Shown here: piece by piece, positions 1-64,000 of the stretch
Layout: each line of letters begins with the position of its first letter
Numbering within the stretch: the first letter of the stretch is position 1
DNA from: Nitrospirota bacterium
GTDB taxonomy: Bacteria; Nitrospirota; UBA9217
DNA length: 64,000 bases
NCBI GenBank assembly: GCA_963749655.1
Contig: CAVVOB010000038.1
Coordinates: forward strand, 96,001-160,000
Reading direction: 5' to 3'
The notes under the pieces: generated by a model
What the model saw: only the letters and a program-made list of their open reading frames with translations
The model's database searches: none
What the model was told of the DNA's origin: nothing
Program-made: the position numbers and the translations under genes

Positions 1-1131
1 CTCCTGGTCGTGATCGGCCGCAAGCTGGGAGATTGCCTTCGCCCCGGCGATACGGTCGCGCGGCTGGGCGGCGACGAGTTCGCCGTGCTCCTGGAGAACA
101 TCAACGATCTCACCGACGCCGTTGATGTTGCGGACCGGATCCATAAAAAACTGGCGGCGCCGCTGCTCGTCAAGGGGCACGAGATCTTTTCATCAGTCAG
201 CATCGGGATCGCGCTGGGCGAGGAGCGCTACGAGCGGCCCGAGCAGGTCCTGCGGGACGCGGACATCGCCATGTACCAGGCCAAGGCGCGAGGAAGCGCG
301 TGCTACGAGGTCTTCGATACGAAGATGCACGCCAATATCCTGGACCGCCTGCAGCTGGAGGCCGATCTGCGGGCGGCGGTGGACCACCGGGAGCTCGTGC
401 TGTGCTATCAGCCCATCATCGATCTGAGAACGCAGCAGCTGACCGGCTTCGAGGCCCTCGTGCGCTGGAACCATCCGAGGCGGGGCATGATCTATCCCCT
501 GGAATTCATCCCCCTCGCCGAGGAGAACGGACTGATCGGCCACATCGGGGAATGGATCCTGTTCGAAGCCTGCCGCGAGCTCAAACTGCTCCAGGAGCGG
601 CACGCCGCGCAGCCGCCGCTCACGATGAGCATCAACATTTCGAGCAGGCAGTTCGCCCAGCCCGACCTCGTATCAAAACTGACGGGATTCCTGAAGGAGA
701 CCGGCGTGGATCCGCACTGTCTGGCGCTCGAGCTTACGGAGAGCATGATCATGGACAACGTGGACGATGCGGTGAAGATCATGAACGAGCTGAGGGACAT
801 GGGGATCCGGATCCACATCGACGACTTCGGCACGGGCTATTCCTCGCTCAGCTACCTGCACCGGTTCCCCATCAACGCGCTCAAGATCGACCGCAGCTTC
901 GTGAACAAGCTCTCCGCGGACGGGGGAAACCGGGAAGTTATCCTGTCGATCATTTCGCTGGCCAACAGCATGCACTTCGATGTCATCGCCGAGGGGGTGG
1001 AGCTGGAGCACCAGCTGGCGAACATCCGGGAAATGCAGTGCACCTACGGCCAGGGATACCTCTTTGCCCATCCCATGGAATTCGGCGATGTGGAAGACTG
1101 GCTTCGGGAATACAATCACCGGCGGGTTTGA
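1..1131 (+). CDS. GGDEF-EAL diguanylate cyclase/phosphodiesterase (5' truncated by window edge)
   Basis: RLGGDEF motif, then EAL-domain motifs YQP, FEALVRW, IDDFGTGYSSL, LKIDRSF, AEGVE. Confidence 0.95.
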   Translation, partial: LLVVIGRKLGDCLRPGDTVARLGGDEFAVLLENINDLTDAVDVADRIHKKLAAPLLVKGHEIFSSVSIGIALGEERYERPEQVLRDADIAMYQAKARGSACYEVFDTKMHANILDRLQLEADLRAAVDHRELVLCYQPIIDLRTQQLTGFEALVRWNHPRRGMIYPLEFIPLAEENGLIGHIGEWILFEACRELKLLQERHAAQPPLTMSINISSRQFAQPDLVSKLTGFLKETGVDPHCLALELTESMIMDNVDDAVKIMNELRDMGIRIHIDDFGTGYSSLSYLHRFPINALKIDRSFVNKLSADGGNREVILSIISLANSMHFDVIAEGVELEHQLANIREMQCTYGQGYLFAHPMEFGDVEDWLREYNHRRV

Positions 1132-1164
1132 GGGCTTCGCGTCCGTCCTTCCGCCGTCATCCGA

Positions 1165-2223
1165 TCACGCCCCTTTATCGGCCGTCCGCATGATCTCTTT
1201 TAACGTTGCGATAAAGTCGACCCCGCGGTCCTTGCGGAATCGACCCACGATCTCGTCGCGTTGTGCACGAAACCGCTGGTATCCGGACCGCCGCGCGCGG
1301 GCTATTTCCTCCCAGTCCTGGTGGAGGACAAGGTCCTCGTAGGCTTTTCTGATCTCCGGATACAGGATCCGTCTGTACCCGTCGGTCAGGGCGATGGTGA
1401 GCCCGAGCGCTGCCTGGTCGCGGTCGTGAATGATCCTGCTGTAGGGCCCCTGCTCGGATGTGTCGGCAAGCAGATCCTTGAGGGCGCGCAGATAGTGCTC
1501 CAGCTGGCGGTCTCCCGCGACCTGCAGCAGGATATGCTTCCATTCCGGGACTTCTTCCGCAGCTTCAGCGACCTCATGGGCCAGCAGGATTTCGGCATAG
1601 CGTCCGGCCAACTCTTCCATACGCAGTTGAAAGGTGCTGTCGATGATCTGGCGCTTGGGAAAACCGTAGCGGGTGAATGCGTCCTCGAGCGCCGACCCCT
1701 TGCGCGCGTCGAGTTCTCCATGCTTGTACAAAAGCAGCATTACGAGAGGCTCAATGCGGAGAAAGACGGTTTTTTCCTGCTGCATGCCCGGACTCGAGAA
1801 CAGGTCGCGCACTAGTTCTCTCCCCGCCGTATAGACGGCCAGACCCGCGACCTCGCGGACGGACCGCAGCTCGGCAAGAAAGAAGGTAGGTTTCATATAC
1901 ATGGCGTAGCCGGCGCCGTAGACCAGATCCTGCCCAGCGAGCTCGCGGTTTATTTCGGCTGCCGCAAAAGGATCGAACCTTCTGTTGCCGATGGCGAGCT
2001 TCCTGAATTCCAGGCTCTCCAGCTCGGGCCATCGGGCCTCCTTCCGGCCGATCCATGCCGCGATGTCGGCGCGGTCGATCTGCGCCCACGGCTTGAGCCC
2101 TTGTTCCGATCGGTAGAGGTCCCGGTATCGCATCAGGAGCCCGCAAATCGAAAAGTATCCCCAGTACTTCGCATCGGACACGTCGCAATTGAATTTTATG
2201 TCTTCCTGGAGGGACCTTTCCAT
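1165..2223 (-). CDS. Conserved hypothetical protein (Sfum_1244/DUF6866-like)
   Basis: 352-aa ORF with RBS; N-terminal NCDVSDA..FSICGLLMRYRDLY and an HEVAE motif recalled from this family. Confidence 0.6.
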   Translation of the reverse strand: MERSLQEDIKFNCDVSDAKYWGYFSICGLLMRYRDLYRSEQGLKPWAQIDRADIAAWIGRKEARWPELESLEFRKLAIGNRRFDPFAAAEINRELAGQDLVYGAGYAMYMKPTFFLAELRSVREVAGLAVYTAGRELVRDLFSSPGMQQEKTVFLRIEPLVMLLLYKHGELDARKGSALEDAFTRYGFPKRQIIDSTFQLRMEELAGRYAEILLAHEVAEAAEEVPEWKHILLQVAGDRQLEHYLRALKDLLADTSEQGPYSRIIHDRDQAALGLTIALTDGYRRILYPEIRKAYEDLVLHQDWEEIARARRSGYQRFRAQRDEIVGRFRKDRGVDFIATLKEIMRTADKGA

Positions 2224-2372
2224 GGCTTCCTCTTTTCATCCGCCTTGTCCATTATTCCTCAATTGCCGGGAAAAGTAAATGGCGGAGTAAGGCTTCAGGG
2301 GCTAAAAAGTCCTTGCAACACCTGAAAAAATAAACTATAATTCACAAATCCCTTCAGACAGGTAGTGCCGTC

Positions 2373-3446
2373 ATGTCCAATCAGAACATTCAGGAACTGC
2401 GTAAAAAGATCGACGATATCGACAACCGGCTCGTTGACCTGCTCAACGAGCGCGCCCGGATCGTGATCGAAATCGGCGACATCAAGAAGACCCGGAAACT
2501 TGATTTCCATTCTCCGTCGCGGGAGCGGGAGATCCTGGAGCGCCTGGCAGGGCGCAACACCGGCCCCTTCCCGCAGGACACGCTGCGGGCGGTGTACCGG
2601 GAGATCCTTTCCTCGTCCCTGTCCCTCGAGCGGCCGCTGAAAGTCGCCTACCTCGGCCCCCGCGCCACGTTCACGCACATGGCCGGCATGCAGCAGTTCG
2701 GCCTGGCTGCGCAGTACGTTCCGGTAGAGAGCATCAGGGACGTGTTCAGCGAAGTCGAGCGCGGCAGGGCGGATTACGGTGTCGTGCCCATCGAAAATTC
2801 CTCGTCCGGCGCCGTGATCTATACGCTCGACATGTTCATCGACTCGGACCTGAAGATTTCGGCCGAGATCCTGCTCGAGGTATCGCAGCACCTCCTGAAC
2901 AAGTCGGGCAGGTCCGAAGAAATCAAGAAGATCTACACCATCCCCCCCGCCGCAGCGCAATGCCGGCAATGGCTTGAAAAAAACCTGCCCGGAGTGCCGG
3001 TCATGGACGCGCCGAGCACGGCCCGGGCCGCCGAGATGGCGGCCGATGACGCCACGGCCGGGGCCATCGCCAGCGAGATGGCAGCGGTGCTTTACGGGCT
3101 GCAGATCGCGGGCAAGAAGATCGAGGACAGCACCAGCAACATCACGCGGTTCCTCGTCATCGCCCCCAAATCCCCGGGGCGGACGGGCCATGACAAGACG
3201 TCGATCATGTTCTCGATCAAGGACAAGGTGGGCGCGCTCTACACCATGCTTGCGCCCTTTGCCGAAAGCGGCATCAACCTGAACAGGCTCGATGCCCGGC
3301 CGTCGGGGCGGAAGGTCTGGGATTACGTGTTTTTCCTCGATATGGAAGGCCACATCGAAGACGAGAAGGTCGCCGCCGCGATCGAGCGTCTGAGAAACGA
3401 CTGCATGTTCCTGAAGGTTCTGGGGTCCTATCCGAAGAGTCAATAA
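2373..3446 (+). CDS. pheA: Chorismate mutase/prephenate dehydratase (P-protein)
   Basis: N-terminal AroQ domain (LRKKIDDID), YLGP..TF, PIENS, NITRF, C-terminal ACT domain ending LGSYP. Confidence 0.95.
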   Translation: MSNQNIQELRKKIDDIDNRLVDLLNERARIVIEIGDIKKTRKLDFHSPSREREILERLAGRNTGPFPQDTLRAVYREILSSSLSLERPLKVAYLGPRATFTHMAGMQQFGLAAQYVPVESIRDVFSEVERGRADYGVVPIENSSSGAVIYTLDMFIDSDLKISAEILLEVSQHLLNKSGRSEEIKKIYTIPPAAAQCRQWLEKNLPGVPVMDAPSTARAAEMAADDATAGAIASEMAAVLYGLQIAGKKIEDSTSNITRFLVIAPKSPGRTGHDKTSIMFSIKDKVGALYTMLAPFAESGINLNRLDARPSGRKVWDYVFFLDMEGHIEDEKVAAAIERLRNDCMFLKVLGSYPKSQ

Positions 3447-3452
3447 GCCTCA

Positions 3453-3512
3453 AATGCGGAATGCGGAGTTCGGAATGCGGAATAGATTCCGGGAATCCGT
3501 AATACGCTATTC
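3453..3512. repeat. Intergenic heptamer tandem array (AATGCGG)n followed by degenerate inverted copies
   Basis: AATGCGG AATGCGG AGTTCGG AATGCGG AAT; the same unit recurs at about 5697-5741 and 31560-31631. Confidence 0.8.
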
Positions 3513-3533
3513 AAATATAACGGAGTCGCAATC

Positions 3534-4610
3534 ATGATACCTGTTTCCGAAAACATCAAGACCATCTCCCCCTACGTCCCGGGCAAACCGATCGAGGAGC
3601 TCGAACGCGAGCTCGGGATCAGCGGGAGCATCAAGCTCGCCTCGAACGAGAACCCCCTCGGCCCGTCGCCCAAGGCCATTGCGGCGATCAAGAAAACGCT
3701 CGAAGGCCTGAACCGGTATCCCGACGGGAGCGGGTTCTATCTCTCCGAGGCCCTGGCAAAAAAATATGAGGTCGCTCTTTCCCAGGTGATCCTGGGCAAC
3801 GGCTCGAACGAGTTGATCGAACTGGCGGTGCGCACCTTCGTACAGCCGGGGGACGAGGTCGTTTCGGCAGATCCGTCTTTTGTCGTGTACAAGATGATCA
3901 CCCAGGCGGCCGGCGGGACGAACGTGATCGTGCCCTGCAAGGACCTCCGGCATGATCTCGATGCCATGGCCGAACGGATCACCCCCCGGACCAGGCTCGT
4001 CTTCATCGCCAACCCGAACAACCCCACAGGCACCATGAACACCCGTGCCGAGATGGACCGGTTCATGGAGCGCGTTCCCGACGGCGTGATCGTGGCTGTG
4101 GACGAGGCGTATTGCGAATACGTCACCCACGCCGAATACCCCGACTCCCTGGACTATCTGAAGGAGGGAAAGAACGTGCTTGCGCTCCGGACGTTCTCGA
4201 AGATCTACGGCCTTGCCGGGCTGCGCATCGGCTACGGGATCACGACCCCGGAGATCGCGGAGCTCATGAACAAGGTGAGGCAGCCCTTTAATACGAACGG
4301 CCCCGGACAGGCCGGCGCGCTGGCCGCCCTTGGGGACCGCAAACACGTGGAGAAGTCGATCGCCCTGAATAACGAGGGCAAACAGTATCTCTACCAGTCT
4401 TTTCAGCAGCTCGGCTTGTCATACGTCCCCACGGAGACGAATTTCATCCTCTTCGAGACGGCGCTGGAAGCCAGGGACCTCTATGCGGCGCTGCTCAAGC
4501 AGGGAGTGATCATCCGGCCCATGGGCGGCAAGCGTCTCAGGGTCACGATCGGTCTTCCCGAGGAAAATAAGCGGTTCGTGTCGGAATTGGAAAAGATAGT
4601 AAAGGCATAG
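3534..4610 (+). CDS. hisC: Histidinol-phosphate aminotransferase
   Basis: [40 protein letters not shown] (PLP lysine). Confidence 0.95.
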
Positions 4611-4680
4611 AGCAGAGGGTTCTTCCCTACCCTATGCGCCATGCCCTTTGCGCTCTGCGGATTTTTCGGAAAGGACCACC

Positions 4681-5694
4681 ATGATCATCGTCGTAAGACC
4701 TGATGCGACCCAGGAGCAGGTCGACCATATCATCAAAAAAATAAAGGACCACGGCCTGCAGGCCCATGTTTCGAAAGGAACAGAACGGACCATTATCGGC
4801 GCCATCGGAGATGAGGCGATCCTGCGGAGCGTGCCCCTTGAGGCCATTCCCGGCGTGGAAAAAGTGTTGCCGATCCTGAAGCCCTTCAAGCTGGCGAGCC
4901 GGGACTTCCGGCGGGAAAATACGATCATCGAAGTCAACGGACAGCAGATCGGCGGGACCAGGATCGCTGTCATGGCCGGTCCCTGCGCGGTGGAGAACAA
5001 GACCCTGCTCATCGACATCGCCAAGGAGGTCAAGGAGGCAGGCGCCAATTTTCTCCGCGGAGGAGCGTTCAAACCGCGGACCTCGCCCTATGCTTTCCAG
5101 GGCCTCGAAGAAGAGGGGCTCAAGTATCTTGCCGAGGCCAGGGAGCGGACGGGATTGCCGATCGTGACCGAGGTGATGGACCCGCGGGACATCGAGATGA
5201 TCGCGAAGTATGCCGATGTGCTCCAGATCGGGGCTCGGAACATGCAGAACTTCAGGCTGCTGAAGGAAGTGGGGATGTGCAAGAAGCCGGTGCTTCTGAA
5301 GCGCGGCATCTCCGCCACGATCAAGGAATGGCTCATGTCCGCCGAGTATATCATGGCGGGCGGAAACCACAACGTGATCCTCTGTGAGCGCGGCATCCGC
5401 ACTTATGAGACGGCCACCCGCAACACCCTCGATCTCTCCGCGGTCCCGGTGCTCAAGCAGATGACCCACCTTCCCGTGGTCGTTGACCCGAGCCACGCCG
5501 TTGGCAAGTGGGACCTTGTGGCCCCCATGGCCAAAGCCGCGGTCGCCGCAGGCGCCGACGGGCTGATCATCGAGGTGCATCCGAATCCCGAAGAAGCCCT
5601 CTGCGACGGCGAACAGTCGCTCAAGCCCAAGAGCTTCAGGCAGTTGATGAACGAGATGAAGCCGATCGCCGTTGCGGTGGGAAGGGACATTTAG
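4681..5694 (+). CDS. aroF: DAHP synthase (type I-beta) with N-terminal regulatory domain
   Basis: [40 protein letters not shown]; ATG at 4681 after AAGGA. Confidence 0.93.
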
Positions 5695-5748
5695 CGAATG
5701 CGGAATCCACAACAACGAATGCGGAATTCGGAATGCGGAATTTGATCG

Positions 5749-5771
5749 GTAGCCGCAGGCTTCAGCCTGCG
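5749..5771 (+). repeat. GTAG-type REP-like palindrome next to a heptamer array
   Basis: GTAG-C-CGCAGGC-TTCA-GCCTGCG, a 5' GTAG tetranucleotide followed by a GC-rich hairpin. Confidence 0.6.
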
Positions 5772-5811
5772 TGAAAACGTTTTCTCGGTTATTGAATTTT
5801 CAGAATAAACA

Positions 5812-6675
5812 ATGTCCATATTTTTTAACAACGTCACCATCATCGGCGTGGGCCTCATCGGCGGGTCCCTGGCAAAGGTCCTGAAGTCTGCGGGGCTTGC
5901 AGGCTCGATCACCGGCTGCGGCAGGAGCAGGGAGACGCTCGAACTGGCGCTCAGGCTCGGCGTGATCGACCGGCTCGGCGGAGGGAGCGCGCACGCCGTG
6001 GAAGACGCGGACCTCGTCGTGCTGGCTTCCCCGGTTGCCTCATTTGAAAAGACCGTGGAGGAAGCAGGCAGGCACATGAAGAAAGGCGCGATCCTGACCG
6101 ATGTGGGCAGCGTCAAGGGCATACTCGTGAAAAAGATCGAGGACCTTCTGCCTGCCGGCGTTCACTACGTCCCCGGCCACCCGATCGCCGGCAAGGAAAA
6201 GCACGGCGTGGCCGAAGCAACGGAGTCGCTGTTTCGCGGCGCCAAGTGCATCTTGACGCCTACGGCGCGCACGGACGGCAAGGCGCTGGATGCCGTGAAA
6301 GCGCTTTGGGACGCGGCCGGCGCGGGTGTGGTCATCATGCATCCTGACGCGCACGACCATATCTTCGCCGCGGTGAGCCACCTTCCCCATGCGGCTGCCT
6401 ATGCCATGGTCAATGCCGTTGCCGAGTTCAACGAAGGGACGGACACCTATATCTCCTTTTCCGGGGGGGGATTCCGCGATTTTACGAGGATAGCAGCCAG
6501 CTCTCCTGAAATGTGGAGGGACATCTGCCTCTTGAACGGACCCAACATTGTCGAAATGATCGAACAGTACCAGTTCTCACTCAACAGGATTAAAAAGGCG
6601 ATCAAGCAGAAGAACGGCGTCAAGCTGGAACAGCTGTTCCGGTCGGCGAGTGAAATCCGGAAGGGGCTGGACTAG
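5812..6675 (+). CDS. tyrA: Prephenate/arogenate dehydrogenase
   Basis: GVGLIGGS Rossmann motif, DVGSVK, GHPIAG, SHLPH, GGFRDFTRIA. Confidence 0.93.
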   Translation: MSIFFNNVTIIGVGLIGGSLAKVLKSAGLAGSITGCGRSRETLELALRLGVIDRLGGGSAHAVEDADLVVLASPVASFEKTVEEAGRHMKKGAILTDVGSVKGILVKKIEDLLPAGVHYVPGHPIAGKEKHGVAEATESLFRGAKCILTPTARTDGKALDAVKALWDAAGAGVVIMHPDAHDHIFAAVSHLPHAAAYAMVNAVAEFNEGTDTYISFSGGGFRDFTRIAASSPEMWRDICLLNGPNIVEMIEQYQFSLNRIKKAIKQKNGVKLEQLFRSASEIRKGLD

Positions 6676-6678
6676 TTC

Positions 6679-7980
6679 ATGGGCGATATCCGGATACAAC
6701 CTTCGCAGGGTCTTTGCGGCGAGATCACCCTGCCGGGGGACAAATCCATCTCGCACCGGTCGGTCATGTTTGCCTCGCTGGCCGAAGGCGACACGCCGAT
6801 CACCGGTTTTTTGACCGGCGAAGACACGATGAACACGGCGAAGGCGATGCAGCAGCTGGGGGCCGGGATCGAAGGCCTGGGGTCCGACCGTCTCGTCGTT
6901 CATGGACGAGGGCTGCACGGGCTGGCGGAGCCGTCCGGGGTGCTCGACCTGGGCAACTCGGGCACCGGTATGCGGCTCCTGGCCGGACTGCTGGCAGGCC
7001 AGGATTTCTTTTCCGTGCTCTCGGGCGACCAGTATCTCAGAAAAAGGCCCATGAAGAGGATCGTGGAGCCGCTGCGCAGGATGGGCGCCGTTATCGACGG
7101 CCGCGCCGGCGGAACGCTTGCTCCGCTCTCGATACGCGGCGGCGGGAGCAGGACGAAGCCCCTCGATTATTCCAGTCCCATTGCCAGCGCCCAGGTCAAG
7201 TCAGCGGTGCTTCTCGCAGGCTTGAATGCCGGCGGCGAGACCTCGGTGACCGAGCCGGCAAAGTCGCGGGACCATACGGAGCGCCTCTTCCGGTTTTTCG
7301 GCATCGAAGTGCGGGAAGAGGGCGCGCGGGTGACGATCCGGGGCAGGCAACAGCTCCGCGCCCGCGGGCCGCTCGATATCCCCTCCGATATCTCGTCGGC
7401 TGCGTTTTTTCTGGTCGCCGCCTCCATTGTCAAAGGGTCGGACCTGCTGATCAGGAACGTCGGCGTCAACCCTACGCGCACCGGAATCCTGGATGTCCTG
7501 ATCGCCATGGGCGGCGATATCACGCTTCAGAACGCGCGCGAACAGGCGGGAGAGCCCGTCGCCGACATCAGGGTGAGGCATGCGGGGCTGCGGGCGGTTC
7601 AGATCGCCGGCGACGTGATCCCCCGGGCCATCGACGAGATCCCGATTCTTGCTGTGGCCGCATCGCGCGCCGAGGGCACGACAGTGATCAAGGATGCTGC
7701 GGAGCTGCGGGTCAAGGAATCCGACCGTATCGCGACGATGGCTGCGGAGCTCAGGAAAATGGGAGTGATCGTGACGGAGCGGTCAGACGGCATGGAGATC
7801 ACGGGCACGGACGAACTCAGGGGCGCGGTCTGTGAAAGCCACGGCGATCATCGCATTGCCATGTCCATGGCGGTCGCCGGTTTGGCTGCCCGGGGTGATA
7901 CGGCAATACGCGATGCTGCATGGATAGAAACGTCCTTCCCGGGGTTTGAAGGACTGTTGAAGCGGACCGCACGAATATAA
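6679..7980 (+). CDS. aroA: EPSP synthase
   Basis: LPGDKSISHR, GNSGTGMR, SAQVKS, RDHTER, LRVKESDRI, DHRIAM. Confidence 0.97.
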   Translation: MGDIRIQPSQGLCGEITLPGDKSISHRSVMFASLAEGDTPITGFLTGEDTMNTAKAMQQLGAGIEGLGSDRLVVHGRGLHGLAEPSGVLDLGNSGTGMRLLAGLLAGQDFFSVLSGDQYLRKRPMKRIVEPLRRMGAVIDGRAGGTLAPLSIRGGGSRTKPLDYSSPIASAQVKSAVLLAGLNAGGETSVTEPAKSRDHTERLFRFFGIEVREEGARVTIRGRQQLRARGPLDIPSDISSAAFFLVAASIVKGSDLLIRNVGVNPTRTGILDVLIAMGGDITLQNAREQAGEPVADIRVRHAGLRAVQIAGDVIPRAIDEIPILAVAASRAEGTTVIKDAAELRVKESDRIATMAAELRKMGVIVTERSDGMEITGTDELRGAVCESHGDHRIAMSMAVAGLAARGDTAIRDAAWIETSFPGFEGLLKRTARI

Positions 7981-7999
7981 TCTGGCTCCAGGAGGCACA

Positions 8000-9277
8000 G
8001 TGATTATGAGACGGACCTTTCTTCTGCTCTTGATAGGCATTTTCTGTTCAGTCAGCACAATCGTTGCCGCCGAAGAAAAAAATTTCGGCCCGACGAAATA
8101 TGAAATCAAGGAACGGTACGGCCGAAAGAACCAGTATTCGGAAACCGTCAAGGCTCCTGCTGAAGGGGACTATGTCGTAAAATTGCAGAACGGAGAAAAA
8201 TCAGCCGAGCGGCCCGACCTGATTGCTTTTTCCGTGAACGGAAAAGCAATCGTCAAGGAAGCAAATTACAGCTACGGTTATCTTGCCTGTTTTCTTTCCC
8301 TGAAAAAGGAGAATGCCTTCGAGCTGGCGATCAGGGATTATACCCCCACGGGTTTCAAGAGACCGCCGGCCACGCCGCGAAACGCCGTTGTCGAGATCCT
8401 GGCTGCGCCGGTCAAGCTGTCCGGTATTGTCCTCGGCCTCAATGCCTGGGAGGACCTTGGCAAGTATACTGCGGCGCTTTTCAAAATCAAATCTCCTGAC
8501 GCGTTTTCTCTTGCCCTGTCGGCGGCGAATTTGCAGAACAGTTCAACCGACCGGGCTGCCGCCATGCGTCAGATCGCGGACCGAAAGGATCCGACGGCGC
8601 AGGATTTTATTTTTCATCTTTTCAGAGATACCATGAACAACCCGAACGTGCGGGCGGAGGCAGCCGTCGCCCTCGGGCTCTTGAATGACAAGGCAATGAT
8701 CCCGGCGCTGATCGATGGGGCGCTGGACCCTGATGAGCTGATCAGGATCGGCTCTGCTCGGGCGCTGTCCTTTTACAAGGAAGCCGACACCAACGAGCTG
8801 CTTGCCAAGGCATTGAAAGGTCTTGACTCCTATATGCGCAGCGCCGTGGTGAAGACCATCGTAAGCGCGGGCTGGAAGCCGGTGAACTTATCGATGGAAT
8901 TTTCCGAATCAACAGACCCGGCGATCGCGAACATGGGTATTGAGTTGATGGCCGGATCACAGGACAAGCGCATCGTTGACCGGCTCCTTCAATATCTGGA
9001 CAAGCCCGGCGTGCGCGACGTGAGGTTCGTCATACTTGCGCTCGGTGAATCAAAGGACCCCCGGGCCGTCGATGCCTTGTCGCGTATTGCCCGAGACCCT
9101 GAAAAGCGGAGAGGGAAAGAGGCAGAGCTCGGGACGGCCCTCGCCGCGCTCGGCGATCCGAAGTCCGCGGATCTGATCGTCGACATGCTCAAGAAGGCGG
9201 AAACCGCCCAGACGTACCGCAAACTGAGCGAGGCCTATAAACGTCTGACGGGACTGGATTATAATAAGAAAAAGTAA
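8000..9277 (+). CDS. Exported HEAT/PBS-lyase repeat protein
   Basis: Signal peptide; repeated VRAEAAVALG / IRIGSARAL / ALGESKDPRAV helical repeats. Confidence 0.75.
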   Translation: MIMRRTFLLLLIGIFCSVSTIVAAEEKNFGPTKYEIKERYGRKNQYSETVKAPAEGDYVVKLQNGEKSAERPDLIAFSVNGKAIVKEANYSYGYLACFLSLKKENAFELAIRDYTPTGFKRPPATPRNAVVEILAAPVKLSGIVLGLNAWEDLGKYTAALFKIKSPDAFSLALSAANLQNSSTDRAAAMRQIADRKDPTAQDFIFHLFRDTMNNPNVRAEAAVALGLLNDKAMIPALIDGALDPDELIRIGSARALSFYKEADTNELLAKALKGLDSYMRSAVVKTIVSAGWKPVNLSMEFSESTDPAIANMGIELMAGSQDKRIVDRLLQYLDKPGVRDVRFVILALGESKDPRAVDALSRIARDPEKRRGKEAELGTALAALGDPKSADLIVDMLKKAETAQTYRKLSEAYKRLTGLDYNKKK

Positions 9278-9312
9278 GAGCCGGAATCCGGCCATAGGGT
9301 TTTCGCGGGGAC

Positions 9313-10011
9313 ATGAAAAAAAACGGACTGGTAATAGCCATTGACGGCCCTTCAGGCGCGGGCAAGAGCACGGCAGCGAAGCTCCTGGCGCGGCGTCTCG
9401 GATATCTTTACATCGATACGGGCGCAATGTATCGGGCCGTGGGCTGGAAGGCAAAGCGGGAAGGGATAGATCCCGCAGATGAGGTGAAGCTCGCCGAGCT
9501 CTGCAGTCGCATCGATGTTGCGATCATCCTGGACAAAGGCGATCCCCGGTACTGCGTGGACGGCCATGATGTCAGCGGAGAGATCCGCACGGCCGAGATG
9601 GGCATGATGGCGTCGGCCGTCTCAAAATCGCCCGCGGTGAGAAAACGGCTGCTCGCGCTCCAGCGGGAGCTCGGGAAGCACGGCGGCGTCGTGATGGACG
9701 GCCGGGACATCGGGACGGTCGTATTTCCCGATGCGGATGTGAAATTTTTTCTGGAAGCGAGCGCCGAGGAGCGGGGCCGGCGGCGGTATCGTGAGCTGAG
9801 GGCCGCGGGCGCGGACGTGGAGCTCGAGCGCATCACGCGTGAGATCGAGGAGCGGGACCGTCAGGACAGCGAACGGGCTCTTGCACCGCTGCGCCGGGCC
9901 GATGATGCCCGGCTGGTAGACTCGACTGCCCTGGATATCGATGCAGTCCTCGGAATCATGCTTTCCGCGGTGGACATGGCTCGGACTCAGGCGCAGCAGG
10001 GAAAAGGATAG
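9313..10011 (+). CDS. cmk: Cytidylate kinase
   Basis: IAIDGPSGAGKST, DTGAMYR, DGRDIGTVVFP. Confidence 0.97.
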   Translation: MKKNGLVIAIDGPSGAGKSTAAKLLARRLGYLYIDTGAMYRAVGWKAKREGIDPADEVKLAELCSRIDVAIILDKGDPRYCVDGHDVSGEIRTAEMGMMASAVSKSPAVRKRLLALQRELGKHGGVVMDGRDIGTVVFPDADVKFFLEASAEERGRRRYRELRAAGADVELERITREIEERDRQDSERALAPLRRADDARLVDSTALDIDAVLGIMLSAVDMARTQAQQGKG

Positions 10012-10013
10012 TT

Positions 10014-10862
10014 ATGGAAGTTTTTTTGGCGGATAAAGCGGGTTTCTGCTTCGGCGTCAAGCGGGCGATCAACACCGCGTTCGAAGCCGCCGGCAAGGGG
10101 ACGGGGGGCGTCTACTGTCTGGGGCCGCTCATTCACAACCCGCAGGAAGTCGAACGGCTGCGCAGGCTGGGCATCGAAACGGTGGAAGATTTTTCTTCAT
10201 TGAAGCCGGGCAATTCTCTTATCATCCGGTCCCACGGGGTGCCGCCCCGCGTTGTTGCGCAGGCCCGGGACATGGGATTGACCATCATCGACCTCACCTG
10301 TCCGTTCGTCGGCAAGGCCCAACGTGACGCGGAGACGCTTCAGAAGGAGGGCTACCAGGTTATCGTCGTCGGCGAGAAAAAGCACCCCGAAGTGCAGAGC
10401 ATTCTGGGATATGCGGGAGACAACGCGGTCGTCGTGGAAACAGCCGACGATGTGGCCGGTCTCAGGCTTGAGCCGCGGCTCGGCGTGGTGGCGCAGACCA
10501 CGCAATCATATAGCAATTTTTCGGAAACTGTGCTAAAATTACTCCGTCTTTCCAAAGAATTAAAGGTCTTCAACACCATCTGCAGCTCAACCAAGGAGCG
10601 ACAGGAAGCAGCGCAAATTCTGGCCCGCAAGGTGGATGTCATGCTGGTAGTCGGAGGAAGAAACAGCGCGAACACCAGCAGGCTGGCTTCTCTCTGCCGC
10701 GACGTGGGGAAATCGACCTACCACATCGAGGTGGCTGACGAGATCCGCACGGAATGGCTGGCGGGCATAAAGAGCGTGGGGGTCACCGCAGGTGCTTCCA
10801 CGCCCGACTGGGTCGTTGACGGCGTGCTCGAAAAATTGAAACAAATAACGGCCGGTCGGTAA
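10014..10862 (+). CDS. ispH: 4-hydroxy-3-methylbut-2-enyl diphosphate reductase
   Basis: GFCFGVKRA, TCPFV, NTICSST, GVTAGASTP. Confidence 0.96.
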   Translation: MEVFLADKAGFCFGVKRAINTAFEAAGKGTGGVYCLGPLIHNPQEVERLRRLGIETVEDFSSLKPGNSLIIRSHGVPPRVVAQARDMGLTIIDLTCPFVGKAQRDAETLQKEGYQVIVVGEKKHPEVQSILGYAGDNAVVVETADDVAGLRLEPRLGVVAQTTQSYSNFSETVLKLLRLSKELKVFNTICSSTKERQEAAQILARKVDVMLVVGGRNSANTSRLASLCRDVGKSTYHIEVADEIRTEWLAGIKSVGVTAGASTPDWVVDGVLEKLKQITAGR

Positions 10863-11021
10863 AGCACGCCGCTTGACCGTTTCGCCCGTGCTCGAGGGGG
10901 CGACGGGGGGACTGCAGGCAGGACACCCGCTGCGACGGGGAACGACGTGATTCTGTAGATTCGCGGGAGAAAAAGCTGATCATCTCCCGCGGAGTTTATT
11001 TTCAGGAGGCAGGGACGTTTC

Positions 11022-12719
11022 ATGGATGATCCGCGCGAAGACGTTGAGCACGAAGAGAACAATAACACACCGGCAGGACAGGACACGGAGTTCGAGACGC
11101 TCTACAACCAGTCGCTGAAGAGGTTCAAGTCAGGGACGCTGGTCAAGGGCCGGGTGCTGCAGATCCGGTCCGGCGTGGTCATGCTGGATGTCGGCTACAA
11201 ATCGGACGGTATCATTCCGGTGGACCAGTTTACCGATGAAGAATTGAAGAGTATGAAGCCGGGCGACGAGCTCGAGGTCCTTCTTGAAGCGGCGGAAGAT
11301 TCGAATGGGAACATCATGTTGTCCCGCGACAAGGCAAAGAAGCTGCAGATCTGGGACGATCTGAATCGCGCGCATCAGACCGGCTCGCCGGTCCAGGGCA
11401 AGGTGGTCGGGTCCATTAAGGGAGGCCTTACCGTTGATCTCAGCGGCGTGACGGCGTTCCTGCCGGGCTCTCAGATCGACATCAAGCCGGTCCAGAACAT
11501 GGGGCAGCTCGTCGGAAAGACCCTGGAAATGAAGATCATCAAAATGAACTCCGGCAGGGGCAACATCGTGCTTTCCCGCCGGGCCATCCTGGAACAGCAG
11601 CAAAACCTGAAGAAAGAAGCCACGCTCGCATCGCTGACGGAGGGGCAGGTGATCAGCGGCGTCATCAAGAACATCACGGATTACGGCGCCTTCGTCGACC
11701 TGGGAGGCATCGACGGTCTTATGCACATCACCGATATTTCGTGGGGCAGGATCAACCATCCCTCCGAGGCTTTCAAGGTCGGGGACCGTGTCGAGGTCGT
11801 TGTGCTCAAGTATGACCGGGAGAAGCAGAAGGTCTCCCTCGGCATGAAGCAAAAGACGCAGGACCCCTGGCAGACCGTTGCCGAAAAATATCCCGTCGGC
11901 AGCAGGGTGCGCGGAAAGGTCATGAGTCTGGCCGATTACGGGGCCTTCGTGGAGCTTGAGCACGGCGTGGAAGGATTGGTCCACGTATCCGAGATGTCCT
12001 GGACCCAGAAAGTAAAACATCCTTCCAAAATCGTGTCAGTCGGCTCGGTCATCGAGACCCAGGTGCTCGCCGCGGACCCCGCGGGGAAACGAATCTCTCT
12101 CGGCATGAAACAGATCGAGCCCAATCCCTGGCAGACCATAGGCGAACGGTACCCTGTCGGATCCGAGGTGGAAGGCAAGGTCAAGACCATCACCGATTTC
12201 GGAGCTTTCATCGGCATCGAGGAGGGCATTGACGGCCTCGTTCATATATCGGACCTTTCATGGACCAAGCATATCAAGCACCCCTCGGAATTGCTCAAAA
12301 AGGGGCAGAAGACCAGGGTAGTCGTGCTTTCCATCGATTCGGCCAAGGAGCGCATCTCACTGGGGATCAAGCAATTGACCCCGGACCCCTGGGACAAGGC
12401 CATTCCGGAGCGGTACAAGACCGGCCAGGACGAGAACGTGAAAGTGACGAAAAAGGCCGAGTTCGGACTGTTCGTGGCTCTGGAGCACGACATCGAGGGG
12501 CTTATACCGACCTCCGAGATCCCCAAGGACTCCCCTGAGATAAAGGAGGGAGACGAAGTGACTGCGCGGGTGATCAAAGTGGACAAAGGCGACCGCAAGA
12601 TCGCACTGTCCATAAAAGCCCAGATCAAGGGGCAGGACCGGTCCAGCCTTCGGGAATACATGAGCCAGCAGGAAAAGCCCGATACGACCATCGGCGCGCT
12701 GCTGAAGGAACGGAGCTGA
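11022..12719 (+). CDS. rpsA: 30S ribosomal protein S1
   Basis: Six S1 repeats (DYGAFVDLG..GLxHI/VS); position after cmk-ispH. Confidence 0.97.
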   Translation: MDDPREDVEHEENNNTPAGQDTEFETLYNQSLKRFKSGTLVKGRVLQIRSGVVMLDVGYKSDGIIPVDQFTDEELKSMKPGDELEVLLEAAEDSNGNIMLSRDKAKKLQIWDDLNRAHQTGSPVQGKVVGSIKGGLTVDLSGVTAFLPGSQIDIKPVQNMGQLVGKTLEMKIIKMNSGRGNIVLSRRAILEQQQNLKKEATLASLTEGQVISGVIKNITDYGAFVDLGGIDGLMHITDISWGRINHPSEAFKVGDRVEVVVLKYDREKQKVSLGMKQKTQDPWQTVAEKYPVGSRVRGKVMSLADYGAFVELEHGVEGLVHVSEMSWTQKVKHPSKIVSVGSVIETQVLAADPAGKRISLGMKQIEPNPWQTIGERYPVGSEVEGKVKTITDFGAFIGIEEGIDGLVHISDLSWTKHIKHPSELLKKGQKTRVVVLSIDSAKERISLGIKQLTPDPWDKAIPERYKTGQDENVKVTKKAEFGLFVALEHDIEGLIPTSEIPKDSPEIKEGDEVTARVIKVDKGDRKIALSIKAQIKGQDRSSLREYMSQQEKPDTTIGALLKERS

Positions 12720-12725
12720 CGCACC

Positions 12726-13622
12726 ATGAAACGGAACCCCGTTCTGATCGTGGCAGCCACTGCAGCGGTGCTCGGGATACTCTTTGCCGCCGTGCTCGTG
12801 CTGGCATCCTTTCTTTCCGGAGGAAAGCACAAGTCCGTTCCGCTGTCCGTCGGCGGCGGCACTGTGGCGCTGGTGAAGGTTGAAGGACTGCTCGTGAGCT
12901 CCGAGAACATCGTCGAAGAGCTGAATGACTATGCCGACGACGGGTCCGTCAAGGCGATCGTCCTGCGGATCGACAGCCCCGGAGGCGGAGTCGTCGTTTC
13001 CCAGGAGATTTACAATGCGATCGTGAATGCCAAAAAGGAAGGCAAAAAGATCGTGGCCTCCATGGGGACGGTGGCCGCGTCGGGAGGCTACTACATCGCT
13101 GCGGCGGCCGACAAGGTAGTGGCAAACCCGGGAAGCCTCACCGGAAGTATCGGCGTCAAAATGGAATTTGCCAGCGTCGAAAAACTGCTTGATAAGATCG
13201 GCGTGAAAGGGATGGTGGTCAAGGCCGGAGAATACAAGGACATCGGCTCCCCGTTCCGGAACATGACCGATCAGGAAAAAAAGCTGCTGCAGGGAGTGAT
13301 CGACGATGTGCATAGCCAGTTCATCGAAGCCGTTGCGGAAGGGCGCAAGCTCCCCGTTGCGGACGTGAAGGCCATAGCGGACGGCCGCATTTTCACCGGC
13401 AGGCAGGCGCTTGCACTCAAGCTGGTCGACCAGCTGGGAGATCTCGAAGACAGCATCCGGCTCGCCGGGACCCTGACGGGGATCAAAGGGAAGCCGACGG
13501 TGGTGGAAAAAAAGAAAAAAGTTCCCTTTTTCGATTATCTGAAAGAGGAGACCTCTACCTGGATAGCGGAGGTTATTGCAAACGGACTCGGCCAAAGCTC
13601 CGTGTCGCTGCAGTATCGTTAG
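12726..13622 (+). CDS. sppA: Signal peptide peptidase SppA (S49)
   Basis: N-terminal TM helix, LRIDSPGG, AASGGYY, GSIGV, DGRIFTG. Confidence 0.93.
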   Translation: MKRNPVLIVAATAAVLGILFAAVLVLASFLSGGKHKSVPLSVGGGTVALVKVEGLLVSSENIVEELNDYADDGSVKAIVLRIDSPGGGVVVSQEIYNAIVNAKKEGKKIVASMGTVAASGGYYIAAAADKVVANPGSLTGSIGVKMEFASVEKLLDKIGVKGMVVKAGEYKDIGSPFRNMTDQEKKLLQGVIDDVHSQFIEAVAEGRKLPVADVKAIADGRIFTGRQALALKLVDQLGDLEDSIRLAGTLTGIKGKPTVVEKKKKVPFFDYLKEETSTWIAEVIANGLGQSSVSLQYR

Positions 13623-13805
13623 GTTTAAGTACGCCCCTGCTCAAGAGGGAAGAACGGCATCGGGACGCCGGCGCAGGGGACGAGAGACAAAAGTTTTTTG
13701 ATTCGTGCATTTCCCCGCGGCCTGTGTGACTGAGCGGGACATGTCTTGCTGCTCCTGCCGGTCCGGGACGGGGCAGCCATCAAGTCGGGTGAGGGAGGGT
13801 AGTGC

Positions 13806-14090
13806 ATGACAAAGGCGGAACTGGTGGACAAGATTGCCGAGAAAAAGCCTGGCCTGACCAGGAAGCAGGTGGAGATCGTCGTGAACACCGTGCTCGACGG
13901 AATCAAGGATGCGTTGTCCCGGGAGGACAAGGTTGAGATCCGGGGGTTCGGAAGCTTCCGCATCCGCTACCGCCGCGCCAAAGAAGGCAGAAACCCCAAG
14001 ACCGGCGAGACGGTGCAGGTGCCGCCGAAAAAAGTTCCTTTCTTCAAAGCAGGCAAGGAAATGAGGGAGATGGTCGACGGGAAGCAGTAG
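13806..14090 (+). CDS. ihfB: Integration host factor beta / HU family protein
   Basis: MTKAEL, EIRGFGSF, GRNPKTGE; canonical position after rpsA-sppA. Confidence 0.85.
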   Translation: MTKAELVDKIAEKKPGLTRKQVEIVVNTVLDGIKDALSREDKVEIRGFGSFRIRYRRAKEGRNPKTGETVQVPPKKVPFFKAGKEMREMVDGKQ

Positions 14091-14095
14091 CCGTC

Positions 14096-14761
14096 TCACC
14101 AGACATCTATTTTTATGATACCCCGTTGAATCGCGAATTTAATGAAACCGGCCCTGCTGTGAATGCCCAGCTTCTCTCCGAGATTGGTCTGATGGGCGAT
14201 GACGGTTTTTACGCTGATGCAGAGCATGTCGGCTATTTCCTTGTGAGTATACCCTTCCGCAACGAGCTTGAGTACCTGCTTCTCCCGGTCTGACAGCTTT
14301 TCATAACTGTCCTCGGCATCCGACGGCTTATCTCCCTGCAGGTACCGTGCAACAACTTCGGTGGCTATGGAAGAATACAGGTAGAGCTCTCCCCTCGTGA
14401 TCGCTTTGAGGCCCGTCAGCAGGTCGCTGCCCACCGCTTTTTTCAACAGGTATCCCGAGACTCCGGCCTTAAGAAAACGACTGATGTACTCCTTGTCTTC
14501 GTACTGGGTCAGGACGAGCACCTTCGTGTCCGGAGAGTTCTTCTTTATTTCGATAGTGGCTTCGAGCCCGCCGAGTTTGGGCATGTTGATGTCCATGATG
14601 ACGATGTCGGGATGGTGCTTGTTCGTTTTTTCGATCGCCTCGATGCCGTCGGAGGCCTCGGCCACGACTTCGAACTCATCGCTCAGTTTCAGGAAGGCCG
14701 CGATGCCTTCGCGGACCAGGGCGTGGTCATCGGCAATCAACACTTTCGTTTTATGCTGCAT
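14096..14761 (-). CDS. NarL/LuxR-family response regulator
   Basis: REC domain (ADDH, MDINMP) plus LuxR HTH (LSDREKQVLKLVAEG, ISVKTV). Confidence 0.93.
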   Translation of the reverse strand: MQHKTKVLIADDHALVREGIAAFLKLSDEFEVVAEASDGIEAIEKTNKHHPDIVIMDINMPKLGGLEATIEIKKNSPDTKVLVLTQYEDKEYISRFLKAGVSGYLLKKAVGSDLLTGLKAITRGELYLYSSIATEVVARYLQGDKPSDAEDSYEKLSDREKQVLKLVAEGYTHKEIADMLCISVKTVIAHQTNLGEKLGIHSRAGFIKFAIQRGIIKIDVW

Positions 14762-16604
14762 GGTCAACCTCCGGCGGCATCAGGGGGATGCGTATGCCGA
14801 TCTTCGTGCCGAGGCCCGGTTGCGAGCAGATTTCCATTTCCCCGCCGATCAGGAGCGCCCGTTCCCTCATCCCGAGGATACCCAGTCCCCGGCGGTCACG
14901 GGTGTCTGAGTTGTGAAGGTACAATGATCCGAGGTCGAATCCTACCCCGTCATCCTCGATTTCCGCGTACACGGTCTTCACGTCGGTTCGAAAAAGAACG
15001 AAAACGTTTTCAGCCTGCGCATGTCTCGCAATGTTCATCACGGCCTCCTGTACGATCCTGAACAGGACGATCTCCACTTCCGGCCGAAAGCGTTTTTCTT
15101 TCACTCCCGTCGTGTTGATGAAGTACTGTATGCCCCGTTCCCCCAGGTGGATGTTCATGAGTGACTGGACCGCCGCGATAAGGCCCAGGTCATCGAGCAG
15201 CGACGGTCTCAGATTCTGCATGATGGCGATCAGGCCGTCATAGGCTTTCATGATGATCCCCCGGATGGTGTCGATCTTTTCCATGGTGATCTGAGTGGGG
15301 TGGATACGGCAGATGTCGATCCTCATGAGCGCAGCCGTCATCTCCTGGAGCGTATCGTCGTGCAACTCGCGCGCGATCCGGTTCCGTTCTTCTTCCTGCG
15401 ACGAGATGAGCTTCTTCAGCAGCCGCTCCGCGCGCCGCTGACTTTCGTTGATCTGCCGGGTGCGCTCCTGGACCCTGGTTTCCAGTTCCTGGGTATGCTG
15501 CCGGATCCGATCCATGGACTCGCCGAGCTTGCCGCGCATGGTCTCGAAGCTCCGGCTCAGAATGCCGATCTCATCGCTCCCCTGCGGTGCAATGGGCTCC
15601 GAGAGGTCCCCCTGGGAGATACGGTCGGCGCCGCGGATGAGTTCCTTGAGCGGATCGACGATGCTGCGACTGATCCCGATGGTGAGGATCAGGGCCGTGC
15701 CGATAAAAATCAGGCCGAGGATGATGAAGAGCCGCTTGAGGTTCGCTGCGGGCGCGAACACGTCCTCCTTCAGCTCCTGGATGGATATGCCCCAGGGGGC
15801 CGTTTCGAGCGGGACGAATGCGAGGACCGTCGACTGCTTTTCCTTCCGCGTCCCGGCTTCATGGCAGACATGACAGGTCGTCACCCGCTCCTTCCGCTCG
15901 TTGATGATGGTGGTGAAAAAGCTGTTCCGGTCGCACTGGGTGAACATCCTCGACGGATTGGACGATGCGACGACCACGCCGTTCGAATCGACGATGTCGA
16001 TGAACTCGTTCTTTCCGATGTCGATCAGCCCCAGCTTCTGCAGCAGGAGCGGGCTGGTAGGGTCGATCAGGCCGCCGGCAACGCCCACGGTGCGGCTGTT
16101 CTTGTCCTTGAGCGGCACGAGAACAAAGAGGACTTTTTTCTGCGAGGGCTCAAGCGTGTAGATATTCGAGACCACCGGCTTGCCGAGCGCCAGCATCCTG
16201 CTGACAGGCGCGATGCTGAGGATGTTCAGGGAGGACTCCCTCATCCGCTCGGGGTAGTTCAACAGCATATTCCCGCCGTTGTCGAGAAGAAAAATTCCGT
16301 CGGTGAAGATGGAATACCGGTACGCCGTTTTTACGGCTTCCCTTTCCGGGCCGAAATCGCCGTCCTCAAGGTCTACGACGCCGGAGATTGAGATGTCGTA
16401 GAGCCTGCTGATGTTGTCCCTGATAATGTTGTCTACATTGTTCCTGGTCAGGCGGGAAAGGGCGAGTTTCTTGTTAAGCAGGTCGTCGATGTTCTTTTGG
16501 ATGAGGTAATGGCTTGCGATCCCCAGGCTCAGCAGTATGACCGAAATCCCTATGAGGATAAAGAGGGTGATGCGTTTTTGCAAGCTCCCCGTTAACTTGC
16601 TCAT
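14751..16604 (-). CDS. HisKA_3 sensor histidine kinase with a Cache-like periplasmic domain bearing CxxCH, plus HAMP
   Basis: Two TM helices, CHVCH, HAMP, EERNRIARELHD, DDGVGF, GLGILGMRER; ATGA overlap with the upstream gene. Confidence 0.92.
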   Translation of the reverse strand: MSKLTGSLQKRITLFILIGISVILLSLGIASHYLIQKNIDDLLNKKLALSRLTRNNVDNIIRDNISRLYDISISGVVDLEDGDFGPEREAVKTAYRYSIFTDGIFLLDNGGNMLLNYPERMRESSLNILSIAPVSRMLALGKPVVSNIYTLEPSQKKVLFVLVPLKDKNSRTVGVAGGLIDPTSPLLLQKLGLIDIGKNEFIDIVDSNGVVVASSNPSRMFTQCDRNSFFTTIINERKERVTTCHVCHEAGTRKEKQSTVLAFVPLETAPWGISIQELKEDVFAPAANLKRLFIILGLIFIGTALILTIGISRSIVDPLKELIRGADRISQGDLSEPIAPQGSDEIGILSRSFETMRGKLGESMDRIRQHTQELETRVQERTRQINESQRRAERLLKKLISSQEEERNRIARELHDDTLQEMTAALMRIDICRIHPTQITMEKIDTIRGIIMKAYDGLIAIMQNLRPSLLDDLGLIAAVQSLMNIHLGERGIQYFINTTGVKEKRFRPEVEIVLFRIVQEAVMNIARHAQAENVFVLFRTDVKTVYAEIEDDGVGFDLGSLYLHNSDTRDRRGLGILGMRERALLIGGEMEICSQPGLGTKIGIRIPLMPPEVDHAA

Positions 16605-17419
16605 GAACGGATTATAGCCCAATGGGGGCAAAAAAGAAAGACAAAGGGCGATATGACTGCGCCCTGTTTCGACGGCCTGCTCACGAGCCGGGGAGGCGAT
16701 ATCCCGGGAGGCGCCTGCAGGTCAGCCTGCATTTGCTGCAGGTCCTCGATCTCGTCGGAGTGCTCGCTCAGCATCCGTTCCCGCGAGATGTATCCCGTGA
16801 AGATGGTCGTATCGAGGGGGAAGACGTCGGGGCTGAAGATGGCGTTGTAGATGTGCCAGATGGAAATGATCAGGAAAACAACGAGGGCCTCGTTGGTATG
16901 GAGCACCTTGGCGGCAGGGATGACTTCACCGGGAAGAAACGAGGTCACCGTTGCCGGAAACCACAGAACTGCGCCGGTAGCGATCATCAGCAGGACGCCG
17001 GTAAGGATCCCCCAGTATTCGAATTTTTGTTTGTACGTATATCTGCCGCCGCTCGTGGGAAGTTTTTCCAGGCCGAGATAATACCGTATGTTGTGCACGA
17101 CGTCGGTGAAGTCCTTTTTTGTGATCACCATGGAAGGCTGCCACCGCCGGTAAACGATTCCGAAGACAGCGACAGCCAGATGGGCGATGACGCCGAGGGA
17201 AAAGATCAGCCCCATGAACCGGTGGATCAGCCGCACGCTGTCGATCCCTCCCACGTGAAGGATGAACCACTGCGAAACGTCGAGTGCATAGAATTTTTGG
17301 GAGAGACCGGTACAGAGGAGAAGGCTGAAGACGAGCACGTGCGTCCAGTGCTCGACGACACGGGCGGTGGAAAACCTTCTCATTCGCTGTTCCGCAAGAA
17401 CGGTGTTTTGTTCCATCAT
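16601..17419 (-). CDS. Di-heme cytochrome b subunit (FdnI/Ni-hydrogenase cyt b-like)
   Basis: Four TM segments with histidines (EHWTH, IHR, LHT, WHIY); RYTYKQKFEYW. Confidence 0.85.
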   Translation of the reverse strand: MMEQNTVLAEQRMRRFSTARVVEHWTHVLVFSLLLCTGLSQKFYALDVSQWFILHVGGIDSVRLIHRFMGLIFSLGVIAHLAVAVFGIVYRRWQPSMVITKKDFTDVVHNIRYYLGLEKLPTSGGRYTYKQKFEYWGILTGVLLMIATGAVLWFPATVTSFLPGEVIPAAKVLHTNEALVVFLIISIWHIYNAIFSPDVFPLDTTIFTGYISRERMLSEHSDEIEDLQQMQADLQAPPGISPPRLVSRPSKQGAVISPFVFLFCPHWAIIRS

Positions 17420-17432
17420 AGCCCCCTTCGGA

Positions 17433-18881
17433 TTACCGGTTCACCACATAGCGCCAAATGTGAAGCAGGATCTGCAGCACCAGCCCGATCGCCAGCACGG
17501 GAATGAAGACCTTGTAGATCAGGTTGACGAAAAAGACAAGCGGGGCGTGGGTCAGGCTCGGCTTGTAATGGGACAGCCAGGAATCAGGGAAGTTCTTCGG
17601 GGCCTCGGCGTGGCACCGCTGGCAATTCTTCACCAGGTTGGCCTTCACGACCGTCGCCTCGGGACCGACGGTGCTGGTGATGTTATGGGTGCCGTGGCAG
17701 TCCGTGCAGACGGCAATGGGTTTTGCCGGCTTGTTGAGCGTCCCTTTCTGAAGCTTGTAGAATTTGAGCGTTATGCCGTGAAAGTCCGACAAATAACTGT
17801 CCACGACCGATACGGAAAGTCCGTATTTGCCCACGATGGACTCGTTGGCGTGGCAGTTGCTGCACATGTCGGGGACCCGTTCACGGTAGTCCAGCGTTCG
17901 CGGGTCCTGCATGGAATGGGCCGTATGGCAGTCGGCGCACACCGGCACATCCTGGTTGTTTTCATTGAACAGAGCGTTGCCGTGAACGCTTTTTGCGTAG
18001 GTGTCGTAGATCTCCGCGTGACACCGCTGGCACCTTTTGGCGATCAGCGCCCGTTCCTTGCTGATGTGGGAAATCCCGTGCGAACCGTGGCAGTCGATGC
18101 ATACCGGGGCCTTCAGGTTCCCCTGGCTGAGCATGGTATAGTGGATGCTTTCCATCGTCTTGGTGTACTTGTCGAAGTGGCATCGCCTGCAGTTCTCCGA
18201 CGAAGCCAGCGTATAATCGCGCCGCGTAGCGAAATTCCTTTTCGGGTGCTCTTCGGAGGAAAAGCCGTAGTGACAATCGGAGCAGGACAGCTTATCGTGC
18301 ACCGATGCCTGGAGCGACGATACGTTCACCGTGCCGGAGAGCGCGTCGCCGTTCCGGAAGTGCAGCGAGATCCGGTTCCCGTGGCACCTCATGCAGTATT
18401 CCTCTTCGTTGGCGTATCTGCCCGACTTTTTGAGGGGCATGACGGCATGAGAACCGTGGCAGTTCGTGCAGATCGTCGGCGTGCCGGATTGCTCTTCCCT
18501 GAGCAGCGTCGCATGGACGCTTGTTTTCCTGATGCTGCTGTCCGGATGGCAGTGACGGCACACAAAGGCCGCCTTTGTCTGATATTGCAATTTGCTGCGG
18601 AACGATCTCTTGGGGTGCTTCACCGCTGAAAAATCGGGATGGCAGCGTGAACAGGAGAACTTTCGGTGAACGGAATTGCGGAATTTTTCGATGTCAACGT
18701 GGGCTTCCACGAACTCGTTGTTCTGGAAGGTGACCATGACGCCGTGCAGGCCGTGGCAGGACAGGCAGACCTTCGACTCATCGGTCAGGTCTCCGTTCTC
18801 GGCGTTTCCAGGGCCGGCCGTCACCGTGAAGAGGGACAGAAAGAGCAGTCCAGCAATGAGTGTGGAGCGTCCTTTTCCCAT
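17433..18881 (-). CDS. Membrane-anchored 13-heme cytochrome c
   Basis: Signal peptide, 13 CxxCH motifs counted, C-terminal TM helix. Confidence 0.93.
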   Translation of the reverse strand: MGKGRSTLIAGLLFLSLFTVTAGPGNAENGDLTDESKVCLSCHGLHGVMVTFQNNEFVEAHVDIEKFRNSVHRKFSCSRCHPDFSAVKHPKRSFRSKLQYQTKAAFVCRHCHPDSSIRKTSVHATLLREEQSGTPTICTNCHGSHAVMPLKKSGRYANEEEYCMRCHGNRISLHFRNGDALSGTVNVSSLQASVHDKLSCSDCHYGFSSEEHPKRNFATRRDYTLASSENCRRCHFDKYTKTMESIHYTMLSQGNLKAPVCIDCHGSHGISHISKERALIAKRCQRCHAEIYDTYAKSVHGNALFNENNQDVPVCADCHTAHSMQDPRTLDYRERVPDMCSNCHANESIVGKYGLSVSVVDSYLSDFHGITLKFYKLQKGTLNKPAKPIAVCTDCHGTHNITSTVGPEATVVKANLVKNCQRCHAEAPKNFPDSWLSHYKPSLTHAPLVFFVNLIYKVFIPVLAIGLVLQILLHIWRYVVNR

Positions 18882-19038
18882 CGGTTCCCCCTGTGTCGTG
18901 CTCGGAACTTCGCAACCGTCCCGCGCCGGGCGGGATGCCGGAAGCCCGGAGATTTCATCGCAACAGCGCCGACTTTCGCGGTCTGCCTGTTAGGACGTTT
19001 TCTCCGGGCCGCCGGATCCACCTGTTCAATCTCAACAG

Positions 19039-20293
19039 CTAATGCGTTTCCTTATAATCCGGGTGAGCATGAAGCACGGGCATGCGGTTCAGGATCCACC
19101 GGAAGATCAGGATATGGATCGTCGCGATCGCCAGAACAACAGCCGTTTCTTTCCACGGCGGAATGATGTGGTGGAGATGGTTCGGAAGCTCCCAGTTCAG
19201 CGATATGATCGAGACATTGATCCTGTTCACGATGATCCCGACAACGGCCCAGATCGCGCCGAAGCGCACGGCGCCGACGCTCAGCTTCTTGACCCCATAG
19301 GTCATCACGAGCGCAGGGGCGATGACGAAGCCCAGCACCTCGACCAGGTACCAGTATCCATAGGGCGTGGTCAGGTAGTGCCAGTTGTTGTCATGGGCAA
19401 TGCTGATGAGCTTGAACACGAGATAGACATACATGCCGACGGCCGCACCCTGACCCAGGCCGAGTGTCAGGCCCGGAAGACTTTCGAGGAACTCCTGGTC
19501 GCACCGCTCCTTCAGGAAGCGCGCGGCAAGCGTGCTGACGAAGATGACCATGGCAAGCGCCGCATAGATGCTGGAGCTGAGGAAGAGCACGGGGATATAG
19601 GAGCTATACCACAGGGGGTGCAGTTTCCCCGGCGTGAGCAGATACATCGCCCCGAGCGCCGACTGGTGGAGCGTCGACAGGATGATGCCGGCGATGGTCA
19701 TGCCGATCGTTACCAGCACGGCCCACCGGCGCACACGCTGTGACTTGAGCCATTCCAGGATGGCGGGGCTGAACTCAACAAGCTGGACCGTCAGGTACGT
19801 GGCCACATGCCATGCCACCAGGAAGAGCACCGACTGGGTGCCGAACCCGATCATCATGGGATAGTAGTATCCTCCAGGGCCGGCCGAGGTCCACGAGCAG
19901 ATAGATGACCGCGAAGAGATATCCCAGGAATCCGGTCAAAACGCCGAGCCGCAGCAGAGGATGGTATTTCTTGAAGCCGAAGATGTAGTATGCCGTCGCC
20001 ATGATGAACCCCGTGGCGGAAAGCGGAACACCGCCGAAAAGCCCCCAGCCCAGGTACAGGCCCCAGGGATAGGCATTCGATGCATGAGTGACGTAATAGA
20101 GGCCGTAATAGAACCGGAGCACCAGCAGCGGCAGCCCGATGCTCAAGATGATCGCGGCTATTATATTGAAGGGCGTGATGAGACTTCTGATGTAATCGGG
20201 CCAGCTCATGCCCATCAGCAGCTTGTCCATGAACCAGGAGCGGAATTCCCCCGGTGTCTGTCCCGCAGGTTTTACTGCGATGCCGTTACCCAT
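19039..20293 (-). CDS. NrfD/PsrC-family membrane subunit (HmcC/HybB-like), with a +1 frameshift near 19868
   Basis: YPWGL, DLGRPWR continuing in the next frame as YYPMMIGFG, LSTLHQSALG, KLHPLW. Confidence 0.88.
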
Positions 20294-21284
20294 TTTTCCC
20301 CTCCTCCTTATGTTCTTTTTCCTTCGTCTCATCTTCCAGGTTTTCCCGATGGCGCAGGGCCGCGTAGATCGTGCCGAACAGGGCCGGCCATGCGGTGAGC
20401 ACGATGGGAACCGCGCCGAGGAACCCTTTTGTTTCCTCGATCAACGGCTTGTTGGGAAGGTTCGTGGGAAGTCCGACCTGATCGAAGGGAACGCCCGATA
20501 TGTACAGCCAGTTCGTTCCACCGACTTCCTTTTCCCCGTAAATGTGGTTGATGTACTTACCGGGGTTGGCTGCAATCTTTTTCCGGGCAAGCTGAAGCAG
20601 GTCCTCACGCTTCCCGAACGTTAGTGCGCCTGTGGGACAGGCTTCTGCGCAGGCCGTGGGCTTGCCTTCCTTGAGCCGCGGCAGGCACATGGTGCATTTC
20701 CGGACCCGCGGCTCCAGTGCGCTCCAGTAGTCATAGGCCGGAATGTAGAAGGGGCAGGCCGTCATGCAGTACCGGCAGCCGAAACACAGGTCCGGATTGT
20801 AGTTGACTGCGCCCTCCGGCGTCTTGGAGTATGCATGGATCGGGCAGGACGTCAGGCAGGCCGGCTCCTTGCAGTGGTTGCACTGGATCTTCCGGTAGAT
20901 CGGCGTCCCTTTGTCCTTGGGATTTTCATAGCGGTTCACCACGGTGTACGCCTTCTCAGTCGGCATCCGATCTTGTTCGAAAACCGAGCTTTCGTCAAAG
21001 GGCTTATCCGGTTCGGGCAGCTTGTTTTCCGCATTGCACGCCTTTTCACAGGAACGGCAGCCCACGCAGGCGGTCAGGTCGGTCAGTACGCCGAAGCTGT
21101 TGGGATATCCCTCGAACTCCGTCGAGGCGAGGGCCTTTCCGGCTTTCCCCAGCAGCATGGTCCCGCCGATCGCGCCGACCGTGCCCAGGAAGATCCGCCT
21201 GTTCATGCCCGGGACGGCTTCTTTCTTTTCTTCCGGTTTTTCATCCGCAGGTGCGTCATTCGGATTTATTGGTTCTCTGGCCAT
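20286..21284 (-). CDS. Tat-exported 4Fe-4S dicluster protein (HmcB/HybA-like)
   Basis: NRRIFL Tat motif, four Cys clusters (CVGCRSC, CNHC..C..CP, CFGCRYC, CTMC..C..CP), IYGEKEVGGT. Confidence 0.9.
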   Translation of the reverse strand: MAREPINPNDAPADEKPEEKKEAVPGMNRRIFLGTVGAIGGTMLLGKAGKALASTEFEGYPNSFGVLTDLTACVGCRSCEKACNAENKLPEPDKPFDESSVFEQDRMPTEKAYTVVNRYENPKDKGTPIYRKIQCNHCKEPACLTSCPIHAYSKTPEGAVNYNPDLCFGCRYCMTACPFYIPAYDYWSALEPRVRKCTMCLPRLKEGKPTACAEACPTGALTFGKREDLLQLARKKIAANPGKYINHIYGEKEVGGTNWLYISGVPFDQVGLPTNLPNKPLIEETKGFLGAVPIVLTAWPALFGTIYAALRHRENLEDETKEKEHKEEGKNG

Positions 21285-21338
21285 AAGAATCCTCCTCTTT
21301 AAGCAGTGTGTTCATTCTTCCGAGAATCAACTGCGGAA

Positions 21339-21809
21339 CTAACGGGCCGCTGTCTTGGCCTTCCTGGCGTGACAGAGTTCGGTGCAGCCCTTTGGATCCA
21401 AACCGATGTCCCCCATTCCCCGGTGGCACTCGAAGCATTTTTTGTGGTACGCGACTTTCAGCCCCGGCATGGCGGGATTATCAGGATCCAGGGTGGCATG
21501 ACAGTTGGAGCAGGGCATGAAATTATGCGCAACGGAATTCTTGAAGGCCGCGGGGCTCAGGCTGTGGCATTCCTTGCAGGATGAGGTATTGCCGTCCCCG
21601 TGATGATGACATGACCCGCATTTGCCCGCGATCGAAACGTGTTTGGCATGATCGAAGGTCACCGCGGTATACTGATCCGAAATGGTCCCCAGCGTGCGAA
21701 CGCCCGGAAGCCGGGCGCTCGAGGAGGACTGACTCTCCTCGGCGCCGAGGTACGCTGCGAAGATGATGCTCAGACCCAACACCAGGACAATACTTGCTTT
21801 CGTTTTCAT
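21339..21809 (-). CDS. Class III (c3-type) multiheme cytochrome
   Basis: Signal peptide from MKTKAS; FDHAKH, four CxxCH motifs plus CTELCH. Confidence 0.88.
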   Translation of the reverse strand: MKTKASIVLVLGLSIIFAAYLGAEESQSSSSARLPGVRTLGTISDQYTAVTFDHAKHVSIAGKCGSCHHHGDGNTSSCKECHSLSPAAFKNSVAHNFMPCSNCHATLDPDNPAMPGLKVAYHKKCFECHRGMGDIGLDPKGCTELCHARKAKTAAR

Positions 21810-21844
21810 TGTTCCCCTCCGTAAACGCGGTATTGGTATGGCGA

Positions 21845-22264
21845 CTACTTTGTTCCTTCTTGCCTGGCTTTGGCTTCTGATTTTTCCTTCTTTTTTCCTG
21901 AGAAATAGGCCTCCATGGGCCTCCATTCAAAGGTCGCGCTCTTGCCTGCGAAGCCCGCGAAGCTCTTCACCGCCAGATTGACCAGACCGATGGCCACGGC
22001 CGCAAAGAACCCGATCGGCAGCATGACGATGTAGGCCAGCCCGATAAAGGGGGCGGTTGCGATCTTGCCGACGGCCTTCATGATTCCCTTGAATCCGCCG
22101 GTCTGCTCGATATAGCCGAGATCGTCCTTGCCGGTTTCCACAACGGTCTTGAACGGCTTGGGTTTCAGGACTTCCCAGAAAATCAGGAACCCGGCAATGG
22201 CAAGAAGCGACATGATGTACTCGATTCCCTTTACGTGGGTAATGAAATCAACAAGTGTAAACAT
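21845..22264 (-). CDS. Small membrane protein with an HmcD-like N-terminus (paralog of 22856-23257)
   Basis: MFTLVDFITHVKGIEY resembles HmcD from memory; high identity to its paralog. Confidence 0.65.
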   Translation of the reverse strand: MFTLVDFITHVKGIEYIMSLLAIAGFLIFWEVLKPKPFKTVVETGKDDLGYIEQTGGFKGIMKAVGKIATAPFIGLAYIVMLPIGFFAAVAIGLVNLAVKSFAGFAGKSATFEWRPMEAYFSGKKKEKSEAKARQEGTK

Positions 22265-22361
22265 GGCATTGCCTCCTCTCGTTACATTAGAATGTTTGTG
22301 TTCTCAGTGCGCGGCCCTCTGCGACGTTACGGCCCCGATGCGTGATTCACCGCGCACGCCG

Positions 22362-22703
22362 TCACTTCTTCTCCTCTTTCTTTTTCTTCTTTCCCGACAG
22401 ATAGGCGCTTCGGGGCTGCCAACCGAAGGAGATGCTCTTCGCAACCAGGTTGTACATGCCGCCGAGGACTTTGCGTCCGGCCACGCCCGCGACCGTTGCG
22501 ATGCCGATGAAGGGCATCAGGATCGCATAAAGGAGCCCGATTACCGGACCTGCCAGCAACATGACACCTGTTGACATCTTCCAATAGGTTGCCGTCTCAT
22601 CGCCTGGGAGTATGCCCTCATCGGCAAAATCGATCCTGTGTCCTTTGCGCAGGTCCCAGTACGTTCCCTTGCCTACCCTATGTCCGCCTCGTGTGGTAAG
22701 CAT
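22362..22703 (-). CDS. Small membrane protein (paralog of 23315-23653)
   Basis: GGH.V.KGTYWDL N-terminus; strong AGGAGG RBS. Confidence 0.75.
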   Translation of the reverse strand: MLTTRGGHRVGKGTYWDLRKGHRIDFADEGILPGDETATYWKMSTGVMLLAGPVIGLLYAILMPFIGIATVAGVAGRKVLGGMYNLVAKSISFGWQPRSAYLSGKKKKKEEKK

Positions 22704-22855
22704 AGTGTGTCACCTCCTTAGTCCGACGTTTGGCTGATTCGCCCTTTCTGAAGTATACAATATCATTGTCCAGTCCATACGACTATTGTCACTTGTTCCT
22801 AATTAGATAGGTATATTGTCTTAGAACTAAAATGTTAAATAAGTTGCACAATATT

Positions 22856-23257
22856 CTATCTACCCTCGTTACGGTCGTCCTTTTTCTTTTTTCCGGTAAA
22901 GTAGGCTTCCATCGGCCTCCAGTCGAAAGTCATGGACGTTCCGAACATGGTGCCCAGGCCCTTCATCGCCAAGTTGATCCCGCCGATCCCGAGCGCCGCT
23001 GCAAAGCCCACAGGCAGCATGGCAAGGTAAGCCAGGCCGATGAACGGAGCAGCGGCGATCTTGCCGACGGTCCTCATGATGTCCCCGAGGCCTCTCTGCT
23101 GGAGGTGTTCCAGGTCCTCTTTGCCCGCCGCGACCACGGTCTTGAACGGCGCAGGCTTCAGGATCTCCCAGAAGAGGAGGAACCCGCCTATGGCGGAGAT
23201 GGACAGGATGTACTCGATTCCCTTGATGTGAGTGATGAAGTCTACCAGTGTATACAT
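22856..23257 (-). CDS. Small membrane protein with an HmcD-like N-terminus (paralog of 21845-22264)
   Basis: MYTLVDFITHIKGIEY; RBS AAGGAG. Confidence 0.65.
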   Translation of the reverse strand: MYTLVDFITHIKGIEYILSISAIGGFLLFWEILKPAPFKTVVAAGKEDLEHLQQRGLGDIMRTVGKIAAAPFIGLAYLAMLPVGFAAALGIGGINLAMKGLGTMFGTSMTFDWRPMEAYFTGKKKKDDRNEGR

Positions 23258-23314
23258 GAACCGTATCTCCTTTCGTTGTCGGTTTCTCCGTTCGTCCTGC
23301 GGATCGCCGGAGTG

Positions 23315-23653
23315 CTACTTGGTGCCGCCCTTTTTCTTCTTGCCCGACAGATAGGCATTGCGCGGTCGCCAGCCGAATGACACGCTCTTGGCAGCCAGGT
23401 TGTACATGCCGCCGAGAAGTGCGCGTCCGGTGAGGACCGTTACGGTTGCTATGCCGATGAACGGCATCATCACCGCGTAGAGAAGCCCGATGACGGGGCC
23501 CGACAGCAGCATCGCGCCCGGCGACATCCTTACGTAGGTTGCGTTCCCGCCTCCCGCGAGCACCGCTTCACTGAATACGTCGACCCTTCTGCCGCTAGCT
23601 AAATCCCAGTACGTTCCCTTTTCAACTGTGTGTCCTCCCTTGTAAGTAAGCAT
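23315..23653 (-). CDS. Small membrane protein (paralog of 22362-22703)
   Basis: MLTYKGGHTVEKGTYWDL; RBS AGGAGG. Confidence 0.75.
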   Translation of the reverse strand: MLTYKGGHTVEKGTYWDLASGRRVDVFSEAVLAGGGNATYVRMSPGAMLLSGPVIGLLYAVMMPFIGIATVTVLTGRALLGGMYNLAAKSVSFGWRPRNAYLSGKKKKGGTK

Positions 23654-24185
23654 TGTGTGTTCCTCCTTTCCGTAGATTTGATTTACTTTACCTTGTATAT
23701 ATCAGGGATCGGATTCTTTGTATATTGGTAGAAGTTCCTAGGCAGGGGGGGATTATGTCGTAAAATTCGTATATTTATTGAGAAGAGAGCAGGGAATCGC
23801 TTCGGAAAGTTGCAGCAATGAGCAAAACGGGGAAGGCACAGTGTCGGTTTTTCAATCAGTTACGGGAGGAACGCGGCTCAAAAAGGATAGGATGCTTGTG
23901 GACCGAGAACAAATCCAGAGGATTGAGAGAGGATCTCTTTTTTCTACGAACGGCTTTTGATTTGTCGGGTTTCGTTTCGTTCTAGCCGGCCTGTTGGCTA
24001 ACACGGAGTTTAATCCCGCGCTGGAACGCGCGGTCTGAACAACTTGATAATTTACTTTCAAAGCAGGTAGCAATATTTCAACTGATACATTATTCTCTGA
24101 AGTAAGCAAGAGCATTAAAGGTATCTGTCTCCATTTGTCGAGAGCGTTCACATTTGCTCCGTTGGAAAGAAGCAAATGCAGTTGC

Positions 24186-24266
24186 GTAGGTTGGGCTACG
24201 CTTCGCAGCCCAACATCTTGATTCTTGATGCGTTGGGCTTCAGTCAAAGCGTTCAGCCCAACCTAC
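24186..24266. repeat. REPIN-like element, copy 1 (inverted pair of GTAG REPs, 81 bp)
   Basis: GTAGGTTGGGCT...AGCCCAACCTAC; near-identical 81-bp copy at 24709-24789. Confidence 0.85.
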
Positions 24267-24334
24267 CACTGAGGGCGTCCGGTTGAGCCACGTGTGTACG
24301 CCCGACCGTCTTAGATTAGATGTCGGGCTTGAGC

Positions 24335-24679
24335 TTACTCTTGCCTGACTATATCGACCGAGATCTCCACCGCCGAAACCGTTCCTCTGTTTTCAAGCCA
24401 GTGTGTGGTGTTTCTATCCTCGGGCCAGCCCACTCCCGGTCCATAGTCCGTAGCGACTCCCTTTCGATGGTCAGTGATCGTTCCTTGCAGTATATAGACG
24501 GTGCCTGGTCTGTCTTTATGGTCGTGAATCGGGCCGAAGACGCCTCCTGGCTCGATGGTCACCATACGCATTCGAAGTTGGCGCCCTGCCATGCCCTCGA
24601 TCTCAGGACCAAGGTCAACCGCTGCAAGTAACTTCACCGTAACACCTTTCGTCTCGGGTGCCACCTGTTCGTTGCTCAT
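24335..24679 (-). CDS. Cupin domain protein
   Basis: TIEPGGVFGPIHDH..PG, HWLENRG cupin motifs; RBS GAGGAG. Confidence 0.85.
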   Translation of the reverse strand: MSNEQVAPETKGVTVKLLAAVDLGPEIEGMAGRQLRMRMVTIEPGGVFGPIHDHKDRPGTVYILQGTITDHRKGVATDYGPGVGWPEDRNTTHWLENRGTVSAVEISVDIVRQE

Positions 24680-24708
24680 CGTGCTCTCCTCTTTGTACTT
24701 CCAATCGC

Positions 24709-24789
24709 GTAGGTTGGGCTACACTTCGCAGTCCAACATCGTGATTCTTGATGCGTTGGGCTTCAGTCAAACCCTTCAGCCCAACCTAC
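24709..24789. repeat. REPIN-like element, copy 2
   Basis: Direct repeat of 24186-24266 with a few substitutions. Confidence 0.85.
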
Positions 24790-24870
24790 CTGCTGAAAAT
24801 ACTTCACGCAACTGCGAAAATAATTGCACTCTTAAAAAAGAAGCTATCAGCAACACGGCTTCTTGAAGAT

Positions 24871-25400
24871 TCACCGCATCATGCTTTCGGCGATGTTTAC
24901 CAGTTCGAAGGGAGGGGCTTTCATGGCAAGAACGATCCTGCTGCCGCCTTCGGTCCAGGAGATCCTGCTGCAAGGCGTCTTGTCCCGGCAGACTCCGACT
25001 TCGAGAAGGGCGGCTCTGCCCTTTATAGCGTAGGCGACCGTTCTCGTGGTCTGCGCAATCGGAATGAGCGAGGGGGGAGTAAAAGCATCGGACCCTGCCT
25101 GGGAGATGACGAGCGCGACGTCGCGAGTGCCGGCTGCGTTGAAGATCATGATCACGGCGTGATAGGGCTTTGCCTGGGCCAGGATCTCCGTGGGCGGCCA
25201 CGAGATGCTCTGCGGGAAGTAGGATGGTACGCGCAGGTCCCGGAGGTTCAGCTTTGCCGTCACCTCTTCGACGCTGTTGTACCTGCTCATCATGTCCTTC
25301 TGGAGCAGCGTGGGCACCCATCCGAGGAAGTCTTCAGGGACAGGACCACGGCAGCCGCGGCCAGGATGAAATAGAGCAGACCCTTGATACCGGATTTCAT
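24871..25400 (-). CDS. Hypothetical membrane-anchored protein, frameshifted near 25330
   Basis: MKSGIKGLLYFIL.. N-terminus joins the 148-aa ORF (WVPTLLQKD) after one indel. Confidence 0.6.
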
Positions 25401-25416
25401 GACAGTCACTCCCCGA

Positions 25417-26408
25417 TCATACGACGTAGTAGTTGATGCCCGCAATGACCAGCAAGGCAAGAATAAAGGGAATCCAGCTTGACTGGCGCTTGTTTGCCCT
25501 GCCCTGTTCAAGCCTTGCTATCCTGTTGTCGAGCTGGATGTTGTAGCTGTACTCCTCGAGGCGCACCGGCGCGAACAAAGGCTTATGCTCCGGTTCTGGC
25601 TCCGGCTCCTTCCGCTCGACAAGGAACTTTTTCAGCGCATTCGCCAGCGACTCCGGACGCTGGGACAGGGAAACGGCAATATCGTCGCAGATCTTCTCCT
25701 CGTTCCGGACGACCCTCCTGAACTCGATCAGCGCCACGGGATTGAAGAACAGGAGCATTCTGAGAGAAAAACGGCAAGGATCACCGGCCGCCTGCTGCGG
25801 GCGATGTGCCCCAGCTCGTGGGCAAAGGCCGCTTCCATCTCCTCGGGCGTGAGAGCTTCGGCAAGGCCGGTGGATATGTAGATTGCGGGGTTCTTTCCGG
25901 TCGATGAAAAGATGATAAGCTCGTCGTCCTCCACGAGAAGAATGTCGGGCGGATCGATCGAGAGGGCCCGGGACATTTTAGCCAGGAACGGATCAGGTCC
26001 GCACAGTTCCCCCTCATGCTCGGCAACACGCGACTCCAGGGAGTGCCTGACAACAGGGATCATTTCCTGGAGCAGAAATATGAGCGAGGTGATCCCCAGG
26101 ATGGCCAGGAACAACATCCCCAGCGGGGGAAACCCCCAGACTTCCATATTAAGCCACCGCGAGGCGTCGAAGAGAGCGGACAGCCGGAAGATCACGGATC
26201 CCCGGTCGGGGTTGATGAGTTGATAGAGGGGAAAAGAAAAAACGGGAAAGAGCACGACCACGAGCCTGAATCGCTGGCGCACCGCGGGGTTTTCGATCTT
26301 CCATGCACGCAGGGCCTGGTCCATGATGACCGATGCAACGAGCGAATGGGAGAAGGACTGAACGACGTACATGCCCGCGAGGGAGCTGAAGAATGCTGTT
26401 ATGCTCAT
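25417..26408 (-). CDS. M56/M48-type membrane zinc metallopeptidase (BlaR1-like), frameshifted near 25765
   Basis: TM helices, AHELGH, then FFNPVA..EEKICDD..LANALKK in the next frame. Confidence 0.8.
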
Positions 26409-26641
26409 TGTCCATGGACCATAAGCCGCCGTCCTGCGATGTTTGGAGAAGGTTCGCCCTGTCTTAAAAGCCGTGTCACCGCCGAGTCGCGGAGACGCAG
26501 AGAATGCTGTTCAGATGGTTTAATTTGGCTTCTATATATATGATGAATTCACAAAGAAAAGCATGAGTGTTTCATGCGGCCTTTCTTCGCGGCTTTGTGT
26601 CTTCGTGTGAAAATACTTCTTTACGATTTCACTGTATATAT

Positions 26642-26772
26642 GATGTATTCGTAAAAAGTCAAAAACACCAAAGTACGGTCATTCCGGCTTGTCCGGAATC
26701 GTATCATATCATCGCGTTATGCGGCATCATGATTCCCGACAAGCGGGAATGACGACTTTTTACGAGGCAATC
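26642..26772. mobile_element. MITE-like element with a nested GTCATTCC-type palindromic repeat
   Basis: Terminal IRs GATGTATTCGTAAAAAGTC / GACTTTTTACGAGGCAATC with TATAT/ATATA flanks; internal GTCATTCCGGCTTGTCCGGAATC ... GATTCCCGACAAGCGGGAATGAC. Confidence 0.65.
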
Positions 26773-26933
26773 ATATAATAGTAGCGGCGACGAATCCTCA
26801 ATCTACCCTGCTGAGATTATACAGAAATCAGCGGATGGTTGCCAGTCTGATTTGGCGGCCTGATTGCAAAGCAGAAGGGTTTCAATTATAATTAACTCGT
26901 TGCGCGCGGCGATTTCGCCGCAGGGGAGGGGCT

Positions 26934-27572
26934 ACGGAGACGTTCGATATCCTGGATTGCCGGGGCATAAAGACCGGGGAGACCATCGCGCGGGACGAAG
27001 CCCACCGGATTGGCGCGTGGCACGGCGCGTTTCACTGCCTTCTCGTGGGCGAACGCGGGGGCAGGAAGTATGCGCTCTTTCAGAAACGGTCGGCAGTCAA
27101 AAAGATCGCTCCCCGCAGGTTCGATGTGAGCGTGGGCGGGCATTACGCGAGCGGCGAGGACGCACGGGACGCGGGACCCCGCGAGATCAAAGAGGAACTC
27201 GGGATAGAAGTGCCGTATGCCGACCTTATCCCCCTCGGCCGCCGTGTCTTCGTGTACTGCTTTACCCAGGACGTCAGGGAATACGAGTTCCAGGACGTCT
27301 TTCTCCTGTGCCGCGACATTGCGCCCGAAGAGCTGCTCCTTCAGAAGGAAGAGCTCGAGGGCGTCGTCGAAATCGGCCTGGAGGAGGGGATTGCCCTCTT
27401 CTCCGGCAAAGTGCAGAAGCTGAAACTGATACTGCACAGAGCCGACGGGTCGCGGGAAGAAACGCTCGTGACCGCCGATGATTTCGTTCCTTGCCTGGAC
27501 AACTACTACCTCAAGCTTCTCCAGCTTGCCCGGCGATACCTGAACGGAGACCGCGAAGCGCTGGTTATTTGA
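26934..27572 (+). CDS. NUDIX hydrolase (IDI-like); start codon uncertain
   Basis: In-frame ETFDILD..G..RDEAHRIGAWH upstream of the called ORF, LFQKRS, GGHY.SGE..REIKEELG Nudix box. Confidence 0.85.
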   Translation, partial: TETFDILDCRGIKTGETIARDEAHRIGAWHGAFHCLLVGERGGRKYALFQKRSAVKKIAPRRFDVSVGGHYASGEDARDAGPREIKEELGIEVPYADLIPLGRRVFVYCFTQDVREYEFQDVFLLCRDIAPEELLLQKEELEGVVEIGLEEGIALFSGKVQKLKLILHRADGSREETLVTADDFVPCLDNYYLKLLQLARRYLNGDREALVI

Positions 27573-27820
27573 TTTTTTGACTGTAACCACAAGTGTCTTT
27601 CATCGCTGCTTGTTCACGTTTCCTGCAGGCAGGACCGCTCTCACGCCATAAGCATTTTACAGGTGGTTCCCTCTGAGATACCCCCCCGATGTAAATAATA
27701 ATTTTTTACGCCCTCCGCTTGACTCGCCGCATATCTCGGGTAAACTTAAAAATATAACGTACGTTACGAGGACTTTTTATTCACTCGCTACCGAGCGGGC
27801 GAGAGAGAAAGGTTATATCG

Positions 27821-28336
27821 TTGAAATTATCATGGCTCATCGGCGGCCTGATCGCCGCGGCAATCGTGCTGGCCGTTGTGCTGGCATTCATGTACGTTCT
27901 GCCGCTGGACCTTCTCGATCGTTCTCCCGTACAACCGATCGCCTTCAGCCACAAAATCCACGCAGGCGACAACAGCATACCCTGTCTTTTCTGTCATCGC
28001 TCCGCGCCGAGATCAGCGGTTGCCGGCATCCCCGCAGTGGCGGACTGCCGGGCCTGTCACCTGTTCATCGCCCAGAACGCCCCGGAGATCAAGAAGCTCA
28101 TGACTTACTGGGACAACAAGCAGCCCATCCCCTGGGTCAGGGTCTACTGGGTGCCGGACTTCGTCTATTTCCCGCACATGATGCATATTCGCGCGGGTCG
28201 CGCCTGCACCGAGTGCCACGGCGACGTGGCGCACATGGCGCGCGTCACGCGGAAGCAGAAGCTGGAAATGGGCTGGTGCCTCGACTGCCACAAGCAGCAC
28301 AAGGCGAGCATCGATTGCTGGACGTGCCATAAATGA
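27821..28336 (+). CDS. Pentaheme cytochrome c (ActA/QrcA-like)
   Basis: TM anchor, QPIAFSHKIH, five CxxCH, IPWVRV..PDFVYFPH, MGWC. Confidence 0.9.
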   Translation: MKLSWLIGGLIAAAIVLAVVLAFMYVLPLDLLDRSPVQPIAFSHKIHAGDNSIPCLFCHRSAPRSAVAGIPAVADCRACHLFIAQNAPEIKKLMTYWDNKQPIPWVRVYWVPDFVYFPHMMHIRAGRACTECHGDVAHMARVTRKQKLEMGWCLDCHKQHKASIDCWTCHK

Positions 28337-28471
28337 ATGCAAGGCCGAATTCGAACCGCGGGAGGCGTCGGAGACACGAGAGAAAGTTAATGGTTTGTAA
28401 TGAGCGACGTCATCGTCTGCTCTGCAGCGGCGATTTTTTTTTCAGGTGCAATGTTCAAAAAGGGAGCTTGA

Positions 28472-30664
28472 ATGGATCGCAGGACCTTTCTCCAATTAAG
28501 CGGAATGACGGCTGCTGCGGCCGCGCTTTCGGGCTGCAAATCGGCGAATGAGAAGATCATTCCCTATCTCATTCCGCCCGACGAGGGAGTGACTCCCGGC
28601 ATCGCGAATTATTATGCCAGCACCTGCCGGTCCTGCCCTGCCGGATGCGGCATCCTTGTCCGGGTGTCGGAGGGCCGGGCAAAAAAGATCGAAGGCAATC
28701 CTCTCCATCCCGTGAACAGGGGAAAACTCTGCGCGCGGGGTCAGGCTGCTCTTCAGGAGCTCTATCATCCCGATCGGGTGCCGCAGCCCATGAAGCGAAC
28801 CGGTGCGCGCGGTTCAGGGGCGTTTACGAAGATCACCTGGGAAGAGGCGCTCACGCTGCTGGTGGAGAAGCTCAAGAACCTGCAGCAATCGAAGATGACC
28901 GCCGGTCTTGCCCTCGTTACCCCGCAGCTGAGCGGCACCATGGCGGAACTCGTGACCCGCTTCACGCGCTCTTACGGTTCGCCGAACCACGTGTCCTACG
29001 AATTGCTCGTCCCGGACTGGCTCCGCGCCGCAAATCGCAAAAGCTTCGGCCAGGCAAGCCTGCCCTTCTATGATATGAGCGAGACCCGGTATCTGCTCAG
29101 CTTCGGCGCTGATTTCGTGGAAAGTCATCTTTCTCCGGTCCAGTACGGCTATGCCTTCGGCAGGATGCGCCAGGCCAGGGACACGGTGCGGGGCCACTTC
29201 ACCTATGTGGGCGGCCGCATGTCGCTGACTGCTGCCTCGGCAGACCGCTGGATGCCTGCCCGACCGGGAAGCGAAGGGGTGCTGGCCCTCGGCATTGCGC
29301 GCCTGATTCTCGCAGAATCCCTTCATGACCAGGCTTCCCTTGCAGCGAACGGGCTCCGTAAAGAAACGCTGCTGCAGGGGCTCAAGGCTTACGACCTAAC
29401 CCGTGTCGCGGATGAGACGGGGCTGACCGAAAAGGCCATTGCCGAAGTCGCCCGCGAGTTCACGGCAACCAGACCTTCGCTCGCCATGGCAGGCGAGGCT
29501 GTTGCCTTCCAGAGCAACGGCCAGGAAACGGTCCGCGCAATCAACCTCCTGAACGTGCTCGCGGGGAATCTGAACCGTATCGGCGGGATCTACCCGGACA
29601 ACGGGTCCCCGGAGGGGCCGGCAAATTCCTTTAACGAGCTCAACTCTCTCATCAAAAAAATGGCGGGCAGCAGCATCCAGCTCGCCATGATCCTCGGCGA
29701 TCCTGTGCACACCGTTCCCCAGGCAACAAAATTCCAGGAGGCCCTCTCGAAGGTCCCGTTCATCGTGAGCTTGTCCTCGTTCATGGACGATACGGCCCTG
29801 CAGGCCGACCTGATCCTGCCGGACCACGCAGGACTCGAGAGCTGGGGTGATGTCATTCCGCTTGCCGGCACGCGGGACAGCGTGGTCGGACTGATGCAGC
29901 CGGTGGTAAATCCTGTTTTCGATACGCGGCAGTCCGCCGAGGTTCTGATGACCGCGGCCCATGAATTAGGCGGGGCGATGAAGGCTGCATTCCCCTTCGA
30001 GACATATCTCGATATGCTGAAGACGGGGATGAAAAAGCGGGTGAGCGGCGGCGGAAAGGATTTCGAGGCGACATGGGTCGAGTTCCTTAAGCAGGGCGGG
30101 CTCTTCAAAACGAACCAGGGCCAGGGCAAGGCATTCCGCTGGCAGGCAGGCGCGGGGATCCCCAATCCTGCCAAGCCCGACTTCGCAGGCAATGAGAAGG
30201 AGTTCCCGCTCCATCTTCAGGTCTATCCCTCAACGGCTTTTTATGACGGCCGCGGCGCATCGCTCCCCTGGCTGCAGCAGCTGCCTGATCCCATGACCAC
30301 GGCGGTCTGGGACAGCTGGGTCGAGCTTAATCCGAAAACCGCGCAGGAGCTCGGCATCAATTTCGGAGACCTGGTCGAGGTGAGCTCTCCGCAGGGGTCC
30401 CTTCGCGTTCCCGCGGTGATCTATCCCGGCATCAGGCCGGACATGGCTGCCATGCCCATGGGGCAGGGACATCTCGACAATGGACGCTATGCAAAGGGAA
30501 GAGGGGTGAATCCCCTCCATATTTTAGCGTTGGTTGATAATAAGGATGCTCAACCTGCCTGGAATGCCACGCGGGTGCGGATCAAGAAGATCTCGGACAA
30601 GGGCGAGCTGGTGGTTTACGGAAATCCGCAGGGGAGCTTCCGGAGCGAGCTGATAGAGATATAG
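28472..30664 (+). CDS. Tat-exported molybdopterin-oxidoreductase-fold subunit (ActB1/QrcB-like)
   Basis: DRRTFL Tat motif with lipobox LSGC, CRSCPAGC..C, EGNPLHPVN, WLQQLPDPMT..WD. Confidence 0.9.
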   Translation: MDRRTFLQLSGMTAAAAALSGCKSANEKIIPYLIPPDEGVTPGIANYYASTCRSCPAGCGILVRVSEGRAKKIEGNPLHPVNRGKLCARGQAALQELYHPDRVPQPMKRTGARGSGAFTKITWEEALTLLVEKLKNLQQSKMTAGLALVTPQLSGTMAELVTRFTRSYGSPNHVSYELLVPDWLRAANRKSFGQASLPFYDMSETRYLLSFGADFVESHLSPVQYGYAFGRMRQARDTVRGHFTYVGGRMSLTAASADRWMPARPGSEGVLALGIARLILAESLHDQASLAANGLRKETLLQGLKAYDLTRVADETGLTEKAIAEVAREFTATRPSLAMAGEAVAFQSNGQETVRAINLLNVLAGNLNRIGGIYPDNGSPEGPANSFNELNSLIKKMAGSSIQLAMILGDPVHTVPQATKFQEALSKVPFIVSLSSFMDDTALQADLILPDHAGLESWGDVIPLAGTRDSVVGLMQPVVNPVFDTRQSAEVLMTAAHELGGAMKAAFPFETYLDMLKTGMKKRVSGGGKDFEATWVEFLKQGGLFKTNQGQGKAFRWQAGAGIPNPAKPDFAGNEKEFPLHLQVYPSTAFYDGRGASLPWLQQLPDPMTTAVWDSWVELNPKTAQELGINFGDLVEVSSPQGSLRVPAVIYPGIRPDMAAMPMGQGHLDNGRYAKGRGVNPLHILALVDNKDAQPAWNATRVRIKKISDKGELVVYGNPQGSFRSELIEI

Positions 30665-30690
30665 TCAGGAGTCAGGAGTCAGGAGTCAGG
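30663..30690. repeat. Perfect heptamer tandem repeat (AGTCAGG)x4
   Basis: Four exact units right at the stop codon of the upstream gene. Confidence 0.9.
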
Positions 30691-30716
30691 AGGATTCCAC
30701 TTTCAAAGCAAGAGTT

Positions 30717-30806
30717 TCGCGCCAAGACGCAAAGGCGCAAAGAAAGTCTTTTTTTAAACGAGATCAAATTTTGAGATTCTCTTGGCGTCTTTGCGACTTT
30801 GCGCGA
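30717..30806. repeat. Bipartite inverted repeat built from 9-nt units (family also at 33748-33833, 35806-35911, 54572-54663, 58145-58253)
   Basis: TCGCGCCAAGACGCAAAGGCGCAAAG ... CTTGGCGTCTTTGCGACTTTGCGCGA with an AT-rich spacer. Confidence 0.75.
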
Positions 30807-30837
30807 GACTGCTTTCAGAGAATGAGGATTTCCGATC

Positions 30838-31557
30838 ATGGAAAAAATCACGAGTCCCTATAAATGGGGAATGGTCGTGGACCTCGACCGCTGCACCGGA
30901 TGCGGGGCCTGCGTGGTGGCCTGCCAGGCCGAGAACAACGTGGCCATCTGCGGGAAGAAGGAGATCGCCGAAGGCCGCGACATGCACTGGCTCAGGATCG
31001 AGCGTTTCTGGGTGGGCGAATACCCCGACGTACGCGTGAAGTTTCTTCCTGTGCTCTGTCAGCACTGCCACGACGCGCCCTGCGAGCCCGTCTGCCCGGT
31101 CTATGCCAGCTATCACAACCCCGACGGACTGAACGGCCAGGTCTACAACCGCTGCGTGGGCACACGCTACTGCGGGAATAACTGTCCCTATGCCGTGCGC
31201 GTGTTCAATTTTTACGATCACGAGCATTCATGGCCCCATCCTCTCAACTATCAACTCTCGCCTGATATTACGGTGCGCTCGCGCGGGGTTATGGAAAAAT
31301 GTTCGTTCTGCATCCAGCGCATCCGGAGAGTCAAGGAAGATGCAAAAGCCGAAGGCCGCCTGATCAAAGACGGCGAGGTGCAGCCTGCGTGTGCGCAGAC
31401 CTGCCCATCCGAGGCACTGGTGTTCGGCAACATGGCGGACCCGGAAAGCCGTGTTGCGAGGCTCAGCCGCAGCCCGCGGGGCTTCCGGCTCCTGGAGCAC
31501 CTGGGTGCGCATCCCTCGATCACCTATCTCAAGGGAGGGGGAAGGGAACATGTATAG
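30838..31557 (+). CDS. 4Fe-4S dicluster subunit (ActB2/QrcC-like)
   Basis: WGMVVDLDRCTGCGACVVACQAENN, CQHC..PCEPVCP, YNRCVGTRYC.NNCPY, RGVMEKC. Confidence 0.93.
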   Translation: MEKITSPYKWGMVVDLDRCTGCGACVVACQAENNVAICGKKEIAEGRDMHWLRIERFWVGEYPDVRVKFLPVLCQHCHDAPCEPVCPVYASYHNPDGLNGQVYNRCVGTRYCGNNCPYAVRVFNFYDHEHSWPHPLNYQLSPDITVRSRGVMEKCSFCIQRIRRVKEDAKAEGRLIKDGEVQPACAQTCPSEALVFGNMADPESRVARLSRSPRGFRLLEHLGAHPSITYLKGGGREHV

Positions 31558-31738
31558 GAAATGCGGAATAATTCAAATGCGGAATGCGGAATTCTGGAGT
31601 GCGGAATGAAAGGCGAATGCGAGAATGCGGATCACACAAGTTTACGCATCAGCTTGTGACCGCATAAACACATTTACATGTTCTCGACAACCTGAGACTC
31701 GAAACTTGAAACTTGAAACCTGAACCCGAAGGAGAAGT

Positions 31739-33115
31739 ATGTCTGAGAACAACGAGCATACCCTCGCTGCCAAAAGCGCAAAACAGGTGAACGATGAATT
31801 GCTCACCTCGATGCGGCCCCCGACCCTTCGCTGGTACTTGCTCATTGCCGGCCTCAGCGTGGTGATTGCCTGGGGCATGCTTGCTTTCGCCTACCAGGTG
31901 ATGACCGGTATGAGCGTGACCGGCAAGAACCGTCCCGTCATGTGGGCGCTCTATATCACGGGCTTCGTGTTCTGGGTAGGCATGTCCCATTCCGGAACCA
32001 TGGTTTCCGCCATCCTGCGCCTTTCCCAGGCCAACTGGCGCCGGCCGATCCTGCGCGCGGCCGAGGCGATGACCGTGTTCACGATCAGCATCGCGGCCCT
32101 GTTTCCGTTCATTCATCTGGGGCGCAACTGGGTCGTGCACTATTTTCTTCCCTATCCGAACCAGCGCGGATTGTGGCCGAATTTCCGATCGCCCCTGCTT
32201 TGGGACATAACGGCGATCACGACCTACATCATCGGGAGCAGTCTCTTCCTCTATCTGGGAATGATCCCCGATCTGGCAATCGTCCGCGACCGCACGCCCG
32301 AAGGATGGAGGAAAAGGATCTATTCAATTCTTGCGATGGGATGGCGCGGAACGGCACGGGAGTGGATCATCTACCAGAAGGCCTCGACGCTCATGGCGGC
32401 CTTGATCATCCCGGTGGCGGTCTCGGTGCATTCCATCGTTGCCTGGGACTTTGCAGTCACCGTGGTTCCCGGCTGGCACAGCACGATCTTTCCGCCCTAT
32501 TTCGTGATCGGCGCGATCACGTCCGGCGTTGCCGCGGTCATCACGCTCATGATCATCATTCGCCGGGTCTTTCACCTCGAGGAATATCTCACGCCGCTCC
32601 ACTTCGACAATATGGGGAAAATCCTGCTGGTCATCTGCCTGCTCTGGTCCTACGCCTATTTCGTCGATGTGAATATCACCTGGTATGCTCATGAACCGAT
32701 CGAGTGGGAGACGTTCAGCTTCATGGCGGGCAGGTATACGCCGCTCCTGATCCTGATGCTTTTCGGCAATTCGCTGCTGCCGATCACGGTTCTCTGCTTC
32801 AAGAAGCTGCGGCGTAATATCAAGGTCATGCTGTTCGTTACGCTCCTGATCAACGTCTGCATGTTCATCGAACGGTTCCTGATCATCGTGCCGTCGCTCT
32901 CGCACAAGAATATGCCGTTCATCTGGCACTCCTATTCACCCTCGCTGGTTGAAAGTTCCATCAATGCGGCTGCCCTTGCAGGCTTCGTGCTGCTGTATGC
33001 GCTTTTCACGAAGTTCTTCCCGATTGTGGCGGTATCGGACGTGCGGGAACTCGGAGTGCGGCACAGGGATGTCAAAATCGGCCGGGCGGAGGTGCATTCG
33101 ATTTCAGAAGAGTAG
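31739..33115 (+). CDS. NrfD-family quinol-interacting subunit (ActC/QrcD-like)
   Basis: FVFWVGMSHSGT, RAAEAMT, HLGR, PNFRSPLLWD, SVHSIV.WDF..PGWHSTIFPPYF. Confidence 0.93.
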   Translation: MSENNEHTLAAKSAKQVNDELLTSMRPPTLRWYLLIAGLSVVIAWGMLAFAYQVMTGMSVTGKNRPVMWALYITGFVFWVGMSHSGTMVSAILRLSQANWRRPILRAAEAMTVFTISIAALFPFIHLGRNWVVHYFLPYPNQRGLWPNFRSPLLWDITAITTYIIGSSLFLYLGMIPDLAIVRDRTPEGWRKRIYSILAMGWRGTAREWIIYQKASTLMAALIIPVAVSVHSIVAWDFAVTVVPGWHSTIFPPYFVIGAITSGVAAVITLMIIIRRVFHLEEYLTPLHFDNMGKILLVICLLWSYAYFVDVNITWYAHEPIEWETFSFMAGRYTPLLILMLFGNSLLPITVLCFKKLRRNIKVMLFVTLLINVCMFIERFLIIVPSLSHKNMPFIWHSYSPSLVESSINAAALAGFVLLYALFTKFFPIVAVSDVRELGVRHRDVKIGRAEVHSISEE

Positions 33116-33231
33116 TCGGTAAAGCGCAGAGGGCATAGGGCATGGAGCATAGAGTCAAGAGTCTGGTGCATGGCGGAAAAGGTTTAACCCTATGCGCCGT
33201 GCCCTCTGCCCTATGCTGACAGGAGTTGCAA

Positions 33232-33729
33232 ATGGAAACAGTGGGAACATTCAAAGATGTCGAGACCGCGACCGGGGCCGTGGACGCGTTGATCAAGGCG
33301 GGCTTTCCCGAGGAAACGCTCACGTCGCTCACGTCTACGCCTTATCCCAACGGCGTTATCGTAAAGACCGATCAGCGCACGTGGTTCCGCTGGGTCTCTG
33401 CCGGAGGCGGCATTGTCGGCGCCTTCGCGGGTTTTGCACTGGCAGCGGGCACGTCTTACCTGTATCCCGTACAGACCGGGGACAAACCGATCATCTCCCC
33501 GTTTCCGACGGGAATCATTACGTATGAGCTGACCATGCTCTTCGCCATGATGGGCGTGATCATCGGCATGTTCTTCGAGATGAGGCTTCCGCCCCGGAAG
33601 GAACAGGTTTACGATCCGGCAATCGGCGACGGCGCCATCGGGATCTGTGTTACCGTTGAATCCCGGGAAAAGATGACCAAAGCAGCGAAGATCATGGAAG
33701 CTTCAGGCGCTTTCGCGATCAAACATTAG
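33232..33729 (+). CDS. ActD/DUF3341-like membrane subunit
   Basis: Two TM helices, GDKP...P...ITYELTML; operon position. Confidence 0.75.
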   Translation: METVGTFKDVETATGAVDALIKAGFPEETLTSLTSTPYPNGVIVKTDQRTWFRWVSAGGGIVGAFAGFALAAGTSYLYPVQTGDKPIISPFPTGIITYELTMLFAMMGVIIGMFFEMRLPPRKEQVYDPAIGDGAIGICVTVESREKMTKAAKIMEASGAFAIKH

Positions 33730-33865
33730 ACAGAACCGAATCTTGGAACCGCCAGGGCGCGAAGGACGCGAAAAACGTCTGACTAAAAAGAAATAAGGGT
33801 ACGATTTCCTCGCGCTCTTTGCGCCCTGGCGGTGAATGCTTTTGATTCTCAGGTTGGAGAAAATA

Positions 33866-34321
33866 ATGAATCTTATTCCAAAACTTGTCATTCTTGCTGC
33901 GGTGCCTCTTCTCATGGCGGCAATCTGGATGGATGACCAGCAGTCCTATAAACCGTACAAGGCACCGGTTCTGTCCCCGCCTGTTGGATCCGTGCCTGTT
34001 ACCGGCAGGGAGATGGTTACGCAGGCATCGGAGCTGAAGAATCCCGTGCCTCCGACCGCTGAATCAGTGGCAGCGGGAAAGACGCTCTTCGAGACGAATT
34101 GCCTCATATGCCATGGCCAGACCTCCGTGGAGCGGGGCCCGGTGGGCAAAAAACTCGTGCCGCCTCCGCCCGGCCTCGATCCCGTCATGGTGAAAGGCCT
34201 GAGCGACTCGACCATCTTCAAGGCCGTTACCTTCGGTTTCGGCCGCATGCCGGTCTTCCAGGACAAACTTACCCCGCAGGAGCGATGGAACCTGGTCAAT
34301 TTCCTGCGGACCCGCAAGTGA
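33866..34321 (+). CDS. Monoheme cytochrome c (ActE-like)
   Basis: MDDQQSYKPY, PPVGSVP, NPVP, CLICHG, GFGRMP, RWNLVNFL. Confidence 0.85.
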   Translation: MNLIPKLVILAAVPLLMAAIWMDDQQSYKPYKAPVLSPPVGSVPVTGREMVTQASELKNPVPPTAESVAAGKTLFETNCLICHGQTSVERGPVGKKLVPPPPGLDPVMVKGLSDSTIFKAVTFGFGRMPVFQDKLTPQERWNLVNFLRTRK

Positions 34322-34530
34322 ACGCAAAGAGAACTTGGATACTGATTGCCTGCACCGGGCCGTCTGAAAGACCTGCACGTCTGATTATTCCTTCTTCAAA
34401 CATCCAGCGAAAAAGCCTTTTCTTAAAACGTAAAAAGCGTTAAACTGCAGGAATTCACTGTTCCGAAGTCCGCTGGAGAGGTCGCCGGGACAGTACGGCG
34501 AATCTTCGTTGGCGTACAGGGAGAGAGTTC

Positions 34531-35754
34531 ATGATCGATCGCTGGTTTTCCGGTTTTTTGTTGAAGGCAGCTGCATTGTCGGGCTGTCTCCTTTTCTTTC
34601 TGGCCGCCTGCGCGAAGCCGCCGATGCCGCAGGTGACAAGGCCCGAGGATGCCCTTACACGGATCGCTTCGCACCGAATGTCGATCCGCGACGATATGGA
34701 CCTGAAGGACACTGCCGCATCGGTGCGGCAGAGCCTGGAGTATTATCAGAAGATTCCTCCCGAGTCCACCTTTGTATTCGGCCCCGACCGCGTGACGGCC
34801 CTCGATATGACCGTTACGCTCCAGAACTTTCTCCTGATCGTTGACAACGCTTCCCTGTCCCCGGAGCAGAAGCTCGCGCGCATCATGCGGGAGTTCTCCT
34901 TCTACCGCGCCGTGGGATCGGACGGGAAGGGCAGGGTGCTGTTCACCGGCTACTACGAACCCACGCTGTCCTGCCGCATCGCCGCAGACGATATTTTCCG
35001 CTATCCGATCTACCGCAGGCCCGACGACATCATCGAGGTCGACCTCTCGCAGTTCGGCAACGATCTGCCGAAGAACAGGCTCTTCGGCAGGCTCGACGGC
35101 AAGAAGGTGGTCCCCTATTTCACGCGCGAAGAGATCGACCGCAAGAAGGCCCTTGCCGGCAGGTCGCTGGAGATCCTCTGGTGCAGCGACATCGTGGACA
35201 TTTACGTGCTCCAGGTGCAGGGCTCGGGCAAGGTGGACCTGGGCGAGGACAACATCATGAGCGTGCTCTACGACGGCCAGAACGGCCGGCCCTATAAAAG
35301 CATCGGCAAATACCTGATCGATACGGGCGCCATGGCCAAAGAGGGGATGTCCATGCAGGCGATCCGCCAGTATCTTCGCGACCATCCGGACAAACTCTCC
35401 GACGTCCTTAACCAGAACCAGAGCTATGTTTTTTTCCGCCTCGATACAGGCCCGTCGCTCGGCAACATCGGCGTGGCGCTCACGGCGGGCCGCTCCATCG
35501 CCACGGACAGCAGGCTCTATCCCAAGGGCGCGCTGGGGTTCATCGCGGCCCGGAAGCCGCTCATCGAGGACGGCGTGATCAAGGAGTGGATCCCCTTCAC
35601 CCGCTTTGTCGTGAACCAGGACACGGGCGGCGCGATCAAGGGGCCGGGCAGAGTTGATCTGTTCTGCGGCCGCGGCGGCGAGGCGGAGCTCTTCGCGGGA
35701 AACCTCAGGCAGGAAGGCGAGCTTTATTTCCTGGTGAGGAAGAAAGAGCAGTGA
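34531..35754 (+). CDS. mltA: Membrane-bound lytic murein transglycosylase A
   Basis: Lipobox LAAC, FTGYYEP, LQVQGSG, NQSYVFF, QDTGGAIKG..RVDLF.G. Confidence 0.93.
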   Translation: MIDRWFSGFLLKAAALSGCLLFFLAACAKPPMPQVTRPEDALTRIASHRMSIRDDMDLKDTAASVRQSLEYYQKIPPESTFVFGPDRVTALDMTVTLQNFLLIVDNASLSPEQKLARIMREFSFYRAVGSDGKGRVLFTGYYEPTLSCRIAADDIFRYPIYRRPDDIIEVDLSQFGNDLPKNRLFGRLDGKKVVPYFTREEIDRKKALAGRSLEILWCSDIVDIYVLQVQGSGKVDLGEDNIMSVLYDGQNGRPYKSIGKYLIDTGAMAKEGMSMQAIRQYLRDHPDKLSDVLNQNQSYVFFRLDTGPSLGNIGVALTAGRSIATDSRLYPKGALGFIAARKPLIEDGVIKEWIPFTRFVVNQDTGGAIKGPGRVDLFCGRGGEAELFAGNLRQEGELYFLVRKKEQ

Positions 35755-36011
35755 ACCTTTCGTTTTTGCGCTGAGGGTATGACACCTTTTAAACTGCCGA
35801 ACCTGTCTCGCGCCAAGCCGCCAAGTCGCAAAGAAAGCAAAGCAGTAAAAATGCGAGTTTCAACTTTCCTAATTTTGACTGAACTTTGCGTCTTTGCGCT
35901 TTTGTGCGAGATATCGATTTCTCATTGCTCTTTAGGCAAACCATCTGTCCTTGCTTCTCTTCCCCTCAATACCTCGGTATTAGAATCCGAAACGTGCAAT
36001 ATTGTGGCGCC

Positions 36012-36039
36012 TTGACAATGACCAGTGCGGTGATAGTAT
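36012..36039 (+). promoter_or_regulatory. Putative sigma70 promoter
   Basis: TTGACA-N16-TAGTAT with an extended -10 TGn, upstream of the 36084 ORF. Confidence 0.55.
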
Positions 36040-36083
36040 AAAGTTAGGATTATATACTACATCAAGAAAAGAGGCGATGAGTT

Positions 36084-36392
36084 ATGAAGGCAGCGTTATT
36101 GGTAGTATTTGTATTGGTGCTTGCTCTTACTTTTGGCGTAGCCTATGCAGAAATGGCCGAAGTCTCGCTGGACAATGGTATAACCTACTCCTATCTCGCG
36201 AAGACTGACTGTGCCAGCGTGCGCGGCGCCGGAGCGGGCGGTGTGATTCCTTCGGCTGAACCGGTGCTCATGAACGGGATCACCCATTTCGAACTGGCTC
36301 TGCCGGGGACGATGCCCACAGGGCTGTGTGCGGGAGCATCGCGCATCGAGGCGCCCAAGCCGTGGCTGAACAACGGGATTACGAGTTTCTAG
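36084..36392 (+). CDS. Small secreted protein with three NGIT repeats
   Basis: Signal peptide ending AYA; LDNGITY, LMNGITHF, LNNGITSF; own promoter and terminator. Confidence 0.7.
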   Translation: MKAALLVVFVLVLALTFGVAYAEMAEVSLDNGITYSYLAKTDCASVRGAGAGGVIPSAEPVLMNGITHFELALPGTMPTGLCAGASRIEAPKPWLNNGITSF

Positions 36393-36493
36393 CGAGGGAT
36401 GGAGGCTCGGGCCGGCAAGAGACAAATGGAGTAAGGAACAAGAGGTAGAAGCAGGAGGTAATCTCTATTGCGTGCGAGGATAACGTTCGAACG

Positions 36494-36522
36494 AACAGGC
36501 TCAACTTGAGCCTGTTTTTTTT
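36494..36522 (+). terminator. Rho-independent terminator
   Basis: AACAGGCTCA-ACT-TGAGCCTGTT followed by a T-run. Confidence 0.85.
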
Positions 36523-36572
36523 GTGCCTTCAGCGGCCCCATCGGCCATTTCTATAAGGACGACGCGCCTCCA

Positions 36573-37241
36573 TCAACGGAAGATCGCCCCTTGCGTAGCG
36601 CCGTGGTTCGTTGCTTCGTCGTAATGCCGTTCGTCGTCGTTCAGCTTTTTCATGCGCTCGTGGGACAGCGCCCTTACCGCCCGGTCCAGATCAGAACAGG
36701 TAGTCGCGGGGGGCATTTCCGAAATCACGCGGGAGAGGTCCTCTGCCGCCTCAACAGCCATGTCGCGGTGCTCGTTTTCATGGACGATGAGGTTCTCCAT
36801 GTAGGAGCTCCATTTTTCCGCAAGCGTCAAAGGCGCATGCTCGGTCCGCAGCCATCGGGGATAGCGAAAAACAATGTCCACGTTCACCTGGAACCCGTCG
36901 GCGCTGCAGGCCTGCGAATCAGCCGAATATCCGTAATGCCACTTCACGTGCCAGCTGGTGACGGACTCGTACCTTTTCCCGTCGTCCCAGGGAATGCCTT
37001 TCTTCCCCAGGTCGCGAATCAGGTCGTTTTCGCAGCTTCCCTGGACATCATAGTACTCGTATTGCTCGGTGACGCTCGGCGGGAGGGTGGTCGATTTCTT
37101 CCCGACAGGAAGGTTCTTTGAAACGCTGGCGACCATCACGGCCTTGTCGCCTGCCGACGCCGTGGCGGCCATCATCACACAGACCAGGCATGCAGCTATC
37201 CCTCTTGGTACCTTCATGATTGCGGGAACTCCTTGCGGCAA
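36573..37241 (-). CDS. DUF922-like secreted Zn-dependent protease
   Basis: Signal peptide, YYDVQG, T.WHVKW, HENEH, YDEATNHGATQG. Confidence 0.8.
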   Translation of the reverse strand: MPQGVPAIMKVPRGIAACLVCVMMAATASAGDKAVMVASVSKNLPVGKKSTTLPPSVTEQYEYYDVQGSCENDLIRDLGKKGIPWDDGKRYESVTSWHVKWHYGYSADSQACSADGFQVNVDIVFRYPRWLRTEHAPLTLAEKWSSYMENLIVHENEHRDMAVEAAEDLSRVISEMPPATTCSDLDRAVRALSHERMKKLNDDERHYDEATNHGATQGAIFR

Positions 37242-37533
37242 TATAATTTTGCTGAGGGGCTCTCTCCGGCGGACAACAGGCGGGATGAGTACTGCGGAAC
37301 AGCGCGAGCCCGGTTGCCGGGCCTCTTCAGGTCCGGCACATTTTCCCCATAATACGACTGCCGTGATTATGAAAGCAAGAGAGAAACGACAGGACTGGAG
37401 CGCCTAAAATTGTAATTTGAGTCACAGAATTATTTCAGTCGACCGGATCATGGCATCGCAGGGGCGAACGGCCGTGCGCCCCTGCAGAAGTATTGGCGCA
37501 GGACGGTCTCGCACGGCTGCCCGCAGAACCCGG

Positions 37534-37983
37534 TCAGCTCCAGGGTTTGAAGACCATGAGGTAGAGGATCGCGATCACGACAAATCCCCCTCCCGCACCG
37601 AGGGCCCTTCCGAGCAGCGACATCCGTTGGTAGGTGCCGGAAGCCGGTCCGGCTGCATCTGACAATTTTATTTGCTTGTGAAGAACGACCTGGGAAGCTG
37701 CCACCAGAACAAGGCCGAGCGCCCACAGGGCCATGGCTGTCTCGATCCATGGCGTCGTGAGCAACCAGGTCAGATGGACCATCCATAGGCCTGTCAGAAG
37801 CATGAGGGTGTACCCGGGAAGAACGAACACCCAGACAAGCCGTTCAATGGCGCGGAGCACGAAAGGGCCGTGCACAGGGTGGTCCCCGTAGAATTCAAGC
37901 ACGATGCCGAGCCCCGCGCTCGTTCCCAGGGCAAGGATCGCGATCAGGATGTGGATGAACTTTATGAAGACGTAGTCGATCAT
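37534..37983 (-). CDS. DUF2269-like integral membrane protein
   Basis: KFIHIL..G..G, TGLWM, PW, YLMVFKP; the likely start is ATG 37983, not the longer ORF call. Confidence 0.75.
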   Translation of the reverse strand: MIDYVFIKFIHILIAILALGTSAGLGIVLEFYGDHPVHGPFVLRAIERLVWVFVLPGYTLMLLTGLWMVHLTWLLTTPWIETAMALWALGLVLVAASQVVLHKQIKLSDAAGPASGTYQRMSLLGRALGAGGGFVVIAILYLMVFKPWS

Positions 37984-37999
37984 GACAAATATGAGCCGA

Positions 38000-38324
38000 T
38001 CAGCCCTCTGCGGCCCTCTCCGCTTTGACGTCATAATGCTGTGACCGTTCGTCAAAACGGGGAAGGAGTGCCCGCGCCTTTGCCGGTACGACGGCTGCTT
38101 CGTAGTCTTCCCCTGCGAACTCGCGGACAGCGTCCAGGGTATCAAACACCGTGACCGTGACGAATTCAACTTCTTTTCCGACACTGCGGCGCAGCAGCCG
38201 GATGTTCTTGAAGCCGCTGATTTCGGCGGTTTTGAATATTTACGAAAATCTCCTCTTTCAGAAGGGCTTCGTATTTGTCCGCGTTCGAGGGGATTGTCCA
38301 GCCATGCCAGATGCGCGCGATCAT
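38000..38324 (-). CDS. Antibiotic-biosynthesis-monooxygenase-like protein, +1 frameshift near 38222 (absent from the ORF track)
   Basis: Manual translation: MIARIWHGWT..NADKYEALLKEEIF..(+1)..EVEFVTVTVFDTLDAVREFAGEDYEAAVVP.KARALL.RFD. Confidence 0.75.
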
Positions 38325-38689
38325 GTTTCATGCCTCCTGATTTCAGGATACCATGATCGGATGCCTGCCGGGGGGGATGGAAAATATTATTGTATTCTCA
38401 AAACAATGCAGGAATACAATATAGTTGTGCCCTACCTGTCATATTGATGCCCGCCGGGATGCGTTCATGAACACAAATATCGAAAGGACACTTAGGACAC
38501 TACGTTTCCAAGTTAGATTTGTGATGCAGAGCGCCGGGTACGTCCAGTCGGGCTTGGCGTGGCATGCTGCGAGTCTAAGGGGAAAGGGGACTCCTATCAA
38601 GTACAATGACACTCGGGACACAACGAGGTTCCAATAATTTTCGTCACTTGAAATAAACTTCCGGTTTCATGCCTGTCCTTTTAAGAACT

Positions 38690-38759
38690 AACTAACGTTC
38701 AAGGTCAGAGGCGCTGCGCGGCTTTATCGCGCAGCGTCCCCTGCACCGCAGGGTTGAGC
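38690..38759 (-). other. attC site (distal end of the array)
   Basis: GCTCAAC ... GTTAGTT on the minus strand just after a stop codon; stem GGT-CAG/CTG-C-ACC and GCGCTGCGCG/CGCGCAGCGT. Confidence 0.85.
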
Positions 38760-38760
38760 G

Positions 38761-39171
38761 TCATTTGCATGCCACAAAGGAACGTTCAAGCGTCTGCGTC
38801 ATTGCAGCGCTACCAAGCTCGACCATCTGCCCTATTGGCACACGCATTTCGTCTGGCAGGAGGTCAGTGACCCACAACACACGAGACTGACCGTTTGGAG
38901 ATGGGAAGACTTGAAGATATGCATTGTGATGTGATGCACGGCCTTCAACCGCAGTGTACGCAAGCCTGCGATCTTGATCACTGACGGTGATGATCCGTTC
39001 CTTTACAACGAATCCGTTCGCAAAAGTGACCGTTCGGATATCGCCGGCCAGCACCGTGTTCGTGACGAAGCCTTGCGCGAGACGTGTATGAACCGAACCC
39101 ACATCCTTGATTGCCTCCCAGACGAACTGAGGCGTTGCGCTGACAATGAATTCTTTGTAGATAGTGGCCAT
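38761..39171 (-). CDS. Gene cassette: SRPBCC/polyketide-cyclase family protein
   Basis: VWEAIKDVG, RTVTFANG..ERI, RLAY; flanked by attC sites. Confidence 0.85.
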   Translation of the reverse strand: MATIYKEFIVSATPQFVWEAIKDVGSVHTRLAQGFVTNTVLAGDIRTVTFANGFVVKERIITVSDQDRRLAYTAVEGRASHHNAYLQVFPSPNGQSRVLWVTDLLPDEMRVPIGQMVELGSAAMTQTLERSFVACK

Positions 39172-39209
39172 TTCTGCTCCTTACGTTATGCACCCGAGGT
39201 GTCTATGAC

Positions 39210-39258
39210 GCCCAACGACGAGTTGATCCGCCTTGGCGGCTCGAACGACTCGTTGGGC
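39210..39258 (-). other. Very short attC site (49 bp)
   Basis: GCCCAAC-N6-TTGATCCGCC-TT-GGCGGCTC(G)AA-N6-GTTGGGC; fully complementary R boxes and an extrahelical G. Confidence 0.75.
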
Positions 39259-39432
39259 TTCAATATTTTGTCTTTAGACCGTCTGGCTCACTCAGCGGTC
39301 GAAGGCCGCTTATCAATCACCATTTCCGCGATGCTCCCGAGCTATCCTGATGAATTCGTTATTCAAGTCGATGAACCTGCCATGGCCGATTTCAATGACT
39401 TCGAGCGCGTCCTCCTCGCCCCCTAGTTGAAA

Positions 39433-41175
39433 TCAGTGGTACTGGTACGCGCCGCTCGAGGGCGATGAAGCAAAAGAAAATCCGGTGTAGTCCTCGGTAA
39501 CGCCGACAGAGGAACTTCCGAGAGTCTTGCATACCGACGAATTCAACAGTGCGAAGTCCGCGTTCGCGGTATCAGTCATATCAACAGTACCACCGATTCC
39601 ATGAGATTCAAAACCCGTCGAGCCTGTAAATGCCGAGACAAGATTGTATGCAGTTTCGCCATAGCCGAACATGTTCAGATGTTCGCTATAGCAGTTATTA
39701 TCGATAACAGCGCCGGTCAAGGTAAGTGCGGAATAGAGATGCGTGGATGAACCATAAAAAATATTGTTCTGGATCTTCGCGGTTGCGGCGCCGCTCCAAT
39801 TAAAGACGGCCATATTGATCGTGGTGTTCTCCGAGAGAGTATTTTGAAATAGTTCGAACCCTTCTGCAGTCGGGGAATTATAGGCTATCCCGTAGCCTCT
39901 GTTATGGTGGATCAGTGAGGAGGTCAGCCGCAATTTGGCGCTTGTCGCTGTCGTCTCCTGCAAGCTGATCCCGTTGTCGTTGTCAGTGATGTTCATCCTG
40001 TGCATGCTGACGTTGCTAATATCTCCGGCCAGCTTCACACCGTCTCCTATAGATCCTGAGATGGTCGTTGTATCGATCTGAACGTTGCTGATGCTGCCTG
40101 CCCCGTTGTCGGCTACTATGCGAATGCCGTAGCCCTCCGTCCCGTATCGCCTGCCGCTCCAACCGCGGCCCGAGTTCGTTATGGTCGTTTCGGAAATCAG
40201 CACCCCGGTCATAGTGCTGTTTGTTGTGCCGCCGTTGTCCAATACGGAAACTTCGATCCCTGCAAACCCGCAGGAACTGATCTGTGAATTTCTGATCGAG
40301 ATTGAAGACATCGTCTGGCCGGATACCCATGTCTGAGGAGATATGCCGCTGTCGAATATGTCGTTTATCGTTACTCCATCAACCACGCCGTTTGTCGAAG
40401 AATTGTCGTACTCGACGCCGTTCCCTGCATACAGGAGGGGAGCAGTCATGATCACCGCGCCGCCGCCCTTTGAAAGGATCGAGTTATAGACCTCGCAGCG
40501 GACGCAATCTTCATAGTGAACGCCGTGCAGACTGAAACGAGTGATCTCGACGTTTTTTACGATAATGTCACTCTTCAATTTTGCAGTAATGCCGAAGATC
40601 TTGACGCTGGCTCGATATACATTTCCCGAAGGCGACGATGCCGGTTTGATGTATAGTTTGGAAGGATACTCATAAGAAAAAGTGCCGACAGGCGCACCCA
40701 AAAAGGTGGTGGCAGCATTTGTAGACCAGGCCAGGAACGACATCATCACGTCATTCTCGGACAGATTTCCTAGGGCTTCGTTCACGCCAAGGGTCATCGT
40801 AGAACTGCTATAAAGGCCGCCGCCTTCGTCTGTCCAGCCAGTTATTTCCTTTGACCCGTCAATCTTTGGCAGCATTCCGGTTCCATATGAATCGATCGTG
40901 ATCCCCGAAGACGGAATTATCAGTTGTTCATACCAGACGCTCCCGCGCTTCAGGTAGATCATTGATCCGAATGGGATAGAAGATGTGGACACCTTTGCCA
41001 GAGATTGCCAGGGAGATAAACTTGTGCCCGCATTGGAATCGCTTCCACTCGCAGCATCCACGTAAAACTGTTTCTGCGGCGGGGGAGATGAAGAACCTCC
41101 ACTGCTGCATGATATCGAAAAAATACTAGATGCAAATACAGTCACCATCAGAACCCGGTAAAAGATCGACTTCAT
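39433..41175 (-). CDS. Cassette gene: lipoprotein with right-handed beta-helix (pectate-lyase-like) repeats
   Basis: Lipobox SISC, FYVDAASGSDSNAGT..PWQSL, YLKRG, repeated N/S/T-rich beta-helix strands. Confidence 0.8.
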   Translation of the reverse strand: MKSIFYRVLMVTVFASSIFSISCSSGGSSSPPPQKQFYVDAASGSDSNAGTSLSPWQSLAKVSTSSIPFGSMIYLKRGSVWYEQLIIPSSGITIDSYGTGMLPKIDGSKEITGWTDEGGGLYSSSTMTLGVNEALGNLSENDVMMSFLAWSTNAATTFLGAPVGTFSYEYPSKLYIKPASSPSGNVYRASVKIFGITAKLKSDIIVKNVEITRFSLHGVHYEDCVRCEVYNSILSKGGGAVIMTAPLLYAGNGVEYDNSSTNGVVDGVTINDIFDSGISPQTWVSGQTMSSISIRNSQISSCGFAGIEVSVLDNGGTTNSTMTGVLISETTITNSGRGWSGRRYGTEGYGIRIVADNGAGSISNVQIDTTTISGSIGDGVKLAGDISNVSMHRMNITDNDNGISLQETTATSAKLRLTSSLIHHNRGYGIAYNSPTAEGFELFQNTLSENTTINMAVFNWSGAATAKIQNNIFYGSSTHLYSALTLTGAVIDNNCYSEHLNMFGYGETAYNLVSAFTGSTGFESHGIGGTVDMTDTANADFALLNSSVCKTLGSSSVGVTEDYTGFSFASSPSSGAYQYH

Positions 41176-41203
41176 CTTGCCTCCAGTGCGGTTCCAGCGG
41201 GAT

Positions 41204-41262
41204 TGATATCACGCGGCTGACGCGCCGCTTTTGGCGCGTCGCAGTCGAGCGCCTGGTTGGAA
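41204..41262 (-). other. attC site with a non-canonical GAT core at R'
   Basis: Same repeat family as 42273, 44955 and 52488 (CTGACGCGCC..GGCGCGTCGCAGTCGAG); ATC stands where AAC is expected. Confidence 0.75.
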
Positions 41263-41285
41263 TGCTTGCATGGTATAGAGACGGC

Positions 41286-41618
41286 TTAGACGTGAGCTAA
41301 GGCAGGTAATCTTTTTATCTTCTTTATCTCTTTTGCAGTTGATGAGTGGGTCACATGATATAAATCCCACGCTAACTGTAAATTAAGCCAAAACTGCGCC
41401 TCCATGCCGAATAGCTTCTCCAGACGAAGTGCTGTGTCAGGGGTAATCCCCCGCTTCGCATGAATCAGTTCATTAACGCGAGGGTATGAAACTCCGAGCT
41501 TCTCCGCCAACTCGCTCTGTGTTATTTTCAGAGGTTTGAGAAACTCCTCCAACAGCATTTCGCCGGGATGCGTCGGCGGACCATATTTAGGTATGCGTAC
41601 CATCTTCTTCTCCTTCAC
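41286..41618 (-). CDS. higA: HigA-family antitoxin
   Basis: PTHPGEMLLEEFLKPL, HTH, ITPDTALRL, FWLNLQ. Confidence 0.93.
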   Translation of the reverse strand: MKEKKMVRIPKYGPPTHPGEMLLEEFLKPLKITQSELAEKLGVSYPRVNELIHAKRGITPDTALRLEKLFGMEAQFWLNLQLAWDLYHVTHSSTAKEIKKIKRLPALAHV

Positions 41619-41621
41619 TCT

Positions 41622-41915
41622 TTAGTGGTAATCGGTAATTTCCACGTTTTCCACGCCATCATCCGTCCACACAAAACAAACGCGGAACTGATCGTTAATC
41701 CGTATGCTGTGCTGACCTTTCCGATCATGCTTAAGGGCTTCCAGTAAATTCCCCGGTGGAATTTTTAATGACTCCAAGGAAATGACCCCATTTAACTGGT
41801 CGAGCTTACGCTGTGCTATCCGCCAGATTTGATGCGGACAAGTTTCTCTGGCTTCTTTGGTGTTTCTTCTGTCAAAGATGTCCTCAGTGCCCTTGTCGCG
41901 AAACGATTTTATCAC
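41622..41915 (-). CDS. higB: HigB-family toxin (RelE superfamily)
   Basis: IKSFRDK.TE, PPGN.LEAL, GQHSIRINDQFR, VEITDYH; toxin-first gene order. Confidence 0.93.
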   Translation of the reverse strand: MIKSFRDKGTEDIFDRRNTKEARETCPHQIWRIAQRKLDQLNGVISLESLKIPPGNLLEALKHDRKGQHSIRINDQFRVCFVWTDDGVENVEITDYH

Positions 41916-41952
41916 AAGGCGTCCCCGTCAGCATAATTTAACACTACGATAG

Positions 41953-41981
41953 ATTATAACGGATACCGTTATATATGGCAA
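41953..41981 (-). promoter_or_regulatory. higBA promoter with an overlapping palindromic operator
   Basis: TTGCCA-N17-TATAAT; TATAACGG-ATA-CCGTTATA at 41955-41973. Confidence 0.85.
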
Positions 41982-42010
41982 CAGCTATTTGACTGTCATA
42001 ACTGGTATCT

Positions 42011-42256
42011 TTAGCGTTTTCTCTTGAAGAAACTTGCTACCGCACCAAAGATAATGCCGAAACCGCCGCAAAACAGGCAGGTCAGTAATGGCGGTGGACC
42101 GGCATAAGGATTCGATGCAACTTTCATGGCGCCAACCTGGATTAGTCGAAGCCGGGCGCCTCCAAAGAATAATGCAAAGCCAATCAGGGCAAAGAGAAGC
42201 ATCCGCAAATATAGTCGCGATCTCGATTTGGACTCGGAATTATTGTTGATTGTCAT
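42011..42256 (-). CDS. Cassette gene: small two-TM hypothetical protein
   Basis: RBS GAGG and ATG just after the attC at 42273. Confidence 0.65.
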   Translation of the reverse strand: MTINNNSESKSRSRLYLRMLLFALIGFALFFGGARLRLIQVGAMKVASNPYAGPPPLLTCLFCGGFGIIFGAVASFFKRKR

Positions 42257-42272
42257 GAATGTACCTCGCACA

Positions 42273-42332
42273 ATACAACGCGCCGGTCACGCGCCGCCTT
42301 CTGGCGCGTCGCTGTGGACCGGCAGGTTAACC
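42273..42332 (-). other. attC site
   Basis: GGTTAAC (contains the upstream stop) ... GTTGTAT; GT-CAC-GCG/CGC-T-GTG-G-AC stem with extrahelical T and G. Confidence 0.9.
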
Positions 42333-42752
42333 GTACCATTCGCTGATTTTGCAGTGTTCGATACCCAATTGCCGTAACGTCTTCAGTGCCGTTTCTGATA
42401 CGATTAAAGTGAAGTTGCTACTCAGGCCGAAATCATGGAGCCCGGCACGTCCTTCAATTTGAATCCATTGGAAGGCTGGAAGCTCCTTATTTCCGTAGAG
42501 TTCATTAAATTCTTCTGACTTTGAGGTCTTAACCTGTGCCAAACGATAACCAGTTAGCTTGGTTTCTTCCAATGTCGTCGCAGCTGCTTCTGTAATAATG
42601 AAGCATGGAAATGACTCAAGAAGCACGTCCCCCGACCAACCATCAAGTTGGTAGTGTAATCTTTTCACTTTGGGAGGATGAATCGAAACATCGGCATCGG
42701 TACTATCGCCCCACCCACCCGCAACTTCTGGTTCAAGTTCAAAGTATTTCAT
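42327..42752 (-). CDS. Cassette gene: hypothetical protein
   Basis: 141-aa ORF whose stop codon lies in attC R''. Confidence 0.8.
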   Translation of the reverse strand: MKYFELEPEVAGGWGDSTDADVSIHPPKVKRLHYQLDGWSGDVLLESFPCFIITEAAATTLEETKLTGYRLAQVKTSKSEEFNELYGNKELPAFQWIQIEGRAGLHDFGLSSNFTLIVSETALKTLRQLGIEHCKISEWYG

Positions 42753-42816
42753 ATTCTTTCATGGCTAATGATTAACATCCTTGGTTGTCTGTGATGTTTT
42801 ATCCAAAGTCGATTGT

Positions 42817-43140
42817 TTACGCTTTGCCCCCGTGTCCTTTTAGCCAGGGCTTCGCATGAATGGCTTCAATGTCACCTGCCTGCAATAAACGCCACAGAAT
42901 TAGCATGTCTTCTGGTTTCTGATTCACCATATGCCATGGCCCGTCGCCAGATTCCAGATTCTGAAACACGACTTTACCTGACTCATGTGCCGAAATAGTC
43001 CAGCCATCGTCAGCAGTCAACCAACAATCAGGATGTTCCTCGTCAGGTGTTGTTAGCTCTGCCAGGGCTGCGCGCAACTCCTTTTCATTGGGATTGACTC
43101 CTCCTCCGCCCCAGCGTTTTTCGAGGTGTGTCGTGGTCAT
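42817..43140 (-). CDS. Cassette gene: hypothetical protein
   Basis: 107-aa ORF with RBS GGAAGG after a GTTAACT cassette start. Confidence 0.75.
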   Translation of the reverse strand: MTTTHLEKRWGGGGVNPNEKELRAALAELTTPDEEHPDCWLTADDGWTISAHESGKVVFQNLESGDGPWHMVNQKPEDMLILWRLLQAGDIEAIHAKPWLKGHGGKA

Positions 43141-43169
43141 GTTACCTTCCTATTTCTAAAGAAGTTAAC

Positions 43170-44958
43170 GAGTCTGTAGAAAAAGTCGATTTGAAAAGCA
43201 TCATTGATCCCGGGTAGCAAGTTTTTATCAGGGTGAGTTCTTGATTTGAGCTTTTGCGTGATTCAATCGGTCCTGGTCGATCTCGCTACTGCATTTTCTT
43301 TCTCTTTCTGCTTCCCGTTATCTCAACTTTCCGCGAACCCGAACCCGTATCGGTGCACTTTGAGCAGGTTGTGAACCACACAGTATAGCCGCCACTGGGT
43401 GCTTACCTTCTTTTTCCCTCTGAGACTGAAGCGGTCGAGACCGAGACTCGATCGGATGTCAGCAAATACCGGTTCGACCGTCGCCATCCTTCGTCCGTAG
43501 ATCAACTTGCCGGCCACCGAGTCTATCTTCTCTCGCATCTTCTGCGTGAAGGTCTTTTCTTGTTTGTTGGTCCTGCCTGTGAAATGGGAGAACTGGCGCG
43601 TTTCGGTCACCTCGGGGTTCTTCAGGCACTGCGCGCGCTGCGTGCACGGGATACAGTCTCGTTTTGTTCCGTGATACTTGATCGCATGGAGTCCATGATG
43701 ATTCGCGTTGCCGCATTTGTACATCCGTTTCCCGGCCGGGCAGGTGCAGAAGCTTTTATCCGGGCTCACCGTGAAGTCTCTCGGCTGGAAGACGATCGGC
43801 CGGTCGAATTTCTTTGCGATCTCTTTATTGAACCTCTCCTTATGCCTGTCGGCCGTAGCATATCGGGGATCGCGATGACGGAACTTGTTATCCGCGATGT
43901 ATGCGTCGATGCCTTCTTCGATTACCATCTGCACGTTCATTGCGGAATGAAAACCGGCATCGGTCGTCAGTTGGGTCTTTTTGAAGATGTCCTCTTCTTT
44001 TCCGATTGTCTTGAAGTTTCCCCGGGTCCCTTCGACCATGGGTTTAAGTATTGCAGTCTCGGAGTCTCCGGTCGTATCGGCATGGACAACTACCTTGTGT
44101 TTGCTGTCCACCATGGCTACACCGTTGTAACCCTGGACTACTCCGTGCGAAGTCATCATATTCGCGCTTTCGTTGTCGGTTATGTTGCTCTTCCTCGGCC
44201 CCTTGCTGCCGGGCTTGTCGTCGTTATCGTTCATGAAGTCTTTTATCTTTTTGATCTTCGCCTTGAGGGTGGCTATATACTGCTCTTCCTTCTCGATTAC
44301 CGCGTGGTCGGTCTCGGTTTTGTCCCGTTCCTTATGCTGAGCGATCATTGCCTTGATCGCCTTCTCCATCTTTTCTTTTTTACGTCGAAGATCCTTTTTA
44401 GTTCCGCTCCATTCCTTTGAAGCGTTCGAAGGGAGCTTGCAGCCATCGATAGCGAACATCTCTTTGCCGATCAGGCCCATCCGGTCGCAGATAAAGAGTA
44501 CTTCAAGGAAGAGCTTCACCGTCTCCTGGTCGTTCGATGAGATGAAATCGGCGATCGTGGTGAAGTGCGGCCGGGTGTCTGCTGAGAGGGCCATAAACAC
44601 GACGTTCTCGTTGCAGCATTCGGCGATCTTCCGACTGGAGGTGATTCCTTTGGAATAGGCGTAAAGGACGATCTTGAGCATAATCCTTGGATCGTAAGCC
44701 GGTGCGCCAGTTTCGTCGTTCTTATAGCGGAGATCGAAGGCGGAAAGGTCGATTTCATTGTCGATAAGATAGTGGAGCGTATGTTCAAAAGTGCCGGGAA
44801 GGATCTGTTTGTCGAAGCTGAGCGGGATAAATTTGCCTTGGGAATAGTCGTACTCTTTGTACTTCGCCATACGCCTCCCGTGGGTGAGGGGTTTTTGTTC
44901 TTCAGAAGTGCGTTTAGATGGCGCCAGTATAGCATAAAATGACTTTTTCTACACCTTC
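43170..44958 (-). mobile_element. IS1182-family insertion sequence, copy 1 (1,789 bp)
   Basis: Imperfect 18-bp IRs GAGTCTGTAGAAAAAGTC / GACTTTTTCTACACCTTC; AAC on both flanks. Confidence 0.93.
43323..44870 (-). CDS. IS1182-family DDE transposase
   Basis: GAPAYDPRIMLK..YAY..GITSSRKI (DUF772-like), IDG.K, TD.ES, GYN, DAGF, VEPVF, HNL. Confidence 0.92.
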   Translation of the reverse strand: MAKYKEYDYSQGKFIPLSFDKQILPGTFEHTLHYLIDNEIDLSAFDLRYKNDETGAPAYDPRIMLKIVLYAYSKGITSSRKIAECCNENVVFMALSADTRPHFTTIADFISSNDQETVKLFLEVLFICDRMGLIGKEMFAIDGCKLPSNASKEWSGTKKDLRRKKEKMEKAIKAMIAQHKERDKTETDHAVIEKEEQYIATLKAKIKKIKDFMNDNDDKPGSKGPRKSNITDNESANMMTSHGVVQGYNGVAMVDSKHKVVVHADTTGDSETAILKPMVEGTRGNFKTIGKEEDIFKKTQLTTDAGFHSAMNVQMVIEEGIDAYIADNKFRHRDPRYATADRHKERFNKEIAKKFDRPIVFQPRDFTVSPDKSFCTCPAGKRMYKCGNANHHGLHAIKYHGTKRDCIPCTQRAQCLKNPEVTETRQFSHFTGRTNKQEKTFTQKMREKIDSVAGKLIYGRRMATVEPVFADIRSSLGLDRFSLRGKKKVSTQWRLYCVVHNLLKVHRYGFGFAES

Positions 44959-45013
44959 AACACGGCGCTGACGCGCCGACGTTGGCGCGTCGCTGTCGAG
45001 CGCCAGGTTGGTA
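44955..45013 (-). other. attC site regenerated at the IS end
   Basis: TACCAAC ... GTT|GAAG; CT-GAC-GCG/CGC-T-GTC-G-AG stem. Confidence 0.9.
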
Positions 45014-45031
45014 CTTGCATCTCTCTTTTAT

Positions 45032-46012
45032 CTACGCATATCCGGCCCATGCCGAAAGGATTTTCCCTGCTCTCTGCTTGCTGAATCCGCATTCGACTGC
45101 CGTGTCTAGCGTAGTTCTTATATCTGCCTCGCTTGGCTTGAAATTCGGACCAAAAGACCTGCTTACGATTCCCATTGCTTTAATTGTTTCTAGGTCTTCT
45201 GAGAGAAGTGATGCAGCGACTTCGCTTTCTATTATAGTTTTGTGCTTGCCGCCTGACTGTGCAAAAAATGGTATCCGTGCCATCAATGATAAACTACGCG
45301 CTTGTTCAAGTTGTTCAGCACCATCTGGCATTGCGTCGTTCCTAGACTTAATCAATGATGTTTCTAAGGTCTGTAGAATGTCCTGCTCTCGCTCAAGGTT
45401 TCCACCAACTGCGGCGGCTTCTTCAAGCATGTCTTGCGTCTCCTGCAATAGTGATAAAGCGTTAGCCACAGAACTATGCTGACTCATCGCTCGCATTTTA
45501 TCGCTGCAAAAGGATTCGAACTTCTTCTTGTACTGCTTCACGAACACAAGGTCCATTTCCTGTGCATCGAGGATTTCTTGAATTGTAATAATCCTGCGGT
45601 CAGCAGGAAAAAGCAGGTTCCCGTCTCTGCGCTGAAGTTGCCTTTCGTAGCAACCTGGGGCGTCGCTCCATACCTTTTCTTCTTCGGCCCAAGCACGTGA
45701 AAGCCTGTGCGCCGTGTTGACCGGCATATTTTCACCGTATTTTTCGATAAGTTCCTGCATCGTTTGTTCGATATATGCGCGTTCTTCCGGCGACGCGTCT
45801 GCTCGCTTTACACAAATCGAATTTACTGATACAGTTTTTCCTTCGAGGGCACCTTTATCAACAACATCGTGCATTTGTCGAGAAATTTGTTTGCGCTCTT
45901 TTTCTACAAGTATTTTTACATGCTCTGCCTGCTCTTGCGTCAATGTCACGCCGGTATCGCGTTTCGAGAATAGATTGATCGCCGCTTTTATTAAGAAGCT
46001 ACCAATTCCCAT
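45032..46012 (-). CDS. Cassette gene: hypothetical protein
   Basis: 326-aa ORF with RBS GAGGAG, bounded by attC sites. Confidence 0.8.
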   Translation of the reverse strand: MGIGSFLIKAAINLFSKRDTGVTLTQEQAEHVKILVEKERKQISRQMHDVVDKGALEGKTVSVNSICVKRADASPEERAYIEQTMQELIEKYGENMPVNTAHRLSRAWAEEEKVWSDAPGCYERQLQRRDGNLLFPADRRIITIQEILDAQEMDLVFVKQYKKKFESFCSDKMRAMSQHSSVANALSLLQETQDMLEEAAAVGGNLEREQDILQTLETSLIKSRNDAMPDGAEQLEQARSLSLMARIPFFAQSGGKHKTIIESEVAASLLSEDLETIKAMGIVSRSFGPNFKPSEADIRTTLDTAVECGFSKQRAGKILSAWAGYA

Positions 46013-46026
46013 GTCATATCTCCTCA

Positions 46027-46090
46027 GACTAATGCGGCGGTAAGTCGCGGTCCCCGTAGGGGCCCGTCGATCTTGACTGCCTTGATCTCT
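46027..46090 (-). other. attC-like site with non-canonical R boxes (AGAGATC ... ATTAGTC)
   Basis: GT-AAG-TCG-CGG / CCG-T-CGA-T-CTT-G-AC stem with extrahelical G and T and 6-nt spacers. Confidence 0.8.
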
Positions 46091-46165
46091 CCGCGCTTTT
46101 TGCGGAGAAGGCAGTTCCGCGACTTACCGCCGCAATCTTTCCGCGATTGCGAAGCGCGGAGAGAT
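46033..46165 (-). mobile_element. Gene-less 133-bp self-complementary mini-cassette
   Basis: Lies between two attC hairpins; its ends are complementary over 15 bp; no credible ORF. Confidence 0.75.
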
Positions 46166-46217
46166 CGATTGGCATCACTAGCGGCTGTAAGCCGTCCGGT
46201 GGATGCCATGGTTATGC
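46160..46217 (-). other. attC site of the 669-aa cassette; R' reads GATCTCT
   Basis: R'' GCATAAC matches this cassette's start GTTATGT at 6/7; AT-CAC/GTG-G-AT and CGGC/GCCG stems. Confidence 0.8.
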
Positions 46218-46288
46218 AATTAGTTGGCTTCTTTACCAGTTGCAAAGCAATAGATGCCCCCTTGTTTCATAGCAAGCATAGATTTTCT

Positions 46289-48298
46289 TTAAAGTGTCTT
46301 CAGTTTATCAATGACAGTCGGATTTCGGCTAAGTTGCTCAATTGTTTTTTGCACAAATGTATTTAGTATCACGCCGTCGTACTTCCGCTGTTCCGCTTCC
46401 TTAACTTCATGTGCCGCTCTGAGAATTTCACCGGACTTAGCTTTCTTATTGACATGAATCATCCTATCTTGATCCGCTTGCTTCAAAATTTCTGACTGTA
46501 TCTTCCAAATCTCTTTCCAGATATCTGACTTGCTCCATAACGCCTCAAGCGTTTGATCAATTAAGCTCTGGAGTCGTCGATGGGCACGCAATTTCTTCAG
46601 CAACACTACGGGATCGATCGGTTTTGGCTGCGGTAGAGGTGGGAAGGGTGTATTACCTGTACCTGGGATTTGAGGCAACTCCACGGTGATATCTATGAGA
46701 CCCCGTTCGATCAAATCGTGTAAGGCTCTCTCAAGTCTCGCTACCTTAGCAGCATCGAAAGCGTAGATTGTAACGGCCGTTTCGACATAGATTATCGATT
46801 TTCCATAGAAAAAGAACTGACCTTTTGCGACTGTGTTGAATTTATCTACAGATTGAAAATTGAACTCTACTGCTGTATCATTGTCATAGTCAAAAGGGTT
46901 ATTTGTGAATCCATCGAATATTTTCTGACCATCAACAGATAGCGTCGATAAGGTAATATTTTGTGCTGTTGTTTGCCCATGCTTGATTATCACAACGCCC
47001 GATGTTCTAGTTGGGGGGGCGAGATTTCTCTCAACGAATACAGCAAAAATTGGGGATGTAATGTTACCGAGACGGTATGAATAGGTCACTTCAACGTAAG
47101 CCGTGCTTAAGTCGTCATGTCCCCTTCGAACATCAATAGGATTATTTACGATTCTGATCCAACGAAACGGAGCGTCAAGTTGTAGAATTGCGGCTGTTGT
47201 TGGATTCTGGTCTTTAATGAACAGATCAGCATCAGTGATGCCATCATAACCTACTGGTGGACCACCACCTGTCTTATGAACATATGGGTAACAGTCAATA
47301 GCTGGTACTGCATCAACATTAGTCGACCGACAATAGTTATCGTCATCCAGCAATCGCACGGTAACCGTGGAGAGAGCTCGGGGCAGTTTGAGATTGACGG
47401 TGGTACTTCCCGTTCTACTAGAGCACTGTTTGTTGTCTCTGCCCTTGGGAGATAATTCTGACTTAGCCTGACCGGGTCCCTTGTTGTAATTCCAGTTACT
47501 ACCATCAACTTGGACGCAGAAGTAGGGGATGAAACAGCATTGCCAGGAAAAATCCAGATCATAGTCGGCCACGGTTGCTGAACTAATCCCGGTTTGTTCG
47601 CACTTGTTAATTTTCACCAGTGTGCCGTCTTGAAAAGCATAACTTCTGTCCTTGTCGTCGAGAAAGAAGCCATGGTATTCGTCTCCCCTATTGTGTCTAA
47701 GCCGAATATTACTTTGATCACCATTTAAATAGAATGTAAGACATACATCGTCATCATTAAAGTAAATTGGATCATAAATGAAGATAGTTACGTGGGTATC
47801 CGCGCCGCTCGGTGCTCCCTCCCCTTGGATTATTGACCTCTCCTCATATGCATATGCGACAACCCGATGGCTGTCTTCAAGGTGCTTAAGATTGACATCA
47901 TTGGATGACGCAATGAGTGTAAGTGTTACTGGCTTAGATTTATCGAGCAGATCCTTAACGCTTGGCCATTCCTGTTGTGTCATGTGCCCTTGGCTATGCT
48001 TGCGATTCCAATGACCTAAATCTGGACTTTCTTGCCATCGATAGATTTTCCAAAGGGTACTTGCAGGTAAGGAATTTACCTGCGTATCCCATATCTCATT
48101 ATAAAGGGGGTCTCCCTCCGGAGGTTGTGGTATGTTTCTATCGATAGGGATTGCATTATAGAATCTCTGCAGTGCTTTCCAGCACATTCCTCCACAAAAT
48201 CCCATATCTAAGGTGACAGTATCAAAGACAAATGATTTTCTCCAAGAATTACCAAAAGGCCAGCCATGAATTGATGGTCTAAAGTATGTCGTTATCAT
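46289..48298 (-). CDS. Cassette gene: 669-aa protein with a putative N-terminal papain-like Cys-His-Asp domain
   Basis: GFCGGM, SHRVVAY, IFIYDP in the usual order; RBS AGGAGG. Confidence 0.7.
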   Translation of the reverse strand: MITTYFRPSIHGWPFGNSWRKSFVFDTVTLDMGFCGGMCWKALQRFYNAIPIDRNIPQPPEGDPLYNEIWDTQVNSLPASTLWKIYRWQESPDLGHWNRKHSQGHMTQQEWPSVKDLLDKSKPVTLTLIASSNDVNLKHLEDSHRVVAYAYEERSIIQGEGAPSGADTHVTIFIYDPIYFNDDDVCLTFYLNGDQSNIRLRHNRGDEYHGFFLDDKDRSYAFQDGTLVKINKCEQTGISSATVADYDLDFSWQCCFIPYFCVQVDGSNWNYNKGPGQAKSELSPKGRDNKQCSSRTGSTTVNLKLPRALSTVTVRLLDDDNYCRSTNVDAVPAIDCYPYVHKTGGGPPVGYDGITDADLFIKDQNPTTAAILQLDAPFRWIRIVNNPIDVRRGHDDLSTAYVEVTYSYRLGNITSPIFAVFVERNLAPPTRTSGVVIIKHGQTTAQNITLSTLSVDGQKIFDGFTNNPFDYDNDTAVEFNFQSVDKFNTVAKGQFFFYGKSIIYVETAVTIYAFDAAKVARLERALHDLIERGLIDITVELPQIPGTGNTPFPPLPQPKPIDPVVLLKKLRAHRRLQSLIDQTLEALWSKSDIWKEIWKIQSEILKQADQDRMIHVNKKAKSGEILRAAHEVKEAEQRKYDGVILNTFVQKTIEQLSRNPTVIDKLKTL

Positions 48299-48331
48299 TC
48301 TTACCTCCTTTCATATTTGATAATTGTATCT

Positions 48332-48390
48332 ACATAACGCGGGCGTGAGGGGCGCGTCTTTAGCGACCCTCTCGACGCGCTTTGTTAGTA
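48332..48390 (-). other. attC site
   Basis: TACTAAC ... GTTATGT; GT-GAG-GGG-CGC/GCG-A-CCC-T-CTC-G-AC. Confidence 0.88.
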
Positions 48391-48890
48391 GCTGTTGACT
48401 TCTCCGGCTCGCATTTTATTTTGAGCATGGTTGTGGTTTGCTGCAAATTTTCATCCTCGTACTCTATCAAGAAGACGTTCTGATCGTTGTTATCCGGTTT
48501 CTCACGGCTTTCAGAACCCTTCGAATAATATCTGATTGCCAATAACAGCAGCCGCTTTTTGTTGAAATCAACCCAGTATCTGCGGATGTAGTGTATGTAA
48601 CGAGGTGTCTTTCCTGATACATCACCAAAGTTCTGCCAATTCTCGGAATCGGAGGTACACGATACCCATGGATTAGTTATTTGCTTCGAGTAGTAATCCA
48701 AGACGCGTTCGGACGGATAGGAGGCTTCTACTTTAAAGAATAATTCGTTGGCTTTTGCTGTTCCTTCGGATAGCGGAATATGCTGAATGTCTTTTGCTTC
48801 AGGATAAATTGGAAAGGATGCCCAATCGGCACCGAGGACAATAGCAGGCAGTAGCAACATCATTGTCAATGTAAAAACCATGATCCTCAT
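48360..48890 (-). CDS. Cassette gene: secreted hypothetical protein
   Basis: Signal peptide, RBS GGAG; the ORF reads into its attC. Confidence 0.75.
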   Translation of the reverse strand: MRIMVFTLTMMLLLPAIVLGADWASFPIYPEAKDIQHIPLSEGTAKANELFFKVEASYPSERVLDYYSKQITNPWVSCTSDSENWQNFGDVSGKTPRYIHYIRRYWVDFNKKRLLLLAIRYYSKGSESREKPDNNDQNVFLIEYEDENLQQTTTMLKIKCEPEKSTATNKARREGR

Positions 48891-48910
48891 TGTATTTTCT
48901 CCAGACTAAC

Positions 48911-50699
48911 GAGTCTGTAGAAAAAGTCGATTTGAAAAGCATCATTGATCCCGGGTAGCAAGTTTTTATCAGGGTGAGTTCTTGATTTGAGCTTTTGCGT
49001 GATTCAATCGGTCCTGGTCGATCTCGCTACTGCATTTTCTTTCTCTTTCTGCTTCCCGTTATCTCAACTTTCCGCGAACCCGAACCCGTATCGGTGCACT
49101 TTGAGCAGGTTGTGAACCACACAGTATAGCCGCCACTGGGTGCTTACCTTCTTTTTCCCTCTGAGACTGAAGCGGTCGAGACCGAGACTCGATCGGATGT
49201 CAGCAAATACCGGTTCGACCGTCGCCATCCTTCGTCCGTAGATCAACTTGCCGGCCACCGAGTCTATCTTCTCTCGCATCTTCTGCGTGAAGGTCTTTTC
49301 TTGTTTGTTGGTCCTGCCTGTGAAATGGGAGAACTGGCGCGTTTCGGTCACCTCGGGGTTCTTCAGGCACTGCGCGCGCTGCGTGCACGGGATACAGTCT
49401 CGTTTTGTTCCGTGATACTTGATCGCATGGAGTCCATGATGATTCGCGTTGCCGCATTTGTACATCCGTTTCCCGGCCGGGCAGGTGCAGAAGCTTTTAT
49501 CCGGGCTCACCGTGAAGTCTCTCGGCTGGAAGACGATCGGCCGGTCGAATTTCTTTGCGATCTCTTTATTGAACCTCTCCTTATGCCTGTCGGCCGTAGC
49601 ATATCGGGGATCGCGATGACGGAACTTGTTATCCGCGATGTATGCGTCGATGCCTTCTTCGATTACCATCTGCACGTTCATTGCGGAATGAAAACCGGCA
49701 TCGGTCGTCAGTTGGGTCTTTTTGAAGATGTCCTCTTCTTTTCCGATTATCTTGAAGTTTTCCCGGGTCCCTTCGACCATGGGTTTAAGTATTGCAGTCT
49801 CGGAGTCTCCGGTCGCATCGGCATGGACAACTACCTGGTGTTTGCTGTCCACCATGGCTACACCGTTGTAACCCTGGACTACTCCGTGCGAAGTCATCAT
49901 ATTCGCGCTTTCGTTGTCGGTTATGTTGCTCTTCCTCGGCCCCTTGCTGCCGGGCTTGTCGTCGTTATCGTTCATGAAGTCTTTTATCTTTTTGATCTTC
50001 GCCTTGAGGGTGGCTATATACTGCTCTTCCTTCTCGATTACCGCGTGGTCGGTCTCGGTTTTGTCCCGTTCCTTATGCTGAGCGATCATTGCCTTGATCG
50101 CCTTCTCCATCTTTTCTTTCTTACGTCGAAGATCCTTTTTAGTTCCGCTCCATTCCTTTGAAGCGTTCGAAGGGAGCTTGCAGCCGTCGATAGCGAACAT
50201 CTCTTTGCCGATCAGGCCCATCCGGTCGCAGATAAAGAGTACTTCAAGGAAGAGCTTCACCGTCTCCTGGTCGTTCGATGAGATGAAATCGGCGATCGTG
50301 GTGAAGTGCGGCCGGGTGTCGGCGGAGAGGGCCATGAAGATGACATTCTCATTGCAACAGTCGGCGATCTTCCGGCTGGAGGTGATCCCTTTGGAGTAGG
50401 CATACAGGACGATCTTGAGCATGATCCGGGGATCGTAGGCCGGAGCGCCGGTTTCGTCGTTCCTGTACCGGAGGTCGAATGTCGAAAGGTCGAGATCGTT
50501 GTCGATCAGATAGTGGAGGGTGTGCTCGAAGGTGCCGGGGAGGATCTGTTTGTCGAAGCTGAGCGGGATGAACTTGCCTTGGGAATAGTCGTACTCTTTG
50601 TACTTCGCCATACGCCTCCCGTAGGTGAGGGGTTTTGATGTATCAGAAGTGCGTTTCGATGGCGTCAGTATAGCACAAAATGACTTTTCCTACACCTTC
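48911..50699 (-). mobile_element. IS1182-family insertion sequence, copy 2 (1,789 bp)
   Basis: Same IRs; AAC at 48908-48910 and 50700-50702. Confidence 0.93.
49064..50611 (-). CDS. IS1182-family DDE transposase
   Basis: 515 aa, near-identical to copy 1. Confidence 0.92.
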   Translation of the reverse strand: MAKYKEYDYSQGKFIPLSFDKQILPGTFEHTLHYLIDNDLDLSTFDLRYRNDETGAPAYDPRIMLKIVLYAYSKGITSSRKIADCCNENVIFMALSADTRPHFTTIADFISSNDQETVKLFLEVLFICDRMGLIGKEMFAIDGCKLPSNASKEWSGTKKDLRRKKEKMEKAIKAMIAQHKERDKTETDHAVIEKEEQYIATLKAKIKKIKDFMNDNDDKPGSKGPRKSNITDNESANMMTSHGVVQGYNGVAMVDSKHQVVVHADATGDSETAILKPMVEGTRENFKIIGKEEDIFKKTQLTTDAGFHSAMNVQMVIEEGIDAYIADNKFRHRDPRYATADRHKERFNKEIAKKFDRPIVFQPRDFTVSPDKSFCTCPAGKRMYKCGNANHHGLHAIKYHGTKRDCIPCTQRAQCLKNPEVTETRQFSHFTGRTNKQEKTFTQKMREKIDSVAGKLIYGRRMATVEPVFADIRSSLGLDRFSLRGKKKVSTQWRLYCVVHNLLKVHRYGFGFAES

Positions 50700-50702
50700 A
50701 AC

Positions 50703-52491
50703 GAGTCTGTAGAAAAAGTCGATTTGAAAAGCATCATTGATCCCGGGTAGCAAGTTTTTATCAGGGTGAGTTCTTGATTTGAGCTTTTGCGTGATTCAAT
50801 CGGTCCTGGTCGATCTCGCTACTGCATTTTCTTTCTCTTTCTGCTTCCCGTTATCTCAACTTTCCGCGAACCCGAACCCGTATCGGTGCACTTTGAGCAG
50901 GTTGTGAACCACACAGTATAGCCGCCACTGGGTGCTTACCTTCTTTTTCCCTCTGAGACTGAAGCGGTCGAGACCGAGACTCGATCGGATGTCAGCAAAT
51001 ACCGGTTCGACCGTCGCCATCCTTCGTCCGTAGATCAACTTGCCGGCCACCGAGTCTATCTTCTCTCGCATCTTCTGCGTGAAGGTCTTTTCTTGTTTGT
51101 TGGTCCTGCCTGTGAAATGGGAGAACTGGCGCGTTTCGGTCACCTCGGGGTTCTTCAGGCACTGCGCGCGCTGCGTGCACGGGATACAGTCTCGTTTTGT
51201 TCCGTGATACTTGATCGCATGGAGTCCATGATGATTCGCGTTGCCGCATTTGTACATCCGTTTCCCGGCCGGGCAGGTGCAGAAGCTTTTATCCGGGCTC
51301 ACCGTGAAGTCTCTCGGCTGGAAGACGATCGGCCGGTCGAATTTCTTTGCGATCTCTTTATTGAACCTCTCCTTATGCCTGTCGGCCGTAGCATATCGGG
51401 GATCGCGATGACGGAACTTGTTATCCGCGATGTATGCGTCGATGCCTTCTTCGATTACCATCTGCACGTTCATTGCGGAATGAAAACCGGCATCGGTCGT
51501 CAGTTGGGTCTTTTTGAAGATGTCCTCTTCTTTTCCGATTATCTTGAAGTTTTCCCGGGTCCCTTCGACCATGGGTTTAAGTATTGCAGTCTCGGAGTCT
51601 CCGGTCGCATCGGCATGGACAACTACCTGGTGTTTGCTGTCCACCATGGCTACACCGTTGTAACCCTGGACTACTCCGTGCGAAGTCATCATATTCGCGC
51701 TTTCGTTGTCGGTTATGTTGCTCTTCCTCGGCCCCTTGCTGCCGGGCTTGTCGTCGTTATCGTTCATGAAGTCTTTTATCTTTTTGATCTTCGCCTTGAG
51801 GGTGGCTATATACTGCTCTTCCTTCTCGATTACCGCGTGGTCGGTCTCGGTTTTGTCCCGTTCCTTATGCTGAGCGATCATTGCCTTGATCGCCTTCTCC
51901 ATCTTTTCTTTCTTACGTCGAAGATCCTTTTTAGTTCCGCTCCATTCCTTTGAAGCGTTCGAAGGGAGCTTGCAGCCGTCGATAGCGAACATCTCTTTGC
52001 CGATCAGGCCCATCCGGTCGCAGATAAAGAGTACTTCAAGGAAGAGCTTCACCGTCTCCTGGTCGTTCGATGAGATGAAATCGGCGATCGTGGTGAAGTG
52101 CGGCCGGGTGTCGGCGGAGAGGGCCATGAAGATGACATTCTCATTGCAACAGTCGGCGATCTTCCGGCTGGAGGTGATCCCTTTGGAGTAGGCATACAGG
52201 ACGATCTTGAGCATGATCCGGGGATCGTAGGCCGGAGCGCCGGTTTCGTCGTTCCTGTACCGGAGGTCGAATGTCGAAAGGTCGAGATCGTTGTCGATCA
52301 GATAGTGGAGGGTGTGCTCGAAGGTGCCGGGGAGGATCTGTTTGTCGAAGCTGAGCGGGATGAACTTGCCTTGGGAATAGTCGTACTCTTTGTACTTCGC
52401 CATACGCCTCCCGTAGGTGAGGGGTTTTGATGTATCAGAAGTGCGTTTCGATGGCGTCAGTATAGCACAAAATGACTTTTCCTACACCTTC
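50703..52491 (-). mobile_element. IS1182-family insertion sequence, copy 3 (1,789 bp), tandem with copy 2
   Basis: Same IRs; AAC at 50700-50702 and 52492-52494. Confidence 0.9.
50856..52403 (-). CDS. IS1182-family DDE transposase
   Basis: Protein identical to copy 2. Confidence 0.92.
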   Translation of the reverse strand: MAKYKEYDYSQGKFIPLSFDKQILPGTFEHTLHYLIDNDLDLSTFDLRYRNDETGAPAYDPRIMLKIVLYAYSKGITSSRKIADCCNENVIFMALSADTRPHFTTIADFISSNDQETVKLFLEVLFICDRMGLIGKEMFAIDGCKLPSNASKEWSGTKKDLRRKKEKMEKAIKAMIAQHKERDKTETDHAVIEKEEQYIATLKAKIKKIKDFMNDNDDKPGSKGPRKSNITDNESANMMTSHGVVQGYNGVAMVDSKHQVVVHADATGDSETAILKPMVEGTRENFKIIGKEEDIFKKTQLTTDAGFHSAMNVQMVIEEGIDAYIADNKFRHRDPRYATADRHKERFNKEIAKKFDRPIVFQPRDFTVSPDKSFCTCPAGKRMYKCGNANHHGLHAIKYHGTKRDCIPCTQRAQCLKNPEVTETRQFSHFTGRTNKQEKTFTQKMREKIDSVAGKLIYGRRMATVEPVFADIRSSLGLDRFSLRGKKKVSTQWRLYCVVHNLLKVHRYGFGFAES

Positions 52492-52547
52492 AACGCGCGC
52501 CTGACGCGCCGCCGTGTGGCGCGTCGCTGTCGAGGCGCAGGTTGGTT
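52488..52547 (-). other. attC site of the first cassette, regenerated at the IS end
   Basis: AACCAAC ... GTT|GAAG; CT-GAC-GCG/CGC-T-GTC-G-AG. Confidence 0.9.
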
Positions 52548-52571
52548 CTCGCCTTTTTGGGCAGGCTACTA

Positions 52572-52877
52572 TTACTCAATTTTCGCTTGGCAATGTTTGC
52601 ATTCTTTGGGGATAGAAAAAAATATATTAACTTGATTAAAAAGAGACGCGCCACAATTAGAACACGTGATTTTTCGATATGAGAAAATTTGGTATAAATA
52701 GATTGGGCCTAATATAAAGAACATGATCAGCATTATCTTATCTGGTAGGTCAAAGAAGTTTAGCAGTTTTTCGCTGCCAATCAAAAGGAGCACAACAACT
52801 ACGAATGTGAGAAGCACGCGCAAAACCCATTTGTTTTTTTCTCGCTCTATTTCATGTTTAATCATTATTTCCACCAT
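52572..52877 (-). CDS. First cassette gene: two-TM protein with a C-terminal zinc ribbon
   Basis: Very low GC; CSNC...CKHC. Confidence 0.8.
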   Translation of the reverse strand: MVEIMIKHEIEREKNKWVLRVLLTFVVVVLLLIGSEKLLNFFDLPDKIMLIMFFILGPIYLYQIFSYRKITCSNCGASLFNQVNIFFSIPKECKHCQAKIE

Positions 52878-52887
52878 ATAGATTTAG

Positions 52888-52906
52888 AACTAACCAGTGT
52901 TTGTCG
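52888..52906 (-). other. Putative attI site
   Basis: CGACAAAC-ACTG-GTTAGTT at the start of the first cassette, with no attC-type L-box stem. Confidence 0.65.
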
Positions 52907-52982
52907 AGCCCTTGCTAAGTCGTAAAGAGCGGATTTCCGTTCTTTACGACTTAGCAAGATTGATACCCTAATTCCTGCCGCG

Positions 52983-53012
52983 AGTATATTTTATCGTCAG
53001 CTCGGTTGTCAA
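52983..53012 (-). promoter_or_regulatory. Putative cassette promoter Pc
   Basis: TTGACA-N18-TATACT pointing into the array. Confidence 0.65.
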
Positions 53013-53026
53013 GGAAACTTTGTTGC

Positions 53027-53055
53027 TTGACAGGTGAACGAATGTTCACTATAAT
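53027..53055 (+). promoter_or_regulatory. PintI: consensus sigma70 promoter with a LexA-type box in the spacer
   Basis: TTGACA-N17-TATAAT; GTGAAC-GAAT-GTTCAC at 53034-53049. Confidence 0.88.
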
Positions 53056-53114
53056 AGTAAACGAATTGACGGAGTTACGCACACAGGAGTTTAATTGTCT
53101 GGTGAGGGCTGACG

Positions 53115-54553
53115 ATGAAAAGCATACATCCGGAAATCCTCGCGCGTTTTGATAACATTCTGAAAATACGGCAACTTCCTTTTCCTGTGCGTCCCGATTA
53201 CCGGAAATGGCTTAGGTACTTTCTGGATTTTCAAGCCAAATATCCGCAGCCCGGGGAACGGTCGGATCAGGTCCGGCGTTTCTCTGAAAAACTCCGGTCA
53301 AAGGGGCAGACTGAAACGCAGGTACGGCAGGCGGCGGATGCCGTATCGCTTTTTTTCGCGTCTCAGCAAGAGGCGCCTGTCGCGCCTGCATCGACCCGAT
53401 CGGTGACTGTCCCTCATACTGTCGTTTCAATCGCCGCGGAACAATCGCGCACAGAAGGCCTCGTTGTGTCGTCTGGTGGGAGGGTGCCCGGTATGGTCTG
53501 CGACCCGCCCGGGTCGCCGGTTCCTGATGAACACATCATGCGTCGCAAGGGCCGGTTTGATGATTGGCGTTGTCTGAAAAAAACAGGGTACCCTGCCTGG
53601 GACGCAATCATCGCCTCTCTTGCCGATGAGATCAAAACGAGGCATTACTCCAGAAAAACGCTCCAACACTATGCAAACTGGACCAGAAAATTCCAGAGCT
53701 ATCTGTCGCATAAAGATCCGGCCCTGCTTTCGCCACAGGACGTGAAGTGTTACCTTACCTATCTTGCAGTTCAGTGCAAGGTGTCCTCGTCGACGCAGAA
53801 TCTGGCATTCAACGCATTGCTGTTCCTGTACCGGCATGTTCTGAAAAAGGATTTCGGAAATCACAAGGACATTCCCCGAGCAAAAAAGTCCACCTATGTT
53901 CCGGTAGTGCTCTCCCGCGATGAAGTCCAGGAGGTTCTTGCACGACTGGGACAGCCGTATCAACTTATCGCCAAGCTGCAGTACGGCTGCGGACTGCGTC
54001 GTTTTGAAGCGGTGAAGGTGCGCGTGAAGGACTTCAATTTCGATGCGGGCCTGCTCACGGTCAAGGGGAAAGGCGGCAAGAGCCGGGCAGTGCCGCTCCC
54101 GAACAGGATCTTGCCTGAATTGCTCGCCCAACTGGCATTTGTGAAAAAGGTGCATGCCGACGACCTGTGCTGCCGGTTACGCAGGGGTGTTTTTGGAAGA
54201 CCAATTGGAAAGGAAGTATCCGAACGCGCCCCAGGGAGTTTCAATGGCAATGGTTCTTCCCGCAGGAATCATTAACGGTCGTGGCATCGTCCGGGGAAAA
54301 GCGACGCTATCACGTACATGACTCGCGGTTTCAGGATGCGATGTATTTTGCTGTTAAAAGAGCCCAGCTCACCAAGCGCGTAACTACACATACGCTTCGG
54401 CACTCTTTCGCCACGCACCTCCTGCAGGCGAACTACGATATTCGCACGATCCAGGAAATGCTCGGCCACTCGGATGTCAGGACGACGATGATCTACACGC
54501 ATTGCGTTCCGAGCAGGACGGCGAAAGAGAGAAAGAGCCCGCTTGATTTCTGA
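53115..54553 (+). CDS. intI: Integron integrase with an N-terminal extension; two +1 frameshifts (about 54168 and 54229-54232)
   Basis: [35 protein letters not shown], IntI-specific [29 protein letters not shown] (third frame), [23 protein letters not shown]. Confidence 0.95.
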
Positions 54554-54697
54554 TCAGAACAAACAGCCTGAACCGCGAGGGCGCCAGGGTCGCGAGGACG
54601 GCTTAGTCATAGGCGGATAAATTGAAGTTTAAGGTTTCCTGGCTACCTTCGCGCCTTCGCGGTGAAAATCGTCGAGTAATAGATTCCGTTCCTTCCT

Positions 54698-57600
54698 CTA
54701 CCCCCCGATAATGCTCCGGTACAACTTCTTCGTCTCTTCCTCGGGTTCAAGATCAAGGTCCGCGCTGAGCGCCCGCTCGCACCGTTCGTAGGCCCTGATG
54801 GCCTCGCTCCTGCGGCCGTCGGACAGGTACCGCGTCATGAGCCAACGGCAGGCCTTTTCATGAGACAGGTCCGCAAGGAACAGCTTTTCGTAGAACGCCA
54901 GGGCCTTGTCTCGATCACCGGAGGTTGCTGCCGTGTTTGCGCCGTCTTCGAGGAGCGACAGGTACTGCTGCCGCAGCTTTTCGCGCACGGGCACGGCCCA
55001 GTCCGCAGAGGTGTCGTCAGCGAGGAAATCGCCCTGATAGAGCGTCGCGGCCTGTTCATACTCAGCGAGGGTCTTCGGAATATTTCGTTCCGCTTTCATC
55101 CTCCGGGCCGCTTCGACATGGCGCTGGAACTGGCCCACGTCGGTCCATACCCGTTCCCTGTTGAGGCTGATGAGGTCCTGCTCCTGCTGGATGCAGAAGA
55201 TGTCCTTGCCTGCTTCGGCTTCGGGCTCGAGGACCTTCCGCACGCGGTGGAGCATGGAGTTGAAGGCGGGCCTGAGATCGGAGGATTCATTGTCCGGCCA
55301 GAGCGCGTCCATGGCCTGCTCCCGGGGAACGCTGCGGCCGTCGTGGGCCACGAGCATCTTGAGGAGCGTCTTGGCGCGCCTGCTCTTCCACTCCGCCTCA
55401 CGCACCGGCGTCTGCTCCCGCTTCACCTGAAATCCCCCGAGACAGTGGATCCTGAACCGGGGCCGGGTGCGGCCGGCCGAAAGGTTTTCCATCAACCCTG
55501 TACAGTACTCTTTGCAGATGCCCATTGCCTGCGCCTTGTCGGCCAGGGCGTAAAGCTCCGCAGTTTCGAAGAGGGCATAGTAGGTAAAGCGCTTTTCCCG
55601 GCCGATCTCGAATCCCTGTTCGAGATGTTTGCGGCAGGCATCTGTTTTGCCCTGTTTTTCGCAGACCTGCGCGAGCACGAGATGGGCATTGGCCTCCTGC
55701 TGCGCGGCCTTTATCTGCTGAAGCGCTTTGAGGGAGGCGGTGAGGTCCTTCTCCGCCCGGCTGTTCTTTCCGAGCTTGAAGTGGATGGCGCCGCTGGCAA
55801 TGAGATAGATCCCGTGGAAGAGCCTGCTGCGCGAATGCGCCTGCGCTGCCAGCGCATAGTCCGATTCCGCCTTTGCCTTGTCCAGCCGGTGCTGGAAGAG
55901 ATGGGCGATGGCGAGCAGATGGGCGGCCGAAGAACTGAAGAAAGCGTTGTGCGATTCTTCGCTCTTTTGCTTGCACTCGGAAAGCATACGTTCGGCGCCT
56001 GCATAGTCTCCCTCGGCGATCTTGAGCCAGCCGCCTATTTCGAGGGAAAGGAGCCCGATGGGCTCCAGGGCATGGGTGTCCGCAAGGCTTTTGCACTGGT
56101 CGATGCATTCCCGCGCCTCGGCAAAGCAGCCTTCGAACAGGGCGGTCATGGCCCTGGTCAGGAACAGGGCGGCCCGTCCGCCGGATTCTTCGGGGATCGC
56201 AGCCTGCGCCTCGAAACCCTTGCGCATGGCCTCGCGCGCCGTAGAGAAATCGCCTGCGTAGAGAGCGCAGGGCGCGAGGTAGATCGCGCTCTGGATCTGG
56301 TGGTAGAAGTCCTTTGAAGCGCGAAAGGAATCCAGCGCTTCCAGCAGCGCTTCCGAGCCCTGCCGCAGCCTGCCGATGAAGAAGCAGGCGATGCCGAGGG
56401 CCAGGTGAAGCCGCGCCTGCGCTTTCGACTCTCTGCGTTTCGTGGTGCGGAGCAGTTTTTCCGCCAGGGACGCGGCGGAAGCCATGCGCTTGAAATTCCC
56501 TCCTGTGTAAAAGCAGGCCTCGATGATGCCGCAGAGCGAGAGCATCAGTCCTGACGTGCCGCGAGAACCCTGCCTGCGGAAGCCCTTGAGCGCCAGCTCG
56601 AAAAAAGCGAGGGCCGTGCGGGGATCGGTGAACCGGCATGCCGCGGCGCGATAGTACAGGAACCAGGGCCGGTTCCTCATGGCAATGGGCAGCGCTTCGA
56701 GCCACCGGACGAACGTGGCTGTCTGGCCGCGGGCGATCAGTTCCTCGCCGCAGAGCTCGATCTGAGCCACGGCCCGGCTGAACTGGCCTGATTCAATCAG
56801 GAGGTCCACGCTTCGCACCGGGTCCCCGGCCCGGCGGCAGTAGTCCGCCGCCGACGTATAGAGCTTCTTCAGCTCAAGGGGACGCGCCCGGGCGATCAAT
56901 TTTCTGCGCAGGAACTCACGAAAGAGCGCATGGTAGCGGATCACGGTCGCTTCCTCGTCCAGTGCTTGGACAAAGAGGTTCCGGTTTCGCAGGTCCCGCA
57001 CCAGGGAGGAAACGGACGGCCTGGTCGATGACGAACGGGGCAGATCGGTCAGGATTGCCATGAGCTGTTCGGGAAGGACGTCGGCAACAGAGGTCCTTAC
57101 CAGGAACTGCTGCAGGGATTCGGGCAGACGGTCGAAGACCTCCTGGGCCAGGTAGTCGAAGGCATGAACGCGGAATCCCGCCGCGCGCCGGTCCCTGAGG
57201 GCCATGCCGCGTTCCGAGGGCGGGAGCGAGGCGAGGTACTCGTGCATCAGCACTAGTCCTGCGGGCCAGCCTTCGGCCGTGCCGTTGATCAGGGCCGCCT
57301 CGCTCGGCGAGATCTGCATCCGGAACACGATGTTGAAGAGCTCCTGCACCTCTTCATCGATGAACCGCAGATCGTCGCCGATGATCTCCCCCAGGGACTG
57401 CGCGGCGCGGAGGCGGGCCAGTTCGAACTCCGGCCTGGTCCGGGAAAGCACCAGGAACCGGACGCCTTGCGGAGAGGCCGCGATTAGCGCGGTCATGATC
57501 TCCCGGAGGACCTCGGATGCTCCGGGGAAATCGTCGAACACGATGAGGCTCTGGTCAGGCAGGCTTCCCAGGGCGTGGTCCGGCCCAGCGCTCGACACCG

Positions 57601-57922
57601 GGGCGCAGGTCCTTCAGGCCGCGGTCGAACCGCGGAAGAGGCGCGGTCTTCGGCAGAGAGCCGGGCCAGGTGCGCTTCAGCGCCGAGGCAAGGGCGGAAA
57701 GAAAGACCGACTGGATTGTCGTCGTCAGGATCGAGGTTGTACCACAGAAGCGGAGAGGAAAGGGTGCGGCAGTATTCCGCCGCGAGCGTGCTCTTGCCCT
57801 GGCCTGCCTGGCGCATGGATGATCACGAGCTTCTTGTCCTCCCAGGAAAGAAGCCTGGTCAAGAGGCGCTCGCGTTCGAGCACTGCGGCTGTACGGGGAG
57901 GAAGGAACTTGGCGATATTCAT
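54698..57922 (-). CDS. MalT-like STAND ATPase/TPR regulator with C-terminal wHTH-BTAD; three apparent +1 frameshifts at 57580-57815
   Basis: KFLPP..LERERL, reconstructed Walker A HAQAGQGKST, EGWPAGL, DYLAQEV, YHALFREFL, YQGDFL, LDLEPEEET. Confidence 0.85.
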
Positions 57923-58294
57923 GCACGACCTCCGATAGCAGGTTCGTATTCCTGACTACTGTCATGCACATAAGAATGGGGAAATTATAGGGACAGTTCC
58001 GGGAAAAAGCAATAAGAAATGAGCGCCTCAGACACGACACGCCGATTGGCGCCTCCGCGCCTTGACAACCGGGAGGAGGGGACCTACACTTTAAAGAGAA
58101 AGGCGCCGGCGGTGCAAAAGTTCATGAAAAAGCAAAAGATTTTTACCGCAGAGGTCGCGGAGAAATGCAGATTTCGAAATGAAAGAGGAATAGGTAAAAG
58201 AATGCCGGTTTAATTCGGTTGCAGTTCAAGAAGTTCTCCGCGTCCTCTGCGGTGAAATTTTTTAACACAACGAAGGCACCACGAAGGAGGTCCC

Positions 58295-60752
58295 ATGGAC
58301 ATCAAGGACCGGGAAGTCCCGCTACCCGAGCTTCGCCACGTCTGCGACCCCGCTGAATTTGCCTTTCAAACCACCGACGAGCTTGCGCTCAAGGATGAAG
58401 TGATCGGACAGGCGCGCGCCGTCAAGGCCATCGAGTTCGGCCTCTCCATCAGGAACCACGGGTACAACATCTTCGTGTCCGGCATCCCGGGAACGGGCAG
58501 GAACTCCATCGTCAGGTCCATTGTGAAGCGCATCTCCCTTGAACGACCCGTGCCGGATGATTGGTGTTACGTCAACAATTTCAAGGACCCCGACCGGCCG
58601 AAGGCGGTAAAGCTGCCGCCGGGCAAGGGACGGGAGTTCCGGAACGACGTGGAGAAGTTCATCGAGTTCATGCAGAGCGAGATCCCCAAGGTCTTCGAGT
58701 CCAAGGAATACGAAGAGCAGAAATCGCGCATCCTGGAAGAAACGGAAAAGGCCAAGGAGGCCTTGTTCGAAGACGCCGGCAAGCGCGCGCTCGAATTCGG
58801 GTTCCAGCTCACGATCACGCGCACGGGCATCGTCAAGGTCCCCTTGTGGAAGGGGAAGCCGCTCACCCCGCAGGAGCTGGAGGCGCTTACGGCCGAACAG
58901 CGGCTCGAGCTGGAAGAGCCACGAAAAGAAGGTGGATACCGGGATCCGCGATTTTCTCGCCAAGGCGCGCCAGCTCGACAAGGAAGCGCACGAGAAGATC
59001 CACGAGCTGAACCGCCGCATCGCCCATTTTTCCATGGGCCATCAGCTGGAGGACCTGAAGGAAAAGTACGGCGTCAACCCCCGCATTCCCGAGTTCCTCG
59101 CCGAAGTGCAGGAGGACATCCTCGGAAGCCTCCGCGAGTTCCTGGGCCAGACCCAGGAAATGCCCTTCCAGGTCGAAGGCATGGACAAGGGAAGTTTTGT
59201 CGAACGCTACAAGGTGAACCTCATCGTGGACAACGCGGAGACCAAGGGCGGCCCGATCATCGAGGAGTCGAACCCGACGTACAACAATATCGTGGGCCGC
59301 ATCGAGCGCAAGGCGCGCTTCGGCGCGTTTTTTACCAACTTCACCATGGTCCGGTCGGGGTCCCTTCTGCAGGCGAACGGCGGCTATCTGATCCTGAACG
59401 CCCTTGACGTTCTGAGGAGCCCCTTCTCCTGGGACGCCCTGAAGCGGGTCATCAAGAAGAGCGAGGTGAAGATCGAGGACATATACGAGCTTTACGGCTA
59501 CAGCACCGGCGGCATCAAACCCGAACCCATTCCTGTTTCGCTCAAGATCATCATGCTCGGCAGTCCCTGGCTGTACTACCTTCTCCACAACTACGACGAG
59601 GACTTCCGGGACATCTTCAAGGTCAAATCGGATTTCGACACGCAGACCGCAAGCTCCACCGACGAGAAGACGCGCTACGCGAACTTCATCGCGAACATGG
59701 TAAAGCAGGACGGGCTCCTGCCGTTCGAACGGACGGCGGTTGCCGGCGTCGTGGAGCATGCGTCCCGCCTCGCCGAGAAGCAGAACAAGCTGTCGCTCCG
59801 CTTCGGCGACCTCTCGGACCTGGTGCGTGAGTCGTCCTTCTGGGCCGCGAAGGCCGGGAGCCGAACGGTTTCCGCCGAGCATGTGGAAAAGGCCCTTGAG
59901 GAAAAGATCTTCCGGGCGAACCTGTTCGACGAACGCATCCAGGAGATGTTCAACGAAGGCACGCTCATGGTCGACGTGTCGGGCTCCGTCGTCGCCCAGG
60001 TGAACGGGTTGTCCGTGTACGACATCGGCGATTTCATGTTCGGCAAACCATCGCGCATCACGAGCCGCGTGTACCTCGGCAAATCAGGCGTTGTCGCCAT
60101 CGAGCGCGAGGCAAAGCTCTCCGGCCGCATCTACAACAAGGCCGTGCTGATCCTGTCGGGTTATCTGGGAGGCGTTTACGCGCAGGACAAGACCCTGTCG
60201 GTCTCGGCGACCCTTGCCTTCGAGCAGAGCTACGGCGAGATAGAAGGCGACAGCGCCTCGGCGGCGGAGCTGATCGCGCTCTTGTCCGGGATAGCGGACG
60301 TGCCGGTCAGGCAGGACCTTGCCATCACCGGATCGATCAACCAGAAAGGCGAGATCCAGCCCATCGGCGGGGTGAACGAGAAGATCGAGGGGTTCTTTGC
60401 CGTCTGCAAGAACCGGGGCCTCACCGGCGACCAGGGTGTGATCATTCCCGCCGTCAATGTCAAAAACCTGATGCTCAAGAAGGAAGTCGTCACTGCGGTG
60501 AAGGAAGGGAAGTTCCGGGTCTATTCGGTCAAGACCGTGAACGAGGCGATCGAGATCCTGACAGGAATTCCCGCTGGCGAAAGGAAAGAGAACGGCGCCT
60601 GGCCCGAAGGCAGCTTCAGTTTCCTCGTGGACAAGCGGCTGAAGGACATGGCCAGGAAAATGAAGGCGGACGACAAGGGCGAGGAGAAGAAGGAAAAGCA
60701 GGAAGAGAACAACGGCGCGCCGCAGAAGAAGGAAACGGTGCCGGGAGGGTAG
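58295..60752 (+). CDS. Lon-like (LonB/LonC-type) AAA protease; +1 frameshift near 58920
   Basis: IGQARA, GYNIF..GIPGTGR, DWCYVNNF, ANGGYL, QVNGL, FEQSYGEIEGDSAS, PIGGVNEKIEGF. Confidence 0.92.
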
Positions 60753-60858
60753 GGAAGGAGAAGGCAGTGAGAGTCAGAAGTCAGTATCCAGCAAGCAGCA
60801 AAAAATGACAAAGATAAAACACGGCCCCCGGATGCCGGAGGCCGTGCAAATAGACTCA

Positions 60859-61404
60859 TTACCGGCCGTAGTACGAAATCATTCCTGCTTTGGCAACGGC
60901 ATGGCTGTTCAGCATGAATCCCACCAGCGCGGCACCCGCCTTTTCGTCCAGTTCGAGCTTCGGAACATCGAGAGCATAGAGCGTGAATATATAGCGGTGG
61001 GGCTTGTCGCCTGTCGGCGGACAGGCTCCGCCGAAACCCGGCTTGCCGTAGTCGGTCATGCTCTGGACGCTTCCCGCAGGGGCGAGTTTTTTCTGCGGAT
61101 CGCCTGCATCGGCCTTGAGCTCGGTCACGTTCGCGGGGATGTTGAAGATCACCCAATGCCACCAGCCGCTGCCGGTCGGCGCATCAGGGTCGTAGACGGT
61201 CAGGGCAAAGCTTTTTGCATTTTTCGGCGGATTGACCCATTTGAGGGACGGCGATATGTTCTTTCCCGTGCAGCCGAAACTCGAATAGACCTGGTCGATG
61301 GTAAGCTGGCCTCCGATCTGGTCGCTCTGGAGCGTGAATTCCTGCGCGCTTCCGATGCCTGCGAAAATCAGAAGCATCAAGCCTGCTAATAATACTTTCC
61401 TCAT
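60859..61404 (-). CDS. YbhB/YbcL (PEBP) family periplasmic protein
   Basis: GCTGKNISP, YDPDAPTGSGWWHW, GACPP..HRYIFTLYAL. Confidence 0.93.
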   Translation of the reverse strand: MRKVLLAGLMLLIFAGIGSAQEFTLQSDQIGGQLTIDQVYSSFGCTGKNISPSLKWVNPPKNAKSFALTVYDPDAPTGSGWWHWVIFNIPANVTELKADAGDPQKKLAPAGSVQSMTDYGKPGFGGACPPTGDKPHRYIFTLYALDVPKLELDEKAGAALVGFMLNSHAVAKAGMISYYGR

Positions 61405-61988
61405 GTCCTTTCTCCTTTCGTTCTTCTTCATTGATGGTTGCTGCTTTCGGTATGATGAACTCCGGAAAATCTTGAATCATTATACCATAGGTCGGAAATG
61501 CGTTGTTCCAGGTGGAGGCAGCGTTTGAAGATCGCAAAGGTCTGATCTCAGCAATTTACAGCGAGAGGATCAAACATCGTTTCTTTGTAGAGCGACAGCA
61601 ACAGAACTGACGACAGTAAAACATCGTTTCTTGGCATTTCTGCTAAATCGAGATTCGAATTCTCATAAATGCCAAGACCGGCACGGAACCATATCGAGCA
61701 AAAACAACATGTTCTCTTTTGGCATCGCGGATGCAGCAAAAGAGTAAGCTACAAACCCGTATGCGTTTGAGGACCTTTTGCCGCGAGGGAAGGGTCCAGG
61801 AAAGTGCATACGGGGAATTTTTTATGCATATAGTTTCAAGGATTAGCAACTATGCATCAATCTGGCCGGTTGTTTTTGCGAGGTCACATCCCGATGATCA
61901 CCGGTTGTTCTATTTCTGCGAAAGGAGGTCGGTGTCTGTTTCACGTTTCTGTCATCCAGCGGCTCAACTCTCAAGGAGGCATTCGCGT

Positions 61989-63419
61989 ATGAAAAAGAGT
62001 TTTTTGTTCCTCGTTTCGCTGTTTCTTCTGGCTGCGGGTACTGCAGCGGCGGCCGATGACGCTTCATGGCTCGAGATCGGCGGCGATTATCAGTTCAGGT
62101 TTGATTCTTTGAAGGGCAAGGTTCACGAGTACTATAACTTTTCCGATGTCCTGCCCTGGCAGCTCAGCGGCATGACGACCCCGCCGCCGGCAACCGTAAA
62201 AAGCTACGACGTGAAGAACGACTCGCTCATGACGAACCGGTTCGGAGTCAACCTGAAAGCGAACGCCCTCGAGAACGTCACGGTCAAGGCGCGCTTCGTC
62301 ATGTACAAAGTGTGGGGCCACGAAACATCGGAGCCTGTGGACGGAAACTTCTTCGCCGACCGCGCCACGGGGCCGAACGACGGGACCGTGGGCCATATCC
62401 CCCAGGACGACACGCTGCGCGTGGACTATGCCTATGCCACGTGGAGCAATATCAACGAGCTGCCGCTGTGGTTTTCCGTAGGCAGGCGGCCCACCACGGG
62501 CGGCATTCCACTCAACATCAGGGACAACACCGAGAAGGTCGGCACTGCCGGCGTTCCCGGCATCCTCGTGGACTACGCTTTCGACGGCGCGACCCTGGGC
62601 TACGCCCCGGATATTGCTGCGCTGCCGGGTGCGTATACCAAGCTGTGCTACGGCAAGGGGTTCGACAGCGGCTATGTAACCACGGCCGCCTCTTCGCTCA
62701 AGGACACGGAATTTTACGGCATCAATGTCGCGTTCTACGATACGGAAGCCCTGCATGCGCAGGTGCAGTATCAGCGAGGCGCGAACATTTTCGACGCTCC
62801 TTCCGACGGCAGCACGCAGACGGGGCCTGTTCGCCACAATCTCGGGGACATCGATTGGGTCGGCGGCGTGGTGATGGGGAAGGTGAGCAGCTTCAATCTG
62901 TTCTTCTCAGCGGCCCAGAGCGTGACCCACCCCAATGACCAGTTGTTCCAGGTCGATACGAATGGAGACGGTGTTCCTGATACGGGAGTTGCCGGCCTTC
63001 TGTACGACGCAGGCAGCTCGGCCGAAAGCCGCAGCGGCACGGCCATCTATGTCGGAGGCAGGTACGACATAGACTCCACGGGAACAAAGATCGGCGTCGA
63101 ATACAACCAGGGATCAAAGTACTGGATCGGCATGGTTCCCGCATCGGAGGACGTCTGGACGAGCAAGCTCGGCACCCGCGGCAGCGTGTATGAGATCTAT
63201 ATCATCCAGGAGATCAAGAGCAACCCCGTCTCCAAGAAAGGGAAGGCGTTCTTCAAACTGGGCTACCAGGACTACAAGTTCGACTACACCGGCAGCAACG
63301 GCTGGGTAGGCGCGCCGCAGAAAGTGTCCAGCCTCGCGTCGAGCCCTGCCTATGCACAGATGTTTGCGCCGATCGAGAGGGCGAGCGATCTTTATGCTAC
63401 ATTTGAAGTACGGTTCTAG
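61989..63419 (+). CDS. Outer-membrane beta-barrel (DUF3373-like porin)
   Basis: Signal peptide from ATG 61989, GGDYQFRFD, SVGRRPTTGG, GSKYW, SKLGTRG, C-terminal FEVRF. Confidence 0.8.
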   Translation: MKKSFLFLVSLFLLAAGTAAAADDASWLEIGGDYQFRFDSLKGKVHEYYNFSDVLPWQLSGMTTPPPATVKSYDVKNDSLMTNRFGVNLKANALENVTVKARFVMYKVWGHETSEPVDGNFFADRATGPNDGTVGHIPQDDTLRVDYAYATWSNINELPLWFSVGRRPTTGGIPLNIRDNTEKVGTAGVPGILVDYAFDGATLGYAPDIAALPGAYTKLCYGKGFDSGYVTTAASSLKDTEFYGINVAFYDTEALHAQVQYQRGANIFDAPSDGSTQTGPVRHNLGDIDWVGGVVMGKVSSFNLFFSAAQSVTHPNDQLFQVDTNGDGVPDTGVAGLLYDAGSSAESRSGTAIYVGGRYDIDSTGTKIGVEYNQGSKYWIGMVPASEDVWTSKLGTRGSVYEIYIIQEIKSNPVSKKGKAFFKLGYQDYKFDYTGSNGWVGAPQKVSSLASSPAYAQMFAPIERASDLYATFEVRF

Positions 63420-63628
63420 AACGCACAGGGGGGTGTCCGAAGGATTACGTTCAACGGGATTGAACGATCGTGCAAAAAAGTGCAGTGAAAACGAGAGAAC
63501 CGACAGGAAACATAGAAGAGGGCACGGAGACATACATAAAACATCGGAACACAAAGGCATGGTTTTTGTAAAATAATCTCTGTGAGCTCTGTGGTTGAAT
63601 TTTGACAATACGGAAAGGAGGGCAATAT

Positions 63629-64000
63629 ATGAAAACAGGGAGAACAGCGGTCGTCCTTGTCTTTCTCGCTCTGCTGATCGCCGCGCTTGGTCCATGGCGC
63701 AGCTTCGCAGCCGAGGTGAAGAAAGCGACGAGCATCGACGAGCTGGCGAAGATGTACGATTCCACGGGATGCAAAAACTGTCACGAAGGCATCTACAACG
63801 ACTGGGAGCAGTCGATCCATTCCCGGTCCATTTTCGGGACCGGCAGGACGGCCGCGACGATCAAGACCACCGTTGCCGTGGGCCTCACGGGATGGCAGTA
63901 CTCGGGCGTGAAGAAGCCCGAAGACGTCACGGTCAAACACCTCATGATCTGCACCAAGTGCCATCTTCCGCAGCTGGCCGAAGCTACGGACGACGTAGCA
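63629..64000 (+). CDS. Multiheme cytochrome c (3' truncated by window edge; not in the ORF track)
   Basis: RBS AGGAGG, signal peptide, CKNCH..IYNDWEQSIH, CTKCH. Confidence 0.85.
   Translation, partial: MKTGRTAVVLVFLALLIAALGPWRSFAAEVKKATSIDELAKMYDSTGCKNCHEGIYNDWEQSIHSRSIFGTGRTAATIKTTVAVGLTGWQYSGVKKPEDVTVKHLMICTKCHLPQLAEATDDVA

What the first reader, a model, noticed from the sequence alone, without database searches (positions are those of the whole stretch)
43167..52494. IS1182-family element that inserts at, duplicates and regenerates the attC crossover triplet
Seen: all three 1,789-bp copies lie in the same orientation as the cassettes and are flanked by AAC (43167-69/44959-61, 48908-10/50700-02, 50700-02/52492-94). 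In both loci that AAC is the GTT core of attC R'. The attC hairpin stays whole, and the IS end supplies GTT|GAAG. Both targets belong to one attC sequence family. Known: attC-targeting parasites are described for IS1111-attC (IS110 family) and group IIC-attC introns, and some IS1182 members favour palindromic targets. I do not recall a DDE IS1182 that hits the attC core. Inference: the IS becomes the 5' passenger of the downstream cassette, so IntI could move it without breaking the array, and the site stays reusable.
Basis: partly seen in the sequence, partly recalled or inferred. Interest (0 to 1): 0.85.

Follow-up and report, generated by a model that had tools for sequence, protein, structure and literature searches.

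The report
attC-targeting IS1182-family insertion sequence

Summary
Three 1,789-bp IS copies lie at w43170-44958, 48911-50699 and 50703-52491. Each is flanked by AAC, encodes a 515-aa IS1182-family DDE transposase, and abuts an intact attC at its R' triplet.

- **Own genome:** 8 of 9 insertion loci of this IS and its 217-bp MITE lie at that position and in that orientation. The ninth interrupts a gene at a 13-nt look-alike of the attC arm.
- **Other assemblies:** relatives of 58-96% aa identity in Nitrospirota MAGs and metagenome contigs behave the same way. GTT flanks 57 of 59 transposase-proximal ends and 43 of 45 distal ends, and 28 abut a hit to my attC model, all in one orientation.
- **Duplication:** one copy has TTT on both sides, so the triplet is a true 3-bp target duplication.
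- **Wider range:** a 40%-identical relative in Pseudoalteromonas piscicida has the same junctions.

The likely mechanism is recognition of one attC arm, T(G/C)A-N7-GTT, followed by a 3-bp staggered cut. This regenerates the site and would explain the tandem stacks. Movement by IntI as a cassette passenger remains inference. My searches found no paper that describes this. I rate it a new variant of a known kind.

The parts
43170..44958 (-). IS copy 1 (1,789 bp). The transposase-distal inverted repeat is at 43170-43187 and the transposase-proximal one at 44941-44958, matching in 15 of 18 positions.
   Evidence: (97% identical to copies 2 and 3)
43323..44870 (-). Transposase gene of copy 1, 515 aa, IS1182 family.
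   Evidence: PF13751, PF05598, PF01609; NF033551, 278.2 bits against a cut-off of 270; 98.06% aa identity to copies 2 and 3
43167..43169 (.). AAC, the left copy of the 3-bp target duplication of copy 1. It belongs to the start of the downstream cassette.
44959..45013 (+). attC of the cassette holding ORF 45032-46012, with its bottom strand on the + strand. AAC at 44959-61 is the R' triplet and the right copy of the duplication.
   Evidence: C38:140955-141013, 75.0 bits, model 1-60
48911..50699 (-). IS copy 2, with its transposase gene at 49064-50611. It is in tandem with copy 3.
50703..52491 (-). IS copy 3, with its transposase gene at 50856-52403. It is identical to copy 2.
48908..48910 (.). 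AAC left of copy 2.
50700..50702 (.). A single AAC between the tandem copies.
52492..52547 (+). attC of the first cassette (ORF 52572-52877), with its bottom strand on the + strand. AAC at 52492-94 is the R' triplet.
   Evidence: C38:148488-148547, 78.0 bits
42273..42332 (+). Unoccupied attC of the same family, with a single AAC.
   Evidence: 78.3 bits
41204..41262 (+). Unoccupied attC at the far end of the array. Its R' triplet reads ATC instead of AAC.
   Evidence: 53.5 bits
53115..54553 (+). Integron integrase gene, split over two frames. ORF 53115-54275 covers profile positions 2-188, and ORF 54167-54553 covers the rest of the catalytic domain.
52983..53055 (.). Divergent sigma-70-like promoter matches. 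The minus-strand match (53012 to 52983, 11 of 12 positions) faces the cassettes and the IS. The plus-strand match (53027-53055, 12 of 12 positions) faces intI.
   Evidence: This is a consensus match only.

Best explanation
This is an active or recently active insertion sequence of the IS1182 family. It is 1,789 bp long, has 18-bp imperfect terminal inverted repeats, and encodes one 515-aa DDE-type transposase. Together with a 217-bp non-autonomous derivative (MITE), it is specialised on integron attC sites.

**What is shown**
- The element inserts in one orientation. Its transposase-proximal end lies against the attC, exactly at the GTT (bottom strand AAC) triplet of the R' box.
- It duplicates those three bases. 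The attC hairpin, with one GTT, stays intact on one side. The second GTT stays with the start of the next cassette.

**What is inferred**
- The transposase makes a 3-bp staggered cut at the triplet.
- It finds the site by reading the sequence of one arm of attC, the R'-to-L' arm. On the cassette strand this is 5'-T(G/C)A-N7-(Y)GTT-3'. It does not need the whole folded hairpin.
- All recognised bases lie on the attC side and the triplet is duplicated, so insertion rebuilds the target. Later insertions at the same place would then give the observed stacks with 3-bp spacers.
- The IS lies between an intact attC and the next cassette, in the sense orientation downstream of the cassette promoter. 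It should therefore be read through from that promoter, and IntI excision or reinsertion of the downstream cassette should carry it along.
For: **Own genome**
- There are 9 insertion loci: 6 full IS copies, 1 IS fragment, 4 MITEs and 1 MITE remnant.
- 6 loci abut attC-model hits at E<1e-3. One abuts a truncated attC (E 0.4).
- One abuts an attC of a second type: E 0.0041 in a small search, with an AAC..GTT hairpin at z -3.2 and 0 of 200 shuffles folding as well.
- AAC lies on both sides wherever both ends exist, and the orientation is always the same.

**attC identity**
- The alignment has 18 base pairs, 8 of them with compensatory changes.
- Two integron integrase genes lie in the genome, each beside an array.

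**MAG contigs**
- GTT flanks 13 of 14 transposase-proximal ends. 12 of these have an abutting attC-model hit.
- GTT flanks 7 of 9 distal ends.

**Metagenome contigs**
- GTT flanks 57 of 59 assessable proximal ends and 43 of 45 distal ends.
- 28 of the 59 proximal ends have an abutting model hit at E<1e-3, all on the same relative strand.

**Target duplication**
- L090 has TTT on both sides and lies in an open frame of 210 aa.

**Sequence recognition**
- Of 62 distinct flanks, 61 end in GTT. 44 have T[GC]A seven bases upstream and 13 have T[GCT]A eight bases upstream.
- The C28 copy interrupts a 606/607-aa frame. Its site shares AAC-GCGGCGC-TGA with attC sites but has no hairpin: z +0.45, with 132 of 200 shuffles folding as well.

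**Re-use**
- Six tandem junctions were found, each with exactly 3 bp between the elements.

**Conservation**
- A 40%-identical element in Pseudoalteromonas piscicida has GTT on both sides and an upstream attC-like hairpin. All 4 distal ends examined are followed by GTTA. One partial copy lies 8 kb from an intI.
Against: - No empty-site allele could be obtained. The four runs I laid hold only relatives of the IS and of the attC, not this genome's flanks. The neighbouring cassettes were not found in 60 genomes of the family. The interrupted C28 gene has only a 48%-identical relative in the genus. The duplication is therefore inferred from single-AAC unoccupied attC sites and from L090.
- Most target sites are related attC sites. 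The T(G/C)A-N7-GTT motif could reflect attC conservation rather than what the transposase reads. The case for sequence reading rests mainly on two in-gene insertions and a few flanks that did not fold.
- Some ends break the rule. L083 has ATT at the proximal end, L122 has ATT at the distal end, L041 has TTT and L045 has GCT at the distal end.
- 4 of 62 flanks lack the T(G/C)A motif.
- My hairpin test did not show an attC for about ten flanks, many of them from the 64-66% identity clade. My model is specific to one attC family and no general attC model was available (Rfam: 0 hits).
- Transposition activity, the staggered cut, read-through transcription and mobilisation by IntI are all untested.
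- The integrase gene next to this array is split over two frames, and the other one has an internal stop codon.
Confidence: 0.85

Rival explanations
1. Same targeting, different cue. The transposase recognises the folded attC, either as a cruciform or as a single-stranded bottom-strand hairpin. It then joins at the foot of the stem, as proposed for hairpin-seeking IS1182 members. The in-gene insertions would be rare accidents.
For: - IS1272, a member of the same family, targets hairpins with no sequence consensus (passages read in PMC5678879 and PMC4923244).
- Nearly all sites here are hairpins, and the insertion point is the foot of the stem.
- The target families differ in sequence (type 1, type 2, the Pseudoalteromonas type) but share the fold.
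Against: - Orientation is strictly one way, although the hairpin is nearly symmetrical.
- Insertion is never at the R'' foot.
- Two insertions lie in coding sequence with no hairpin, yet each carries the arm motif.
- The T(G/C)A and YGTT positions are conserved across attC types.
Confidence: 0.3
2. The element is a general hairpin or terminator seeker like IS1272. It is found in attC sites only because these are the commonest strong hairpins in these genomes.
For: - Hairpin preference is known in the family.
- attC sites of this family are widespread in this bacterial family: 46 of 60 and 50 of 60 genomes gave attC-only matches.
Against: - IS1272 deletes part of the hairpin, makes no duplication and inserts in both orientations. 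Here the hairpin is intact, the position is exact to the base, there is a 3-bp duplication, and the orientation is fixed.
- Only 33 model hits at E<1e-3 exist in 4.27 Mb, and none of the 9 loci is at a terminator-like site.
Confidence: 0.04
3. The copies were placed by the integron integrase rather than by the transposase. The IS would move as, or within, a cassette, and IntI would insert it at GTT sites, including secondary genomic GTT sites.
For: - The flanking triplet is the IntI crossover triplet.
- IntI is reported to insert cassettes at genomic sites outside att sites (abstract of bioRxiv 10.1101/2022.09.11.507474, seen in the listing).
- In 4 metagenome loci an attC-like element follows the IS after about 25 nt, so the IS plus that site looks like a cassette.
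Against: - The IS has no attC of its own in the window. In the tandem there is no attC between the copies.
- The downstream cassette differs at every locus.
- MITEs with the same inverted repeats behave identically.
- In C28 only the IS is inserted into the gene, and the attC-like bases lie on the wrong side for an IntI-inserted cassette.
- L090 uses TTT.
- Both integrase genes of this genome look broken.
Confidence: 0.05
4. The tandem pair arose as an IS dimer, a transposition intermediate or replication product with the ends 3 bp apart, and not by a second insertion into the regenerated site.
For: - The two copies are identical over 1,796 bases.
- Tandem dimers with short spacers are known intermediates in several IS families (recalled, not tested here).
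- One public contig shows the IS right end, about 61 other letters, then the IS left end.
Against: Mixed stacks (IS-MITE in L046 and L073, and two diverged MITEs on C14) cannot be dimers of one element, and they have the same 3-bp spacer.
Confidence: 0.2

Closest known systems
IS1111-attC group (for example ISPst6, ISKpn4, ISPa21) of the IS1111/IS110 families
   Same: These are insertion sequences found at a fixed place and in one orientation in integron attC sites (PMC11187229 passages; citation in PMC3971601).
   Different: - They use a DEDD transposase guided by a seeker RNA (abstract and passages of PMC11187229). Here the enzyme is a DDE transposase of the IS1182 family.
- Their exact insertion point and lack of a duplication are recalled only. 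Tetu & Holmes 2008 was not held.
- Here the crossover triplet itself is duplicated.
IS1272 / TnSha1 (IS1182 family, staphylococci)
   Same: It belongs to the same transposase family and targets stem-loop sequences.
   Different: IS1272 shows no sequence specificity, inserts in both orientations, makes no duplication, and removes part or all of the hairpin. Here the position is exact, the orientation is single, there is a 3-bp duplication, and the hairpin is kept.
Group IIC-attC (and IIB) introns in integrons
   Same: They are mobile elements that home to attC sites in cassette arrays (abstracts of PMC3001079 and PMC7923331).
   Different: They are retroelements with a ribozyme and a reverse transcriptase. 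No such domains are present here.
IS1202 family (relatives of ISAjo2) at pdif/dif sites
   Same: These IS insert in one orientation at a fixed distance from the binding site of a tyrosine recombinase (abstract of PMC10132070 in the listing).
   Different: The IS family and recombination site differ (XerC/D dif). They insert 5 bp from the site rather than on the crossover bases.

Membership tests
IS1182 family of insertion sequences | The transposase matches the curated family model above its cut-off. | tested here: met
   NF033551 (equivalog) scores 278.2 bits against a cut-off of 270, aligned over residues 11-507.
IS1182 family of insertion sequences | DDE_Tnp_1_6 domain together with the N-terminal DUF772 domain. 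| tested here: met
   PF13751 at 3.7e-23, PF05598 at 1.6e-16 and PF01609 at 1.8e-10.
IS1182 family of insertion sequences | Terminal inverted repeats, length about 1.3-1.95 kb, and direct repeats of 0-60 bp (these ranges are recalled from ISfinder and TnPedia). | tested here: met
   The element is 1,789 bp, its 18-bp ends match in 15 of 18 positions, and the duplication is 3 bp.
IS1182 family of insertion sequences | Catalytic D, D, E residues are present. | not tested
   Only domain-level matches were made.
Integron attC site | An imperfect palindrome bounded by AAC and GTT, with covarying stems and unpaired bases on one arm. | tested here: met
   In 21 aligned sites there are 18 pairs, 8 with compensatory changes. 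AAC and GTT are invariant, and the bulges lie on the 3' arm.
Integron attC site | The sites form arrays that separate short ORFs on one strand, next to an integron integrase gene. | tested here: met
   There are arrays on C38 and C29. TIGR02249 matches lie at C38:149610-150547 (split) and at C29:9153-9992 (317.9 bits, one internal stop).
Integron attC site | Recognised by the general attC covariance model of IntegronFinder. | not testable with these tools
   That model was not available. Rfam gave 0 hits in the window.
Integron attC site | Recombined by IntI. | not testable with these tools
   This needs an experiment.
IS1111-attC group | DEDD (IS110/IS1111-type) transposase. | tested here: not met
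   Only DDE IS1182/IS5-type models match.
IS1272-type hairpin-replacing transposition | No target duplication, loss of the hairpin, both orientations, and no sequence consensus. | tested here: not met
   There is a 3-bp duplication, the attC stays intact, the orientation is single, and YGTT and T(G/C)A are conserved.
Group IIC-attC intron | Reverse transcriptase/maturase ORF and ribozyme domains. | tested here: not met
   There are no such Pfam matches and no Rfam match.

The most novel reading that the evidence does not exclude
A widespread clade of DDE transposases inside the IS1182 family has become a dedicated hitch-hiker of integrons. It occurs in Nitrospirota, at least one Dehalococcoidia MAG by name, and Pseudoalteromonas.

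- The clade reads one arm of attC, cuts on the very triplet that IntI exchanges, and duplicates it.
- The attC, the cassette boundary and the transposon's own target are therefore all rebuilt.
- Copies can then stack, be transcribed from the cassette promoter, and be carried between arrays and hosts by IntI as cassette passengers.
- In some lineages the IS sits directly in front of its own attC and so forms a true 'IS cassette'.
Probability: 0.35. Interest if true: 0.8.

Novelty: new variant of a known kind. Interest (0 to 1): 0.72.

Why it matters
- **A third class of attC-homing element.** The elements known to home to attC are the RNA-guided DEDD elements of the IS1111-attC group and the group II introns. 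A classical DDE transposase that hits the crossover triplet would be a third, mechanistically different solution.
- **A tractable model for target choice.** It offers a protein-only system for studying how a DDE enzyme achieves base-exact, oriented target choice on a short motif.
- **Consequences for integrons.**
  - The element leaves attC intact, so it may not block cassette exchange.
  - It adds 1.8 kb, and probably promoters or terminators, between cassettes.
  - It supplies homology for rearrangements that split arrays.
  - IntI may spread it.
- **Abundance.** The lineage is common in environmental data. At least 7,999 proteins match at E<=1e-40, yet it carries only generic names.
- **Annotation.** Integron and IS annotation pipelines could use the junction signature.

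Tried and rejected
- **Rfam.** There were no hits in the window or in four metagenome loci, so no curated attC model was at hand. I built my own model (R1), which is specific to one attC family. It misses other types, so a missing hit does not show a non-attC site.
- **Empty-site test with public reads.** The best runs hold at most 0.23 of the sampled words. When laid, they cover only the IS and the attC, at 90-99% likeness, and not the flanks at w42400-43148 or beyond w45289. No empty site could be read. These are contigs, so nothing follows about absence.
- **Orthologous empty sites.**
  - The cassettes beside copy 1 gave only attC-sized matches in 60 genomes of the family.
  - The gene interrupted on C28 has only a 48%-identical relative in 14 genomes of the genus.
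  - Neither search was of use at single-base level.
- **Hairpin test on flanks without a model hit.** The result was noisy. It picks distant AAC partners, it gave clear hairpins for some flanks (L083, L114, L110, L124) and none for others, and it cannot exclude attC sites with a degenerate R''. I use it only as a rough guide.
- **R' mimicry by the IS tip.** I considered that the tip (GAAC/GAAG after GTT) mimics the RRRY of the R' box. It fits, but both ends of the IS begin with GA(A/G), so the fit may be coincidence.
- **Similarity between the IS end and its target.** I considered that the target (AAC-N7-T..) resembles the IS's own end. Only about 3 positions agree, so I dropped the idea.
  - Tetu & Holmes 2008 (PMC2447020) is not held, and I did not look up Post & Hall 2009. 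What I say about the exact IS1111-attC insertion point is recalled.
They could hold IS-in-integron tables that bear on novelty.
  - ISfinder could not be consulted.
- **Literature searches behind 'not found in print'.** These were. Terms included IS1182+attC, IS1111-attC, IS1182 family+palindromic, integron+attC+Nitrospirota, IntegronFinder+IS1182 and Pseudoalteromonas+integron+attC+transposase.

Full report
**1. The observation**

The window holds three direct copies of one element. Extending the identities base by base gives 1,789-bp copies at w43170-44958, w48911-50699 and w50703-52491. Each is bracketed by AAC. Copies 2 and 3 are identical over 1,796 bases and share the middle AAC. Copy 1 is 97% identical to them.

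Each copy carries an intact 515-aa ORF on the minus strand. The ends are 18-bp imperfect inverted repeats, matching in 15 of 18 positions for copy 1 (read).

The protein passes the NCBIfam equivalog model for IS1182-family transposases (278.2 bits, cut-off 270). It also has the Pfam DDE_Tnp_1_6, DUF772 and DDE_Tnp_1 domains.

**2. The setting is an integron**

- *Integrase gene.* To the right lies an integron-integrase gene. It matches TIGR02249 over profile positions 2-188 in ORF w53115-54275. The rest of the catalytic domain is in a second frame, w54167-54553. This is either a frameshift or a sequencing error; a run of five T lies in the overlap.
- *Promoters.* Two divergent promoter-like sites lie at w52983-53055. 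One faces the cassettes. These are consensus matches only.
- *Cassettes.* Short unannotated ORFs on the minus strand follow.
- *attC family.* Between the ORFs lie about 55-nt GC-rich repeats. I aligned 21 of them from the genome. RNAalifold gives 18 pairs, 8 with compensatory changes. AAC and GTT are invariant at the two feet, and all bulges lie on the 3' arm.
- *Strand and R' end.* This is the architecture of an attC bottom strand. With the ORF direction and the position of intI, it puts the AAC end at R'.
- *Model search.* A covariance model built from this alignment finds 38 hits at E<=1 in the 4.27-Mb genome. 33 of them are at E<1e-3, mostly in two arrays on C38 and C29, each next to an intI.
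- *The two targets.* The sites beside the IS copies are full-length hits of 75.0 and 78.0 bits. AAC falls on model positions 5-7.

**3. All copies in the genome**

BLASTN, TBLASTN and a search for the inverted-repeat core give 9 insertion loci:

- the two loci in the window;
- C29:22339-24127, C29:31003-32791 (86% identity) and C28:190018-191807;
- a 134-bp end fragment at C30:121261-121394;
- 217-bp MITEs with the same ends on C14 (two in tandem), C29 and C30.

How the loci relate to attC:

- Six loci abut model hits at E<1e-3, and one abuts a truncated attC (E 0.4).
- The C29:22339 copy abuts an attC of a second sequence type. It is seen at E 0.0041 only in a small search. It folds as an AAC..GTT hairpin, with z -3.2 and 0 of 200 shuffles as good.
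- Every element has the same orientation relative to the attC, with the transposase-proximal end next to it. AAC lies on both sides wherever both ends exist.

The ninth locus is the exception and is informative. The C28 copy interrupts a 606/607-aa open frame. It has no model hit at E<=10 and no hairpin, with z +0.45. Yet its target reads AAC-GCGGCGC-TGA, the same 13 bases as the R'-L' arm of several attC sites.

**4. Relatives elsewhere**

*Related genomes.*
- Among 60 related genomes, 9 have a close homologue. All 9 are among the 36 genomes of the same family, and none among the 24 from other families.
- A scan of one genome per species found 14 loci, all in records titled Nitrospirota, Nitrospirae or Thermodesulfovibrionia MAGs.
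- Of the 14 transposase-proximal flanks I examined, 13 end in GTT and 12 have an abutting model hit.
- Of 9 distal ends, 7 are followed by GTT. L041 has TTT and L045 has GCT.

*Metagenome contigs.*
- A scan returned 73 loci of 42-96% aa identity.
- The proximal end could be located in 59. GTT precedes it in 57; L083 has ATT and L090 has TTT.
- 28 have an abutting model hit at E<1e-3, all on the same relative strand.
- The distal end could be located in 45. GTT follows it in 43; L090 has TTT and L122 has ATT.
- Some loci are the same contig filed twice. After removing identical flanks, one scan lists 71 distinct flanks. Three of them are another IS end. Of the other 68, 66 end in GTT (my reading of its list).
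- A second, stricter scan gives 62 distinct non-IS flanks, 61 ending in GTT.

*Duplication.* L090 has TTT on both sides and sits in an open frame that runs through both flanks. The two triplets therefore co-vary, as expected of a target duplication and not of bases carried by the element.

*Cassette starts.* The bases after the distal GTT are mostly A followed by purines or pyrimidines in the pattern of cassette starts, for example GTTAGCC or GTTATGC. This also holds in the 64-66% clade, whose attC types my model cannot see.

*A distant relative.*
- The best match in annotated replicons is a 40%-identical element on a 1.3-Mb replicon of Pseudoalteromonas piscicida.
- It has GTT on both sides and an upstream stretch of about 95 nt that folds from AAC to GTT. 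A similar inverted repeat lies 1 kb further on.
- The record holds two intact integron integrases. A partial copy lies 8 kb from one of them.
- All 4 distal ends examined in two Pseudoalteromonas records are followed by GTTA.
- I followed this only partly.

**5. How it most likely works**

Shown:
- exact, oriented insertion at the R' triplet;
- 3-bp duplication;
- an intact attC after insertion;
- repeated use of the same site.

Inferred:
- A DDE transposase makes a 3-bp staggered cut.
- Target choice is by sequence on the attC side. In the 62 distinct flanks, positions -1 to -3 are GTT and position -4 is C or T in 61 of 62. T[GC]A lies seven bases upstream in 44, and T[GCT]A lies eight bases upstream in 13 more. 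Four flanks have neither.
- The two in-gene insertions carry this motif without a hairpin.
- All recognised bases lie on one side and the triplet is copied, so insertion restores the target.
- This explains the six stacks with exactly 3 bp between elements: IS-IS in the window, L081 and L093; IS-MITE in L046 and L073; and MITE-MITE on C14.

Caveats and open points:
- The alternative that the folded hairpin is the cue cannot be excluded. The family member IS1272 seeks hairpins, and most sites here are related attC sites, so motif conservation may be inherited rather than read.
- The IS lies in sense orientation about 0.5 kb downstream of the candidate cassette promoter. Read-through expression is plausible but untested.
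- The IS sits between an intact attC and the next cassette, so IntI should carry it with that cassette. The only circumstantial support comes from four metagenome loci. There the IS is followed after about 25 nt by a large attC-like element that covaries between loci, while the sequences beyond it differ.

**6. Comparison with what is known**

- *IS1111-attC elements* also sit at a fixed place in attC. They use an RNA-guided DEDD enzyme (PMC11187229: abstract and passages).
- *Group IIC and IIB introns* home to attC as retroelements (abstracts and passages).
- *IS1272*, within the IS1182 family, targets hairpins. It does so without sequence preference, in both orientations, without duplication and with loss of the hairpin (passages of PMC5678879 and PMC4923244).
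- *IS1202-family elements* next to pdif sites are a conceptual parallel (abstract).

The present element is a member of the IS1182 family by the tests I could run. It works like an attC-homing element, but it is not a member of the IS1111-attC group.

None of 8 full-text searches turned up a description of IS1182-family elements that target attC. The 120 best of at least 7,999 homologues carry only generic names. I could not consult ISfinder, the two founding IS1111-attC papers, or any supplements.

**7. Verdict**

- The finding is real, is not chance, and extends far beyond the window.
- I rate it a new variant of a known kind: attC-homing mobile elements, achieved here by a DDE transposase acting on the crossover triplet.
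- Confidence is 0.85 in targeted insertion with triplet duplication.
- Confidence is about 0.55 that the cue is the sequence of one arm rather than the fold.
- Confidence that IntI mobilises the IS is about 0.35.

Noticed in passing
G000 C14:~216407-216843; C29:~21095-21311; C30:~120050-120266: There are four 217-bp MITEs with the IS's inverted repeats and no ORF. Each is flanked by AAC and abuts an attC. The two on C14 are in tandem with one AAC between them, and one of the pair is diverged.
   Followed up: partly
G000 C29:32792-32826: A 32-bp remnant of the MITE's distal end lies between AAC triplets, directly beside the 86%-identity IS copy. The break falls at an internal AAC-GCGCCAG of the MITE that resembles the target motif. 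This suggests an insertion into a MITE followed by a deletion.
   Followed up: no
G000 C28:190018-191807 (L018): An IS copy interrupts a 606/607-aa ORF that contains an internal repeat. The part downstream of the IS is 55% identical to residues 93-248 of the 300-aa query taken from the part upstream. This is the only non-attC insertion in the genome.
   Followed up: yes
window 53115-54553; G000 C29:9153-9992: Both integron integrase genes of the genome look broken. The one in the window is split over two frames and has about 165 extra N-terminal residues in its ORF. The one on C29 has an internal TAA. These may be real pseudogenes or assembly errors.
   Followed up: partly
window 52905-52960 and 52983-53055: A long near-perfect inverted repeat lies between the first cassette and two overlapping divergent promoter matches (12 of 12 and 11 of 12 positions). 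It could be an operator or the attI region.
   Followed up: no
window 41204-41262: The last attC of the array has ATC in place of the AAC triplet.
   Followed up: no
L086:1968-2115, L095:2159-2300, L096:2166-2310, L100:2170-2310: About 25 nt after the IS, a 115-145-nt element has long-range pairing that covaries between the four loci. It ends in (G/A)TT followed by a purine-rich stretch, like a large attC. It has no Rfam match. Together with the IS it would form a cassette-like unit.
   Followed up: partly
run X2, record 8 laid on window 43165-44964: A 1,950-nt public contig reads the IS right end, then about 61 other letters, then the IS left end and on through the element. This could be a tandem or circle-like junction in another population, or an assembly loop.
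   Followed up: no
L143 (Pseudoalteromonas piscicida replicon, 758395-764919), L148, L150: A 40%-identical IS1182-type element has GTT on both sides next to an attC-like hairpin. Partial copies lie nearby, and one lies 8 kb from an intact intI.
   Followed up: partly
G000 C30:121231-121394: A 134-bp fragment of the IS end abuts an attC whose left half is missing. The locus is degraded.
   Followed up: no
L145 (Catenovulum adriaticum plasmid): A related transposase with a GTT junction lies about 750 bp from a gene annotated as a group II intron maturase domain protein.
   Followed up: no

Follow-up and report, generated by a model that had tools for sequence, protein, structure and literature searches.

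Integron recombination sites are folded single strands, and control of their folding sets the rate at which cassette arrays are reshuffled. The R boxes of an attC site follow the consensus RYYYAAC/GTTRRRY. Paralogous, lineage-restricted families of non-coding cassettes have been described in Vibrio and were proposed to be selfish or regulatory (Boucher et al. 2006, PMC1382264). ORF-less cassettes with regulatory RNAs or promoters are also on record, among them those of a Treponema oral metagenome and of Xanthomonas (PMC8876359), and an ORF-less attC cassette in the first position has been published as a single anecdotal case that its authors considered non-functional. In the attC sites of V. 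cholerae (VCRs), most stable folds that are non-recombinogenic are reported to lower excision, and the same account calls the way in which genes acquire attC sites largely unknown (PMC5371416). A literature search for a described attC-only family or a nested attC found neither, which does not prove absence from print.

The locus described here lies in a 64,000-nt stretch of DNA (the window) from a Nitrospirota-type genome, where a chromosomal integron carries about nine cassettes on the minus strand, reaching down to ~38.7 kb. The fourth cassette, in array orientation, is a 133-nt unit that is likely to be a non-coding, attC-only integron cassette belonging to a selfish family and equipped with a two-fold switch. 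Its parts and surroundings are listed below, a slash within a motif marking the crossover.

46027..46033, minus strand: 3' crossover box A/TTAGTC; A/TT is found at 36/39 definable 3' ends of the family.
46033..46165, minus strand: ORF-less attC-only cassette (c4), 133 nt, with boundaries set by alignment; 128.3 bits over 1-133 with covariance model R1.
46034..46098, minus strand: arm 1 plus the common 3' arm, an attC of canonical shape, from the fold with arm 2 blocked and from covariation.
46076..46115, minus strand: inner hairpin c-d/d'-c', pairing 46108-46115 with 46076-46083 and 46101-46106 with 46088-46093.
46117..46148, minus strand: arm 2 (the 'anti-attC' of an earlier note on this DNA), made up of a' (46135-46148) and b (46117-46134); 18/18 and 12/14 paired, 30/32 together.
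46152..46165, minus strand: segment a, the opening 14 nt of the cassette (remainder of R' and an extension), from repeat pairing.
46160..46217, minus strand: attC of the upstream 669-aa cassette (c3), whose R'' corresponds to the cassette start TTATGT and whose hairpin is present in the spacer folds.
46166 to 46160, minus strand: hybrid R' of the c3 attC, G/ATCTCT.
46209-46170, minus strand: bulged hairpin of the c3 attC.
46217 to 46211, minus strand: R'' of the c3 attC, GCATAAC.
~52894: crossover G of attI, upstream of intI, read directly.
53115..54553, plus strand: intI (TIGR02249), split in two frames (53115..54275 and 54167..54553).

Against TIGR02249, for which the cut-off is 265 bits, one part of the integrase gene scores 183.3 bits over positions 2-188 and the other 135.5 bits over positions 209-313. 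The distance from the attI crossover to the start of intI homology is 716 nt in the window, 716 nt in genome G104 and 725 nt at locus L146. A second intI copy of the source genome, on contig C29, contains an in-frame TAA. Because both intI copies look broken, one by a frameshift and the other by this stop codon, the window copy of the unit may be frozen. The attC sites of the array, like attI, were read directly from the sequence. Insertion sequences have hit the array three times. A naive scan of the 64-kb window for RYYYAAC...GTTRRRY gave equal counts on both strands and was uninformative.

The unit is flanked by recognizable neighbors. On the upstream side, the core of the c3 hairpin (46172-46213) recurs in three contigs of sequencing run X1 with different flanks, and in one of these a canonical AGCCAAC box lies at a distance of 5 nt from the stem, a geometry that the window shares. 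On the downstream side, the A at 46033 is the final base of the unit, and the 326-aa cassette (c5) extends from 46032 on. The start of c5 is identical to that of c2 (TTAGTCTG), and metagenome homologues of the 326-aa cassette start 25-30 nt upstream of the ATG. The closest homologues of its protein show 83-88% identity, and no relatives of the protein were found in the searched genome contigs or in 63 genomes of the family. The unit itself has no notable ORF, as the two overlapping frames of 49 and 73 aa both extend into the adjacent sites.

The earlier note had proposed that 46033-46165 is an ORF-less integron cassette ending at IntI crossovers, and comparison with relatives upholds this, the same boundary nucleotides being present in 44 definable copies. 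At 10 aligned loci the flanks are unrelated, and similarity runs from just after the G of the upstream site to A/TT. The base before the unit is G in 38 of the 44 copies and A in 6; the unit starts with TTC in 42 and ATC in 2, so that the 5' triplet reads GTT in 36/44 and ATT in 6/44. The window unit departs from this pattern at the 5' end, with G/AT in place of the usual G/TT, and retains A/TT at the 3' end. As judged from these alignments, both ends coincide with the integrase crossover position, which follows the leading G of the R' triplet GTT, although the triplets of the unit are non-canonical.

Two readings of the segment that do without a mobile cassette bear directly on these boundaries. 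The whole of 46027-46217 might be one long branched attC of the 669-aa cassette, with no separate cassette inside it. Some attC sites do have branched terminal structures, and by eye a weak pairing connects 46217-46228 with 46025-46033; the sequences beside these boxes, however, are unpaired, the units of relatives come after many unrelated attC sites or directly after attI with no upstream hairpin, and the upstream hairpin type stands alone in other metagenome contigs. This reading is very improbable and was rejected on the comparative boundaries. Even more improbable is that the segment is an assembly artefact (a fold-back chimera) or a transposase-spread repeat of the REP or MITE kind, in spite of the draft state of the source genome (39 contigs, 86.6% complete, 5.8% contamination) and the three IS hits on its array. 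Dozens of other assemblies share the architecture, as do contigs from runs X3 and X5, which argues against the chimera that the earlier note had named as a refuter. The unit has neither terminal inverted repeats nor target duplications, its ends lie at the integrase cleavage position, it is present as a single copy in its own genome, and copies elsewhere are near intI.

Of 401 genomes sampled from the phylum, 47 gave matches in a DNA search; among the 63 that belong to the window's own family, 26 did. Covariance model R1 matched 37 of 64 same-family genomes, with up to 11 copies per genome of 126-140 nt and the same architecture; this figure is an upper bound, as other attC types account for the lowest-scoring hits, which make up at least 7 of the 52 distinct copies that were inspected. 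Among 27 contigs with the conserved motif, 20 are labelled Nitrospirota/Nitrospirae/Nitrospiraceae (18) or Dissulfurispiraceae (2). Record 24 of run X5 spans 46030-46167 with 3 differing letters and 2 gaps; the uncovered parts in this comparison with run contigs are no evidence of absence. An exact 18-mer of the arm gave 23 single matches in genome contigs, which is about the number expected by chance, and two of these (L009 and L025) turned out on later analysis to be true relatives. For the tip hairpin, a 31-nt IUPAC pattern had 0 matches, and the best share of sampled words of the window sequence in public sequencing runs was 0.12.

Copies lie 2-6 kb from intI in genomes G002 and G023. At loci L153 and L146 the unit is the first cassette, 716 and 725 nt, respectively, from an uninterrupted intI; the L146 copy is complete and the L153 copy is clipped at its 3' end. 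The upstream sequence is attI-like in 8 of 52 copies, a count that is indicative only, since the motif was derived from the same data. Like the published first-position cassette, these copies consist of an attC with no ORF; unlike that single anecdotal case, they belong to a conserved multi-copy family.

On this comparative evidence the unit is a member of a multi-copy, lineage-restricted attC-only family rather than a singular event. The family resembles the non-coding Vibrio cassettes, as these are portrayed in PMC1382264, in the lack of an ORF, the 3' attC, conservation over the whole length, repetition within and between genomes of one lineage and no known occurrence outside that lineage, and in both cases a selfish role and one useful to the integron can be argued. 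Within the same account, which is compared here for features other than structure and size, the family differs in consisting of the site alone (79-140 nt), in its duplicated half-site and in its Nitrospirota host.

All inverted repeats reported in the earlier note are present in the unit. Positions 46033-46050 pair with 46117-46134 (18/18), 46135-46148 with 46152-46165 (12/14), 46084-46098 with 46152-46166 (15/15) and 46076-46083 with 46108-46115 (8/8), and the small CTCCGC/GCGGAG and CCCC/GGGG stems occur in minimum-energy folds. Segment a, with the top-strand sequence ATCTCTCCGCGCTT, has two alternative partners, a' (46135-46148; 10/12 pairs) and a'' (46084-46098; 12/12 pairs). The plus-strand DNA of the 276-nt spacer folds at -71.6 kcal/mol (z -8.74), compared with -39.4 +/- 3.7 kcal/mol for 200 shuffles, of which 0 reached the native fold strength.

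Arm 2 is a bulge-free half-site resembling R''-L'' and is the reverse complement of the circular junction. The complement of this junction (18+14 nt) is found inside the unit at 30/32 positions only for the junction 46165/46033; it scores 23-28/32 when the junction is moved equally at both ends of the unit and 16-24/32 when it is moved unequally. The same 32-nt score is 16-18/32 for the other eight cassettes of the array, in an ungapped control that is unaffected by boundaries 1-2 nt off in c2, c6, c7 and c8, which result from IS duplications and anchor offsets. The complementarity peak anticipated by the earlier note is thus real, with at most 28/32 elsewhere, but any attC R''-L'' arm complements the junction by definition. 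The oddity of the unit is its second, bulge-free junction-spanning arm and not the spanning itself. Likewise, two helices do meet at the circular junction, but the proposed fusion into one hairpin by circle closure gains only 0.3-1.6 kcal/mol because they already abut in the linear form; circularisation as a stabiliser of the fold was rejected on this small gain.

Two folds can be drawn for the unit. When 46117-46148 is blocked, 46027-46098 and 46152-46165 fold into a helix of the R boxes, followed by a spacer that stays unpaired and an L stem bearing three bulged bases. Arm 1 begins with R'' AGAGATC (46090 to 46084), pairing of which reaches 46098, and continues through an unpaired spacer to an L'' that carries three additional bases. 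The loop, 3 nt long, spans 46055-46057 and leads into L' and then the spacer 46034-46039; the bulged bases in the bottom strand are T, T and G. This fold, together with the match between R'' GCATAAC of the c3 site and the cassette start TTATGT, bears out the two attC-shaped outer hairpins of the earlier note. Arm 1 with the 3' arm shows every structural feature of a canonical attC as given in PMC2727003 and PMC5027507; unlike the sites described there, it has a purine-rich R'' side, an ATT triplet (GAT at the 5' end in the window) and a second, competing arm. In the alternative fold, a rod, arm 2 is paired, and the R'' box of arm 1 is tied up in the inner hairpin together with the spacer. The window unit preserves both: its G/AT start is matched by ATC in the arm 1 R'', where relatives have AAC, and by T in arm 2. 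Relative to L084, cassette position 1 has changed from T to A and each of the two arms carries an A to T change, so that position 1 stays paired with both partners.

The two folds are conserved and mutually exclusive, as had been claimed. All of the following counts overstate independence, since the copies share ancestry. The rod shows 92.7% pairing over 55 distinct copies, with a compensatory change in 37 of its 39 pairs; none of 500 shuffles was as good, and slid controls reached 35-43%. Helices a:a' and b:b' are 91-95% paired in these copies, with compensatory changes in 16/16 b:b' pairs, and helices 5 and 6 of the inner hairpin are 92.6% and 84.5% paired, with a compensatory change in every pair. 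RNAalifold predicted 39 pairs, 24 of them with compensatory change. The attC fold is 81.5% paired (slid controls 37-48%), and its L helix is 89.8% paired, with compensatory changes in 7/9 pairs and with the bulges staying in the same columns.

The rod is the minimum-energy fold of 16/16 delimited units and exceeds the attC fold in stability by 14-37 kcal/mol (median 31.5). In the free circle of the unit the R-box pair probability is 7e-11, so the circular-fold check proposed in the earlier note strongly favors the rod. The self-locking suggested there cannot be absolute, as two-armed copies occupy many array positions, two of them as first cassette beside the attI of an intact intI; both self-locking and an origin by fold-back are conjectural. 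The family resembles the low-pfold site VCR126 of V. cholerae as reported in PMC5371416, where the most stable single-strand fold is likewise not recombinogenic and is thought to lower excision. Unlike in that report, competition here comes from a dedicated 32-nt arm that covaries and lies within the cassette; the resulting bias is 14-37 kcal/mol, and the arm can serve as the attC stem in relatives.

Whether the conserved structure works as DNA or RNA is informed by strand preference. When the strands were folded independently, the bottom strand was more stable in 43 of 52 copies and G-T pairs numbered 61 on the bottom strand versus 18 on the top. An opposite wobble count on the model-fitted alignment (95 top-strand G-T cells versus 45 A-C cells) was set aside as biased toward top-strand pairs and was replaced by the independent strand folding. 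This strand bias is more readily reconciled with the recombining strand as single-stranded DNA than with a sense RNA. A function as RNA, be it a small RNA, an RNase III or other processing site or a message insulator, with IntI mobility a mere vehicle, is regarded as quite improbable. Such a role would find precedent in the regulatory ORF-less cassettes of PMC8876359, the minus-strand RNA of the spacer folds with z -7.15, a double-strand-specific nuclease would have a fitting substrate in the perfect 18-bp helix and the 14-bp hairpin on which it is stacked, and covariation cannot separate DNA from RNA (a caveat in PMC5737381). Against it, the strand that folds better is antisense to the cassette genes, and the other conserved fold reproduces attC anatomy exactly. 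An Rfam 15 scan of 44500-47500 found no relevant family, the sole match (mir-1991, E 0.36) being at chance level and located at 45551-45615, within the neighboring gene and outside the unit; a scan modeling sigma-70-type sites only found no promoter- or terminator-like site in the unit. The unit is like the promoter- and sRNA-bearing cassettes, as far as PMC8876359 describes them, in being non-coding, in standing in an array and in its potential to affect neighbors, and unlike them in having no promoter-like site and in showing conserved features that belong to a DNA recombination site.

Variation in arm number and content points to a further role of arm 2. One-armed forms of 79-80 nt retain arm 1 and not arm 2. 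The L089 cassette has a 188-aa ORF, starts with TTAGAC and ends with an R'' box GTCTAAC 2 nt from segment b, with arm 1 nested inside the outer arm. At L128, attI is followed by segment a, ~195 nt of cargo and then perfectly complementary a' and b. In these relatives arm 2 comes with a separate R'' box that matches the start of the cassette, and cargo lies between the two R-box strands; arm 2 therefore behaves as the outer stem of an attC whose terminal structure contains the canonical attC. The term 'anti-attC' thus captures the competition with the attC but not the whole of what arm 2 is.

The working attC might, though this is doubtful, be the rod itself. The stem on which recombination takes place would then be arm 2 with the common 3' arm, in a nested 'double attC'; arm 1, despite its canonical look, would form no more than part of a branched terminal structure, and the window unit would be an empty version in which the cargo between the R-box strands is reduced to a 3-nt loop. 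The arrangements at L089 and L128 argue for it, as do the minimum-energy folds of 16/16 units and the strong covariation of the rod. The outer stem, however, has no extrahelical bases and nearly no unpaired spacer, features that PMC5027507 holds necessary for strand choice. The most conserved sequence block of the family is R''-spacer-L'' of arm 1, whose bulges are fixed while its helix covaries, it is arm 1 that one-armed forms retain, and the junction base T of arm 2 would be expected, from PMC2811028, to mismatch after exchange with a G/TT partner.

Fold-back synthesis in the circle, which the earlier note had suggested as the source of the palindrome, is not needed, because the two arms of the unit form a 50-nt direct repeat, one-armed forms exist and one metagenome contig (a single contig, depth 2) carries an extra 50-nt block. 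Slippage between the 50-nt direct repeats would explain the gain and loss of arms.

The boundaries of the unit, its family, its mobility between contexts and the conservation of both folds are borne out by comparison of the copies, and the preferred reading is that the family comprises attC-only cassettes with a nested double attC and is probably selfish. In this model IntI would move each unit by cutting after the base preceding TT at both ends, so that a unit would always begin with TTC (ATC in the window) and nearly always end with A. In a single-stranded unit arm 2 would outcompete, yielding a Y-tipped rod, with its two main helices abutting exactly at the cassette ends and the canonical attC hidden. 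The rod would be the resting state in single-stranded DNA, and the inner attC may be reached kinetically, for example by extrusion from the 3-nt loop, or with the help of a protein. The two folds would act as a switch setting how often the site is offered to IntI, the units presumably spread as selfish passengers of the integrase, and slippage would add or remove arms.

Two published findings favor this reading. For IntI1, a change of the second nucleotide of GTT in one partner is reported to be tolerated (PMC2811028), and genomic insertion sites have the consensus GWT (10.1101/2022.09.11.507474). Several observations count against the preferred reading. A first-nucleotide mismatch between partners is reported to cost IntI1 10^3-10^4-fold (PMC2811028), and the family's own triplet begins with A while attI has G; a G-T wobble with the arm 1 R'' may rescue this mismatch. 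The R boxes of the family are purine-rich (RRRRAAC) and off the consensus RYYYAAC, and the R'' of the unit consequently hardly pairs with the TTAGTC of the next cassette in the array. The large stability excess of the rod over the canonical attC also counts against it, as does the finding that the R'' box matching the cassette start adjoins the outer arm, and not the canonical arm, in L089 and L128.

A bolder extension, considered unlikely, is that the units are free-living 'naked attC' elements, viroid-like single-stranded DNA rods of 80-140 nt that shuttle between arrays and genomes, act as two-state switches and seed new cassettes. The rod would be the closed state and the inner attC the open one, the switch would be read by IntI or host factors, and new cargo would enter between the R-box strands, on the pattern of L128 (~195 nt) and L089 (188-aa ORF). 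If true, this would explain a route by which genes acquire attC sites, and the relatives with cargo do hint at a route from gene to cassette.

The family shows that non-coding, apparently selfish cassettes exist well beyond Vibrio. It is a natural minimal test object, with a site-only cassette in one- and two-armed forms, two conserved exclusive folds and an unusual A/TT crossover, and it allows one to ask whether a built-in competitor arm tunes excision and insertion and whether an 80-140-nt single-stranded circle is a real intermediate. Cassette-finding software may report two sites at such a unit, or none.

The 133-nt ORF-less unit (46033-46165, minus strand) is single-copy in its own genome and lies between two minus-strand genes whose products, a 669-aa and a 326-aa ORF, gave no match in Pfam and NCBIfam profile searches. 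The inverted repeats that the earlier note had read from the sequence were all recovered, each at its listed position.

Features of the spacer and its neighbors
45032-46012, minus strand, 326-aa ORF
46013-46288, spacer of 276 nt holding the unit
46289-48298, minus strand, 669-aa ORF
46033-46050 with 46117-46134, repeat pair, 18/18
46135-46148 with 46152-46165, repeat pair, 12/14
46084-46098 with 46152-46166, repeat pair, 15/15
46076-46083 with 46108-46115, repeat pair, 8/8

The plus-strand DNA fold of the spacer has an energy of -71.6 kcal/mol (shuffles -39.4 ± 3.7, z -8.74), and the minus-strand RNA fold has a z of -7.15 relative to shuffles. The proposal that complementarity across a circular junction marks the crossover withstood shifting of the junction: the score is 30/32 at 46165/46033 alone, 23-28 when both ends are shifted equally and 16-24 when they are shifted unequally. 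The eight other cassettes of the array score 16-18/32.

Anatomy of the unit, top strand read from 46165 to 46033
Segment a, start of the unit, ATCTCTCCGCGCTT, then a loop
Arm 2 (46117-46148), a' then b, the ungapped reverse complement of the unit's last 18 plus first 14 nt
Hairpin c-d, between arm 2 and arm 1
Arm 1, R'' AGAGATC, then a spacer of six nt and L'' carrying three extra bases, then loop TAC
Shared 3' arm, after loop TAC, with L', spacer and final A

Arm 1 and the shared 3' arm together have canonical attC anatomy. R'' AGAGATC pairs perfectly with G|ATCTCT, and thus a compensated ATC/GAT replaces the usual AAC/GTT. Blocking arm 2 makes the bottom strand adopt the canonical attC fold, at -24.0 kcal/mol for the circle and -27.9 kcal/mol for the linear molecule. 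With arm 2 free, it folds into a rod of -51.7 kcal/mol in which the R-box pair probability is 7e-11; circle closure contributes only 0.3-1.6 kcal/mol.

Of 401 genomes sampled from the phylum, 47 were hit in a DNA search, near-full-length matches having 71-91% identity. The window's family accounts for 26 of these, out of its 63 other genomes. A covariance model built on 16 delimited units found matches in 37 of 64 family genomes, the weakest being other attC types, with up to 11 copies per genome, some of them adjacent. In the species collection, 27 contigs contain the conserved 22-nt arm 1 motif; 18 are titled Nitrospirota, Nitrospirae or Nitrospiraceae and 2 Dissulfurispiraceae. The unit is also present in contigs of two other metagenomes, where R'' has AAC, and one record (24) of sequencing run X5 spans 46030-46167 with 3 differences and 2 gaps, its flanks not fitting. 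An artefact, or a repeat borne by a transposase, is scarcely credible as an account of the unit. In ten loci aligned with 130-nt flanks, similarity extends from just after the G of unrelated upstream sites to A|TT. Among 44 copies with definable starts the preceding base is G in 38 and A in 6, and the unit begins with TTC in 42 and ATC in 2 (the window and locus L126); the 39 definable ends read A|TT (36) or G|TT (3). These comparisons show a discrete non-coding cassette that has travelled between arrays, its ends lying at the position of integrase cleavage. Where units stand back to back (G002:C1:550115-550369 and loci L104 and L099), the junction reads ..GCA|TTCT.., which is the predicted circle junction, so this sequence exists in linear DNA as well.

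The two mutually exclusive folds suggested earlier, attC and rod, are each predicted for the window unit and each conserved in relatives. RNAalifold on the family returned 39 pairs, 24 of them compensatory. Across 55 distinct copies, 92.7% of rod cells are paired and 37 of the 39 pairs show double changes; 0/500 shuffles equaled the observed value and slid controls were 35-43% paired. The rod is the minimum-energy fold in 16/16 delimited units and is more stable than the attC fold by 14-37 kcal/mol (median 31.5). On an alignment fitted to the rod instead of the attC fold, the canonical attC is 81.5% paired (slid controls 37-48%), and in its L helix, where three bulges occupy fixed columns, 89.8% of cells pair and 7/9 pairs are compensatory. 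The unit is thus shown to be built such that two exclusive structures stay maintained. Independent folding of the strands favored the bottom one in 43 of 52 copies (by 2.3 kcal/mol on average), and G-T pairs numbered 61 on the bottom versus 18 on the top; the wobble count is reversed (95 vs 45) on the model-fitted alignment, which favors top-strand pairs. That the rod itself is the working attC is possible, if somewhat doubtful. An RNA role is improbable: Rfam gave no match, and a promoter (sigma-70-type) and terminator scan found none in the unit.

One-armed forms of 79-80 nt consist of a, loop, R'', spacer, L'', loop, L' and A, and their bottom-strand circles fold into a plain dumbbell-shaped attC of -17 to -19 kcal/mol. 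The two arms of the unit form a 50-nt direct repeat, and one X5 contig (single contig, depth 2) carries a further 50-nt block; slippage could therefore create or remove arms. Locus L089 is a cassette with a 188-aa ORF, starting TTAGAC and ending GTCTAAC-AA-b ... arm 1 ... b'-GGA|TT, and locus L128 has, in order from attI, segment a, cargo of about 195 nt, an a' perfectly complementary to segment a, and b. Arm 2 is therefore more than an "anti-attC": these layouts indicate that it can act as the genuine outer R''-L'' arm, the cargo lying between a and a'. The window unit is a putative empty version of such a nested double attC; that the whole 46027-46217 stretch is one long attC is very improbable.

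Published work has described cassettes without an ORF (PMC8876359), families of paralogous non-coding cassettes (PMC1382264), attC sites with a non-recombinogenic best fold (PMC5371416) and one attC-only cassette (PMC3146285), the last a single case, whereas the present units form a conserved family. A literature search, with supplements outside its scope, turned up neither a conserved attC-only family that has a second arm, nor a nested double attC, nor an A|TT family.

IntI would excise and insert the unit, which, without cargo, may persist as a selfish passenger, as was suggested for non-coding cassette families of Vibrio (PMC1382264). The rod would be the resting state in free single-stranded DNA, with the inner attC reached kinetically through the 3-nt loop or with protein help, so that "pfold", as PMC5371416 uses the term, would be very low. 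The window's GAT start is expected to be tolerated, because IntI1 accepts a second-nucleotide change in one partner (PMC2811028) and GWT is the consensus of genomic target sites (10.1101/2022.09.11.507474). The family's A|TT is harder to reconcile with the IntI1 data, in which a first-nucleotide mismatch costs 10^3-10^4-fold (PMC2811028). Arm 1 R'' retains C, so the bottom-strand pair would be a G-T wobble, turning into G-C after exchange.

Copies lie 2-6 kb from intI in two other genomes (G002 and G023). In G104 (locus L153; intI 372 bits) and at L146, an uninterrupted intI is followed after 716 and 725 nt, respectively, by ..ATAACTGG|TTC.. and, in first-cassette position, a two-armed unit. 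At L146 this unit is complete; that of L153 (4621-4746, also L103) stops about 8 nt short of the family's full 3' arm, at ..GCTTA|TT, as though recombination had used a secondary site within L'. New cassettes enter arrays at attI, and two-armed units can thus evidently be inserted.

Integrase gene and insertion sequence (IS) copies in the window
53115-54553 (53.1-54.5 kb), plus strand, integron-integrase gene intI (TIGR02249), in two frames
43167-44958, 48908-50699 and 50700-52491, IS of ~1.79 kb, three near-identical copies, two in tandem

The two frames of the window's intI score 183.3 and 135.5 bits (cut-off 265), with the frame change within the 59-nt gap between profile matches (54171-54229). 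The second intI of this genome (G000:C29:9153-9992) has one in-frame TAA. Both genes appear disrupted, which could be real decay or assembly error, and the window's copy of the unit may therefore be immobile.

The array reads leftward on the minus strand from attI (crossover G at about 52894, 716 nt from intI) through about nine cassettes to about 38.7 kb. In this orientation the spacer holds the attC of the 669-aa cassette, whose R'' GCATAAC fits that cassette's own start TTATGT, then the unit, then the 326-aa cassette, which follows as A|TTAGTCTGAGGAG..ATG; cassette 2 begins with an identical TTAGTCTG. Metagenome homologues of the 326-aa cassette start 25-30 nt 5' of the ATG. The protein has about 30 such homologues (loci L028-L038), several in cassette-like contexts with attC on both sides. 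The array includes a HigB/HigA pair, a HigB-like toxin and HTH antitoxin forming one cassette at 41286-41915; toxin-antitoxin cassettes are common in sedentary chromosomal integrons. The junction after it (about 41205-41215) is G|ATATCA, the second GAT of the array. There, the R'' of the next cassette (GCCCAAC) does not fit that cassette's start, suggestive of a deletion or of an event at a secondary site.

One sequence type, ..GACGCGCC..GGCGCGTC.., is common to four of the array's attC sites (44961-45011, 52491-52543, 42276-42328 and 41210-41260); it is abundant in runs X2, X3 and X5 and also precedes family units in other genomes. The IS transposase has 515 aa with DDE_Tnp_1_6, DUF772 and DDE_Tnp_1 domains. 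All three copies sit precisely at the GTT of an attC R' box, with GTT on the flanks, and the element looks like an attC-targeting DDE-type IS.
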